Positions 1 to 64,000 are shown, counted from the first letter of the stretch. The stretch is DNA of 64,000 nt from Amoebophrya sp. A120 (GCA_905178155.1 CAJINV010000022.1:186001-250000), one strand, 5' to 3'. Notes: generated by a model from the letters alone, not told the origin. Numbers and translations: made by a program.

Positions 1-2
1 CC

Positions 3-3000
3 GACCGAGCCTGGCTGTACCGGGTGCTTTGGGCGCTCACGCACTGCGCGCCAGCGAGAGTCGCGCAGGGGAAAACAGAGTATGACAAGCTGGTGCAGAA
101 AACGGGTGGTCTGCCTTCGCCGGATGCGTACCGGTACGCCAAACTCGGGGCAGAAGTGGTGGACGACGAGGACGAGGACGATGATGATGCGCGTTTTCCT
201 GACAAGGAGTTGAACAGATCCAAATCATTTTCAGCGTCATCCGGAGGAGCAAATAGAGCAATGACAGCATTCAATATCGCTGGTGGTCCAGCACTTGATG
301 TTCCTCCCACAGAAATAACATCAAAAGAAGACCGCGCGAACATCAAGCACCACAACCACAAGCCACGTCTGAAGTTCAAAGTAGCTCCCCGATTTTGGAC
401 CTTTCAATCAGAACCGCTTCCGCACTTTCACAGCAGGCTGGTGTTCGAGCTAGCAAGGGCTGACGCGGTGAAGCAGGCAAAGCTGAAAATGGAGAGAAGT
501 AGTAGAAGCTGCCAACCGGGGAGCTGCAAACGAGGTGGAGTAAAAGGGGGTCTTTCCGATAGTTCGCGAGCACGTACTTCTAAAAGAAGAAGCCACGACG
601 GGCAAGACGAAGACGACGATGTAGAAAAAAACGAGCCATTCCTGGTCAACACCCTGAAAGACGCGGTGCGGGGGATAAAGCTGAGGCCCGCACAATCGTC
701 GACGTTCGTGGGCCCGCTGTGGATTAACTCTGCACAGCGCCAGGGTGAATCTCAGGAGCCAGCACAGGTAGAAAAGTTTATCACTGCAGCCCTGCAGAAC
801 GACATTTCCTCTCGCCCCGAACAGGATCCGCGCCGCATGCAGCTGAAGAAAGCGCTGCAAAACATTCGGAACTTCTACGAGTCGGATTTTGGTGTGCCAC
901 GAGAATTTTTACAGCCAACAGGAGGCCAACGCGACGCGGAGCAAGCATCTGCTACTTCAGCTCCACAAAAAACGAAGAAAGAAAAAGACTTTGAGATCAA
1001 CATGACTATCGACGCCAACTGCGTGAAAAAGCGGCTTGCCTGGTGGGATCGCTTACGCACGTTGGACGACGATTATAAGCGAGATCCCACCAGTGAAGAT
1101 TCGTCGGGAAATGAGAAAGACAACCTGGAGCAGCGGTTTTTGCGAGCCAAATTTGAACAGGAACAGGGAATCAAGCGAGGCAAGCGCATGATCCAGGCGA
1201 CCATTCGGCAACAGCAGGAAAATAATGGTGGTTCTCGCCGTCGACAGCGTCAGGTGGACGAGGACTTTTTATTGTCGCACCAGAGAACAACTACCACTGT
1301 GTTCGCCGCCGCGTTCTACCGAGACGACCGATCAGGCATTCGTGCGGTTTTGCTGCGAGCCTTGTTCCAGGTCGTAAAAGAGATACGCACCGGGATCACA
1401 GATAACATTGAGTGGGTCGGTATCCACTGCAAATCTGTCTGGGTCTGGAAGATGGGCGGGAAAGTTGTTTGTCATGCAAATTGTCCATGTTGGCCCGCGA
1501 TGCCTGTGAGACGACCTGCTCCAGCTTCACAGCTTTCGCGAAGGCTTGCCCATGGTCATGCCTATCCTGCACGAGAAAAATAAAATGCCATCTCCGAGGG
1601 GCAAAAATCTGAGTGCTTTTGTTGCTCATGTTGCAGAAGTACAGGTTTTTTTATGATCGACAGTTGGAGGAATCACAAATCCCATAATTCTACTTTCCCG
1701 ACCCAGACGTATGAGAAAAAGCAGCACTTGTATGCACATCCGAGAAAAGATTTCGAGACACAGAAGCGAATCGAAACAACAAGGATAGCATGCGTGAATG
1801 AATGAATGAATGACCCAGACGTATTTGCAATGCATAGGCGGCACGGAGCTACATAACGGAGCAGCACTTCGACGAAAAGTTTTTGCACAGATTGCCACAC
1901 TATCAAATGTAAAAATGTCTGGGTCTGGAAGAATGCGCGATTTGTCATGCAGCTTTTCCATGGCCCATGAGCCCAGGAATGCGGGACCTAGCATGACAGA
2001 TTCTGTGCAATCTCTCTCATGCCTATCCTGCATGACAAACTCCCTCCCGACTTGGTCAAAACTGGACGACTTTTGGTAATCATGCAACACAGATTTTTGC
2101 ATGCTTCAGATTTAGCATGACAAGCTGCATTCTTCCAGACCCAGACATTTTTACATTTGATACACACGCTCGGACGCCACGACCAGCTTACTTCTACAGA
2201 GGGTCCATCTCATCACGGAGACTGAGTGGCGTGACGATGTTGATAAACTTCCTGGGGAACAAATCAATGCTGCGAGAAACGACCAGAGTCCTGTCACTGT
2301 TCATGAAGATGTTGTACTAGAAGTTGCTCAGGAAACTACATCAAATTCCTATTCCGACGTCGCGCAAAAGTACACGCAGGTCCCCGATGCGGACCTCTTG
2401 TTGAACCTTGAACTAGGCAACCTCCTCTCCGAGACAGCAGGCGGCTCTGCCCTTGGTCTTCCTATCAACTGTAAAAATGTCTGCGTCTGGAAACTTGTGA
2501 TGCTGGGTGGCGTCTCATGATGAGGCCACAAGTGCTGGCTCAGCATGACAAGTTTCTGAGCTTCTAGGTGTTGCCTATTCTGCATGACAAACGGCGTTTC
2601 TGCATCACAGAAAAATGGAGGTCTTGGGTAGCGTGCATGACAGATTGAAGAGTCATGCCAGACAAGCATGACAAACATGAATTCTTCCAGACCCAGACAC
2701 TTTTACATTTGATACGTCCACCCAGCCAGCTATTTTCTCGGAGAGATCATCTTCTTGCGGCGCGGGACGCCGCAGCACAGTCACTTCTGAGCCGCGCCTT
2801 TTTTCTGCCCGAGTTGATACCTGCGGTCGAGTTTCCCGGGGATACTCCTCCTGATCTGGTCCAGCAGCTACTGCCGACAAGCGCCGGCAGGATCCTTCAC
2901 TGGTGGGTGCTGGATGTCTACAGTTCCCTAGCTGGCTTGGACGTGGTATCTCTGCACGCGGTCGATGTTCAGCCGAAGATGAAAAAGAAAACTGCCACTG

Positions 3001-6000
3001 GAGCTGGACAGCAAAGCACAACTCCACAGCGTCCTCGCGCTGGTGGCATGGCTGGTCGCGCCCCCACCTCTCATAGCAGCAGCTGCACCAGCTCCGAAGC
3101 CGAGGGGGAGGCCGAAATCGTAAGGCAGCCTGTGGTCTTCACGATCTACCATGCGGCAACCCAGATGCGAGAAGGCGAAGACAGACGGTCTATTCGGGCC
3201 AAATGGGCCAGGAACTTCTTCTCGGGAAAAGTTCCCAACGAGCTGCTGGAAGGTAGTACTTTATTTGGATGCACACCTAGTAGAGCTAGTGATCGATTTG
3301 GATGAAATGACGATCGCGGATCATGACCACAGTTGTAGTTTTTGATGTCTCATAACTAGCATTTTGGTTTATTTGTTTATTTTTTCAGAAGGCGCAGAAG
3401 CACCAGGACCTCCCCAACATTCTATCAACATCAAAAACACTAACGCGACAGCCCCTCGTTCCGATGCTTACATGAACGTCGCCCGACCCGACATGCCGGC
3501 CTATGTGAGAACTCCTGCTGCCTCCATGAACGTCGCCCGACCCGGCATGCCGGCCTATGTGAGAACTCCTGCTGCCTCCATGAACGTCGCCCGACCCGAC
3601 ATGCCGGCCTATGTCTCCATGAACGTCGCCCGACCCGGCATGCCGGCCTATGTGATCGGTAGTTCCTTTGCCATTGCCGCTGCTGGCAGTCAACGGGGAA
3701 GTAGACAACAGCCTCCTCCTCATGGACGACCCGATCATTCCGCCCCGGCTGGTCTCCCCTACGAACCGGCTCGGATAGAGGTTGACACGACGTCGACGCA
3801 AGCAGAGCAGGACCTAGAGCCTTCGGTGGAAATATTTGGAGTACGACAACTTTTAGTGGAACAGGAACAGCGACAGCCTCCTTCTCGACAGCCTCGTGCT
3901 ACTAGCGCTCATGCTGAGCGACAAGAGCTGACACGAAGGTTGGCCGAGCTTCTCTCCGCGACGCCACGGCGTATTGTCGGACACTCTGGAAGACCTGCGA
4001 CGCTCCGGCGTGTTGTCGGAGACAGAGATAGCAGAACAACTGGCGAAGACTACTGCAGCGGAGCAGGCACGAAGAGCAAGAGTTCTTGCTGGGGGCCGTC
4101 CATCTTCGTCTCTTGCTTCAGGTTCAGCGTCAGGAAGTGTTGCAGGAGGTGGCGCAGCTGGTGCTTCTGGAGCGACGACCCTCAGCACAGCGACTCGTGG
4201 TAAAGCAAGCGCGCTTGTTGTTCCTTCTGGTGGAGCCGACGTGTCAGGCTCAGGAGGCCGTAGTTCTTACAGTGGCCTTCAAACAGGAACAGGAACATCA
4301 CCACCAGTACCACGAGGAATCCGATCCGCAGGAGCAGCAGCAGCCTCTTCGTCTTCACAGCCAGGTGCGCCAGCTCCATTCGGCGTCCACGGAAGTCGTG
4401 GCGCAAGAGGCCTCGCAAGATCCCAAAGAGCATTTGAAGGAGCCGACCCACTTGGGCCACCGAAGAAAGTTACCCCCGGTTCTGGTGCCGGAACCCAGTA
4501 CGTCGCGGCAGAGCCGGAGGTCGTCAGAAGGGAGCTGGAAGCACGTGTGTGGTGGCAGAACCAACTCTTGCAACCCCTACTCCAGCTGCATGCCGCACCA
4601 TCGCATGAATCCGAGTCGGAGCAAGCGCTGGGCCGCCTTCTGGCCGAACGAGAAAGTCTTCGCGCCCGGGGAGAAGCCACTACCATATCAACGCCTACAA
4701 GAGCGCGGCTAGCACTCCTCAGCGCGGAGGGTCTACTGCAGCAGCAATTTCGCCTGCAGGACCGAATGTTTCCGCTGTTACTGAAGCGCCCAGGTGCGGA
4801 AGACGTTCTGAAGAGAAACCTGCCGCGAACGCGTGCGGTTCAACATGCCGCCTTCCGTGCGGAGCGAGCAAGCGAGTCAGAAGCGGTCCGGCGCGTGCGG
4901 GCGCATTTGCAACGGGCGGTTGATCGGAGAAACGAAGTACACAGACAGGATATCCGCAACAGAACGCGAGTGGGGGAAGGAGTCCTAATGCAAAACCGAA
5001 TTTTGCAAGAACTGTTGCGGGACGCAGAGGCAGAAGATGAACTCTTGCGTTCTTCCTCTCTAGCCCCGCCGGAGCAAGAGCTCCGTCGCTTGTGGGAAGA
5101 GCGCTGTCAGCTTGTCCACGAGAGGCGGGCCACCCCCGCGATTCTGAGGGACCCGGATGGCATCGGCGGTGAGGTAAGACCGCAGGACGTGCCTGTGGAA
5201 GACCTCGAGCACCAACGGGAGCTGCAGGACCGGATGTTGCCACTTTTGTTACAGAGACCGAACGCCGCGGAGGGGCTGCGGACGTATCTACAACGAGTTT
5301 TTGAGCGACGAAGAGTTCAAGAAGAACAACGCCGCGGAGATGAGCCGCGTGGAGGAGCAGACGCGGATATGGATGAAGCTCAGCTGCACATACTAGACCG
5401 AGCGCGACAGCATTTGGCTCAGGCGGAAGAAAAGCAGGCAGGCCGCTCGGAAGCAGGAGCAGTTGTCACGAGTGGTCCGCAGGCCTCTGAAATTGCAGCT
5501 GCGGCCTCTTCAAGTTCCTCATCCAGTGGCGCCGCAGGAGCTTTTCGAGGTGCCGCTCCTGGTCCACCTCATCGACCGCAAGGCCCTAACCAGCCGGGAC
5601 AACTAGTGCCCTCGCCCAGGATAGACATAGACCCAAGAATTTTCCAAGGCTATGTGACCAGCCCAGAAGAGCAGCAAACTGCGATCCAGCTCCTGCAGCA
5701 GTGGATCGTGCGGCGGCCGAGGGTCGGTGCACCGGTCGTGGTGCACCGAGAAACAGCAGGAGGTCATGAGCGCGTAGTAGCACCACTATCGGCACCGATG
5801 TTGAACGAGCAACAACGACACCTGCAGGAGATGTTCGTCAGGTTGCTCGACCGGCAAGAGTGGACCCGTCCTTACATACTCCGCATCGCTGAAGGGTCCA
5901 CCTCCGGTGATCGTCCCGAACCGGTCCTAGAAACGTGGTCCTTGAGCGACAACCCGAATGTTCGGTTCTTGGTCAGAGATTTTTACACGGTGACCGAGGG

Positions 6001-6310
6001 GAATGGACAGAGGCAGCGAGCTGTGGTGGTCACCGGTTTTCAGCCGGGCGAGCAGGCAACTCAGGAGGGAAGAAGAGACCGCAGCGGATTGGTGTTTTCG
6101 CCGGAATACGAACTAGACCACCTAACAGTGTTTGAAGCAGTGGCGCAAACTGGTGCTCTTCCTGGTAAGGTGGTTTGGCACAGCCTGGAAAGTTGTCCAC
6201 CATCGGAAGCGGCACGGGAACTGCGTACCCAGCGTCAGCAAGCAGCAACTGCCGGAACTGCGTCCTCAGGAAGTGGGACTGAAAGTATTACCCATATTAC
6301 ACCACCATGA
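3..6310 (+). CDS. Large low-complexity hypothetical protein, 5'-partial, multi-exon; paralog of the next gene
   Basis: Frame is open from the window edge. Removing introners 1421-1836, 1901-2162 and 2463-2714 (each plus one TSD copy) and GT-AG intron 3253-3388 joins EWVG|TELHNG...QIAT|RSDATT...ALGLP|PSQLF...LLE|EGAEAP. One frame change near 3930-3975 into ORF 3974-6310 is unresolved. Confidence 0.65.
1421..1836. mobile_element. Introner, family A (GGGTCTGG TIR); long variant with (GAAT)n
   Basis: tatccactgcaaatctgtctgggtc...gacccagacgtatttgcaatgcata; TSD gtcgg/ggcgg. Confidence 0.85.
1901..2162. mobile_element. Introner, family A
   Basis: 36-bp perfect TIR tatcaaatgtaaaaatgtctgggtctggaagaatgc; TSD cacac/cacac. 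Confidence 0.95.
2463..2714. mobile_element. Introner, family A
   Basis: tatcaactgtaaaaatgtctg...cagacacttttacatttgata; TSD cttcc/cgtcc. Confidence 0.9.
3253..3388 (+). other. Conventional GT-AG intron
   Basis: gaag|gtagta...tttttcag|aaggc with a pyrimidine tract; joins ORF 2655 to ORF 3364 in frame. Confidence 0.75.
3471..3653 (+). repeat. Coding tandem repeat, 54-bp unit (MNVARPDMPAYVRTPAAS), about 3.5 copies
   Basis: catgaacgtcgcccgacccg(a/g)catgccggcctatgt at 3471, 3525, 3579 and 3618. Confidence 0.95.
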
Positions 6311-8057
6311 ACAAGATCGGAAACATTTTCATTTTAGCACGAACGTCTTTTCAGCAACTACAACTTGAAGTGGAGAACATAGAAGACAAAATGCGTTGTA
6401 CAATTTTTTGTGACGATGTTTATTTCAGGACCACGACCGCGGACCACGACATGCTGACTCAGCCGTAGTTTTATTGCCACGCTGATGTTATGAATGTGAA
6501 TGGGCCACAGGCTTTCCATATACTAGTGATCACGATTGATGAAAAGCACTGACATATTTTTCTCAAAAACGCCATGAGTTTTTTCGACACAAGTTTGTTT
6601 GGTCAACGAACAAATGAGCCCGTGCCACTTCTACAACACTAAGTTCCGTTCATTAACGCGTCTCTGACGATGAAAAGCAAAAGTACAAATGTATAATAGC
6701 ACAGCCGTCACACAGCGACCACCACAGCATGCACATTCAAGCGAGTAATTACTTATTGTTCATCGCAAGACGAGCACTACGTTATTTGACACAGATCGTA
6801 GTGGATCGACATGGATTTCGTGAAACACGAAAAAAATGGCGGTCACATGATTACGACCTCATGAAAGAATCTACGGAACTACAACTAGCCCAACTGTAGT
6901 ACAAGGAACTCGCACATGAGCTTTACATGATTGATAGGACCTGCTTCGCCGGAAGAGATTGCACGTGAAAGATGATGAACATCAATATGCAACTTTTGGC
7001 CGCGGCCGGCTACGGTGGCCACCACTGAGAAGATTCGGGGGTACACTCCTCGACGGTCGACATGTTTGTTCGTCAAATTGAATCAAAAATGATGTTTGTA
7101 CTTCACCGAAGAACGACGCAGCCACAGTCTGTCACAGATCCAGATCTTCGTCACGACCGCACTATTTGTATTGTATTTTTGTTTGACGAGCATGTTTCAA
7201 AAAAAATGAAATTCTCCTCGTGCGATCCCGATCTGCAACCAGTTGTACCTCGATCCGCAATAAACAAGATCACTAGAATATTAGCAGCTATCGAGACACA
7301 CATGAGCGATCAGGCCTGAAATTTTGGATTTCAATTTTTTGCTTTTCCCCTTGCTAACAATGATATTTTTGCAGACAAAATGTCTGTGCCCGTGTGTGTG
7401 ATCAAAAGTCAAAATGAATACCTCGCTAAAAAATCAGATCTGGTATTGGTGCATTCGATCCCGGTTGGTACTTGCTTGTATGCGATGTGAACGCTACTTT
7501 TTGTTTTTTTTTCTTCGAAAAACCTTTTCCTTTTTCTAATCATACCGCCAGAGTGCTTCTGATCCTTGGACTGGGATTTGCACAACAACATGTTGGATGA
7601 ATTACAATAGACCGTGATTGTGTACGAACTAGTACTAGATGCTACCCGCTTATTTTCTTGTGTAAGTCTAACTCTAGCACCGCCTTGCAGCATTTATTTG
7701 TTGTGATGTCGATGCGTAATTGAACAATTTGTCGTCATACCGTTCTTCCTGAGTCGCAACACCTTGTTTGTGTTTCATGGTTGATAGATAATTATCTTCA
7801 GCCGTGCATAGAAGTTTACCCACATAATCCTGATAATTATCTTCAGTCGTCATTGCAGTTTTTGTTAGCAATAAACGGATTTGACAAGAAGAAATCAAAG
7901 ATGTTGTCTCGGAAAACGAAAAACTCATTTGGCACCGCCTGTGCATGATCTTCTTGGTTTTCCATTTACCAAGATGCAACTACTACATGCCGAAAGAAGG
8001 GTGCCTTTAACTTTATTATTCACGACCACCCACCACCACCGCAAAAGAACCAGCACC

Positions 8058-11000
8058 ATGAAAATGCTACCCAGCAGGGGGATTCTACTCACACTGTGGA
8101 CTTTCTTGTCCCCAGGGGACCACCTTAGCGGGTCCGATTTATTTCCGCATAAATTCTTTTGCCACGGCAAAAAAGCTGCCTCCCCGGCGTCTCCCGCGCC
8201 GTCCTTTATCAGCGGACCAGCTTCGACGAGTCCTTATGCCGATGACGGTACCGGGAGCAGTTTCTATAGTCCTGTGCAGGAAGCACTCGACGGAGGACAG
8301 CATGATTTCGAAGTCCACAGGAGCAGGAGAGCAGGCTCCAGAAGGAGGAGTACCAGTACGAGTAGACAACGCTCCAGTGGCTCTGGTGGACGAGATGATG
8401 ATATGACATCAAGAACGACTTCTAGACGGTCTAGCCGAGGCCGAGCTGCAGGATCAGCAGCTACTCGTGCTTCACGACATCAAACAAGAGGGTCTACTAG
8501 TACCTCACCCTCATCAGCACGGAGAGAATCATCAAGAAGTAGGTCCTCGCGACCAGTAAGACCATCACCATCCGGAGAAGTAGCAGCAATACAAGCTACA
8601 CAGACTCCCACTCCGAAAAACAAAAGGGAAGAGAAGCTGGCTGCTTGGGCGAATCAGCTGCGGCACCGGCAGCTCTTGATCAATTCAGATGCAGAAGAAA
8701 CCCTTGCTTCACCCGCCGGCAGCACCTACTGGATCCTGCAGGTCCTTAGTGACGTGGTCAATCTTGCGCTGCTGCTTACTAAATCAAAAACGGAAGCAGG
8801 GGCTACACGAACAAATCGCTTAGCCAACGGCACCGGCTTTGCCTTCACCCCGACACTTCGGGCCGCCGTTGAGCGAATTTTGGTTGCTTTTGATAGCCAA
8901 GCCGCAGAAGAGCAGGTGTACTTGAGCCTAGTATCAAACTCAGTATTGACGTCGCTTGGAAGCAAAATCGCAACTTACAGCGCTTGCGAGCTGGTCAAGT
9001 GCCCGCTGGCTGTGCTTGCGAGAAGTGGGGAGACGAATCCTGATCAAGAGCAAGCAGAGGATGCTGCACTTCTGGTGGAGCAGCAACAGCCGGAAGGTGA
9101 AGCACAAGTAGACGATCTTGCAGACCAGAGAACGCTGTACATACCGACACTTCTGCACATAGAACAAACACCACCTCCTGTTGCATCAAGCGGGGCGAAC
9201 ACTGCTTCTGGTTCTGCTGCAGCAGTAGAGCCCTTGTCTCCTTCCTCGCGCTTACACGCCGTGCTGTCGCCATCCTCTCGTCGGAGGACGACTAGACGTG
9301 GTACAGGTACTCGTTGCAGCAAACAAGAGGAACTTCTCCTGGGGGTATCGCCAGTTTATTCCGCTTCAGAAATGACCAGGCACCGGCCTGATCTGCCAGA
9401 CCACGAGATCCCGCCTTCCTTAGACTTCGTCAGCGGTGGCAGCAGCAGCAGAATGACAGAAATATCAAATGTAAAAGTGTCTGGGTCTGGAAGATTGGAA
9501 GCCTTGTCGTGCATAATTTGCATGACCCATGACGCCTGTAATGCATGTCCTACCATCACAAATTTTTAGAACCCCTCCTGAAGCCTATCCCGCATGACAA
9601 ATGCCCTTCCTGCGTAGCACAAACTGGGCGCCTCTTGCTGGTCATGCAATACAGATTTTTTTAGAATCCAAAGTTAGCATCACAAGTTGCATTCTTCCAG
9701 ACCCAGACATTTTTACATTTGATAAGAAAGAACGCTGTCCAATTCCACCGGGGGCGCGTCCTCCTCTCTTTCAATCGCTGCAACAACCGCTGGTGCACCA
9801 TCTTCTCACCCGCTCCCTGGAACGGCGAGAGTTTCGAGTGCGGGTAGCATTGTTGCGGAAAGTTCTTTTGGCGAAGCTGAGACTGCCAGTGAAGGGCTGG
9901 GAAGTGGTAGCTCTTCCCGGGCGAGATCTGTTTCCGATGGGAATGGTCAGACGTCGGGACGAGGGGCTGCGCGAACACCTGCTGATCCCTCAGCCTTACA
10001 AAGGGAACAGCCTCGTTCTGCTGATGAAGAGCCAACGATCACCACGTATACAGGTCGTACAGAAGGAGCGCATGAACTACATCAAGATACTGTTCTTGAT
10101 GGCCACCAGCCACTGACAGTGACGCACCAACTTCAGACACCCTTACTACCTCCACTTCCGTCCGCCCACACTAGCCATGCCCAGCAACCACGTCCGCAGC
10201 GGCTCGATTCCCTAGACAGCGCGGGGCCAGCACTCAGCCCGAGCGCCACTTTCGGTTCCGCCCGAGGAGGGACCACTGCGACGTCTTCAGGCGGAGGAAG
10301 CGACGTTGCGTCCTCACTGCCGTCACCCTTCACAGGGGGCCACTACCACAGGGCCGGAAGCGGGGGACAAGGTTCTTTCGTGTATCCCAGCGAGGCGCAG
10401 CAGGAGCGAGACTTTTGGGAAGAAGACGATTTGTCGCAACCGCGTCTGGAATCTCTGATGCAGGATAGGACCACAGGTGGCTGGAGCCGGGCCTCCGCGA
10501 CCCGGATGCTAGTTGACAACAAAGAGCTTTTAGAACGATACGCCTGCTACACCTGTGCTGTGAAGGAGAATTTTGATGAAAAAGTACTATGTGGTGTGCC
10601 GACAGGTGCAGATGAACAAGCAGGAGACCACCACCACACGCACACTCGCCTTCAAAAAAGAACCGGCGACAAGCACGAATTTTTGATTCGCTTACCGATT
10701 CGGGCTTGCGCCGCCAGATCAAAAGAACAGCCCCAAACGCGTACTCCTGCAGCTGGAACTGGACTTCCTGCTTCATCTACTTCTTCCCCGTACTACCACC
10801 AGGGCATGTGCAGCTATTTCGACGGAAAATGTAACCATCCCAGCATTGCAGAAGGCCCGGGCTGCCAGGATGACCTGGGGAAGGTCGAGTATACCGCGAA
10901 ACGAGCGGAGCTCATGACCAAGATCGCTGATGCGAATTCAAATTCTACTTCTGGACGAAATACGGACTACGTGTTGGAACTGAAAACCAAAGCAGCAGCA

Positions 11001-14000
11001 CCGGCTTCTTGTCTGCAAGTGGTGAAAACCCCTGTGGGCAGCGGCGGCGCTCATTTGCAGCAGCAAAAACTCTCCGACGACCAGAAATACCTCGCCACTT
11101 TCGCGTGGCTCGCGGGATACAGCATTTTGGTCACGCACAGCAGCGGCACAGGGGCCGAGGAAGGTCAAATAACTACACAGCCGGGATCAGGATCAACACA
11201 AGCTCAAGCTGCAGAAGAACAAAGGCACGCGATCTCCCACCGCCCTGACAGTCCGGCATTGCTGCAAAACCAGGAAAGAACAGAAGTGGAAGAAGCGCTT
11301 CAACAAAAAGCCAAGTCGCTCAAGAAGGTTATCGACAGCAAATTTAAACACATGAACGAGGAAGATGGAAAGCTTCTGACAGAGCAACAGCAGAGGAGAG
11401 CAGGAGGACAAACACCCACCATTTCCAAAATTGAGGAGCAGTTTGCACAAATGGCAGTATCTTCAAAAGAGCGTGGTCGGGACGGCCCTCTCGTCGAAGT
11501 AGAAGATGATTTGTCCCAAATCGCTCCAGAAGTGGTTTTCGAAATCAAGGCGATTCTTCTGCGAGAAGTAGGGCACGAGACTCCCATGCCGAACATCACA
11601 GTTGTCGGGGGGCCTGCAGATGTTGCACCAGATCATCCTTCTCCGCAAGTGCTGAGAACTGCAAGTGCAACTGAAACCCAGAAAAATGCCATTCCCTTTT
11701 TGGAACAAAAGTTTTCTTCTCTGTCGCTCGTCGCGGGTGGGTCGAAGAGGCAAATTGAAAAGCATTTGAACCAAGTTGAAGAGTTTTGGGTGAAACTGCG
11801 GGACAACTTTGTGTTGAAAGATATAATTCCAACGAGACCCCCTGCGCCGACGTCTTCTCCAGCAGCCGAAGCGACATTTTTCGCCAATGTGAAGAGAACG
11901 CGACTTTTAGCCTTGCTTTCCTTACTCCGGGTATTGCGCTGGACCTGGCCGGAGTGTGGTTCCCCTTCGGTGACAGTCCTGACTGAGACTGCCGGTCCGG
12001 AGCAAAGAGACAGACAAAAACTGGCAAAGGACCTGTATCTGTTTTTTGTCCGAGAACAAGCAGGAGAAGGGTCTTCGCGGTTGTCACGGTTGATGTCCTC
12101 TAAAAGCGGTGCTGGTACGGGTAGTGTTGCAGGAGCAGCAGGCGCCGGCAGCGCCGAGCAAGTAGACCAGCATCCTCAAGTAGACCGCCACCGCACCCTG
12201 CTACAGCAAGCGGAACATCAGCTTCTCTTTCCCCGTTATGGATGTGTCAGGTTTGAAATCGACAAAGTTGAAATAACTTGTAATGCATAAAATCGATACC
12301 AGTTGGAAGCCCAATTTCGAAGCGGTGCATGACAAATTTCGGCACCGTGTAAATCCAGTTTGTCATGCTGTTCAGGGACAGAAGGCGTCTTTTGTCATGC
12401 TGCTTTAGCATCTCTGTCGCAGACCCCAAACAGGCTGACAGTCGGCTTCACCTGCCATCCCTGCAAGAGAGGCACTTTGTGCCTTGCATTTTATGCATGA
12501 GAAATTATTTCAACTTTGACGATTTCAATCCTGACATATCCATACCCGTGTGCCGAAACTCCTACCGGAAACCAGCAGTATGTTCGAGTTAGAACACGAA
12601 ACCTCCTTGCAGATGCGTTGCGTCGTTGCTGGTTTGCGGTACGAGCAAGAAGCTTCCGACCACGAGCGCGGTTTTTCTTCAGAAGATGAACAAAAGCTCG
12701 CTGGTTACTGGAACCGGGTATCCTGGGTGCTAAACTACTGTATCGAGAACGAAATTCAATATGTGCGATTAGGAGCAAAATGGGCGTCGAGCAAAGATGT
12801 TGCTGGTGCTTCCGGTTCTTCTGCTGCACCCGTGTATACACCAACTACACCGGCTGATGCTCCTGCGTATTCATCAGGTCTTTCTTTTCCTGATAGTAGA
12901 AGTAGTGGTCTCGCGGCAGCCGACAATATCATGCGGGTGGATCAACATCAAGATCAACAGATCCTGCCAAGAAGTCCAAAGTCGCCGAGCCGCTTGCAAG
13001 AAGGTGCCTACACCACGGAAAGGGAGTTCTTTGTCACCCGGAAATTCCGCGTTTTCGCCGATGAGGAGACGACCAACTTACAAGCACGGGCACTTTTCGA
13101 ACTTTCCCGCGCGGCGGTCATACGAAACGGCTCAAATAATGGTAAGACAACGCAAAAAGCGGACGATTTGGGGAAGAAGGCAGACACTTTTGTCATCCGG
13201 AAATTAAAACCCAGGACAACCGCCGACGCCATCCGGGAAACGCAGTGGAAAACGCGGCGCATTCCCTTCGGAGGACAGCGCCACCTGTCGCACGGCACCC
13301 CTACAAGATTGTGGCCCGCCGTCAGGGATATTTGTAAACATGCGGATCCGGAAAAAAAACAAGAGTTGAAGCAGTTTTTCCATCCGGAAAGGTCGAGTAG
13401 TGTGCAACAGAATATCGCTAGTACGGCGAATTTGCTATCGCTAAGCTACGGCTTGGACCTTTTTTTCACCGACGATACGAGTAGCGATTTTCTGAAGGAG
13501 TTACAGCTTCCGGTTTTTTCGTTTTCCCAGGATGGGGAAGACCTGCGAAAGTGGCTGTTTTCCTCCAGCAAGGGATCTAGCGGGGACAAAGGAAAAACTG
13601 GCAGTCGTGGCAGGAGTAACTCCGTCTTGCGCGGCGCACTTCGCAAGAGGAAGCGAGAGGGATTTCAGGGTGGGCCGCGAGATGGCAGCAGACGAGAACG
13701 CCAAAGCGATCCTGCGGGAGCACAACCACGATCCCCTGCTGAGCAGGACACAAGTAGTAAAGATGCTAAAGGAACCTCGCCGGAAGAAGCTGCAGCACTT
13801 CAACATCCTGACGAAGAAGCCGAGTCTCTCCGGCTGAGAGAAGAGCTCAACGCTGCACTCGTCCGGGCAGTTTCTGCGCTGAGTGCGGAAGTGGACCGGA
13901 TTAAAAACGAGGAAGAGAAAAATGCGAAGAGAAAAGCCCTGCAGAGCTTTTTGCTTCAGGGATTGGAAGACATTTCTCGAACGAGTTGGCGGATGGAAGT

Positions 14001-16563
14001 CGATGTAGCCCCCGCTGAGGACGAGGGATATAATACGACCGCAAGGAGGACTGCATCTGCAATGCCTTCTACTGTAACTACACATGCTGAAGCACAATTA
14101 CAGCAGCAGCACCAGCAGCTGGGCATGCAACCGTCCTCCGAGGTTGCTGCTGGTGTTGCAGCAACAAATCAGCAAATGCTGCAGATCCTCGGAGACCACC
14201 CAGTAGCAAGCGCAAGCCAAGAACGGCACCAGCCTTTACTGGAACAACGACAACGAGAAGATGAACGAGAGGAGCGAGGACCAGCTCAGCCAAATGTCAC
14301 TTGTCCCCGCCGACTCGCACAGCGAGCCGCAGGAACTGCCCAGCAGTGCGTCGGAACTGCCCGACAGTGCGTCAGAACTGCCCGACAGTGCGTTGGCCGA
14401 TATTATCCCCGCCGACGCTGTCGTCGTCGAAGAACCTCTACTACACCGGACGCGAGACAAGTTCGCCGTTCAAGTACCTGGCCCCCGGTCGCGGGGCCGC
14501 GGGCGGCGCAACATGGTCAAGAATTGGTCAACACAGCCTTATCCCAGCTAGCGGAAGTTGTCACAGAGGCCTCTTCCTACCAGCAAATCGTTGCCAACGG
14601 GCTGCAAATCTACACGCAGCTCGCGGGGTATGATGTGGCTGGACTGGAAAATTGGCAAGAGGGAAGCTGGAAAAGCTGGAAAAACCCCTCCGGTCGTGCA
14701 CGAAGGCCACTTGGACCCCGTGCTCGGTCTGCTTCTACTGGACGTGTTCCACCGCGTGGATCTTCCTCACAGCGGGGTTCAAGAAGTCCCGGAAGAGACG
14801 AGCTGCAACCGCGAATAACCCGGCGCACGAGCAGCTCGCACTCTCCATCTGCACTGCGAACTGTCCCAACTACGCCACACACAAAGTCGCCCCTCGGCGT
14901 ACTTGGGCAACAATTGGCAGTACAGCACCAGGCCCGGGTCGAGCGCGGAATCAGCACAGCGACTGTAAGCAGTATTGGAGGCGGGGCCCTGACACCTCGT
15001 GCTGGAGGGGAGCAGACCACACCGAGAGTAGTGGAAGAGGGACGTTTTTGTTTTTCGATGCCAGGGCTCCTACACGACCAAGCAGTGGCAACATCCACAC
15101 AAGAACTCGGAACAAGTAGTGAAGATCAAGATCAGCAGCTCCACCAACCTCAGCCCAAAAAAGCGGTGCGTCAGTCGTCGGTCCTCGAACCACTCCCCCT
15201 TCCTGTCCGCAGTAGTTATACGCCGCCGGCGTCAAGAGCAACGTCAGAAGCGGAGTTCCGCACACCTGAACACGGAAACACTCCGCCTCCAGAGCTGCAG
15301 GAGGACATCAACGATCATCCTGCTCGCCCTCCATCGTTGCTGAGTCCAAGAACAATTCGCCGAACCCCGTCCGCAGACTCAAGCTCGAGGTTCTCGACAA
15401 GTGGAGGCCTTTCCGGAACAGAACTAGAAACTCCTGCGAGCGTGCGGCGTGAGAGGCTCGATACCGTCGCTCCACTCCGTCAGTTTCCTCCCGCCCACGG
15501 CCCTCCTCCTGTGGACTCATGGGGAAGTAGTAGCTCGGGTAGTAGTTCTGCTGCTGGGTTTATTACCCAGGGGTGCAGAATCGATTTCCTCGACAGCGAC
15601 ACCTTTTCCCTTGCAGACACCATGATTCCACCCGACCCCGAGTCCCTGTCGCGCAACACGTCACTGGAGGGAGGCGTCCCGTCGCGACTACCTAGTGCAA
15701 CTTTGTCAGCGCCGAGAGATTCTCCACAGTCCCTCTGGGGAAGTCCAGGCTTTTCTTTTCCAACTCATAGTGGCGAAACAAGGGCCGACAGCGACTCGCC
15801 GACCGCGAGAACTCCTTCCATACCGGAAGTAGAACCGCGAGCAGGAGCAGGCTCTTCGCTGCGAAAGGCGACGATGTCCTGGTTCGAGAAAAAGCTGCAG
15901 GAAGCGGCTGGCTTAGTCGGCGGAGCTTGGTCGACGTCGAATGCGCCGAGCACCGATGTTGAGGGTATGAATTATGGTACTGGAAGCTGGCGAAGTATGG
16001 CTAGTGCCAGTACGGCGGCTGGCGCTGGCGGCTCCAGCTTCTCCGATGCAGAAGACCATCAACATGGGTGGTCCTTTTCTTCCTCACGTGGGGGACGAGG
16101 TCCTGCGATACTAGCGCCACCATCTCCCACGGATTCGTCCTTTCGAGTCCTGCCAGATTCCAACTCACCGGCAGGTGGAAGCAGCCCGCCCGCGGGCGGG
16201 GGATCGTTTGACCTGTCGTCTGTTGTGCAGCCGCCGGCGAGCAAAAGCAAGGGCAAAACGAAAAGCAGAAATAGAACCAGAAGTGGATCACCCGCCTCGT
16301 CTTCTCCCTCTGCCGCTCATCTCGACAGGCGGTTACTAGGCACCTCCGCTCCGCCCGCACCACCGCAATCTCCGAGACAAGAACCTGCATCTGGAAGTAC
16401 GGACCCATCAAGCCCACATTCCGACTCAGTCCCCGATGCGAGAGCAAGAAGCACTCCGGTGGAAGACGAACATCACAGTGGAGCAGCCTCGTCTGGAGGG
16501 GTTACTTATTATAGGAGAAGAGCCGTCGAGATTTCAATTTCCTACCACGGCAGGAAGTGTTGA
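8058..16563 (+). CDS. Very large Ser/Arg-rich hypothetical protein with possible N-terminal signal peptide; 3 exons
   Basis: ORFs 7881, 10119 and 12550 join in frame after removing introners 9463-9724 and 12237-12544 (MTE|RTLSNS; FPR|VPKL). Start MKMLPSRGILLTLWTFL is my choice; upstream starts are possible. Confidence 0.75.
9463..9724. mobile_element. Introner, family A
   Basis: tatcaaatgtaaaagtgtctgggtctggaaga TIR; TSD agaaa/agaaa. Confidence 0.95.
12237..12544. mobile_element. Introner, family D (tatgg..gtgtcaggattgaaatcg TIR)
   Basis: TIR at both ends; TSD cccgt/cccgt. Confidence 0.95.
14333..14395 (+). repeat. Coding tandem repeat, 21 bp x3 (GTARQCV)
   Basis: gaactgccc(ag/ga)cagtgcgt repeated three times. 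Confidence 0.9.
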
Positions 16564-17945
16564 TTTTCACCAACGGAGATCTGGATCACCCACAACCTAG
16601 ACGGAGGACTAAGACTAATATGTCGTGTGTGATGGTAGTACATGAAAAATGCGTCGTGTGTACATGATTGATGTGAAGATATTAGATGCAGTTGTTGTAG
16701 TGAGCACGTGCGACAAGTTCAAGTGACCTGATTTTCTGTAGAATAGTGAATGACAAGGAGTTGTATTCATGATGACGAGCAGGCTTCACTGTAACTGTAA
16801 CTGTTTGAAAATTTGTGATGTTGATGAGAGACACACACGTGCACGTCGAAAAGACCACTACACAACGACCAAGACACAACATACGAGGTGTGCACAGTAA
16901 AACTGAACAGACGACAGCACTTTATTTATAGATACAAAGTTCTACAAGCAAGAGCAACACGAAAGGCCATGCATAAAAACGACACTCTAGCTGTACAATG
17001 ATTTCAATGAATTCAAGCACGTGGCTGCGGCTCACCCTCGAGTCACTTTTCACTAGCGGATAAGATTATATATTATTTTGTCTATTGGAAAGTGCACCGG
17101 AGCGTCAAAAACATGTTGGCTTTCGAATGGTTTTAGACAGTAGCATAAGATGTTGGATGTCGAGAAGAATCAAAGGAACCAAAAATCGAGTGCGTGTGCG
17201 ATTCGGCATCGGAAAAATGTCGGCATCGACAAGATTTATAAGATTTGACTGGTTTGGGCACAGGCTGCAACTTCATCTCCGTTGCCGCATACTGTTCTTT
17301 GCGAGCCAACGCTTTTGGTCGTGTTCCCTCCGTTGCGAAACGATCGACGATACGACGGTGGATGGCGTCGTAGATCCGCTTTTACTCTGGTGTTTCACCC
17401 TTGTTCTGGGCTGACATTGAGGAACAAACTCAAACGCTATTCGGAAGATTCGAGTTCTGCAGTCAAGATCCCGCCCTAGTGGTAGAACACATCCCTGATG
17501 CCGGATCTGAGACCACACAGCAAGCGTGCCGAAGATCATTCTAACGACGAAGCGCCACCAAGGCGAGATCCAGACTGACAAGTACAACTAGAAATAAACT
17601 GTTACCGCGTAAACGACTAATGCAGAGAACACGCAACAAAACAAACCTCCATTAGGATCATTTTCAACGTAAGTTGTACATCAAAACCACCTTCAGGCGG
17701 CATACATTATTTGATGAAGAAACTATATGTCGATGGATTTAATAGGTCGTGAGCGTTCGCGTGTCTTTTTTGAATTTACACAACACTCAATATTGTGCCG
17801 CTTTTGATGCCTGTAAAAACGAAAATAAAATCCTACCTACTTGTTTGCTTTCTGCGAAACCATTTATTTTTTTGAGAACAAACGCTAACGCACGCCGGCG
17901 CTTCCATTGTCTATATATCAATCAGTACCTCTCAACGTCCGGAGA

Positions 17946-19518
17946 ATGAAAATGCCGTCGGCTATCACGACCACTAGATCAGCAGTGACTGATCGAGACG
18001 ACACGCAGCAACGTTGCACCGCCGTCTTGAACAAAGCGCGAAAACGACATCAAAACTACGCAAAAATGCGACAGAGCAATCGCCGGCCAGCGTCTCTTCC
18101 TCTTGTTATGGCCGCAGCAGGAGCACTGTCGTCCCTACCTGTTTTGATGTTCCCAAGCGCAAGCGCAATATCGCTACGACCGCTGAAGCCGGTGCTTCAG
18201 CAACAGCTTCAGACTGACAAGATCAAGAGTGCTACAAACACGATCCCTGCTGTTGATGCTGTTGAAAATGACGAGTCGCACTTGTTTGAGGATTGCCTGG
18301 ACGAAGATGTTGATGCCAGAGCAGCATGCGCTAGTACTCCTGCTCGAGAGAAAAACAACGACCTTGATGTGAGCAGCCCCTCCAGCCCGGTCTCCAGTCA
18401 ACAGTCGGACGAAATGCCGACAGACACCGAAGACCAGCAAAACGACGGTCATGCTATGAACGACTACCTCCTTCGTCGAAGAGATTCCAAGACCTCCATC
18501 GGAGGTAGCTCAACAGCCACTACTGGGACGACGCTTGGCGGCGGTGTTTTCAGCATGTTGAAACGTGTTGTTGCGCAAGACATCAACACGGATGCCACGA
18601 CGAGAACGAGATCGTTTGGCGGAACGAAAGGCAGTGATGCGATGTCTGATTCTACTTCCGAAGACGAGGGCATTAACCAATCGTCTCCGTCGTTCAGCAA
18701 CAGCACGCACGAAGGAGAGGGTGGTGCACGTCTTCAAGACTTCGCTGGCGAGGACTCCGAGGACGAGGAGGACCTCTTCTTCGACGGTGCATATATCAAA
18801 CAACTTGAAGAACAGAAGCAAGAGCAGCTCCGACGCGACCGGGAAGTAGATCCAGACCAGCTGGAATCCTTCGATGGGTTGTTTTTGCAACAGCATGAAA
18901 AACAAGTACGGGAACAACGAGTAGAGAGGTTGCAACAGTGGTTGGAGGATTGCAGAACACGAGTTGGTGTGGCCGGAGCAAGAGACAGGGACGAAGAGGG
19001 TAGTAGCACCAATAGCACATCCACGAGAAGCAGCACCTCACCCTCCGCCGAGGACCCGCGGCACGTTGACGATGGCTGCTCCAGCAGCGCTTTTCAAAAT
19101 GGTTTGTCCAAAAAAGATCACTCTTTTCTCGAGTGGTACTTCCACCACGGCGGGAGTTATCACAGGAAAAAGTGCTAACGTTTACGGAATTTGATATGCG
19201 GCAATGCATCACAATCACAAAACGTGCCCAAATTTGTCATGCATAGCATGCATACTAGGCTGAATTTGTGAAGCATGGATGCATTCTGTGAAAACCGTAA
19301 ACGTTAAAACTTTTCTTTGTGATAGAAGTGACAGCGAAATGATGCAAACCATCTTTGAACAGCAAAGAGAAACGGCCCGCGAAGACTGGCAAAGATCATT
19401 GGCGAGGAAGCAACTTTTGAACAGGAAACGGCTTGTGAAGTGGTGCGCGGGGCTCGGCGTGTTGGCGGCTTCGTGCGGTGCGATACAGAGCGTCGTAGGT
19501 GGGTGTTCTCCGCAATAG
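17946..19518 (+). CDS. Hypothetical acidic protein with N-terminal and C-terminal hydrophobic segments; 2 exons
   Basis: ORF 17907 joins ORF 19279 after removing 19158-19324 (HGGS|DSEMMQ); hydrophobic C-terminus WCAGLGVLAASCGAIQSVVGG. Confidence 0.75.
19158..19324. mobile_element. Introner, family F (tatcacaggaaaaagtg TIR)
   Basis: TIR at both ends; TSD ggagt/gaagt. Confidence 0.9.
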
Positions 19519-20578
19519 GAGCGGTTGCGGGGAATGGAGCATCTCCCTGTCTAATATTACGATGAAATAAATCTCTACTAACTGTATACAAATATTTTTT
19601 CTGGATTTGTTTCGACACATGATGTTCCACCCGCTTGCAATATGTTCAACGAGAATTATATATCCCTTGTGGTCATATTGTCTTTTCGTGTGACTGGTGC
19701 GGGACAAAGGAATACAACCAATATTGCAAATCTTAATCTCCGAGTTGTATTGTCCGTGCAAAAAGAATACAGCCTGATGAAGTTTCTTTGCGAATGCAAT
19801 TTTTCCATGATTTCCATGAATATTGCGTCGTTTCGCGGCCACGAGACCAGCAGGCAACATTGCATTTGGTGTTTTCTAACTTGTTCTCGATATCGACAAT
19901 TTTCATGATTTTTTTTTTGACAACTTTCGAGCTTTTATTTTGCTGATTTTTTTGGAGACGATAGACAACACCTAAATGCCCACCTAGTAGCTTTATTAGC
20001 CCAGCAAAGGAGCAAAGAACATCTGTGATCCCGATCAAACGGCAGCCTTTTCCTTTTGTTGTTTGAACACAGCGACTTCGATATGTTGTATGATTATCGA
20101 ATAGAAGCCGCGGCCAGCACAGTTGTACACAGCCTCAGCCTATTTTTCACTTTCGCACTCCACATGATGAAGTAAAATCTTTGTAAAATGTCCGTGTTTC
20201 GCATTCGCTCGTAAGAAGCTAACATACGCCAGTAGAACGATGTAGAATTACACACCACAAAGGAAAACTAAAAAACACACGAGAACTTCGCAAACAGCCA
20301 CTGTCACTGATCTTCAAAATGTAGAATCAACAGGGGCATCAGGCTTTTTACAAGCAGCGCCGCACAATATACTGATTTCGTTAACGAAAAAATAGCGTCT
20401 AAGAAAACGACCTTTGGCTCGTCCATACATTCCGCTTGTGAAGACCGCAGTGCGCAGGCATTGTTCTCGTTTCCGCATGCTCAACGTTTTTCCGCGTGGT
20501 CCGCGTTTAGCTCTGCGCTTCCGACGAGGACTCAGCAGCCGTACAACTTCCCTCGTCTGCGCCTCGTGTCGGAACAAA

Positions 20579-22739
20579 ATGATAAAGCCTTTCGCTACGG
20601 TGGCGTATCCGCAGGCTGCAAGAAAGGTCGGTTTTCAAGAACAAAGCAGGAGCGCATCTTCTTCGTCTTCCGCTTCAAGTGCTGCTGGAACTTGTAGGTT
20701 GTTCCCACCACCATCTTCTTCTGAAGATCCATCAAAACATCAAAAACCAAAAACCATTGCCGATCTTGTTGCCATCGCCAAGGCGAGACGGAATAAGGAA
20801 AGCAGCGACCAAGTTGCAGAACTGTCTCCCTTCGAGGAAGTTGTGACTGCGCCGCAGAAGAAAACAAAGACCACTTCTGGGTCGGTAGAAACAGCAGCAA
20901 CTACTACTACGTCTCCCGTCGAGCCAGTAGCTTCCCCGTCGAATATCACCAGTTCCACGCAAGAGGGCGACGCAGGTCGAGCTGCGTCAGAACAGGCACC
21001 TGCCAAGCCAACGACCCGTCGTCGCGCCGGCGTCGCTTGTTTGCTACGGAGAGGGAAAGAAGAACATCAAGATCATGCTGGACAAGCCCGCAGTACCGAA
21101 GCTAGTGAAACAGAAACAGGTACAACAGTATCCACAGTAAATTTCTTGTACACGTACAGATGCGGTCTCTGCATGACAAAACTTGGCTTCGACCGTAGTT
21201 TAGCATGACAAGTTTTACACTCCAAATTGGTGAAATTTGTGATGCATGTTGTACATGTACGGGAAATTTGTATTGCATAAACAGCATTATCAAGAAACTA
21301 CGAGGTCTTTCTTATACTCCGACAACAGTTGAGAAACGACCCGTGGTCCGGGCAGGTCGCCTTTCCCGGCGGCAAGTCGGAGAAGGATGAAAGTTTGCTT
21401 AACCTGTGCAAAAGCATCGTACTCGTAGCAATTCCAATTGCATTTATGCATTACATACAAATCAAAATCTCTTTCTTAAGCTGTATCCGCATGACAAATT
21501 CCATTTGGCATGCTGAGCTAATTTGTAATGCAATACTACGAGTGCAATACTATACTTTTGCAATTCATATTGCTGGAAACCTGCCTTCGCGAAGTGAAAG
21601 AAGAAGTGGGCATCGACTTGGAAAAAAACAAATCCGCCCACTTCGTCTGCGCTTTAGATCCTATTTCCGTCGCGAAATCCCTCGACGTGTGGTGTCTCGT
21701 GTTTGAGATCGCGGAAGAGGAAAATCATGACAAAAAAACACAGAAGATGAGCAAGAAAATCAAACTGCAGCAGTCCGAAGTCCAGGCGGCCGGGTGGTTC
21801 GACTTGATCAAAAACGGAAAGCCCGCAACCCTCCGCACCGACCTCCGCGAGCACAAAACCTTCACGAAACTTGCGGAATCCAGCTACGGGTTTGTCTCCC
21901 CCGAGTTGCTGCATAGAGTAACGTATCCTGTGCAAAAGTATTGTACTCGTATTGTAATCATGCATTACAAATTTTCTTCTCGATGTAAATCCGCATTACA
22001 AATTTAATTTCTCATGCTGAGGGAATTTGTAATGCTTTTATACGAGTGCGATACTTTCGCACAGGATATAATTGAGTTATTCGGCCTTCACGAAGCGGCG
22101 TTCTCCGGCCAAGTCTGCTTACCGACGGAACTGTATGCGATAGAGCGATCGGGGTCGAAAGCGAAAACGGAGACGGCAGATTTTGCGACAGTGGAAGAGG
22201 AATTCAAGTTAAGTTGGAAAACGCAAGAATACCCGGTGAACGTCTCCGGCTGGAACCCGGGGAAGGTCAAGGGAATGCTGCGAAACGCGATCAAGAATTT
22301 AACGAATTTCACCGCTGTCACGGGAGTTTGCGGAGACAGGGATTTGATCCAACTGCAGCTTTTGGAGAAAAATCCGTTTTTATTGTGGGGTTTGACGCAA
22401 CAACTGCTCGACATGGTGATAAGTAGGACGAACTTACCGAAACCAATGAAGCCGGAGACGAAATTTTTCGGAAAAAAATACGCGAAACGGTTCGGCAGTT
22501 CCTACCACGATATTCTCTTCGGACTGACCATGCAGAAACACCTGCAGAAAGACCGACACTGGCTGGACTTGTGGCAAAGGTACTTTCAGTTTCACGTCGC
22601 GGTTCTGTGTTGTGGAGCGGTGGGGGTCGGCGGTGTGGGGTTGGGCGTATTTTGGAAGTGGTATTTTGGTGGATCTGGGAAGACGAGAAGTAGACCTGGA
22701 ACTGAAACTGATTTAGCGCCACCGGAGGCCAGACTGTAG
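20579..22739 (+). CDS. Nudix hydrolase, CoA-pyrophosphatase-like (NUDT7/NUDT8/PCD1 type), with C-terminal hydrophobic segment; 4 exons
   Basis: Spliced product reads RRRAGVACLLR...FLILRQQLRNDPWSGQVAFPGGKSEKDESLLETCLREVKEEVGI, an exact Nudix box GX5EX7REUXEEXGU. Confidence 0.9.
21129..21279. mobile_element. Introner, family E (tatccacagtaaatttc TIR)
   Basis: TSD aacag/aacag. Confidence 0.92.
21400..21569. mobile_element. Introner, family B (tgcaaaagtatcgtactcgta TIR), inside the Nudix box
   Basis: taacctgtgcaaaag...cttttgcaattcata; TSD ttgct/ttgct. Confidence 0.92.
21924..22068. mobile_element. Introner, family B
   Basis: tatcctgtgc...gcacaggata; TSD taacg/taatt. Confidence 0.9.
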
Positions 22740-23340
22740 GGAGGAACTCAGTGTCAGTTGTACTTCAAATTGATTTAACGCACTGCACAGTTCTATCGAA
22801 ATACTTAAATTCGAGCCACTTCATCCCAGAACACACTGGTGATCGCGGACATCTGAGATTATTCACATTGTTGTTTCTCCGTGGTCCACCTGTTGTTTTC
22901 TTTCCTTTCGTGAATTGAGTGTCAGCACGCAGCTACTTGCCTGCTTGGTGGAGGGGACGTCGAGAGCGCTTTTTTTCTAAACGCTCTAGTGCAGGAAGGA
23001 TTTTTGCGCTTTTTTTTGTTTTTGTTCAGAGAGCAGAAGGGCGCGGGGAAAAAACATGTGGGCAGTAGCTGGGAATTATGGGCATGGGAGTATTAACATA
23101 TTGCACTGATGCACTTTTTTTTGAACGCCACACGAAAGTGTGGTGTCCTCTACGTTTCCATACATCGATGGAGATTTTGTCGTAAGACGAGCGACTAGGT
23201 AGAAGTAGCTAGTAAACGCGGGCTAGATGCTGTAGACCACGCACGGAGAATTTTCCACTTGCGGTCCGCATTTGTTCGACTTCACTTGTTCTGGTCTACT
23301 TGCCGATTTATTTACGTTTAGATCGCGATCACCTACCAGG

Positions 23341-26300
23341 ATGAATGTCATGTCGCCGCCTCTGCTAGAGAAAAATCTTCCCATGGAGCAGCAGCACCAG
23401 CAGTCGGTGCCACTGCTCGATGATCACAATCTAGAGCACCACCGCTCGGCCTCCGGTATGGCAACTAACAACAATCACCACTCCGCGTCCATCGCCGTTG
23501 CGAACGGGTCCTCGCAACTCCTCCAATTCGCCACTGCGGTCTTTGAAGACATCGATTCCGCGTCGAAATTTGGCTGCAAGGCGATTTTCGAGTCGTTGCA
23601 GCCACTTGGGATAGACACGGTGGAACTCTTCTCCGTTTACCCCATCTCCCGAGAGCAAATCGGCTACGAAAATGTTTTTCTCGGCGAGAAGATGTCGATA
23701 GTCAACGACGAGATGCAGCTGACGGACTGGGAAATCACGCTGTTGGAATCCATCTACGCTTCGGAGTTGGAAGAAGTTGTCGCTGCCCCGAAAGAGCGGA
23801 AAACCATCATCAGAGCGGGCGAGCTGAAGAGCAGTGGAAGTTTGAAGCTTTTTGACGCAGCAGGAGCAAATAAAGATCGAACGAAAGACACAATTACAAC
23901 TGCGGATTACACAACAGCCCCCACTTCCAACAAACGGTCTTCCCCACTGGATTCCCCCCACGATTCCGTATCGATTGAGGCGGATAATGACAGCAAGGTG
24001 GAGTTCGACCAGAACGACTACTATTTGGAATCCGCTCTCCACCGGAAGGAGATGGTGGAGGTGAAGAATCAGAAAACATATCTCTACACGGTGTACGTTC
24101 CGATTCTCTGCCAGGGCAGCGTTTATGACAGTGCACAACTACCCCTCCCTCTCATTTGTAAGTATTGCATGGACAGCACTACAAACACCGCCACACGTGG
24201 AGCCTGTGCATGACAAATCCATGCGCCTAGTGTAGTACTGTTTGGGCTTCCGGAATCTGTGATGCAAACAGTGCCACAGGGAAGCACTTGGATTCGGGGT
24301 TTTGCATGACAAATGAGGGGCAGGGATAGTTGTGCACTCTCATAGCGTTGGTGGGTTGTTCATTATCAAGACCTTGAAGAAAGTTTTGCCGGAGTTCACG
24401 GCGAGTGCGACTGTGGTTCCGGATGTTCCAGCAGCTCTTGCGGTATCAAATGTAAAAATGTCTGGGTCTGCAAGAGTCATGCTGTTTCTGCATGACGCAG
24501 AAGGTCTGGCATGGAAGCCCTAGCATCACAGGTTTCGAGAAGCTTCCGCAATGCCGAACCCGCATGACAAATCCCCCATTTTGGTGACAGAAAGTGGGCA
24601 GCTTTTGCCACCTATACATGAGAGATTTTTTCGTGTTCTGAAATGCGCATCACAGGTAACATCCTTCCAGACCCAGACATTTGTTCACTTGATATGCGGG
24701 CGGGGGAGCTGCTGCACATCCGGCTTCCGTAACGAATTCGAAACAACTCGGTTCGCGTGTGAGCCAGAACGAATCAGTCAATTCGGGTTCTTATCCTGTG
24801 CAAAAGTATCGTATTCGTATGAGTGCAATTCTTGCATTGCAAATCTTTATCTTAAGGGAAATCCGCATTCCAAATTTTCTTTTTCATGCTGAGGAAATTT
24901 GTATATGCATTTATACGAGTACGATACTTTTGCAGTTCATAGCTCTAGCTCGTCCAACACCGCCGGGGCAGCCTCGTCGTCCGCGGTGACAACCAACTCG
25001 GGAACGGCAATGATGAAGCCAGGATCAACATCTACTCCTGCAGCTAACAACAAGGAACCGCGGCCAAACTCTTCCGGCGGGGTAACAACAAGTTCTGTCG
25101 CAGCTGCTGCGCTAGAACAGCCGGTGATGCGGTACGTCCCGGGACAGTCGTCTTCTTATGGCGTTCTCAAACGTTACACTCTCAACTGTTACATGAGTTT
25201 GTCACGCAAAAGTACCTTGAGCCGGCAGATAATCGAGCTGCTTCGCATGACAAATATCGGAAGGGATAGACAGCATCTAAATCTGCGCCAAACTTGTAAT
25301 GCAAAAGTTGCAATCTTCCTCGTTTCACTTTTGCCAGTCTTGCATTGCAAATTCATGTAACACTTGAGAATGTAACATTTGAGAACTCCATACTTCTACG
25401 AGCAAGCTTGCGTTTCAGGCGGAATCTGGCACCGCACACCAACCTGGAGCTGGCACTAGTTCTACAACGAGTCAGCAAGACCACGGGCGGAAGATGAATC
25501 TTCAAGCTGTTGACGGCCACACGAGCAGCAGTAATAATGCTACCGACTTTGTCCCAGTGCGCAGTAAGCGGGCGTCCCTGACCGCTCCAAGTCCTATAGT
25601 AGCGTCGGCACTTTTCTGCGACTTCCAGCTGCAGGACGAGGTTGCGGCTGACCTCTTAAACAAATCCTTCACGGGGGCCTCGTCCCCGACGTCCGAGTTG
25701 TTTGTTGCTAGTACTAGCAATTTGAATTTCGTTCAACAACAAACGGTGAAAAATCAGAAAACTATGGAACAAGACGACAGCGCCTTACTTGCGCAGAAAC
25801 TGGACCAGATCAAAAACCGCTTTGACGCGAGTAACGCACTGTGGTCACTTCAATCCGTTTCCTCCTCCATGGCGCTGCACTGGACATTAGCAAGGGAGAA
25901 CACGAAGAAAATTCTGGTGAAATCGCTATCCGAGGTTATGGTGGAGTTGATCAAGCCCTGGGCGAATAACTACACGACGGTTAATTTCGATGATAAGAGC
26001 AAACAATTCTCCAGTTTCACAAATTCAGAACAACTGTTTCAGCAGCAAGCACAGGACGGAAACGGACCGACAAATGCGGTTGCGTGTGCCAGTGAGCAGA
26101 CAATCCAATCGAGCCAGATGATTCTGGAGCGGTATTGTTCGCTGATGCGGGCTATGCGTTGCAAAATTATCGTACTAGTTCTAGTAGAAATAGCATTACA
26201 AATTTTCCCAGAAAGAAAGATCGAATCTGTAATGCTGAAATACCTAAGAGGAGGAGTCCAGAAAATTTGTTATGCATAACTGCAATTACTACGAATACGT

Positions 26301-29300
26301 CTGCGATACTTTTGCAATCCATACGGGCTCTGGTGCCCTGCGAGCGGGTCACGCTGTGGGTGCCGGATCAGGATGCGGAATTAGGGTTGAAGGATATCGC
26401 AACCAGTTCTATCAAGGCGGACACGTTTCTTGTGCAACAAGGAGCAGTTCAGGGTACCACGGGCGTCGAAGGGGTTGGCGGGGGAGAAGAAGGATTACTA
26501 ACCGCTTCCATGGACGAAGACATCAACCGGGTCGGTGGAGTATGAACTGCAAAAGTATCGTACTACGTAGTAATTGCAATACAAATTCGCTCAGCATCAC
26601 AAACGGAGTTTGTCATGCTGACTTGCCTTGGGAACGAGATTTGTAATGCATGACTGCAATTAGAATTACTACGAGCACGATACTTTTGCACAGGATATGG
26701 AACTACAAGCACGAGTAATAAGGAAAAACCACCTGCAGGCACAAGGTTTTCCTCGCGTCCGCAGAGCTCCTCTTCCTCCCGCAGCCGGGAGTCCTGCTAC
26801 GGATCCGTCGGAGGAGGCGGTGGACTACACCCACACAACACATCAAACACTGCGAACAAAACAGTAACCCCGGAACGGCGTTTGAAGTTGTTGGCGAAAC
26901 GGGCGCTGGAGTCCCAGGAGTTGCTGAACCTGTTGTTACCGCCGACTGGCGGGGTCGTGGGTGGAGGTAGTACCAAACCGCCCCGGTTGAGCGAAAATGG
27001 GATGATCAGCAAACAGGTTTCTGGGAATGACGAAAAGTTGCTGGATAACACGGTCTCCTCCTTACCACCTTCCACGCCCTCCGCCTCGGTGGAGCAGATT
27101 GGCGATCAATCGGATGGAAAAAAGGAGAAAAGTGCAACCAAAGCCGGAGCAGCAGGTGCAAGTGTTGAAAATATGTTGTCGCTTTACTCTCTAGTTTTAC
27201 GTCTACTTCTATGTGATGTCTACTTTTTTCTTGATCATCCTCTAAATGATGAAAAGAGAATCAGCAGTTGCTTCTACTCAATGATTAAGATTAGGGTGGA
27301 CCTTACTTCGAATGCGCTGCATTCTGGAGAACATCTCCCTAAACACGACCTTAATTCGATATTACCACGATTAAATCTTCGGGCAAAATGAGATTCGAAT
27401 TGGTAAGTACTAGTAAGCGAAAAAGATCACCCAAAATCCTATCTCCCTAACCGCGGCTAGCTACAGGTACTACCCTGACGCCCTCCGGTGGTGCAGCAGG
27501 AGGTGGTTGCGTCGTGGTCCCGAGGCAAAGCCACACAGACCGCATCAGTTCATCCTCGATTGACACTGATAACTACAAGCGGTCTTCGCGCGAGTACGCA
27601 AAATCTTCAATACAGTCGTTCGTCTGGTGCAGGATTGAAATTTCTCATGTAGACATTTCTGATTTATTTGCAGCCAGCGTGCCCGCTCAATATTTCCGAT
27701 TGGGCATGATTCGGAAGGAGAAAAATGAAAAAAATCTGCAGAAGACGTTATCTATCTTATGCCATCGAAAGATCTCTTCACACGTACCCCGACGACTTTA
27801 CTTTTCCCAATCTTCCATACCCCGCTGACCGCCTACCAAAGCGCTCTCTCCATCCCTATCCGCGGTTCAGCCGAACAAAATCCGTACTTTATCCTGAGTA
27901 AAAACGTCCCCATACCAGAGTCAACGTGGAAAATCTGCTAGACAAATCGGCCAACTTTGGTTGTCTCGCATGTCAAGTTTGTCCTCGTAGTGTAATCCTG
28001 TTTAGCTAGTTCAGAAGCGTCACAGATCTAGCTGCGCATCATGCTATTTCTAGCATCACAAATCCCAAAACGCGACTAGAAAAAGCTTCTCATGGGGCTT
28101 CGCATGAGAAACTTTTTTGGCATGCAAATTTGCATGACGACTCTGGGGTGGGGATGTTTTTTCTTGGGATATACTTTTTAAGCGGACAAAAACCTGCTGC
28201 GATCGGGGTCATCCAGTTTGTAAACCGCATTGTCAACGCCGTGGACGCGCAAGCGATTCAGAATGCGGCGAGCTTCGATGTTCTCGGGCGGGAAGTCCCG
28301 GCGGGTCAACATAGCGCTGCTGGTGTCGCTGCTGGAAGTAAAAATCATGCCGAAGCGGACCAACAACACATCATCCAGATTGGAAGGACTGCTACCGAAG
28401 ATCACAACGTTGATAACGATGTTCTTGGAAAGTCGCCAAGTTTTTCATCTCCGAATCGCATGAGCGGCTGCAATGCCGGTGATCATAACCACGCGGACAT
28501 AGGGGCGCTTGAGCCGTCCGGAACAACTGCCGCGATCGCGAGCAGTGCGAAGCTGCAGCAAGTATCCACAGAAAAAAACCCATCCACATCCATTTTTTGC
28601 ATGACAAACACAGAATTTCATGTATGTTTTGCATGACAAATTGGATGTGGATGGGTGTTTTTTCCTGGATAGAAAGTGGATTTTTTCCACAAGTACCCGA
28701 CGGCCTCAGCCAGCATGACGGAATCGATGTCCCTCCTCCGGCCGGGAGGTGCTACTGCTTCTGTGGGCTTGGGACAGCACGACATCTCGAGTGTGGCGAA
28801 ATTCGCCTCGGCAAAAACCAGCCCGGAGTTGCAACTGGAACCTTCCTGGTCCATTAACAGCAACGCGGGGAAAACCATGTGGGCCAGTATCTGCAAGGGG
28901 AGTTTCGTATCCTGTGCAAAAGTACCGTACTCGTAGTAATTGCAGTCATGGTGCATTACAGTTTTTTTTCTTAAGGGAAATCCGCATGACAATTTTTTTT
29001 TCTCTTGCTGAGGAAATTTGTCATGCATTTATACGAATGCGATGCTTTTGCATTGCATATTTCGCCATGAACCACAAAACTCGGAAAATGAGCATCATGT
29101 CGACGCAGGGCGGTGGAAATCTCACCTCCTCCGGGTTGGGACAACCCCGCAGTTCGGCACCCAGTTGCAACGGCCCGATTAACTTCGGTAACACCAACAA
29201 TTTTGCCAACGTTCCGGAGCAAGCGGCTCTGTCTTTCGCGGAGCGGGAAGCGTCAAACCACGAAAACCAAAACTGCGCAGTATCAGAAAGCGGGAAAGAA

Positions 29301-32300
29301 TCGGCGAAGTCTGCTGCGACTCTAGGCGGGACGAACCAGACGACCGTACAGATGAACTCGTCCCCATTAGAAAACATCCCCTCCGGCTCAGAACTGCCAC
29401 ATAACCAGGAGCAAAATCAGCAAACGGCGGCGACAGCGAATCGGAACAGCCGGCGGTTTGAGCGGAGAAGTTCGAACGCGACGTCGATTAACAGTTCGCC
29501 GACAAGTATGGGAGTGTCAGGATTGAAAGCGATAAAGTTGAAATATATTTATAACTTGTAATGCATGAAATCGATACCAGTTGGAAACCCAATTTCTAGG
29601 CGGCGCATGACAAATTTGGGTAGAGCCCAAATCCAGTTTGTAATGCTGTTTGGGTAAGGGAGACGCCTTTTGTCGTGCTAGTTTGGCAGCTCTGTTTCTA
29701 CCCCCCAACAGGCTTACAATCTGCCTCCCTTGCCTACTCTACAAGACAGGCACTTACTGCGTCGCCTTTTATGCATGGCAAACTATTTCATCAGCTTGAC
29801 GACTTCAATCCTGACACTCCCATAACGAGTTCTCCAACGATGTCCACACCCAGGGACTCGCAGCACGACTCGCTGTATCCACTGCAAATATGTCTAGCTC
29901 TTGAGGAATGCAAACTTGTCATGTATATTTTCGATGCCCCACGAGGTCTGGAATGCAGGACCTAGCATGGCAGGTTCTGCGAAATAGTCTGTATCATGTC
30001 TATCCTGCATGACTACAAATTGCCTCCACAGCCATTGTTTAAAAGTGGACAGGTGTTGGTAATCATGCAACACAAATTTTTGTACGATCCAGACTTAGCA
30101 TGACAAGTTCGCGCCCTTCCAAACCCAGACATACTTGCAATCCATACACTGACCCTTGACAACGGCATGGTCATCCCGCGGAAAAGCTATTTAGCCGGGA
30201 ACACAACCATATGCACTGCAAAACTATCGTAGTAGTATAAATCGCATGACAAATTTCCTCAGCATAAGAAATGAAATTTTTGATGCGAATTCAACCAAAC
30301 AAAAAAAATTGTAATGCATAAATGCGATAAAAATTAGTGCGATACTTTTGTCATGCATAAACCAATTACCAGGACGCGGCCCTGTTCACCTTTTGCGACG
30401 TGCAGTTCATGTATGACAGTGCACAACTCCCCCTCCCCCTCATTTGTAATATAGCATGAACGGCAACAAGCAACAGCAAGAATGTCGGTTTTGCATGACA
30501 AACTTCTACTGGAGGAGAGAGCTATTTGGGCAGCTGCCAGAACTTGTCATGCAAGCAGTGCCAAGAGGCAAAGGGCGAATTGGGTAGGTTGCATGACAAA
30601 TGAGGGGGGGGGAGTTGTGCACTCTCATATCATGCAGGAGATCTGTGAATCACCCATGACACTTGGCGTTTACATCGCGACCTTGGCGAAGAAGTTAGAG
30701 CAGAAGGAACTCCAAAACAACGCGATTGCCGGTTTGGTTAAGACCATGTCGCGGGCGCTGAACGTCCCCGACATTATGGAAGCGATCCGCTCCAAAGTGA
30801 AAGACGTGCTGCAGTGTGAGCGCGCGGTTTGCTTTCTCGTCGATGAGGATCACCAACAAATTTGGTCACCCGCGAGCCACGACTGTCCGAATGGGCTGGT
30901 GGTCGGTGTGGAATCTGGGATTGTCGTATCCAGGAAAAAGCACCCGTCCCCATCCAATTTGCCATGCAAAACATGCATGAGCTCCAGTGTTTGTCATGCA
31001 AAAAAAGGATGGAGGTGGGCGTTTTTTTTTGTTTTTTCTGGATACGTCGGGATTGTCGCCCGGACCGGAGAATCTTACATGGCGAACCGGGTGCGGAAGG
31101 ACCCGAACTGGCTGGGGGATATCGAAGATAATTTCAAAACTAGAAATCTGCTAACCGTCCCGGTGAAAACGCAACAGAAGCTTCGGAATCAGGTCGTGGC
31201 GGTGGTGCAGGCGGTGAATAAGAAGGGCGATTTTGACCGGCACGATGTGGTATGCATTGCAAAAATGTAGTTTGGGTCTGGAAAAATGCCAGGTTTGTCA
31301 TGGTCTGCTAGCTTGACTGTCAAGTCTGTCATGCAAGGTACCCAAAAGCGCCACTTTTGTGTCATGCAAAAACCCAGGCTCTCATGCAGAATAGGCAACA
31401 CCTAGCGACTCAAAAACCTGTCATGCTGAGCCGTCATTTCTGGCGTTCTCTTGATTCGCCAACAAGCATCACAAGTTTCCAGACCCAGACATTTTTCCAT
31501 TTGATACGTGGAGATCATGAACATCTTGGCGTCGGAGATCGCGAATCATTTTGACCGGTTAACCTTGACGATTTTGCACGAGAAAGCGAAGATCGGGGCG
31601 CCGACGCAGGTGGAGTTGACCACGGCGTTGTTGGATTCGTTTTACATGGAGAATAACAACGGTATGATGACGGACCACATGAAAGACAAGATGAACAAGG
31701 AGAAGGAGAACGGACAAAATGAAAACAACGGCTCTTCCTCCACGGACCCCAATGGGAACGGCGGGGCAAACTCGAAGGAGAAGCAAGTCGGGATGCTCGT
31801 AACCGACCGCAAGAACTTCGAGCGGTCTATCGCGTTGAACTTGAATTTTTCCCAGGAGGGCCGGCTTCTGTCCGCCTGCACCTACGACCCAAGAACCTGC
31901 TGGGAAGTGCCGTACCACTCGCTGACGCTGGACGAGACGTTGGGGTTTCTGCTGACGGGGTTGGAGTTCGCGATGGAAACCATTCCGACGAAGACTTTGG
32001 TGAATGTCATGCGGGATTTCAAGGTATAATACGACAGAGTCATAGCAGATCTTCGCTTTCCTAAAGTTGCGTAGTATACAGAATCGGGTTGTGATGCTGC
32101 AGTAGCATGAGGAATTTCATGACAAAACCTCTCCACCTCAGGACAACTACCTCACCACCCCCCGTTTCCACAACTGGGGCCACGCATTGCAAGTTTTCCA
32201 CTCCGCCGTTTTGATGGACCATGTGACACCCAAACTGTCCGGCTTAATGGATTCCGTCCACTCCCTAGCCCTCTTCATCGCTACCATTGCCCACGACGTC

Positions 32301-34169
32301 GCGCACAGAGGGAAAAACAACGGCTTCGAAATTGCGAGTCAATCCGAACTGGTATCCGATGCAAAAGTATCGTACTCGTATTGCAGTCATGCATTGCAAA
32401 TCCTTTTCGTAAGGTAAATCCGCATTGCAGATTTTATTTGTCATGCTGAAGAAATTTGTAATGCATTTATACGAGTGCGATGCCATACTTTTGCAGTGCA
32501 TAACTGGCGTTACTCTACAACGACATCTCGGTTTTGGAAAATCACCACGCGAGTCTGTGCGGGCATATGCATTGCACATATGCCTGGGTCTGGAATAAAC
32601 CTGTAATGCTGAATGGTCATGAGTGAGTGCGCCTCTAAGTGCAGTATTGCATGACAAATTTTTCAAACGCTTTCTCATGCTTAACGCGCATTACAAACTG
32701 CGCTTTTTCATGATCGATGAACTTGCGGCACTTCTGTTGCAGCTTTTATGCAATGCAGATTTTTCTGGAGTCCTGGACACGCAATACAAGCTCAACCCTT
32801 CTAGACCCAGATACTTTTGCACTTGATAGGGCAGATTTTGAAACGACATGATTTCTTACAGCATGTCCCGGACGGGAAGCAGTTCCGGAAAATCGTGATC
32901 AACGCGATTCTCGGTACCGACATGAGCAAACACGGCGACTTGATGAAGAAGATGCAGACTTCGCAGATCGAATCCGACCAGGAGTTGGTTGTGACTTGTT
33001 GTACGCATTGTGCGGATCTCGGAGCGCAGGTCTTGCCCATCTCAACCGCCTGGGAATTCTACATGCGGTGCACGGACGAGTTTATGACAGTGCACAACTC
33101 CCCCTAACCCTCATTTGTATTGCATGAACAGCAATACAGACACCCCCACGTGTGGAGCCTGTGCATGACAAGTTTATGCGCCTGGTCTTCTACTGTTTGG
33201 GCTTCCGGAATCTGTCATGCAAACACTACCACGCAGCAGCGCTTGGATTTGGTATTTTCCATGGCAAATCAGGGGGAGGGGGAGTTGTGCACTCTCATAG
33301 AGTTTCAGCAACAAGCGCTGGATGAGAAGGAACTCGGTTTACCCGTAACTCCTTTCATGACCGGCCAGGAAAACCCGAAAACGCGCGCGTTTGGGCAAGT
33401 GCAGTTCATCGAGTTCGTCGTCATGCCCTTGTGGAAAGCGGTGTCGGAGGTGTTTCCGACAACGAAAATGGTCGCGGAGATTGCGAAACAAGGCGCGTCG
33501 AACATATCCACAAGAACAAATTTCCCGTACACGTACAACTGCGGTATCTGCATGACAAGACTTAGCTTCGATCCTAGTTTAGCATGACAAGTTGGACAGC
33601 ACTCCAAGTTAGCGAAATTTCTCATGCATTTTGTACATGTGCGGGAAATTTGTATTGCATAGAGCAACGGTAAGAACAATCAGGGAACGAGCAGTGAGCA
33701 AGTGTTGTCCCAGGACATGTCCATCCGGAAAGCTACGCAGCCGATTTCTGCCGCTTCCGCGCACAGCAGCCAACAATTGAGAAACGACTCCCGTGCGAAC
33801 TCGCACAACCAACAGGTGCAGTCGGAGTGGCTGAAGAATTTGAATGAAAATCTCGAGGTTTACAAGTTCGTCGCGAAGCACGGAAAACGAAAGTTTGAAT
33901 TGACGGAAGAGGAATTGCAACAGATCGAAATGGAGGAGAAGCGAGTGGAGGAAGAATTGAAACAAAAGGAAAAATTGGAACGGGAAAAGCAGAAGGAGAA
34001 GCAACACCAACGGGGGGCGACTGTCATCAAAAAGGCCAGTCCACCAGCAGCGGGGGTGAGTAGTGCTGGGGAGAGCAGTCGGGGGAACGCGGGAAGCGGT
34101 ACAACTACTGGGGCTCCGAGTAGCAGCCCAAGCAGCAGTAAGGATAGTAAGCCGAAAAGCTCGAAATAG
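23341..34169 (+). CDS. GAF-domain class I 3',5'-cyclic nucleotide phosphodiesterase; more than 20 introns
   Basis: Spliced product has GAF motifs (LVPCERVTLW; LQCERAVCFLVD; FKTRNLLTVP...VVAVVQAVNKKGDF) and PDEase_I motifs FHNWGHA, HDVAHRGKNN, ALLYNDISVLENHH, ILGTDMSKH, HCADLG, EFQQQALDEKELGLPVTPFM, QVQFIEFVVMPLW. One junction near 27630-27760 is unresolved. Confidence 0.93.
24124..24344. mobile_element. Introner, family C (tatgacagtgcacaact TIR)
   Basis: TSD gcgtt/gcgtt. Confidence 0.93.
24444..24694. mobile_element. Introner, family A
   Basis: TSD tgcgg/tgcgg. Confidence 0.93.
24792..24941. mobile_element. Introner, family B
   Basis: TSD gttct/gctct. Confidence 0.9.
25157..25392. mobile_element. 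Introner, family I (tatggcgttctcaaacgttaca TIR)
   Basis: About 40-bp imperfect TIR; TSD cttct/cttct. Confidence 0.92.
26153..26323. mobile_element. Introner, family B
   Basis: TSD cgggc/cgggc. Confidence 0.9.
26541..26697. mobile_element. Introner, family B, opposite orientation to 24792
   Basis: tatgaactgc...gcacaggata; TSD tggag/tggaa. Confidence 0.9.
27156..27466 (+). other. Conventional GT-AG intron
   Basis: cag|gtgcaag...ccctaac (branch-point-like)...ctacag|gt; restores frame. Confidence 0.75.
27890..28171. mobile_element. Introner, family G (tatcctgagtaaaaacgtcccca TIR)
   Basis: TSD tactt/tactt. Confidence 0.92.
28563..28671. mobile_element. Introner, family H; shortest copy, 109 bp
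   Basis: tatcca...aaaaacccatccacatcc / ggatgtggatgggtgtttttt..ggata; TSD gcaag/gaaag. Confidence 0.9.
28908..29059. mobile_element. Introner, family B
   Basis: TSD tttcg/tttcg. Confidence 0.92.
29507..29824. mobile_element. Introner, family D
   Basis: TSD acaag/acgag. Confidence 0.92.
29876..30146. mobile_element. Introner, family A
   Basis: TSD cgctg/cactg. Confidence 0.88.
30210..30359. mobile_element. Introner, family B
   Basis: TSD aacca/aacca. Confidence 0.9.
30412..30629. mobile_element. Introner, family C
   Basis: TSD tcatg/tcatg. Confidence 0.93.
30927..31044. mobile_element. Introner, family H
   Basis: TSD tgtcg/cgtcg; 123 nt removed, stop-free and in frame inside the GAF ORF. 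Confidence 0.88.
31251..31506. mobile_element. Introner, family A
   Basis: TSD tgtgg/cgtgg. Confidence 0.9.
32024..32141 (+). other. GT-AG intron that appears to be a decayed introner
   Basis: aag|gtataa...cctcag|gac; retains tgtgatgc, gcatga and catgacaaa motifs but no TIR; splicing restores FK|DNYLTTPRFHNWGHA. Confidence 0.8.
32353..32502. mobile_element. Introner, family B
   Basis: TSD actgg/actgg. Confidence 0.92.
32566..32828. mobile_element. Introner, family A
   Basis: TSD gggca/gggca. Confidence 0.9.
33083..33299. mobile_element. Introner, family C
   Basis: TSD gagtt/gagtt. Confidence 0.93.
33505..33661. mobile_element. Introner, family E
   Basis: TSD gaaca/gagca. Confidence 0.9.
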
Positions 34170-35969
34170 TCGGAGGGGTGTAAGTAAGGACGAGAAGTTT
34201 GTTCTGCAAAGACAAAGCTATCGCATTTTGATCTTTTGTATTAGTCGAAATTACAGCTTCTTCGTCCTTGAGCTTGTAATTTGACCTTTGAGAAGTGATC
34301 AAGTGTCTCTGATGTTGACATAGAAAGGTTTACAGCCGTCGGATCTACCATCCAATAGTACACGAGCGCGGAGGTCTTCTGCTTTTGAAAAGTGTAGTAC
34401 GGATGGAAGTTTGTTTTACATGCAGTGTACAGCCGAGACAGGACAAGGAATAGCACGTTCAAGCATGGCATGATCGAGTTTCAGCAACAAGTGAAATATG
34501 TGTAGCCTTCTGTACCAGTGCATGGTGCTGGGGCGGGGGCAATGATTATGATAGTAGATTTTCCCAGACCTGGTTCAGTTTCATTACTACGCTATGCAAG
34601 ATGCGCTAAAGAAAAAGAGCAGTGCCAGTAACTAGTGACAATGTCAGCTGTGTGCAAGAAAACAACTAGACAAAAATATACGATGAAGTTCTGTAAACGG
34701 AAAGCACTTTAACGAAGATCGCCAAAGAAGAAAGGTTACGAGCAGGCACATCTGAAGAACTATCGTAATGCGAATGTCTACATGGACATTCTTATCGGAG
34801 TCTAATCACAGATTGAAAGAATTATTTGAACAAATTCAAACTACTGTAGTTGTACACATGACATCGGATTTGGTATGGAATGCAGTCAGACTCAGATGTG
34901 GCCACGACACGGTAAGTTGTCCATGCGGGGGTATTTGCCGTGGTGGCTCTTGATGATGTTCCTTGAATTTCAAATTTAGAATCATCTGCGCTGCAAGATC
35001 ATGGCTAAGGACATCCAAGCCCGGTGGAATGATACAGATCTCTTTTTGTTGCGCTTAATACAATATGATCATGAGAAAAACGACGGATCACGGTCACATT
35101 ATCCGCCAAATTTTTCTCGATACTAATCCTGCGATCGAGATGAACCCTCAAGATCTGCGACGATGACACCAGCGGATCCGAAACCGCAACTCAAGAGCTG
35201 GTATGTAGATCCCCTTCTTTTCTCATTTTTTGCCCACTAGGTCGCGTAGAAGTCATCCTTTCGTGAAAAGCTGGACCGCTACATTATCGATTTCCCCGAA
35301 TTTATTCCGAATCTACCATCAGGCTACGGGAGATGAGTGAGCTACTACTAGGAGAAATACAGCGCAAGAAGATGGAAAGCGCAGGCAAAATGTAGCGGCT
35401 AGGAAGAAGGTCCACCACAAAGGAGGATGCCAGCTGCTCTTTTTTTCCACGCTCCAGGAGCTGCAGTCCCAGTTGATTTTATTGCGGTTGTCCGTCCGTC
35501 GCCATTATGTTCAACTCTTTCACCACAGAAGACGACGCGGAAACAACTGCTCGCTGGCTTATGCAGCAAAATGGTTGCGCCGCACAGGTATGGTTTTTTT
35601 GATTTCAGTAAATCTATGTCGTGTCGCAACCACATAGTTATGCACATGGTGCTGGTGTCATCTTCATGTTTCTAGTTTCGGATCCGCTCTTCACAACAAC
35701 TGACATTTCAACCCGAGCCTGAAACACTTCCAACCCACAGGTTTTTGCGCGGCAAACCTAGCCGAGAGCGAGATGAAGATTACACCACGAACTTGGCCGC
35801 ACACTCCTGTTGACCATCTTCACAAGTAGCGCGACGAACTGCTTACTCGCCTTCGACGACTGATGTTGCCGACGCAAGAACTTCGCAGCGCAGAGCGATA
35901 TCTTCGGCATGTTGGGAAGAACATCACGAGTCGCTTCTTACATCGTCGAAGGCACCAAATCTCCACCCT

Positions 35970-36305
35970 GGACACAAAAAGCACGACTGCGCAGAGGAAT
36001 TTTTCGGCTATTACCGTTCTTGCAACAGTTTGAGCTCACCCTGACGGAGCTCCAGATTGCCACAAGCCGGGTTCCTGTTCTGCGAGGAAGATCCCCGCGC
36101 CAGAGAGTAGAAAGTACTAACGGAGTAGATCGTAGTTGCGATTTCGCTTGTTCCTCACGTTTTCACTTTTCCTTCTGGATTTGTCATGCAAAACGCTGTT
36201 TAGGGACAAGATTTCGTAACTCGCGATAGTTTATTTTCAAAGTTAATGTCGTGAGCAATTTTTTCAAATATTGCGAACAAAACGGGGTCTACTCTTTTGA
36301 TGTCC
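35970..36305 (+). ncRNA. RNase MRP RNA-like gene, copy 1
   Basis: P1 GGACACAAAA/UUUUGAUGUCC; P2 CACGAC/GUCGUG; CR-I GAGGAAGAUCCCCG; P8 AGUA-GAAAG-UACU (GARAR loop); CR-IV AGUUA; CR-V AACAAAACGGGGUCUACUC. Confidence 0.85.
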
Positions 36306-36569
36306 ACAAAGGGAGAATTATAGTGTGTTTGTCGCCTATCAATAATGTTGATCTCGTCTCTCCTATTACCGAGGGAGCTACGCAAATTTCAACTTATCAT
36401 CTTAGACCCCATGCCGTAGTACCAAGGTAATAGTAGTGCTGCCGCAGCCCCCGCAGGTTTTTCTGGCTGTCGTAGCGAGTTCCACTAAAGTAGATGTAGG
36501 TGTAGAAAAACAAATCTGAAACTGGAGGAGTTGTTTTTATCTAGAAAGCGAGCCCGATGATTATATTAT

Positions 36570-36888
36570 GGACACGAAAAGCACGACTGCGCAGCGGTAT
36601 GTACCTTTGTCCCAGCGCGAGTCTACCGACGAGACTTGTGTTTACGGCAAGTCATTGTACCGTGTGCGAGGAAAATCCCCGCGCCAGAGGGTAGAAAGTA
36701 CCAACGGAGTAAATCGTAGTTGCGTTCTGGGTCACAAGTCAATATGTGTATACCCTCCCCATACCATATTCTGATGTGACAAATCTTCAGCCGAGGAAAT
36801 AACGGGATGTAACTTGCGATAGTTTTTAAAAGTTAATGTCGTGAGCATAGTTTTTGCTAACAAAACGGGGTTTACTCTTTCGATGTCC
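36570..36888 (+). ncRNA. RNase MRP RNA-like gene, copy 2
   Basis: P1 GGACACGAAA/UUUCGAUGUCC; CR-I GAGGAAAAUCCCCG; P8 GGUA-GAAAG-UACC; AGUUAAUGUCGUGAGC; CR-V AACAAAACGGGGUUUACUC. Confidence 0.85.
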
Positions 36889-37204
36889 GGCCACGATTAT
36901 GGGCTTCCTCTACTTTTTAGATTTTTCTCTTTCCTACTGCACTAGTTCTACGTGGACTTCTCTCCGATTATAGCCACCTCAATACGGGCGTGCAACGAGG
37001 CTGCGTCTGTACCGTCCCCGCAGCACACTACTTTCACTATTATTAGACCACAGAAAGGGCGGCGGCAGAGACAGCACTTGGCATGTTGATGCGCCTTTAG
37101 CACGGCGGTCATCCTAGTCTACCTCGCTTCTTCTCATGAAATGCGCCACAAGACATGTCTATGCAGTACATGTCTCGCGCTGGAACCAACCCCCACTACT
37201 TCCC

Positions 37205-37524
37205 GGACACAGAAAGCACGACTGCGCAGCGGGTAGTGAACTATTGTCCCAGCCGCACAGGCCCACCCTGACGGGGCTTTTGCGCGTGACAAATTGTACT
37301 CCCGATTGCGAGGAAAATCCCCGCGCCAGATGGTAGAAAGTGCCGATGGTCGATCACAGTTGCATTTAACATCGAGTCCCACTTCATTGCTTGTCTCTAA
37401 ACCTTCGTCTGTCTTGCATGACAAGGTGACACGCAGGGGCTCTGATGTAACTCGCGATCTTTTTCAAAAGTTAATGTCGTGAGCTTTTATAGCTAACAAA
37501 ACGGGGTTTACTCTTCTGATGTCC
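37205..37524 (+). ncRNA. RNase MRP RNA-like gene, copy 3
   Basis: P1 GGACACAGAA/UUCUGAUGUCC; CR-I GAGGAAAAUCCCCG; P8 GGUA-GAAAG-UGCC; AGUUAAUGUCGUGAGC; CR-V AACAAAACGGGGUUUACUC. Confidence 0.85.
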
Positions 37525-38386
37525 GCCCAAGGGGGAAACGTAACGTAGCGCTGTAAGTATGAACCAACTTGATGAATCGGAGCTAGCGCCGTTGCAGTTA
37601 ACCGCCACAATTTTATGGGATCTTGCGCAGTTTACTCTTGTGTGGATGGTTTTCCGGACTGGAATCGTGCGAATGAAGTTTATGTCGAGAAAAAATTTAA
37701 CCACTACAACTTCATGACAGCTCGCACTCTTCTTGCTGTAAGTCCTCTCTTGCGCAGTGTGTGCGAGAGTTAGGTGCGAAATGCAGATGAGCAACGATCG
37801 CTCGACGTCGACATTGCGTCGTCGGGGCTCCTCGTAGAGATAGTCCTTGTCTTCGGAATTTCTCACCCGATTGAGTATTGTGCTTGTGAATGACAGAAAA
37901 TACAACATCGCGCCATGGCGGAGACGATGCAAAGCACTTCGCTGCAGTAAAAGGAAGCTTTCGCCTGTTCGTGGCTGTTTTATTTGGCCCCCAGACTGAG
38001 TGTTCGCGTCGTGCGTCGTAGATTGATTGTGCCGACATAGGCAGAGAAGGGGAGAGAGAGAGGGAGAACTGCGCTTAACAAAATGACTCGTTTTATGTGC
38101 TGGCTTACCGAGCGACAGCTCCGAGCGACTGCATGTCGGGCCATTGGCACGGTCCTTGTCTGGGAAGTACTTAAGAGGTGTGTGAGAGATCTTGTCGTGC
38201 ACAGATGCAGACGTGCTGCTTGTTTTATTTCATCTTCCATAAAGCTTTTTGTTCAGTTTCTATTATGGCGATGTCGTTTCGACCGCAGAAAGTACTTTAT
38301 GTCTAAAGAAACGTTGTGTCCGCAGCTGTAGTGTTTATCACACTATCCGTAGCAGAAACAATTACGAGAAAAAACACAAAAACAAG

Positions 38387-39448
38387 ATGCGCCTCCTATC
38401 CCAGTTGTTGCAGGAGAAGATTGGTAGTTTTTCGTTTTCCCGCGATCAGCAGGACATTTTGTCTCATGCGGAAGGGTCGTTCTTGGATGACCACCAGAAC
38501 TTCGGACAGCGAGCCACTTCCTTCAACCAATTCCTCGCCGAAGACATTTGCCACACCTCCCCCAACAACTCCGAAGGTACGACCCTCCAGTTCTGCGCCG
38601 AAGAAGGTTCTCTCTGCCACGACGGGTACTGCCGAGGCGGGGACGTTTGCCTGGACAATTCCGAGACGAACAAAAGGAAGTGTATCACCGAGGCGGAATT
38701 CTACAGCAACATGAAACTGAACGAAACCACCACCATGTCGCTCACCCGGCACATCGCCAAGTGGTTCGCGGGGTTCTTACCAAGGTTGATAACCAACCCC
38801 CTCGGAAATACTTCGAAGGAATTCCCAGTGTGTGATGCGTCTACCTCCACGGAACTAACGTCGCACTGCGTCCCTCCAAAAACGAATGAATTAATGGCGA
38901 GAATCGGGTTTGGGTTGATCACCTACTCGAGTTTCATGTTCTGCATGTACATCAAGGACCTGAAAATTCCCTATTTGGTCCACGAAAACCAGCAGGGGCT
39001 GCAGCAACAACTGTCCAAGCAGGTGAAAAAAGAACCGAAGTGGTGTGTGGATCAGCAAGACCTGGAAACGAGTTCGGAAAAATCTTCGTCTTCCGATTCG
39101 GATGGGGGCAGGAAATTCCGGAAAAAGAAGGAGAAGGAGAAGCATAAAGGTAAAGGAAAGAAAAAACCACGGGATGCTCGAGACAGTCTTGACCGGGACA
39201 AATCCAAGTACGAAAAGGGGAGTAGGAGAGAGGGTTCTGGAGGTACCGCTCTGGAGCAAACGCCAGCGTATGATTTCGACAATGCGCCGCCCCCGGGGGA
39301 AAGGAAAGTAGTAGAACTGGACATGAACAATTTGTCGGACGTGGAGATGCCATCTTATTCGGAAGAGGAAGGAGATTTTATTTCGTCGCCGGGCGGGAAG
39401 AAGGGAAAGAAGAAAAAAGGGAAGAAAGGGAAAGGGAAGAAGAAGTAG
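38387..39448 (+). CDS. Intronless hypothetical protein: Cys-rich region, one hydrophobic segment, Lys-rich tail
   Basis: Uninterrupted ORF with CAEEGSLCHDGYCRGGDVC, IGFGLITYSSFMFCMYI and GKKGKKKKGKKGKGKKK. Confidence 0.75.
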   Translation: MRLLSQLLQEKIGSFSFSRDQQDILSHAEGSFLDDHQNFGQRATSFNQFLAEDICHTSPNNSEGTTLQFCAEEGSLCHDGYCRGGDVCLDNSETNKRKCITEAEFYSNMKLNETTTMSLTRHIAKWFAGFLPRLITNPLGNTSKEFPVCDASTSTELTSHCVPPKTNELMARIGFGLITYSSFMFCMYIKDLKIPYLVHENQQGLQQQLSKQVKKEPKWCVDQQDLETSSEKSSSSDSDGGRKFRKKKEKEKHKGKGKKKPRDARDSLDRDKSKYEKGSRREGSGGTALEQTPAYDFDNAPPPGERKVVELDMNNLSDVEMPSYSEEEGDFISSPGGKKGKKKKGKKGKGKKK

Positions 39449-42400
39449 GTTGTTTTCTGGATAGGTAGAGATAGAGTGGCGCTTTATGTATGATGCTTTT
39501 CATCTTCGACGTTTTCGTACTGCATCGTGCGTCTGTTTTTTTTTCGACATGTAGTTCTTTGTGTGGAACAGATTTTGATCATGTACGATGATAGCGACGA
39601 GTTTCGTACCCACAGCAAGTGGATTTCCTGATGAACTGTGGATTGCGCTGCACCGAAGTGTGTCACGACTGAAAGAATGTGAAGCAAGCTGCATTCATGA
39701 TCACACTAGACTGCCACTGCTAGTAGTTGCAGTTGATGAAGTTTCCTTGCAGCTGTCGGTGCAGCGACGCATTGCCAGCCGTGCAGAAGAAGCAGATGTC
39801 TGGTCTTACAGACACAAGCACCCTCGTTGTTCCGGTTGAGAGTCTGTGCCGGGGGTTTATCACGGAAACATAGGAAATAAACTGAGGTGAGACTGAGAGA
39901 AGTGGCGTCATACCTTCTTTCCGTTTTTTTCTCATAGTAAGTACACACTTACATGCGAGTGAAAGACGGGCAAAACAGAATGCGAGAGCTTGAAGAGACG
40001 GTGCTTGAAGAAGGCTGCCGCGGCTTTACAAAGTTTTGAGCGGTTTAGTCGATTGCTCGTCTTCATCTCCATCAAAATGGCGCACGTCGTTGCTCTGTTG
40101 GGTAGATCGTCTTTGGTCTGCCCTTCGTCGTTGCGGCAATTCTTGGGCCAGCCCCGAGGTGCCCCCCCTTGCCGCCTGCGTGCTGGACGGGCGTCATGGC
40201 CCGGGCGTGGTGTCTCTGGGCCCGGCAATTTCGTTAGCAAAGGGCATGTCGAAGCTAAAAGTAAAAGCTTGACGAGGGCGCGCAGACTGGCAAGCGGCGC
40301 CGCGCGGGCCTTTTTTTCTTTCTGTTTGCGTAGTGCGGCCGCCTCCGGGCGCGCCTGTTCCGCTTTCCTGGACTCACCTACCCCGGTGCGCGGCGCGCGC
40401 CCGCCGGCTACCTGTGCCTGCCGCACTTTTCAGGCCCTGCCCGGGCGCTCCGCCGTGTTGCCTAACCGGACCGGCCGCCCGCGCTTCCCCTCCCCTTTGA
40501 GTGGGGTCGGGGCGGCGTAGCCAGAACTCCCATGCCCGTCCGGCCGGGGGCGCGATCGATGGATGTGGCCGGGCGCGTTCGTCTTGGTTGGGTGACGTAT
40601 AGCGTTGCCACCCCTTCCTGCGCGGCCTGGCCCGGCGGCGCGGTGGCCGCCGCTGTGATTTAAGATAGAAAGAAAGGGAAGCATCTTGCCTACGAGCGAG
40701 GTGTGCTCCCAGTCGCGCGCGGACCTAAAGTTGAGTTGCCGTCGTATCTGGTGTTCGGCGTACGAGAGGACATCTGAGTGTGTGAGCAACGGCATCTTTG
40801 GCCCGCGTTGCAAATTGGCCTGGGACCACCAACTGTGCACTCATGGATGACGCCTGGCGCTAGGGTCACAAATAGCATCGCATTCTTGTTGCATTTCACT
40901 TTGGCGGTCTGCCCGACAGATAAGCGTAGGGAAACCCAAATGAGAGAGCTAGTATCGCGCTGTGTCATTTGCGTTTATTCTTTCTTTGACGCCTAGATCT
41001 GGGTGAGAGACGGGCAAAATCAGGATGTGAGAGCCGAGAGGGCTGATGGTTGCAGCAGCTTGCGCTTTATTGCAAAGTTCTGCGTGTCTCAATTGAGTGC
41101 TGGAAAAAATTGGAATTGGCGCAACTCTATTTTACTCTACCCAAATACATAGGCTAGAAAAGGAGCGCATGGCGCTAATGAGGCTGTGGTCTTCCCATGT
41201 TCGCCGCAGTGGCTCCGCAGACGCCGGCCCATAGCAAGAGCGCGCCGCCCTTTGGTGCGTAATTTCGGGCGCCGGGCTATGTATCGGGCTCTCACCCGAC
41301 TACAGGCCGAGTCCGCGTCGTCCCTCCGGGCAGTTGGGGTCGGGCCGGGGCCTTGCTGGAGTGGCGCCCTGCCGCTGTTGGCCGGCCATGCTCCACAGCG
41401 GCCCGGGTGCGAAGGTGCCCATGGTGCGGCGTTGGTTGCAGGTTCGCCATGGCGCCCTCCAAGCGGCCGGGCATAAGCCTTGAGGGCTTTTTAATAAAAG
41501 TCATAGTTTAAAAATACAGATCGCCGGTCGCGGGAAGCTGGAACGCCTCGCAAGAGAGCCGTCCAAGGGGCGGGCTATTTGTGCGAAAGACGCAGACTTT
41601 GCGCATCGGCCGACTTGCCCGCGGTTGCCATCTCCACACCACCCGGAGGGAGAGCGAGCCGGCCAAAGTAAAGGCTGGCGCGCGGCCTGAAATTCCTTTG
41701 CGCCTCGCCAGCTCGGGGCGCCCGCGTGGGGCCCGCCCCTGATTATGACCCCGCTCGCGGGCCCGCCCGGCGGGCGACGCCGTTTTGTGCCAGGCACGTA
41801 GCCTGCTTTTTTCGGCCGGCCCCCCCTTACCTGCCTCGCTGTAGACGCGATTGGTCTGTCGCGCCAGTGGTTGGCTCGCTCCCTCCGCCGACGTGGCCCA
41901 GCAGGGCGGGGCAGACCCCCAGGGCGCTGATGGTCGGTGGGTAGGCGGCAATGCCGTCGGCCAGCCAGTCGCGCCTTGCGCCCCGGCTTCATTTCTCATT
42001 GCCAGGCAGAGGGGCCGCGGCTCGGCAGCGTTGGCCCTTAATGTTGCCGCGTATGACGAACCGTCGGGACAGCATGCGCCCTCATCTTGCCAGCAGCAAC
42101 GCAGACACGGATATTGCCTGAAGCGACAGTATTAAACATCATTCAGGACGCCGCGCCAGCGGGAATCATGGCGGGCGCGAGGCAGGTTGTTCCCTTTTCG
42201 CGGCCCGTCTCGTCAACCCACTGGCCGCTCGCGGGGGAAGTTCGTGGTCCGTCCCGGACCGCGGGGCCGGACCTTGCTACAATTTCACTTCCGTGGAGAG
42301 AGGACTCACTTGCATTGCAAATCCTGCTTACCATATCCCAATTTGTGAAGGCGCATCGTCATAGATAGTGGCACTTCTAGAGGCCTTCCGCTGGGTTTCC

Positions 42401-42470
42401 ACGGGCCGCAGTAGGCACTGCAGGGTGGAAAACAATCAAGATCCTCGTAATTTTTCATCCTAAGTAAAAG

Positions 42471-45400
42471 ATGGTCGCTTGTTGCCGCGGTGCGACGCCG
42501 CGGAAGCGGCCGTCGCTCATCTCCAACAAATCCGAAGATCCGCTTTCTCCCCTGCCCATCGGTCAGGACGCGCCGCCGACGCTCCTCTCCATTTACGACC
42601 CGGAGTCGAAAATCCAGGACGTGCCCAAGCAAAAACTCGGATTGGGGGCGTATTCGCCAACCTTTTCCTCGATCAAGAAGAAGTTCAAGGCACTGCACCG
42701 GATTGGCGCGTTGGGGAGGAGTGAGGGCTGTGGGAATCAAAACGGTGCTGGGGAGCAGGGGGATGGAGGAGTTGGTGGTACTTATTTTCTTACGCTAGAT
42801 TTTGGCAATCTCTGGTGTATCAGATCGATAGCCTGCTACTTGATGAAGTTCGTACAACCCGAATGCTACTCCAACGCATGTCTGCATGATGAAAAAACAC
42901 TTTTCAACATCCAGCCTCGTCTTCCAGCAACGCACCTCCCGCGACAAAACAAGGTTGGAAAAACCCTTCCCACGTCATCGCGAAGAAGCTGTTCAAATTT
43001 CAAATGAACCGGATTGGGAACAACAGCAACAGTGATGGTATGATGAATCTGGGGTCAACATCTTCAGATCAAATTATTCGATCTGCAAACTACAAACAAC
43101 CGCCTCCCCAGTTCGCCGCGGCCGGAAACCTTGCGGACCAAGCAACGGAAATTTCCCCGGGAGATATCAAGCGGAGACTGAAAGTGACGGAAGACGACGA
43201 AGTAGATCTACTTCGGGATCACGACCGGGAATCCTTCTACTTTTCCGCGCGGTCAGATCACGGAAACAACCAGGATTTTGAAACTAACAGTTACCTCGGG
43301 TTTTACCGCAGCAACTCCGTGACCGAGGGCGTGGACTACACGATGCAGCGACAGGGTGGTGGTGGTGATCTGCAACTTCTTGGTGCTGGGAGAAATTTGA
43401 CCGATGACAATGAAGACCGGGTGAGCTGTATCACAGGAAAAAGTGTTAACGTTAACGGTTTTCACAGATTGCAGTCATGCGTCACAAATGCAGCCCAACA
43501 TGCATGCTATGCATGACAAATTCTGACACGTCTTGTGATGCATTTCTGCATCACAGTTTCCGTTAACGTTAACACTTTTTCTTGTGATAAGCTGCAACAT
43601 TCCGGGATCACCACTACCGGACATCAGCCGGGCGAGCCGCCAGAGCAGTCGGGAAGTCGGGTTTGTTATCCAAGAAAAAAAGCGTTACAGTTACACACAT
43701 TTGTATGGAGTCTCAGCATCACCATCACAAATTTGCTCTTCATCGCAAAGAAATCTTGTAATGCGCACACTACAAGGAAATAAAACACGAATGGAATGAG
43801 GCCAGCACGCGTTATTTCCTGCATGACAGAGGTTGTCTGTTTTGCTTGTCTTGCATGAGAGTGTGTAACAAACTGCTGTAACGCTTTTTTCTCACGATAT
43901 TTGTCCCAGATGAGGAAATGGTCCGGAACGCCACGATATGAACTGCAAACGTATCGTACTCGTAGTACTGCAATACAAATAGGCTCAGCATGACAAATGA
44001 AATTTCCTACGCTGGCTTGGCTTGAAAAAGAAATTTGTCTTGCATGACTGCGATTACTAAGAGTGCGATACTTTTGCACAGGATACACGATCGGCGTCGA
44101 AAACGCGTGCCAGCGGTTTGAAAAAGATGTACCGCTGCCGAGGACAGGAGGCGGTATTGGTAATCATGCAGCCGCGAATAGTAGTGCGAAATCGAGCGGG
44201 AACCACTACAACTCCGTGTCCATACCATCGATGCTACCGGTATCCACAGTGAATTTTCCGTACACGATGTACTACGGATGTTGGTTCTGCAGGACAAAAA
44301 TTCTTGCCTTCAGAGGTGGTCTTACTCAGCATGACAAGAGGAACGACTCTGTAACTTAGCGAAACTACTTGTCATGCATTTTATACGTCGTGCACGGTAG
44401 ATTTGTAATTGCATAACCGCGACAGGAGTCCCAGGTTTTTTCTTCCGCGGAGGAGCTTGTCGCCGCGTCTAAAGACACCTGCGGATCTTGTCATGCGGAA
44501 CTACAGGAACAACCACTGAAACACACGCCCTGCTCGACTTTTGTCCGACAACTGAAGTTCAACGACTTCGCCTCGTCCCACCTGCACGAGGAGCAGAAGA
44601 TATGCACTGCAAAACCATCGTACCCGTTGTATTGCAATAATGCATTACAAATCTTTTATTTTCTTCAGGTAGACCAGCATTACAAATTTTATTTCTCATG
44701 CTGAGGAAATTTGTAATGCATTCATACGAGTGCGATACTTTTGCAGAGGATAGAAAAAACGGGAAGTCGACGTCGCGTTCAAGGGCACAAGCGGGCAACA
44801 ACACAAGAAAAAACTCGAAGAATTTATCCACGACATTGCAGAGGGAAAACTCCGGGCGGTCATTGTGCAGAAGTTAATGGCGCGCATGGGGATCTTCACC
44901 TGCATGGCAAACGGGAAAGTAATTGAGCATCCGACTTTAGAGAACACGGATCCGTTCACCTTATGCAATTAACAAATTTCCTGTACATGTACAAAATGCA
45001 TCACAAATTTCACCAATTCCGGGTGTGACACTTGTCATTCTAGATGAGGATCGAAGCCCAGTTTTGTCATGCAAGGACCGCATTTGTTTTTGTACGCGTG
45101 CGGGAAATTTCCTGTGGATACACCCTAGCCGCCTTTAACAAAAAGAAGTTGGAGAAGATGTCCAGTACTACTAGCGGAGGCTGTAATCAAAAGAATAATT
45201 CAAACACGACATCATCATCAACCGCTGCTGGTCCTGGTGCGAGAAAAAACAGTAACTCCTCCAAAGAGCAGCGCCGGCCATCCTTCCTTCTCCAAATGGC
45301 GCAGAGGTTACGAAGAGGCAGTTCCGCGAGTGTTTTGTCATCGGAGAAAGCGGGGGACTTCCAGGACCTGATTGGCAACGTGGGGCACGGGACGGGAGCG

Positions 45401-48400
45401 ATGTTTGGACGGAAAAACGCGACGGTATGCATTGCAAATATGTCTGTGTCTGGAAGCATGTAACGTGTAACGCTAGCCCTGCACTCCTGTAAGTGTAAAG
45501 CCTGTGTTGCGTGACTAGCAAAAAGAAGATACGACCCTCTTTAGTCATACAAGAGTGCAGTTTCTCATGCGGACTGAGCATGCAAAAGTGTGCGGGAAAC
45601 TTGTAATGCTCAGCTGCATTGGGAAGTCGAAGTATTTCAGTCATCCACAATTCAGCATCACAAGTTTCCAGGCCCAGACATATTTGCAATTCATAGACAG
45701 AGACGATTAACAAAATGATCCTGCAGTACCTGTTTGACGTACACAACGGAGCGGATTTTTGCTGCTTCATCGTGCTGCGATACTGTATTCTTTTTACGAT
45801 TTTTGTTTTTGACGATGGTATCAAAAAAGGTCCTTTTAGCCAGTACGTAGCTTTGATGCAAGAACAAGACCTGCTCGCTCTTGCAGGCATCAACACAATG
45901 ATGCTTTGTATAGCTTGAAGTTGAAATTTCATTACCATGTCCCTTGAAATGCAAATCGAAATACGACGTAGATGTAACCATGATGACCGAAATTCAATCT
46001 ATACTCAAGTTGCTGAACAACTTAGGTGTAGAAAAAACCGAATTTGCACGTCAGGCTGATCACATTGTTTGATTTCTCATGCATGCTGGTACAGAAAGAC
46101 CAACAAGCTGGTGGTTATTGTCCACCAAGTACTTACGCAAGACAACTTCTAGCTCCACTATGATGACTTATTCTACCAATCTATACTCAAGTTGCCGAAC
46201 TAGAGTGTGGAAAAAACCGAATTTGCACGTCAGTCTGATACAAGATAACTTCCCATGCAGATCAAGCGATCCGAAGGATGTCTTTCATGCGCGTCCTGCA
46301 ATAGAAGTAGAACAAACAAGCTTCGATGTTGTCATGATGATCCAACCACACAACCTTACCTACTTTACTTGAGCGCTTTGCGTTGGTTGTTTGTTCATGC
46401 ATCCGGCCAGCACGCAGCGTGACGAGACTCTCGATCTGATGTATTTTTACGTAGAAGAAGCTGAAAGTGATAGTGAAACAAAATCAATCTCGCAAGAATT
46501 CCGGAAGTACTGGACATGATAGTACTCGAATCGAATCCGACTTTGACCGCTTTGACAGAGTATTCGAATCGAATCCTGTTGAACAAGTGGTGTTGATTTA
46601 CGCATTGTCAAGATCACAGTGCTTGTTCGGGAAAACTGCATCACGAAAAATCAGGTTCCTGGGACCGACAAAAGGCGTTGGAGCACTTGGCGCGGGTGAT
46701 CGTCTGGTACAATTGTGACGTCTACCAGCACCTGATCCACATGAACCACACCGACTTACTGAAACCTCAAGACCTTTGCCTCCCTTCCTACGTTCGAACG
46801 TACCACAAGCCGCTGCGCCCGCTGCAATCCTCGGTGAGCTGTGTCGACTACAGTTGTAATGCGGTGCAGCGTGACAAAACTGTTACATCAACTTCCACCG
46901 GCGTCATTGATGAGGAAGACTATGACCTCGACACCGGCCGCCGGCAGTGCACTGATAGTCTGAAAAGTTTTTCCATCGGCGTGCAAACCTGTCGGGAGAA
47001 TCTCGGGGGACCGGAGAAGGAGCTGATATGGAAAAACGCTACTGCTGGTGCAGTAGAAATCGGTGATATGAAAGATGAAAACTCCAAGAATTCTACAACT
47101 GCGACAACCCCGAATTCCAAATCGAAAAAGAATCTGAAAACCGCTGAGCACTACAAGATCGATCTCGATTTTGACTTCGAAGCGTCGCCGGGTGGACAAA
47201 GCTGTAAAAAGAACGGTGAAATAAACAGCAAGAACAATGCTCCTGCTTCTTCTAGTAGTACTTCTTGTTCGAAAAGCAATCAAGTCCTTCAGAATCTAGC
47301 GAAAACCACCAGCGTTCCGCGAACACCACTGTCACCAGGAGCGTCTTCTAATGCAGTAGAACAACTGAAAAGAGCGAAGGTCGAAACCAGGTCTATCAGC
47401 ACCCAGACTGACGAATCGTGCCCGGACATGCACCCGATATGGGAGTGTCAGGATTGAAATCGACAAAGTTGCAATAGCTTGCAATGCATAAAATTGCTAC
47501 CAGTTGGAAGCCCAATTTCCAAGCAGCGCATGACAAATTTCGGAACCATCTAAATCCAGTCTGTCATGCTCATTAGGGACACAGGGCGGCTTTTGTAATG
47601 CTACTTTGGCAGCTCTATCGCAGACCCCGAAGAGGCTGACAGTCGGCCTCGCTTGTCATCCCTGCAAGAGAGGCACTTCATGCCTTGCAATTTATGCATG
47701 ACAAGCATTTCGGTCCTGACGCTTCCATACCCGATTGTGGCGAAGTACACTCCGGAACCGCTGGCGCAGGTGTTGAACCCTTTGCCCGCGATATCTTGTG
47801 TAAAAACGTCCCCACCCCAGAGCTGTCATGCAAATTTGCATGCCAAAAGAGTTTCTCATGCAAAGCCTCATGAGAAGCTTCTTCTAGTCGTGTTTTGGGA
47901 TTTGGGATGCTAGAAATAGCATGGTATGCTCGATCTGTGATGCTGGCTAACTAGCTACTCAGGATCACACTACGAGGACAAACTTGTCATGCGAAACAAC
48001 CAGAGCTGGCTAATTTGTCTAGCAGATTTCCCATCCTGACTCTGGTGTGGGGACGTTTTTACTCAGGATGCGCGAACTTTTCCGCCTTTCACATTCGCGA
48101 GCACATGGACGACATGGCCGACAAAGAGCTCTGGTCGTGCTTGAACCCCGCCTACAAGTTCAGCAACAAGGTGTACTTGACGAAGTACAACGACACAATT
48201 GAATTATGCACTGCAACAGTTTCGTTATCGTACTACTTCTAGTACAAATCGCATCACAAAGTAGAATTTGGTCAGCATGAAAAATTGAATTTGTGATGCT
48301 GATGAGCGTTGTACAAGGCAGATCTGTCATGCAAATGCACGATTGCGAGGATCAGGATTAGTACGCGTGCGGGGCTCGCCTTTTGCAGTGCATAGGAATT

Positions 48401-49417
48401 CTGCCGGTTCCAACACGTCACTGGGAACTGCTTCAGCAACAAGGCCAGCCACGCGAATTCCTGTGCCATGCTGCACAACCAGACGGAAACCGATTTGCAG
48501 AAGATGATGACGATCATGAAGTTGCGGAAACTGCAGCACATGAAGGAAGTGGGGGCGACCGGGTCGGTGTTTCTGCTGGATTTCAAAAACTGCTCTCTGT
48601 TCCAGATGAGCAAGGCGGTGCGGAATGCGCAGAAATTCCAAACCTTCGTGTGGGAAATCATGCGGAACATTCCGGGCGGCATGAACCGGTCGCTACTGTA
48701 CAACATGAGCTCGGGCGCAATCACCTGTCTGACCATGGCAACCATGATGTGGTGTGCGGACGACAGGGCCAGGATCAAAACCAGCACGGGGAAACCGTCC
48801 AAGAAACAGTTGGAGGATTTGGGAATCAGTGAGGAAATGTTCCTATCCTGTGCAAAAGTACCACCAGTCGCATTCATGCATTATACGAATTTCTTTCTCA
48901 AGTAGTGAAATCCGCTTTTAGTAGTTTCTCATTTGATGTGTTTCAGTTTTAGTACACATTTTGTTTCTCACTTGATGTCGTGCATGTTATACCAGTGCGA
49001 TCGGGATGCTTTTGTATTTCATAGCTCCAGGAAATGGAAGAAGAGCTGGATTCCGGGGGAACATTCGATTTGTTGAAGGGAGGGGAGCACGCCGCGGGAC
49101 AGGGCGTATCAAATGCAAACATGTCTGGGTCTGGAAGAATGCAAGTCTGTCATGCTGTCTGGCATGACGCAGGCTCAGAAATCTGTAATGCGTGACCAGG
49201 AAAAGGGCCTCTTGCCTGTCATGAAAAAACGAAGTTTGCCATGCGAAAAACCAACGAAACACAGTAGCAACTGAAGAACTTTTTGTCATGCCTGGCTGCG
49301 TATTGCAGGCCGCCCACCAGTCACATTTTAGCGTCACAAGTTTCCAGGCCCAGACATATTTGCACTTGACAGGCCGGTGTGGGGATCAAGACGAAGGGAT
49401 GGAGGAAATCGGTGTGA
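42471..49417 (+). CDS. CRAL-TRIO / Sec14-like lipid-binding domain protein; multi-exon
   Basis: Spliced across 12 introners and two other introns. CRAL_TRIO_N-like ILQYLFDVHNGSWDRQKALEHLARVIVW; Sec14-like GSVFLLDFKNCSLFQM...RNIPGGMNRSLLYNM...ADDRARIK...DSGGTFD. 5' end is less certain. Confidence 0.72.
42721..42914 (+). other. Probable GT-AG intron
   Basis: a|gtgagg...catccag|cc joins ORF 42471 to the frame of ORF 43004. Confidence 0.5.
43429..43589. mobile_element. Introner, family F
   Basis: TSD agctg/agctg. Confidence 0.93.
43667..43899. mobile_element. Introner, family J (tatccaagaaaaaaagcgttacag TIR)
   Basis: TSD tttgt/tttgt. Confidence 0.9.
43937..44085. mobile_element. Introner, family B
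   Basis: TSD cacga/cacga. Confidence 0.92.
44241..44415. mobile_element. Introner, family E
   Basis: TSD accgg/accgc. Confidence 0.88.
44601..44752. mobile_element. Introner, family B
   Basis: TSD gaaga/gaaaa. Confidence 0.9.
44962..45120. mobile_element. Introner, family E, reverse orientation
   Basis: tatgcaattaacaaatttcc...ggaaatttcctgtggata; TSD cacct/caccc. Confidence 0.9.
45426..45695. mobile_element. Introner, family A
   Basis: TSD gacgg/gacag. Confidence 0.9.
45749..46654 (+). other. Probable long GA-AG intron with an internal direct repeat of about 65 bp
   Basis: aacg|gagcgg...aaatcag|gttcc restores HNG-SWDRQKALEHL; repeat aatctatactcaagttgc...gaatttgcacgtcag near 45997 and 46178. 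Confidence 0.55.
47438..47729. mobile_element. Introner, family D
   Basis: TSD cccga/cccga. Confidence 0.92.
47792..48070. mobile_element. Introner, family G; reverse-complement relative of 27890-28171
   Basis: TSD cgcga/cgcga; right end ATG. Confidence 0.92.
48205..48394. mobile_element. Introner, family B-like
   Basis: tatgcactgcaa...ttgcagtgcata; TSD tgaat/ggaat. Confidence 0.88.
48844..49023. mobile_element. Introner, family B, degenerate
   Basis: TSD gttcc/gctcc. Confidence 0.8.
49107..49371. mobile_element. Introner, family A
   Basis: TSD gggcg/ggccg; right end ACA gives a GTAT...ACAG option. Confidence 0.88.
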
Positions 49418-51381
49418 TGTTCTTACTTGAGGAGCTTTTCCTTTCTGAAGACGATCCCAGCATCACAAACTATTTGGAGCGTCTCCACCCATTGCTGGGA
49501 GTCACTACTTACAACTACCTTGTTATTTACAAGTTTTTGTTTTTCGAAAATAAACCACGAACTGCTAGTACGAAGCCTTTCGTCGTCGAATCTGAATCTT
49601 TGTTTTCAGAATCTTCGCAATACCAATACCTGTGTGTAAAATCATGTACTAAAAATAAACCTAGCGATTCATAGAAGTATTCTTGCACTTCATCGCTAAT
49701 ATTGTCCGTTTTTCATTCTCCTGATTTTTTTGGTGATGCAGCCAGGTCCAGAATCTTCAGCTGCTGACCCTGAAATTATGTTACCGTTTTTATCAAGGGA
49801 TTGAGTACAACTTCCGCGGTATGATGATTTTCCAAATGCCTATCTATCAATTTTCATGTAGGAAAAAGAATGCGCTGAGTTGTTGAACAATTCGCAAGCG
49901 GTTTTCTCGCTCTAGCAGGACGAGACGGCGTCGGCGCACCATTTTTTTCCAAGAATCAAAGTTTCGTTGCGCTGGTAGAAATTATGGAGTACTACTTCGG
50001 AATTCGACTACTGTCTGCAGGTCAGGTGTGCTTTCATCAACCGCAACCGTCTCTCCTGTGGGCAATACTAAAATTCAACTTTATGTGACTGAAAATTTTC
50101 ATCATTTTTTTCGTTTCGCGCGTACTTCTGTTTCACCTCTGACGGGCTCAGGCAGTAGCAAGAGCGAGCGTCTTCGCATGATCATGTCAAGTCGCGGCAG
50201 GTGCTCCTACTGGAAGACAAACACAAGTTTGATTGCGCACCGCTTTTTATGTTCAGCAATTATAGGAGTAGCATAGCATCTACTTGGGTTTAAAGAAACA
50301 GCAGTGTAAAAATGAACCATGATGTTTTTTCGTTTTTACGCAAACGGCGAGAGGGCCTGTTATTCCATATGCATATTTCTTTTCACAAAATGTCTTTTCT
50401 CAACACTACACCATATGTTTCCTCCTGCACAACTACATAAGAATGCCTTGAGCGGATTTTTGACAGCATATAGCTACATCAAAATCCGAGATTTCAGACT
50501 TCTGCTGTTGTACAAGCACTCTGTCATGATCCTCAGGGCCATCATCAGGAGGTCTATGAGCAGTGATTCGATAAGCAAGGCTATTCGCAGGCATTTCTGC
50601 TTGCATCATCTTGTGAGATGTCGAGCATTTTTTGCTCCTCCTCGTGATGTTCAGGTGGTCCTAGTGGCTGCGAATTGATGATTGCGAGCAAGCGCGCCCT
50701 TCTTCCAAATTGGAAATAAACGAAGTGATAGGATGTTCTTGTTCAAATGATTTGGGTCCCCTGAGTAGAAGTTGGCTTCAAAACGTACCTCAACTAACAA
50801 ACAAGGAAAACACAATTTCAATTTCTCATTTTTTTCACTACGCCGCCTGAGAAAAGTGAAAGATTCGTGTGGTACAGTTAAGTTCATCATCCGGCGTTCT
50901 CAAGTACACCTGTTCTTTCACAACAGGACCACATTTCATTCATGGCATTGAAGATGAAACTTTTGTTTTTGAGAAGTTCTCCTTTTTGCGACCCGCAGCA
51001 TTCGCATTCTTGGCTATAGCGACAATTTTCTTTCCCCGTAAAAATCGTGTCCCCCCGCCACAAATATCTCATCTACTTTCATCTCAAACTTTTTCTTTCG
51101 CACTCGTCGTAGTGTCACGACAACATGACCCTGATGTTCTTGATCCACGACGACCGGTCACCAGGCTGCTTCATCTTCCCGCACAGCTTCATCGCCGCAT
51201 CGTCGTCCACCTGTAAGAACAAGACCACAACGGAATTTGTCGACACCACAACGCGAATAAGTTGGCGGTAGTTACGACGTCGCGGGCGAGGAACAGAGTA
51301 GGTAGAGAAACTTCCACCCAGCAGGAGCAGCTAAGGGGACGACAACTACTTCCAAATAACCCAACTCGACCACATCGCAAG

Positions 51382-54300
51382 ATGTTCGACGGTGGGTCCT
51401 TCGGCAACCGCGTCGACCTCGGCGGCAAGTCGAAGCGCGCTGCGACGGACCGGAAGCAGTTTCTGAAGCAGCAACAGAAGGAGCGGGAAGTTCGACAGGA
51501 AAAGGCGAAGCAACTCCTAGCGGCGGAAAAAATAAAAAAAGCTTTGAGGTCCTACTGTATTTTAGAAAAACAGAAAAAGGCGGAGAGAAGTCTGTTCGAA
51601 AAGCGATTCGGCGACATGCAGAAGGTGTTGCACAACCCGCAGGCCATGCAGAACGAAAACATGAAGAAGGCGATCCTTTTAGGGCTGCAGAAAAAACTAC
51701 TACCATCGTTTTTGTTCTTCTTCCAAGGGAGAAAAGACATCGGCTTGCTGGAGCAACTATTGGAAACGGTAGTGGCGACGATGGCGCCACCGGTCATGGA
51801 TGGTGCAGGAGCTGCTGTTACGCCGACGTCCACATCTAGTACGTGGAGAATATTCCAACGAGATCCAACAGAACAACAAACTCAAACACCCCTTTCATCG
51901 TCACAGCAACAGCAATTACTGGAGGAAGACCAGCTTTTGCTCCTGCGTTGGTGCAAATTGCTGTTCCTTTTCCTGCGCTACCTGCACGACCGCGGGAACA
52001 AGAACCAGCAGAAGCAGATCGGGAGCATTAGCTCCTCCAGCAGCAGCACGACCACTCGAAAGAACTACGGGCGGGAGATTCTGTCTATCCTGGAAAATGT
52101 TATGAACTGCAAAAGTATTGTATATCGTACTAGTAGTAAGTATTGCAATACAAATTAGCTCATTATTTTGACCAATGGAATTTGTCATGCTGTTTGGCCC
52201 TGGGATGGAGATTTGTGATGCATGACTGCGATAATTACTACGAGTGTGATGCTTTTGCAGTGCATAGACGTCAACTCCGAGCAGTTCCGGGCTCGCATGG
52301 CGCTGCACCCGGCCATTTTCCACTTTCTCAGGGACGTCACGAGCGCGAAGTATGCACTGCAAAAGAAAAAGTATCGTATTAGTGCAAATGGCATGCCAAA
52401 TTTTGTCAAGAACAAAAACGCAACTTGTCATGCTGGATCAGGTAAAAGGATGAGATCTCTTATGCGTGAGTGCGCTTAATAGCACTGTTGCGGTACTTTT
52501 GCAGTGCATACGAAACTGCTGATCACAAATCCGATGGTGAAGGCCAAGGACGTAAAAGTCCGCCTGTTGGCGGTGTGGAAGAAGTTCTCGCCGTTGACGG
52601 TGGGGGAGTTTCGGGAGAAGGAGACTTGGATGATAGAAGAAAGTGTTGTTTCATCGACATTTTCCACAGGAGCAGGTGGATCTTCTAACTTCGACTTTCA
52701 CATGGAGGACAGAGATGGAGGCACAACACTTCTGAATAGCAACAGCAACAGCGACGCGGGGGCTCTCACAGGAGAAGTAGTTGTTCCGATGGTGGGAACG
52801 ACTACAGGCGCCTCCTCCTCATCCTCGGCCGAAGAAGATGCGCACATGGCTGACGCAGCTAATGCCGACGTCGGCCACGATTCATCAGCGAACCCTAGTA
52901 CTATGGTATCCTCCAGTAGAAATAGTGCCGCGGCTGCGTTCCGCAATTTCCAGACGCACCCGGGCGTGTACTACCATTTCTCGCCATCAGGATCTACTTC
53001 AGGGACGGGAAGGATAGGAGCAGCTAAAGGTGGTGTGACATCAGCACAACCGACAACAAATCTTCGGAGCAATAAAAGTAGGAATGACCAGCAGCATTTT
53101 TTCATCGCGTGTGAATTTTTGTTTTCCTTTCTCCTGTCCAAAGGTCTGCTTTACGAACATTCGGAGGCCTGCTTCTGGTTCTCCGAGCAGATGCGGGTGC
53201 TGCAGGAATTGTTCCTGCTTCAGTCCAAGTTCGCTCTCCGCGAGTACCTGTTATTCTACATTGCGTACAGCTTCTCCGCCGACGAAACACACATCTACCC
53301 GCCGCTTTTGTACAGTCCAGAAGGCGATAGTTCCTCGTCATCTAGAAATAACCGAGCTGGTTTTATTCATGCGTCGGTGAATACAGGCAGGACCACAGGA
53401 GTATCAACCTCCGCGGGGGCAAGCGCGTCATCGTCTAACAAACGGGGCAGGGCTGTGAATTCCAATGCCTCAACAGGTGGTCCTTACTCAGCCGAAGTGC
53501 AGCATAAGCTTCTCGCGCAGATTGTCCAAGTGTCGAGAAATACCGCTCTGATTAGCTGGAGGGAGAAAGAACAGGCGAAACAAGACAATTTCAATCTCCA
53601 AAGTCATCTTCAAGGCAGTTCGTCTTCTACTGCTTCTGCAGGAGTACCACGTCCCCGCACCTCCTCCATCGACACAAATGTTGATGCGAAGTACCTCTCC
53701 GGTCTCACGAAGCAGCTGGATGTGCAGCGGTCGCAGATTCGCCTGCAAGCGCGACGGTATCAAATGCAAAAATGTCTGGGTCTGGAAGGATGCTGCAACT
53801 TGTGATGCTGCATTTGGATTCCAAAAAAATCTGTATTGCATGAGCAGCAAAGGGAGTGTAATTTTTGCTACGGGAAGAGGGCATTTGTCATGCGCAATAG
53901 GCATCCAGAAGCCCTTGAAAAATCGCTGATGCTAGGGCATGCATCACAGACATCATGGCTCATGCAAAACTTGCATGACAAGTCTCAGAATCTTCCAGAC
54001 CCAGACACTTATGCACTTGATAGACGGGCCATCCACGCGATGGGGAAAAGCCGAAACGTGACTAGCGACCACCCGAAAGTGGTGCTGCTCTTATGCATTG
54101 CAAAAGTATCATACTAGGAGAAATCGCATGACAAATTCGCTCAGAATTACAAAACAATTTTGTCATGCAGATCTGCCTTAGGAAAAAGATTTGTAAATTC
54201 ATGATTGCCAAAATTTTTAGCTCGAGTTTCATACGTTTGCAATGCATAGCTCTCCGCCACGGGCAATCTTTGGTCGGCGCTTAAGTATGGTTTGTTGGAC

Positions 54301-57300
54301 GGAGGAGGGGGAAACTCTACTGCAGGACCTACAACCGGGTCGTCTTCAGCACATCAACAGCACAAAAATTTTTCGTCCTTTGACCGGTCGTTCTTCGATC
54401 TCCTCGACCTCTTCAGCCTGCTGTCCGATCCGGAGTACCTATGACAGTGCACAACTATCCCTGCTCCCCCTCATTTCCCATGCAAAATACCAAATCCAGG
54501 CTGTGCCTCCTGTCACTGCTTGCATGACAAACTTCGGAAGAAGTAGCCGAAACAGTAATACACTCGTCCTGGAAAAATTTGTCATGCAAAACCAGCATTC
54601 TTGCTGCCGCTTGTACTGCCGTTCATGCTATACAAATGAGAGGGCGGGGGAGTAGTTGTGTACTGTCATACCACGATAAGGAAAGACTGAAGTTGGAAGA
54701 CTACTTGGACACGGAGTTGCGAAATCAGTTGATGATCAAAGAGCAGTCCAATCTAATTCGCCTCCTGTCCGAGAAGTGTAAACTGGACGACTTTCTTCTC
54801 TGTTACTTTGGGTCCGACTTCACGGAGCCGCCCCACGACAGCGTTTTGTCCACGCTCGCCTTTGCCTGCAAAAATTTTCTCTCTTTACTCACCGAGAAGG
54901 TGCTCGCGAAGTCGGCGGAGCAGTGGGCGCGGGAATTGGTAGATAAGTGCGTATATGAACTGCAAAGGTATCGTACTGGTAGTGATTGCAGTCATGCATT
55001 ACAAATCTTTTTCTTAACGTAAATCCGCATGACAAATTTTATTTCCCACGCTGAGAAAATTTGTGATGCATCTTTACGAGTGCGATGCTTTTGCAATTCA
55101 TAGCGTAAATGGAGGGGACACTACTTCAAGCGGGACCACCAGCGGGGGAGCAAACCTTTATCACTTCGGAATAGCGACGAGCTCAGGTGCTGGGGGCTCT
55201 TCTTCTTCCTCTTCTTCAGCGAATAACTACAGGGCTTTTGGTGCAGAGGCTGATGGAGGGGCCTCCTCCTCTTCTCACAACGGGTTGTACATCGTGCCGT
55301 TTGCCTGTGTTTTCAATGTGCAAGCCACGGTTGTGGACGACATCGAGTTCTTTTCACCGACGAAAAACCCCATCGCGGAAAAACTGCCGGCTATGCATTG
55401 CAAAATTATCGTACTAGTACAAGATGCAATACAAATTTCATTAGCATGAGAAATGAAATTTGTGGTCATGGTGATTTGCCTTGGGAACGAGATTTGTAAT
55501 GCTAATGCAAGAGTGCAAGTACTACGAGTTACTCGTAACGAGTACGATACTTTTGCAGCGCATACCGGTGATCGCGCAGCTGATAAACCGGTTCGCGTTT
55601 GTGTTTCTCCAGCACATTGACTCGCTGATATGCATTGCAAATATCCCTGGTTGTCTGGAAGATTTTTGCGAGATTTGTCATGCTAGCCTCGCATGACTCT
55701 GAATTCTGTATTGCGTGGCCGCATAGAGCTCCTCTTGCCTGTTATGCAAAAACGCAGCTTCTCATGCGGAGTAATACGCAACTCAGAACCATGGAAAAAC
55801 TTGTCATGCTTGGCAGTGCATTGCAGTGCGCTCCCTCGTAGTCCCTTCCTTGCACCATCACAAGTTTCCAGACATCCAGGGATATTTGCACTGGATAGCT
55901 GAACGTCACCTACAACCTGAACCTCCTCGGGCCCAACGTGCACGATTACCACGGGACTCGTGGCGGAAGAACCAGCGCAACGACGAGCGACGACGAGGAC
56001 CTGAGCAGATCCGAAGATGCGGATTCGGATATAGAGATGAGCGACGCCGCAATTGGGACTAGTAGCCCTTTATTCGCCAGCGGGCTGCAGTCCTCGCACC
56101 ATCATCCTGACCACGCGGGGGGCTCGTCGTCCCCCCTGCTTTCGGGCAGCGCGAGCGCTTTCGGGGCGGCCACGATCGCGGGCGCGGGAGGTGCAACTTC
56201 GTCTACTTCTAACATGAACAATAAACCTATCCACAGGAAATTTCCCACACACGACGTACAGGTGCGGTTTCTGCATGACAAACTTTCTTGTTTCGAATCG
56301 CTTTTCCGCATGACAATTCATGGAAATTTGTCGAAACAGGTGAATCAATAAATTTGTGATGCACCATTCTGTACATGAACATGTCGAGGAAATTTGTATT
56401 GCATAAAAGCAAGCCGAGACGACAGTCCAAACGACTCCGGCCCGGCCGTGGACAAGTTCGGCTTCACGTCCTTTACTGGCGGTAACGGGGAAGAGGGAGT
56501 ATCCTGTGCAAAAGTATCGTACTCGTAGTAATTGCATTTGTGCATTACAAATCTCGTTCCCAAGGCAAATCAGCATGACAAATTGCATTTGTCATGCTGA
56601 GGGAATTTCAATTTGTCATGCAATTTATATACTAGTACGATACTATTGCAGTTCATAGGGAAACGCAAGAAACAAAATCCGGTTTCCCCAGCTCCTGCAA
56701 CTCGTGCGGCATCGCGTTTGCGGGCTGGCGAGATCGCTGTACGACAAGTTTCGAAGGAGACAAGATTTGTTCTCGTCCTCTTCAACATCTTCCACTAGCA
56801 GTGCCAGCGCGATGCGAACCGGTACTACTACTTCAGCGGCGAGTACTTCTACGTCTAGTGTGGTTAATATCGGCACCAGCAATAAAATCGATTGGACCAT
56901 CGCATTTTCCGGCACGAGGCGGAGCAATTTGGTGCTCACCGAGCTGCCCCACTGCATTCCCTTCCATATGCATTGCAAAAATGTTTGGGTCTGGATGAAT
57001 GCAGGAGATGTTTGTAGTGCAGTGGTTGCATGACACAGAGTGTCTGGCATGCAGGGACCAGCATCACAGGTTCTTCGAAAGCCCCATGATGCCTACTCTG
57101 CATGAGAAATCATCCGCTCTCTCCAGGACCGAAAATAGACATCGTTTGTTGTTTTTGCAAGACAAATTTTTCTGCGATCTGAAATGCGCATCACAGGTTG
57201 AAACCCTCCAGACCCAGACATGTTTGCTCTTGATATTCCAAGACCGCGTGCAGTTTTTGCAGGAGTGGATTCGCATCGACCACGACATTATCAAGTGCAA

Positions 57301-60235
57301 AAATGTCTGGGTCTGGGAAAGTGTAAACTTGTCATGCAGATTTTCCATGACCCATGAGGTCTGGAATGCGGGACTTAGCATGACAGACTCTGCGAGGTCT
57401 CTGCCATGCCTATCCTGCATGAGAAACCGCCTTCCAACTTGGTCAAAAGTGGACAGCTTTTGGCACTCATGCAACACAGATTTTTGCATGCTTCAGATTT
57501 ACCATGACAGGTTGCCACCTTCCAGACGACCCAGACACATTTGCAATTGATAGACATGCGGCAAGCCGCACGCAATCCGTTTCAGCAGATGATGGGGACA
57601 AGGAAAAATATATCAAATGCAAGTATGTAGTCTGGGTCTGGAAACTTGTGATGCTGAACTGCGCACGACTGAAAAACTTCCCAAGGCAGCCAAGCATGAC
57701 AAACTTGCCGAACGCTTTGTGATGCGCATTCCGCATGACAAGCTGCGCTTTTATATGACAAAAGAGGGCGAATCTTTGTTAGTCATGCAATACAGATCTT
57801 GCAGGAGTGTAGGACAAGCATTAGCATTACAAGTTCCATGTTTCCAAACCCAGACATTTTTGCAATGCATAAAATATTCGGAGGACGCACATCGTAGAGG
57901 ACGGGTACGATGCCTTCGCGACTATGGACGAAGAGCAGCTCCGCGGTGCATTTCGCGTGGTTTTCATAGACGAAAATGGGGAACAAGAGTCCGGCATCGA
58001 CGGGGGCGGTTTGTTTAAGGAATTCCTGCTTGAGCTGTCTCGATCGGCTTTCAGTCCGGAGCGAGGGTTGTTCCGCGAGACGACGGACGGGGAAAGGAAG
58101 CTGGTTCCCATATGAGAGTGCACAACTCGTCCCCCTCCCCCTCATTTGTCATGCAAAATACCTAATGTACGCATGCAAAATACCTAATGGACAGGAGGTA
58201 GTACCTCCTGTCACTATTATGCATGACAAGTTCTGGCAGCCCAAATAGCACTGCGTGCGCTCCTGTCCTAATTTGTCATGCAAAACCTGCATTCTTGCTC
58301 CTGACGCATGTATCGCTGTTCATGCGATACAATCATGAGGGGGAGGGGGAGTTGTGCACTTCCATATCCCAGGTCGTTAATCGACACCACCATGGTGTAC
58401 GAATCGGAGCGCATGTCTCTCTATGAACTGCAAAAGTATCGCACTCGTATAAATGCATTACAAATTTCCTCAGCATGAGAAATGAAATTTGTCATGCGGA
58501 TTTACCTTAACAAAAAAAATTGTAATGCAAGACTTGCATTTAATATACGAGTGCGATACTTTTGCACAGGATACTCTCTCGATGTTCCACTTTCTCGGGA
58601 AGGTGGTCGGGAAAGCCATCTACGAAAACTGCCTCCTGGAGCCGCAGTTCAGTCGGGTCTTCTTGAACCTGTTGCTGGGACGGGATAACACGATCGACGA
58701 CGTATTTTCTCTTCTTGTTTTGTTCGTTATTTTTCCATTGCTGTATGACGATGACGTCGGGATTCAGATAAAGATATCGATATCGCGACCGGAACCCCGA
58801 TGGTGTCTGCATAAAGTTGATTATAATAGATACGATTATCCGATCTTCCTGCCGCGCGTTATGGTGTTCTTGCACTACTTCATTTGCTCTATCATTGTCA
58901 TCGACACGTGGCACTACAAACTATGATCTAGTACCCGTTTAATATTTTCGACGTCATCATCACCAGTAGGTACCTACCACCTGCTGACACCGCCCGATGC
59001 ATAGTAGATACGATATCGAAATCCAAACCAATGAAGAGTATAAAAAAAATAGTGCACAAATAAAACGAAACACCCAGCTGTACGCCTTGGACCGTGATTT
59101 TGCCCGGAACCTGTCTCTGACAAAGGAGTCAACAGTCACCGAAGACTGGGGCCTCTTCTTCTGCATTGAGGGTTCGGAAATGGGCGGGAAGCAGTTTACG
59201 CACGACCTGAAGCCGAATGGGCGCAACATCGCGGTCACGGAGGAAAACAAAATCAACTATATCCAGCGCCTCGCCTTCTACAAGACCACCACGGAGCTCC
59301 AGAAACAGTCGGTCGCGTTTCGCGACGGCATGCTGCGGGTGCTAGACAAACACTGGCTGAAGATGTTCGATCCCTACGAGCTAAATTTCTTGATTTCCGG
59401 CACCCCAGACCTGAAGTTTGACGAGCTGAAGGCCTGCTGCACGTACGCGGGCGGCTACACGCAGAACAGCGAGTGCATCACCTGGTTTTGGCAGATCCTG
59501 TTGCACGAGTTTATGCTGTGCAAAAGTATTGTACTCGTATAAATGGAGGTCTTGCATTACAAATTTTTTTGTCAAGGCAAATCAGCATTACAAATTGTAT
59601 TTCTCATGCTGAGAAAATTTGTAATGCATTTATACGAGTGCGATACTTTTGCAGTTCATAGAGTTTTCCGTCGAGCAAAAGTCGAAATTTCTGCAGTTTG
59701 TTATCAAAACCAAAAATGCCCCCACCTCCCCATATCGAAAACTAAATTTGTGATGCTGCATTTGAGTACACCAATCGACTTGTATTGCTAGAAGGCCAAG
59801 TAGAGACGCAGTCGTGGCCTGAATTGCAGGCAACTTGTCATGCTAGTTCCCACGTCCAGCTCCCTCCTGTCATGCTCAAGATGCAGGGATTTTTCGCGCC
59901 AGCTAGCACTGCAGCCCGCGTCTTTTGCTTTCTATAGCATGACAGAACTGATTTGTGACCACAAATCTGCATCACAGAAGATTACCGCTGTGATATGGGG
60001 AGGGGGATTTTTCTTCTTGATATTTGTCACCTCCTGCAGCCGGGCGCCGCTCCTGGGCTACAGCTCGCTCTACCCGCCTTTCTGCATTCACCGGGTGCCC
60101 GACAACGAGCGCCTGCCAACCGCGTCGACGTGCGCGAATTTGCTGAAGCTTCCGGACTACAGCGACAAGGCCAGACTGGCGGAAAAACTGATACAGGCGA
60201 TCTACCAGGGCGAGGGCGGCTTTCATCTCAGCTAG
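51382..60235 (+). CDS. HECT-type E3 ubiquitin ligase, UBE3C/UBE3B (Hul5)-like; 18 introns
   Basis: N-terminus [17 protein letters not shown] plus IQ-like [12 protein letters not shown]. Spliced C-terminus: [118 protein letters not shown] (catalytic Cys), GFHLS. Confidence 0.95.
52101..52266. mobile_element. Introner, family B
   Basis: TSD aatgt/gacgt. Confidence 0.88.
52351..52510. mobile_element. Introner, family B-like
   Basis: tatgcactgcaaaag...ctttt gcagtgcata; TSD cgaag/cgaaa. Confidence 0.88.
53758..54022. mobile_element. Introner, family A
   Basis: TSD gacgg/gacgg. Confidence 0.93.
54092..54248. mobile_element. Introner, family B
   Basis: TSD gctct/gctct. Confidence 0.9.
54440..54670. 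mobile_element. Introner, family C
   Basis: TIR intact; right TSD eroded by 3 nt (gtacc / cc); frame EY|HDKER preserved. Confidence 0.88.
54954..55102. mobile_element. Introner, family B
   Basis: TSD gcgta/gcgta. Confidence 0.92.
55392..55564. mobile_element. Introner, family B
   Basis: TSD ccggc/ccggt. Confidence 0.9.
55629..55897. mobile_element. Introner, family A-like
   Basis: tgcaaatatccctggttgtctggaa / ttccagacatccagggatatttgca; TSD gctga/gctga. Confidence 0.92.
56228..56405. mobile_element. Introner, family E
   Basis: TSD aaacc/aaagc. Confidence 0.9.
56500..56657. mobile_element. Introner, family B
   Basis: TSD gggag/gggaa. Confidence 0.9.
56967..57235. mobile_element. Introner, family A
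   Basis: TSD ttcca/ttcca. Confidence 0.92.
57289..57552. mobile_element. Introner, family A; close relative of 1901-2162
   Basis: TSD gacat/gacat. Confidence 0.93.
57611..57871. mobile_element. Introner, family A
   Basis: TSD aaata/aaata. Confidence 0.92.
58111..58366. mobile_element. Introner, family C
   Basis: TSD tccca/tccca; internal duplication of catgcaaaatacctaatg. Confidence 0.92.
58422..58573. mobile_element. Introner, family B
   Basis: TSD ctctc/ctctc. Confidence 0.93.
58702..59077 (+). other. Conventional GT-AG intron
   Basis: gac|gtattt...cccag|ctg restores HECT TIDD|[12 protein letters not shown]. Confidence 0.8.
59512..59660. mobile_element. Introner, family B
   Basis: TSD gagtt/gagtt. 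Confidence 0.93.
59702..60022. mobile_element. Introner, family K (ccccatatc/gatatgggg subterminal IR)
   Basis: TSD tttgt/tttgt; splits FLQFV|TSCSR. Confidence 0.92.
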
Positions 60236-60858
60236 AAGAGGACATCAAAGGTCGTGGAACTACAAGCGTCCTTGTCGTTGGTCCGGTACGCACCGGCGGG
60301 CCGCTCCAATGATCGTCCTGGGCTTCGGTACTCCTGTTCTTGTGCCCCACCGAATATCGAGCCAGAACTTCTACATCATGTAATAAGTCTACTACTCTCC
60401 CAGTCAGCACTGTGCTTCTTTCATTGACGGCGCACGAAGTGAAGAAGTCCAAGAACACGACGCTGGCGCGTTGATACAGTTTGTAATTGCGTTTACAGAA
60501 AAGATTAAGATTTGTCAGAAAAAAGAACTTCGATTTGTTGTGCAAGCCGACGAAGGTGGTTTATCATCCGAATGAAATTCATGTGAAATTTGATTTTTCA
60601 AAACTCTTCTATTCGTCTTTGCAGTTGGAGTTGTTTTACTCGTCCGACTCCGCATCCCAAGAACTTGTTGATCACGCTTTCTTATGTGTTGAAGCGCCGA
60701 ATTGAAATTTTTCGTCAGGATTTTCGCATGTTCTTCTGTTCATCTTCGCCGTACTTCTAGAAGAAGTTCTGCCTATTTATTTTGACTTTGAAGATGCAGC
60801 AGTTGCACAGCAGAGCTTGGTCTATCATGAGTTGGGATCATGCTTTTACATCAGTGCA

Positions 60859-60908
60859 TCCATGATCCATGAAACAAGCGCCATCCATGATCCATGAAAC
60901 AAGCGCCA
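60859..60908. repeat. 25-bp tandem duplication
   Basis: tccatgatccatgaaacaagcgcca x2. Confidence 0.9.
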
Positions 60909-61846
60909 AATCCCGAGGAGTGACTTCCTCGTCGGCGATCCTCGTCTTCATTTCGGTCTTGAGTGTAAGGAGTAAGAATTATTTCGCCGCGGAAAAGTGA
61001 GCACCTCGATGTGCTGGCGCAAAGGTAAAAATACTTCGGTCAGCATCTCAATCTCATGACGTTGATGTACTAGGAAAAGATAACCAGGCCGCGCACCGCC
61101 ACAAATAGAAATACAGCTCCACCAGCCAGCCCATCGATTCTCGGTCTTCAATGACTCTTGAATTAGGAAAATAATACTATAGGGCAAGAAACAAGACCTC
61201 GGTGTATTTTAGAAGTCGAAGTTGTGGTGGTCGGTGTCAGTATTGTGAACAAGTAGTGTGCTAATCTTATGTACCAAGGACCAGCGCGAAGACCTACTTC
61301 TTGTTGCACTCATCCTCGTCTTCTTTGCGAGTAAGTAGCCTCTCGATGTTGAAGATCGCTTTCTGTTGATGGGTGCACGTCAAATGGCAAGCAGTGGCAG
61401 TTCCTCCAACTTAGAGCTCATCCAGAGAACTGTCATCGAAAGAGGTATCAAAATTAATCACCGAAGAACACCGAACAACTAGAACCAATCTTCACAATCC
61501 ACACAGCTGCTAGCTGCACCAAGACGCGATAAAAAGTCACGACTACTTCTTCAGTTCAACAAAGATAATTGCGGAGCGAGTTGTTGTCTTTGGCACCATC
61601 ATCAAAGAACCCGAGTTTTTTCATCTAAAAGTAGCAGTAGGTCGTGGACAAAGATCAACCGAACAAAAGAATTGTAAAATTAAATTATAAATATCAACAA
61701 GCTGAGTATTTCTTCAGCACTTACCGCACAACTCGAATACAAGGAACGATGGCAAAATCCTCGCTGTACGGTTTTGCCTCCGGCGTTCTAGCGCTGACCA
61801 CGACCCTGCGTGGCATTGCTGACTTCTGTTCCTTCCGGGACCAATT

Positions 61847-62110
61847 TACGCAATGTAAATATGTCTGAGTGGTCTGGAAGGATGCGAACTTGTGATGCTA
61901 ATTCTGGAGAACGCAAAATAAAATCTGTGTTGCTTGAGCACCAATAGTTGCCAATAACTCCTTGCGCCGTTGCAAAATACGAATTTGTTATGCGCGATAG
62001 GCATTGGAAAGCATGCTTAGATCCGAATTCCAGCCCATTTATGTAGTCCAGAAGATGCATGGCAAACTTCTGCACTTTTATTCCAGACCTAGACACATTT
62101 GCACTTGATG
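61847..62110. mobile_element. Introner, family A; eroded ends TAC...ATG
   Basis: TSD caatt/cattt. Confidence 0.82.
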
Positions 62111-62135
62111 CATTTCCTTCTCGCGGGAGTGTCCG

Positions 62136-62320
62136 TATCACGAGCAAAAGTATTATCGCACTCGTGCGAATCGCAGTCGTGCATCACAGACGCAGCTTTG
62201 GCTGGCTGCCTGAATCTGCCTCACAAATCCTGTCAATTTTGTTCTTGTTGTAAAAACTTTATAGATATATTTATGCAGTCGATACAACTTCGTTCTAGTG
62301 CACTACTTTTGCATTGCATA
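62136..62320. mobile_element. Introner, family B-like
   Basis: TSD gtccg/gtccg. Confidence 0.85.
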
Positions 62321-62399
62321 GTCCGGTCTCCAGCTACAGGTCTCCACCTCGCTCTCGCCCTCGTCGCGCGCTGCAGCCGCACGTCCTTCTGCTGATGGA

Positions 62400-62703
62400 T
62401 ATCCCGTGTAAAAACGTTTCCTTCCGCCCAGAGTTGTCACGCAGATTTGCTGCTCCCACAGGAACATTTGCAATGCGCGCCCCGCCTATGTTGAGAGGCA
62501 TTCTTAGTCGCGTTTTGGAATTTGTAATGCTGTATAGCAGGATCAGTTTCAGCAGATCCTGATGGCTTCGTGATGCGGCCTGCATTACACTACAGCAAGA
62601 AAGGACATCTCCCAAAGTGCCGGGATGTCGATGTGTGTTGCAAAGCTAAAATTCCCATGATGATCTTGACGACTCAGCGGCGGGTACGTTTTTCCAAAGG
62701 ATG
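62400..62703. mobile_element. Degenerate introner, family G
   Basis: tatcccgtgtaaaaacgt...acgtttttccaaaggatg; flanks atgga/atgaa. Confidence 0.7.
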
Positions 62704-62994
62704 AAGATTCAGGTCCTGCAAGGTCTCCAGAAGCAGAACCAACAACCTTCATGTGTATGCGAGCGTCAGGACCTACTAGGAAATCTAATCAGAATGGAAG
62801 CGGTTTTTTGCAAGAGTTGTGTTGCGTGCTGAATGTGAAAAAATGCTACGACTTACTTCTCGCAAGTTGTAGTCATCTGTATTGGCAGAACAAGGATATG
62901 CTTGCAGGTTGGGCCGCAATTGAAGCCGATGCAGCGGGGCGTGACGAGGTTCAGTTCTATCTCTATGTCCTGCCCGAGTTCTTTTCGTCACGCA

Positions 62995-63179
62995 TATAAT
63001 TTGCATTCGCCCACCCGTCCTGCTCCCAGAACATGTCGCATGGGGGGGATAATCCTGTTGCCTCGTTCATCTGGTAGTTGTTTGACACTGGGGGCACCGG
63101 AGCATTCTGGGTTTGCGCCCAGCTTTCGTGGCCGCGCTCCGTGGCACCCACGACACGTGATTTCTTCGATGCAATATTA
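62995..63179. mobile_element. Degenerate introner
   Basis: tataatttgcattcg...cgatgcaatatta; flanks acgca/acgag. Confidence 0.5.
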
Positions 63180-63512
63180 ACGAGCGGCCCGTGTTGCAGA
63201 CTGTTTGCGCGTGTGGGGCCGGCCAGGCAGCGTGGGATGTGGTCCGGCAGTGTGTGAAACCGTTGGGCGGCCGCGCCACAGGTCGCACCTGCTATCGGCC
63301 TCCTGGCCCGATGTTGTCGGGGTCAGTGGCCTTGCGACGGAGCACGAGTTGTGGCCCCAACACTGATTGATGAGGGTGCTTGTCGATCACGCGCGCAATT
63401 ATCGCGATTGTGCCGCACCAGCTGACGAGCGCGCATCCAGACTGTGCCGCCCAACCTTTTTCATTACCACGGAGAAACTAGGACACAACCTGTCCTGGGG
63501 CTGGGCTGTGTT

Positions 63513-64000
63513 TACGCATTGCAAAAGAAAAAATATCCGGGTCTGGAATTAGGGTGCGCAGCTGGAAGTTGCGGGACTCCACCGAGGTCTGTATTGCATG
63601 AAGGGGATCAACATTGGCCCGCGGTTTTTTTGAAATCGTGTTGGAAGGCAGTTGTTGGTCCTCGCCATGCTCAATCGAAGACGAATGAACACGAAATAAG
63701 ACCCGAACAACTTGCGATGCGCCGTTCATGATCATGCGGTAGTACTGAGGAGTAAGTAGGTACTGAGGAGTAAGTAAAAGAAGCGGATGCGGACAGTAAT
63801 GCTGGGTGGCGCAGGAAAGCGCTGCATCTTCAGCATGACAGGAGGCAACTAGAAATGGGAAACAGCACGACAAATCGCCTGCAATGAAGGCCGCAGCTGC
63901 GTCTCATGGCCTTCTAGCAATACAAGGCGACTTGTGTTGTACTCAAATACAGCATCACAAATTTCCTTTTCGATATGGGGAGGCGGGGTGATTTTTCTTT
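63513..64000. mobile_element. Degenerate or composite introner sequence (family A-like left end, family K right end), truncated by the window
   Basis: tacgcattgcaaaa...gggtctggaa at 63513; gcatcacaaa...gatatggggaggcggggtgattttt at the window end resembles 59969-60022. Confidence 0.6.

Follow-up and report, generated by a model that had tools for sequence, protein, structure and literature searches.

The 64-kb stretch of Amoebophrya sp. A120 DNA analyzed here (the window) probably carries three anciently duplicated, still functional RNase MRP RNA genes in this syndinian dinoflagellate. RNase MRP is a eukaryotic ribonucleoprotein that cleaves pre-rRNA in a single-stranded spacer, along with a few other RNAs. 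Its RNA is, to our knowledge, essential and comes from a single gene or from nearly identical ones in the species studied and in most eukaryotes. In the window, three MRP-type units lie head to tail on the plus strand with a start-to-start pitch of 600 and 635 bp, which reproduces the coordinates, the 319- to 336-nt unit lengths and the spacing given in a preliminary description of this DNA; every motif quoted there was also found in its place. The units and their spacers are as follows, with scores for the Rfam RNase_MRP model (RF00030, searched in the window) and for R1, a covariance model built from the three copies and searched against the 115.5-Mb genome:

35970-36305, plus strand: copy 1, RNase MRP RNA gene, 336 nt; RF00030 22.9 bits, E = 3.5e-4; R1 310 bits
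36306-36569, no strand assigned: spacer 1, 264 bp; unlike spacer 2 and the flanks; without RNA contigs
36570-36888, plus strand: copy 2, RNase MRP RNA gene, 319 nt; RF00030 40.8 bits, E = 9e-10; R1 342 bits
36889-37204, no strand assigned: spacer 2, 316 bp; unlike spacer 1 and the flanks; without RNA contigs
37205-37524, plus strand: copy 3, RNase MRP RNA gene, 320 nt; RF00030 37.1 bits, E = 1.3e-8; R1 349 bits

The array sits within about 4 kb free of long ORFs, between a GAF/phosphodiesterase gene upstream and a low-complexity ORF downstream, both on the plus strand. Conservation between the units runs from GGACAC to GAUGUCC, and its edges coincide exactly with the P1 helix. Copy 1 is the most diverged of the three and has the longest P3. 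Retroposition was considered as the origin of the copies and rejected, as the units have neither A-tails nor flanking direct repeats and stand in tandem at a regular pitch.

No match was returned in the window at the Rfam gathering threshold, which for RF00030 is a curated cut-off of 50 bits. In E-value mode, RNase_MRP matches all three units over model positions 1 to 266, so that the covariance-model search proposed in the preliminary description yields significant E-values for each unit, though every score lies below the cut-off. Across the 115.5-Mb genome, copies 2 and 3 are the two best RF00030 matches (E = 1.3e-8 and 1.9e-7). A weak fourth match on contig 19 spans only 29 nt of G/K/P-rich, coding-like sequence and was dismissed as chance. 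The printed alignments begin 19 to 81 nt inside each unit and leave the true 5′ strands of P1 and P2 unscored; we think that this late start, together with the long P3, is partly responsible for the sub-cut-off scores. When models of the clan compete, RNase_MRP outscores the RNase P models on all three copies. Because the significant covariance-model match is joined by the MRP-specific P5 and P8 pentaloop, by a CR-IV that can be read as the MRP type and by compensatory changes between copies (all described below), the identification of the three units as structurally intact RNase MRP-type RNAs is supported, and the MRP-like identity first proposed for them is borne out.

According to a structural and phylogenetic study from 2026, the RNA features that separate MRP from RNase P across eukaryotes are a 3-bp P5 at CR-I, a GARAR pentaloop on P8 and a six-nucleotide CR-IV (PMC13184271). 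We laid out the structure on a three-way alignment of the copies after the canonical MRP fold, which gave a model of 76 pairs. Its elements, all on the plus strand, are listed here by their position in copy 2, with the equivalents in the other copies in brackets:

36570-36579 with 36878-36888, plus strand: P1, 10 bp with one bulged A, all cells paired (copy 1, 35970-35979 with 36295-36305; copy 3, 37205-37214 with 37514-37524)
36582-36587 (CACGAC) with 36838-36843 (GUCGUG), plus strand: P2, 6 bp, invariant (copy 1, 35982-35987 with 36248-36253; copy 3, 37217-37222 with 37476-37481)
36591-36667, plus strand: P3 domain, common topology (copy 1, 35991-36083; copy 3, 37226-37309)
36668-36681 with CR-V at 36859-36877, plus strand: CR-I and the 5′ strand of P4 (GAGGAAAAUCCCCG), pseudoknot (copy 1, 36084-36097 with 36276-36294; copy 3, 37310-37323 with 37495-37513)
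36682-36684 (CGC) with 36816-36818 (GCG), plus strand: P5, 3 bp, directly after P4 (copy 1, 36098-36100 with 36223-36225; copy 3, 37324-37326 with 37454-37456)
36690-36702, plus strand: P8 hairpin with GAAAG (GARAR) pentaloop (copy 1, 36106-36118; copy 3, 37332-37344)
36704-36717, plus strand: P9-like hairpin, 3 bp, one two-sided change (copy 1, 36120-36133; copy 3, 37346-37357)
36718-36814, plus strand: P10/P12-like long hairpin (copy 1, 36134-36221; copy 3, 37358-37452)
36831-36837, plus strand: CR-IV AGUUAA and one unpaired U before P2 (copy 1, 36241-36247; copy 3, 37469-37475)
36844-36858, plus strand: eP19 hairpin, between P2 and CR-V (copy 1, 36254-36275; copy 3, 37482-37494)

P1, P2 and a helix-loop-helix P3, which RNase MRP requires, are present in all three copies. 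In P1, 100% of cells are paired; the pairs earlier quoted for it (CAAAA/UUUUG, CGAAA/UUUCG and CAGAA/UUCUG in copies 1, 2 and 3) do form but make up only its inner half, the full helix being 10 bp long (GGACA plus these 5 bp, with the bulged A). The 3′ strand of P2 is placed on GUCGUG by the Rfam alignment as well. P3, 77 to 93 nt long, runs from a basal helix through internal loops to a distal hairpin capped by an ACC(CU)GACG loop, and folds to the same topology in the three copies (z = -1.7, -3.3 and -2.8). CR-I reads GAAGAUCCCC in copy 1 and GAAAAUCCCC in copies 2 and 3 (consensus GAGGAARAUCCCCG), CR-V has the consensus ACAAAACGGGGUYUACUC across copies, and these GNAANNUCCCC-like and ACNNNANGGGGNUNA-like blocks form the 11-bp P4 pseudoknot, again with 100% of cells paired. 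The A-U pair of copies 2 and 3 becomes G-C in copy 1, where AGAUCCCCG at 36089-36097 pairs with CGGGGUCU at 36283-36290; this one compensated pair is the P4 change that had already been noted between copy 1 and the other two, at the same coordinates.

The MRP-specific 3-bp P5 adjoining CR-I and P4 occurs in 3/3 copies, its GCG strand lying just past the P12-like hairpin; it is without covariation support because it is invariant in all three. P8 carries the likewise MRP-specific GARAR pentaloop, as GAAAG in 3/3 copies, on a 4-bp stem (AGUA/UACU, GGUA/UACC and GGUA/UGCC in copies 1, 2 and 3) with one two-sided and one one-sided change, stem and loop both agreeing with the preliminary description. 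The base of the P10/P12-like hairpin (AGUUGC/GUAACU) is invariant and its interior is rewritten copy by copy. Between copies these interiors are about 34 to 41% identical, which we take as near noise, yet the domain remains folded in each (z = -5.0, -3.4 and -3.5, with 0 of 200 shuffles folding as well). CR-IV is invariant, and Rfam aligns it to the MRP consensus AGUUAu with an insert of 1 nt. As AGUUAA it has the AGNNAN form, and the extra unpaired U that follows makes a 7-nt reading possible; it is clearly not of the 8-nt P type. In eP19, a stem of 4 bp, one pair changes on both sides from A-U to U-A.

Over the three copies, 95.1% of the cells of the 76-pair model pair, and 13 pairs are changed on both sides with pairing kept: two in P1, seven in P3 and one each in P4, P8, P9 and eP19. 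Slid controls, in which the 3′ partners were moved by 1 to 3 columns, gave 0 to 4 two-sided pairs and 34 to 44% pairing, and 0 of 500 column shuffles reached 13; as the comparison draws on three related paralogs of one genome, these control figures are not probabilities, though the contrast is large. The compensatory changes earlier reported between the copies thus stand out well above the controls. Relatives that could have widened the covariation analysis were lacking, because pattern scans of metagenomes, one from CR-I to P8 and one for CR-V, gave 0 matches each. An orthologous-locus search via the upstream phosphodiesterase exon found one match, on a contig of only 1.6 kb that could not extend to an array.

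The units align locally with one another at z = 41 to 65 relative to shuffles and are 67 to 71% identical pairwise overall, whereas the spacers and outer flanks have no mutual similarity (z = -1.1 to 2.2, with 0.7 to 2.2 for spacer 1). The blocks that are identical across copies are catalytic and coincide with the universally conserved MRP elements. Variation is confined to the periphery (distal P3, P9, P12 and eP19), in keeping with the earlier remark that P3 and the region after P8 are largely rewritten. Because the spacers and P12 interiors are dissimilar while the catalytic blocks are identical, we conclude that a segment of about 600 to 635 bp was tandemly duplicated long ago, that its neutral positions are now saturated, and that purifying or structural selection has maintained each of the three RNAs, a point supported by the data. 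Structural selection on every copy, as claimed beforehand, is visible both in the compensated helices and in P12 domains that are unrelated in sequence and still fold stably. Gene conversion by itself would not account for the compensated differences within P1, P4 and P8. R1 recovers the three copies at 310 to 349 bits and no fourth copy in the genome, the next match being no better than E = 7.9, and no relic copies were found within 28-46 kb of the window.

Evidence that the array is transcribed comes from environmental RNA. Eight RNA libraries, taken from five studies and labeled as estuary, aquatic, freshwater or seawater metatranscriptomes, contain small shares of its 31-mers. Contigs of two random-primed estuary metatranscriptomes were mapped against a 2.5-kb stretch spanning the array and are read as presence only, as such contigs give no ends, size, strand or level:

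36090-36283: contig on copy 1, depth 20, 1 mismatch
36645-36825: contig on copy 2, depth 10.6, 0 mismatches
36584-36842: contig on copy 2, depth 3.1, 0 mismatches

In these two metatranscriptomes, no contig fell on copy 3 or on the spacers and flanks of the 2.5-kb stretch. Contigs end at blocks common to the copies, where an assembler would break. Such a pattern points to RNA, not DNA contamination, as the source, and to expression of at least two copies (copies 1 and 2). Separately, two raw-read RNA runs labeled with the organism contained 0 reads over the entire 2.5-kb stretch and form no test of expression.

The same data bear on whether only one gene works, with decay under way in one or both of the other duplicates. 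Copy 1 has the lowest Rfam score (22.9 bits) and the most non-standard cells (nine, of which six are pairs belonging to P3 or eP19 and three are alignment gaps at the P12 stem's inner end), and copy 3 has no RNA contig in the two metatranscriptomes, as decay would predict. However, the core helices of copy 1 (P1, P2, P4, P5 and P8) are 100% paired with their changes compensated, its RNA contig is the deepest of all, and all three P12 domains retain significant folds; a pseudogene as old as the spacers would, moreover, have lost the identical core blocks. We therefore regard decay of one or two copies as very unlikely. The preliminary description had named a single expressed copy beside others with broken helices as an outcome that would speak against it; at least two copies are found as RNA, and the core helices are unbroken in every copy.

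How the RNAs are produced can be approached from the surrounding sequence. The 200 nt upstream of the three units hold no common motif, the downstream flanks are unrelated, and a T-run terminator of the Pol III type is not consistent, T5 runs occurring within 40 nt downstream at copy 2 only. Because there is no common upstream motif, no consistent T-run terminator and the same orientation as in the flanking genes, a reasonable guess is that the array RNAs may be excised from a longer precursor, with P1 setting the mature ends. A scan for bacterial-type promoters and terminators was uninformative. The dinoflagellate spliced-leader 21-mer occurs 63 times in the genome, compared to 0 for its reversed control, as expected of a dinoflagellate host.

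If the three genes are functional, each RNA would be the catalytic subunit of one RNase MRP particle, with the 10-bp P1 closing the RNA. The active site would be the P4 pseudoknot of CR-I and CR-V, surrounded by the 3-bp P5, the P8 GARAR loop and CR-IV. Peripheral MRP arms bind accessory proteins in other species, and P3 in particular binds Pop6/7 (Rpp20/25). The copies would differ only in this periphery, either as redundant or dosage isoforms or as RNAs that differ in assembly, localization or life stage. By analogy with human and yeast structures, P5, the P8 loop and CR-IV would build a groove for single-stranded substrate together with Pop1, Pop4/Rpp29 and an Rmp1/RMP64-like protein (PMC13184271). 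Since the three RNAs do not differ in the P4 core, P5, the P8 loop or CR-IV, their enzymes most likely have their chemistry and core substrate rule in common.

The preliminary description had gone further and suggested a family of paralogs with different substrates. This part fares less well: the substrate-contacting P4 core, P5, P8 GARAR loop and CR-IV are identical in the copies, and because these are all of the RNA elements known to touch substrate and the differences are peripheral, the idea is unsupported. The three copies may have different substrates, but to propose this is pure speculation. A broader form of specialization would have distinct MRP particles that differ in substrates, partners, location or stage (dinospore versus intracellular trophont). 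It draws on the survival of all three copies through a divergence deep enough to erase spacer similarity, on the strong differences between copies in P3 and P12 domains that nevertheless remain folded, and on the observation that simple dosage arrays are usually homogenized and this one is not. We nonetheless judge it rather unlikely. Apart from the one compensated pair in P4, CR-I, CR-V, P5, the P8 loop, CR-IV and P2 are identical, and the elements known to anchor substrate positions -2 and +4 (PMC13184271) should be alike in the copies. Six-frame searches of the genome, moreover, found one Pop1 gene (POP1_N and POPLD 1.5 kb apart on contig 4), so that the count of Pop1 paralogs suggested beforehand as a check gave no sign of protein paralogs matching the three RNAs. 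Rpp29, Rpr2, Rpp30 and Rpp14/Pop5 were not found in the six-frame searches, weak negatives in view of intron-rich and fast-evolving genes.

MRP RNA derives from P RNA, and one copy might conceivably have taken over the role of nuclear RNase P in forming the pre-tRNA 5′ end. Neither a nuclear RNase P RNA (RF00009; a weak negative, with 15/5259 candidates scored) nor, in the six-frame search, PRORP (also a weak negative, for genes that are intron-rich and fast-evolving) was detected in the genome, and plant MRP RNAs copurify with RNase P activity (PMC3439889). These negatives count for little when other small subunits were missed too, and all three copies have an MRP-type P5, a GARAR loop and a short CR-IV, none having an eight-nucleotide CR-IV or a P7 stem away from CR-I. 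In human cells, swapping the CR-IV length impairs function (PMC13184271). We consider such a takeover exceedingly improbable. Nuclear RNase P RNA belongs to the same clan and has the P1-P4 core, CR-I, CR-IV and CR-V and proteins such as Pop1 in common with MRP. It differs from the three copies in its eight-nucleotide CR-IV, its P7 away from CR-I and its lack of P5, and it also has CR-II/III T-loops for tRNA binding (PMC13184271).

At the speculative end, heterogeneous MRP particles with one common catalytic core could be guided by their differing P3 and P12 arms to different RNAs or life stages, one of them maybe replacing the undetected nuclear RNase P RNA or PRORP, or they might act on the abundant non-canonical intron elements; we see this as a long shot. 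Copies 1 and 3 do carry the dispersed introner motif GCATGACAA at their P12 tips. Enrichment of GCATGACAA in the variable domains was rejected, as two occurrences in 975 nt equal the window background of 1.14 per kb.

With the three units read as conserved RNase MRP RNA genes, they belong to a known RNA family, and what is unusual is the gene organization: three old, diverged and intact copies side by side. Like human RMRP and yeast NME1 (RF00030), they have P1, P2, P3, the P4 pseudoknot, P5, P8 with its GARAR loop, a CR-IV that can be read as AGNNAN and eP19, with P8, P9 and one long P10/P12-like hairpin between the P5 strands and no P-type S-domain. They depart from that family in their sub-cut-off score, long P3 and P12-like hairpin and extra U before P2, and from its norm in being three diverged tandem genes instead of one, two of the three without a T-run terminator. 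Multiple MRP RNA genes occur in several plants and in Paramecium. Of the precedents found, Arabidopsis thaliana comes closest: two MRP RNA genes, MRP1 and MRP2, are likewise expressed there alongside a single Pop1 gene (PMC3439889). In contrast to the array, where copies are 67 to 71% identical and P12 interiors and spacers cannot be aligned, the Arabidopsis genes are so similar that qPCR cannot tell them apart (PMC3439889). Our literature search found no report of an RNase MRP RNA in dinoflagellates or Amoebophrya, nor of diverged MRP RNA paralogs.

The genome paper of Amoebophrya A120 reports that U1 snRNA was not found and that most introns are non-canonical, and it makes no mention of RNase MRP or RNase P (PMC7789003). 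The array supplies a missing piece of non-coding RNA annotation for a lineage with odd RNA machinery, in which the Rfam cut-off misses MRP RNA. It also prompts one to ask whether different kinds of RNase MRP can coexist within a single cell. As a natural experiment, the array sets the fixed parts of the ribozyme (P2, P4, P5, the P8 loop and CR-IV) apart from those that can be rewritten (distal P3, P12 and eP19).

The 9-mer GCATGACAA occurs at 73 sites in the 64-kb window, compared to approximately one expected, with 42 sites on the forward strand and 31 on the reverse (examples at 2030-2038, 12327-12335, 21171-21179, 28599-28607, 33550-33558 and 56273-56281). Its extended consensus across the window sites is approximately TctGCATGACAAATT, and sites are frequently paired at a spacing of 32 to 40 nt. 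The sites sit within introner-like elements that are unrelated to each other apart from the motif. GCATGACAA looks like a signal common to the non-canonical intron elements.

Two of the three tandem RNase MRP RNA genes also contain the motif, in both cases near the tip of the long P12-like hairpin; the match in copy 2 is no more than partial (UGACAAAU).

Matches to the dispersed 9-mer in the MRP RNA genes
36181-36189, reverse strand: copy 1, close to the P12-like hairpin tip (antisense in the RNA)
37416-37424, forward strand: copy 3, close to the P12-like hairpin tip (sense in the RNA)

Because two matches in 975 nt equal the background density of the window, the motif is not enriched in the MRP copies. 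The matches in the P12 tips could be remnants of elements that inserted where constraint on the RNA is lowest.

The upstream neighbor of the MRP array is a multi-exon gene encoding a cyclic-nucleotide phosphodiesterase.

Upstream neighbor of the array
30482-33587, forward strand: phosphodiesterase gene
30482-31270, forward strand: exon with the GAF domain
33120-33587, forward strand: exon with the C-terminal PDEase_I part

Of 17 window ORFs of at least 250 amino acids, 16 lie on the forward strand, and no Pfam domain was found in the seven long ORFs tested. Both observations fit the published description of Amoebophrya, in which genes lie in runs of a single direction and proteins evolve fast (PMC7789003).

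Whole-genome searches identified a single Pop1 gene and no nuclear RNase P RNA (RF00009), the latter a weak negative with 15 of 5,259 RNA candidates scored. A six-frame genome search for the PRORP domain was likewise negative, again weakly so, as the genes are intron-rich and fast-evolving. On contig 19, a stretch adjoining a rejected MRP-like match weakly matched the C/D-box snoRNA family DdR13 (L003 1013-1089, reverse strand; 25.7 bits, E = 0.01) and may encode a snoRNA.

Between 8 and 12% of the 31-mers of the MRP array were present in two poly(A)-selected aquatic metatranscriptomes. Polyadenylation of snRNAs in Amoebophrya has been raised as a possibility (PMC7789003), and the MRP RNA may, by analogy, be polyadenylated in this organism as well.
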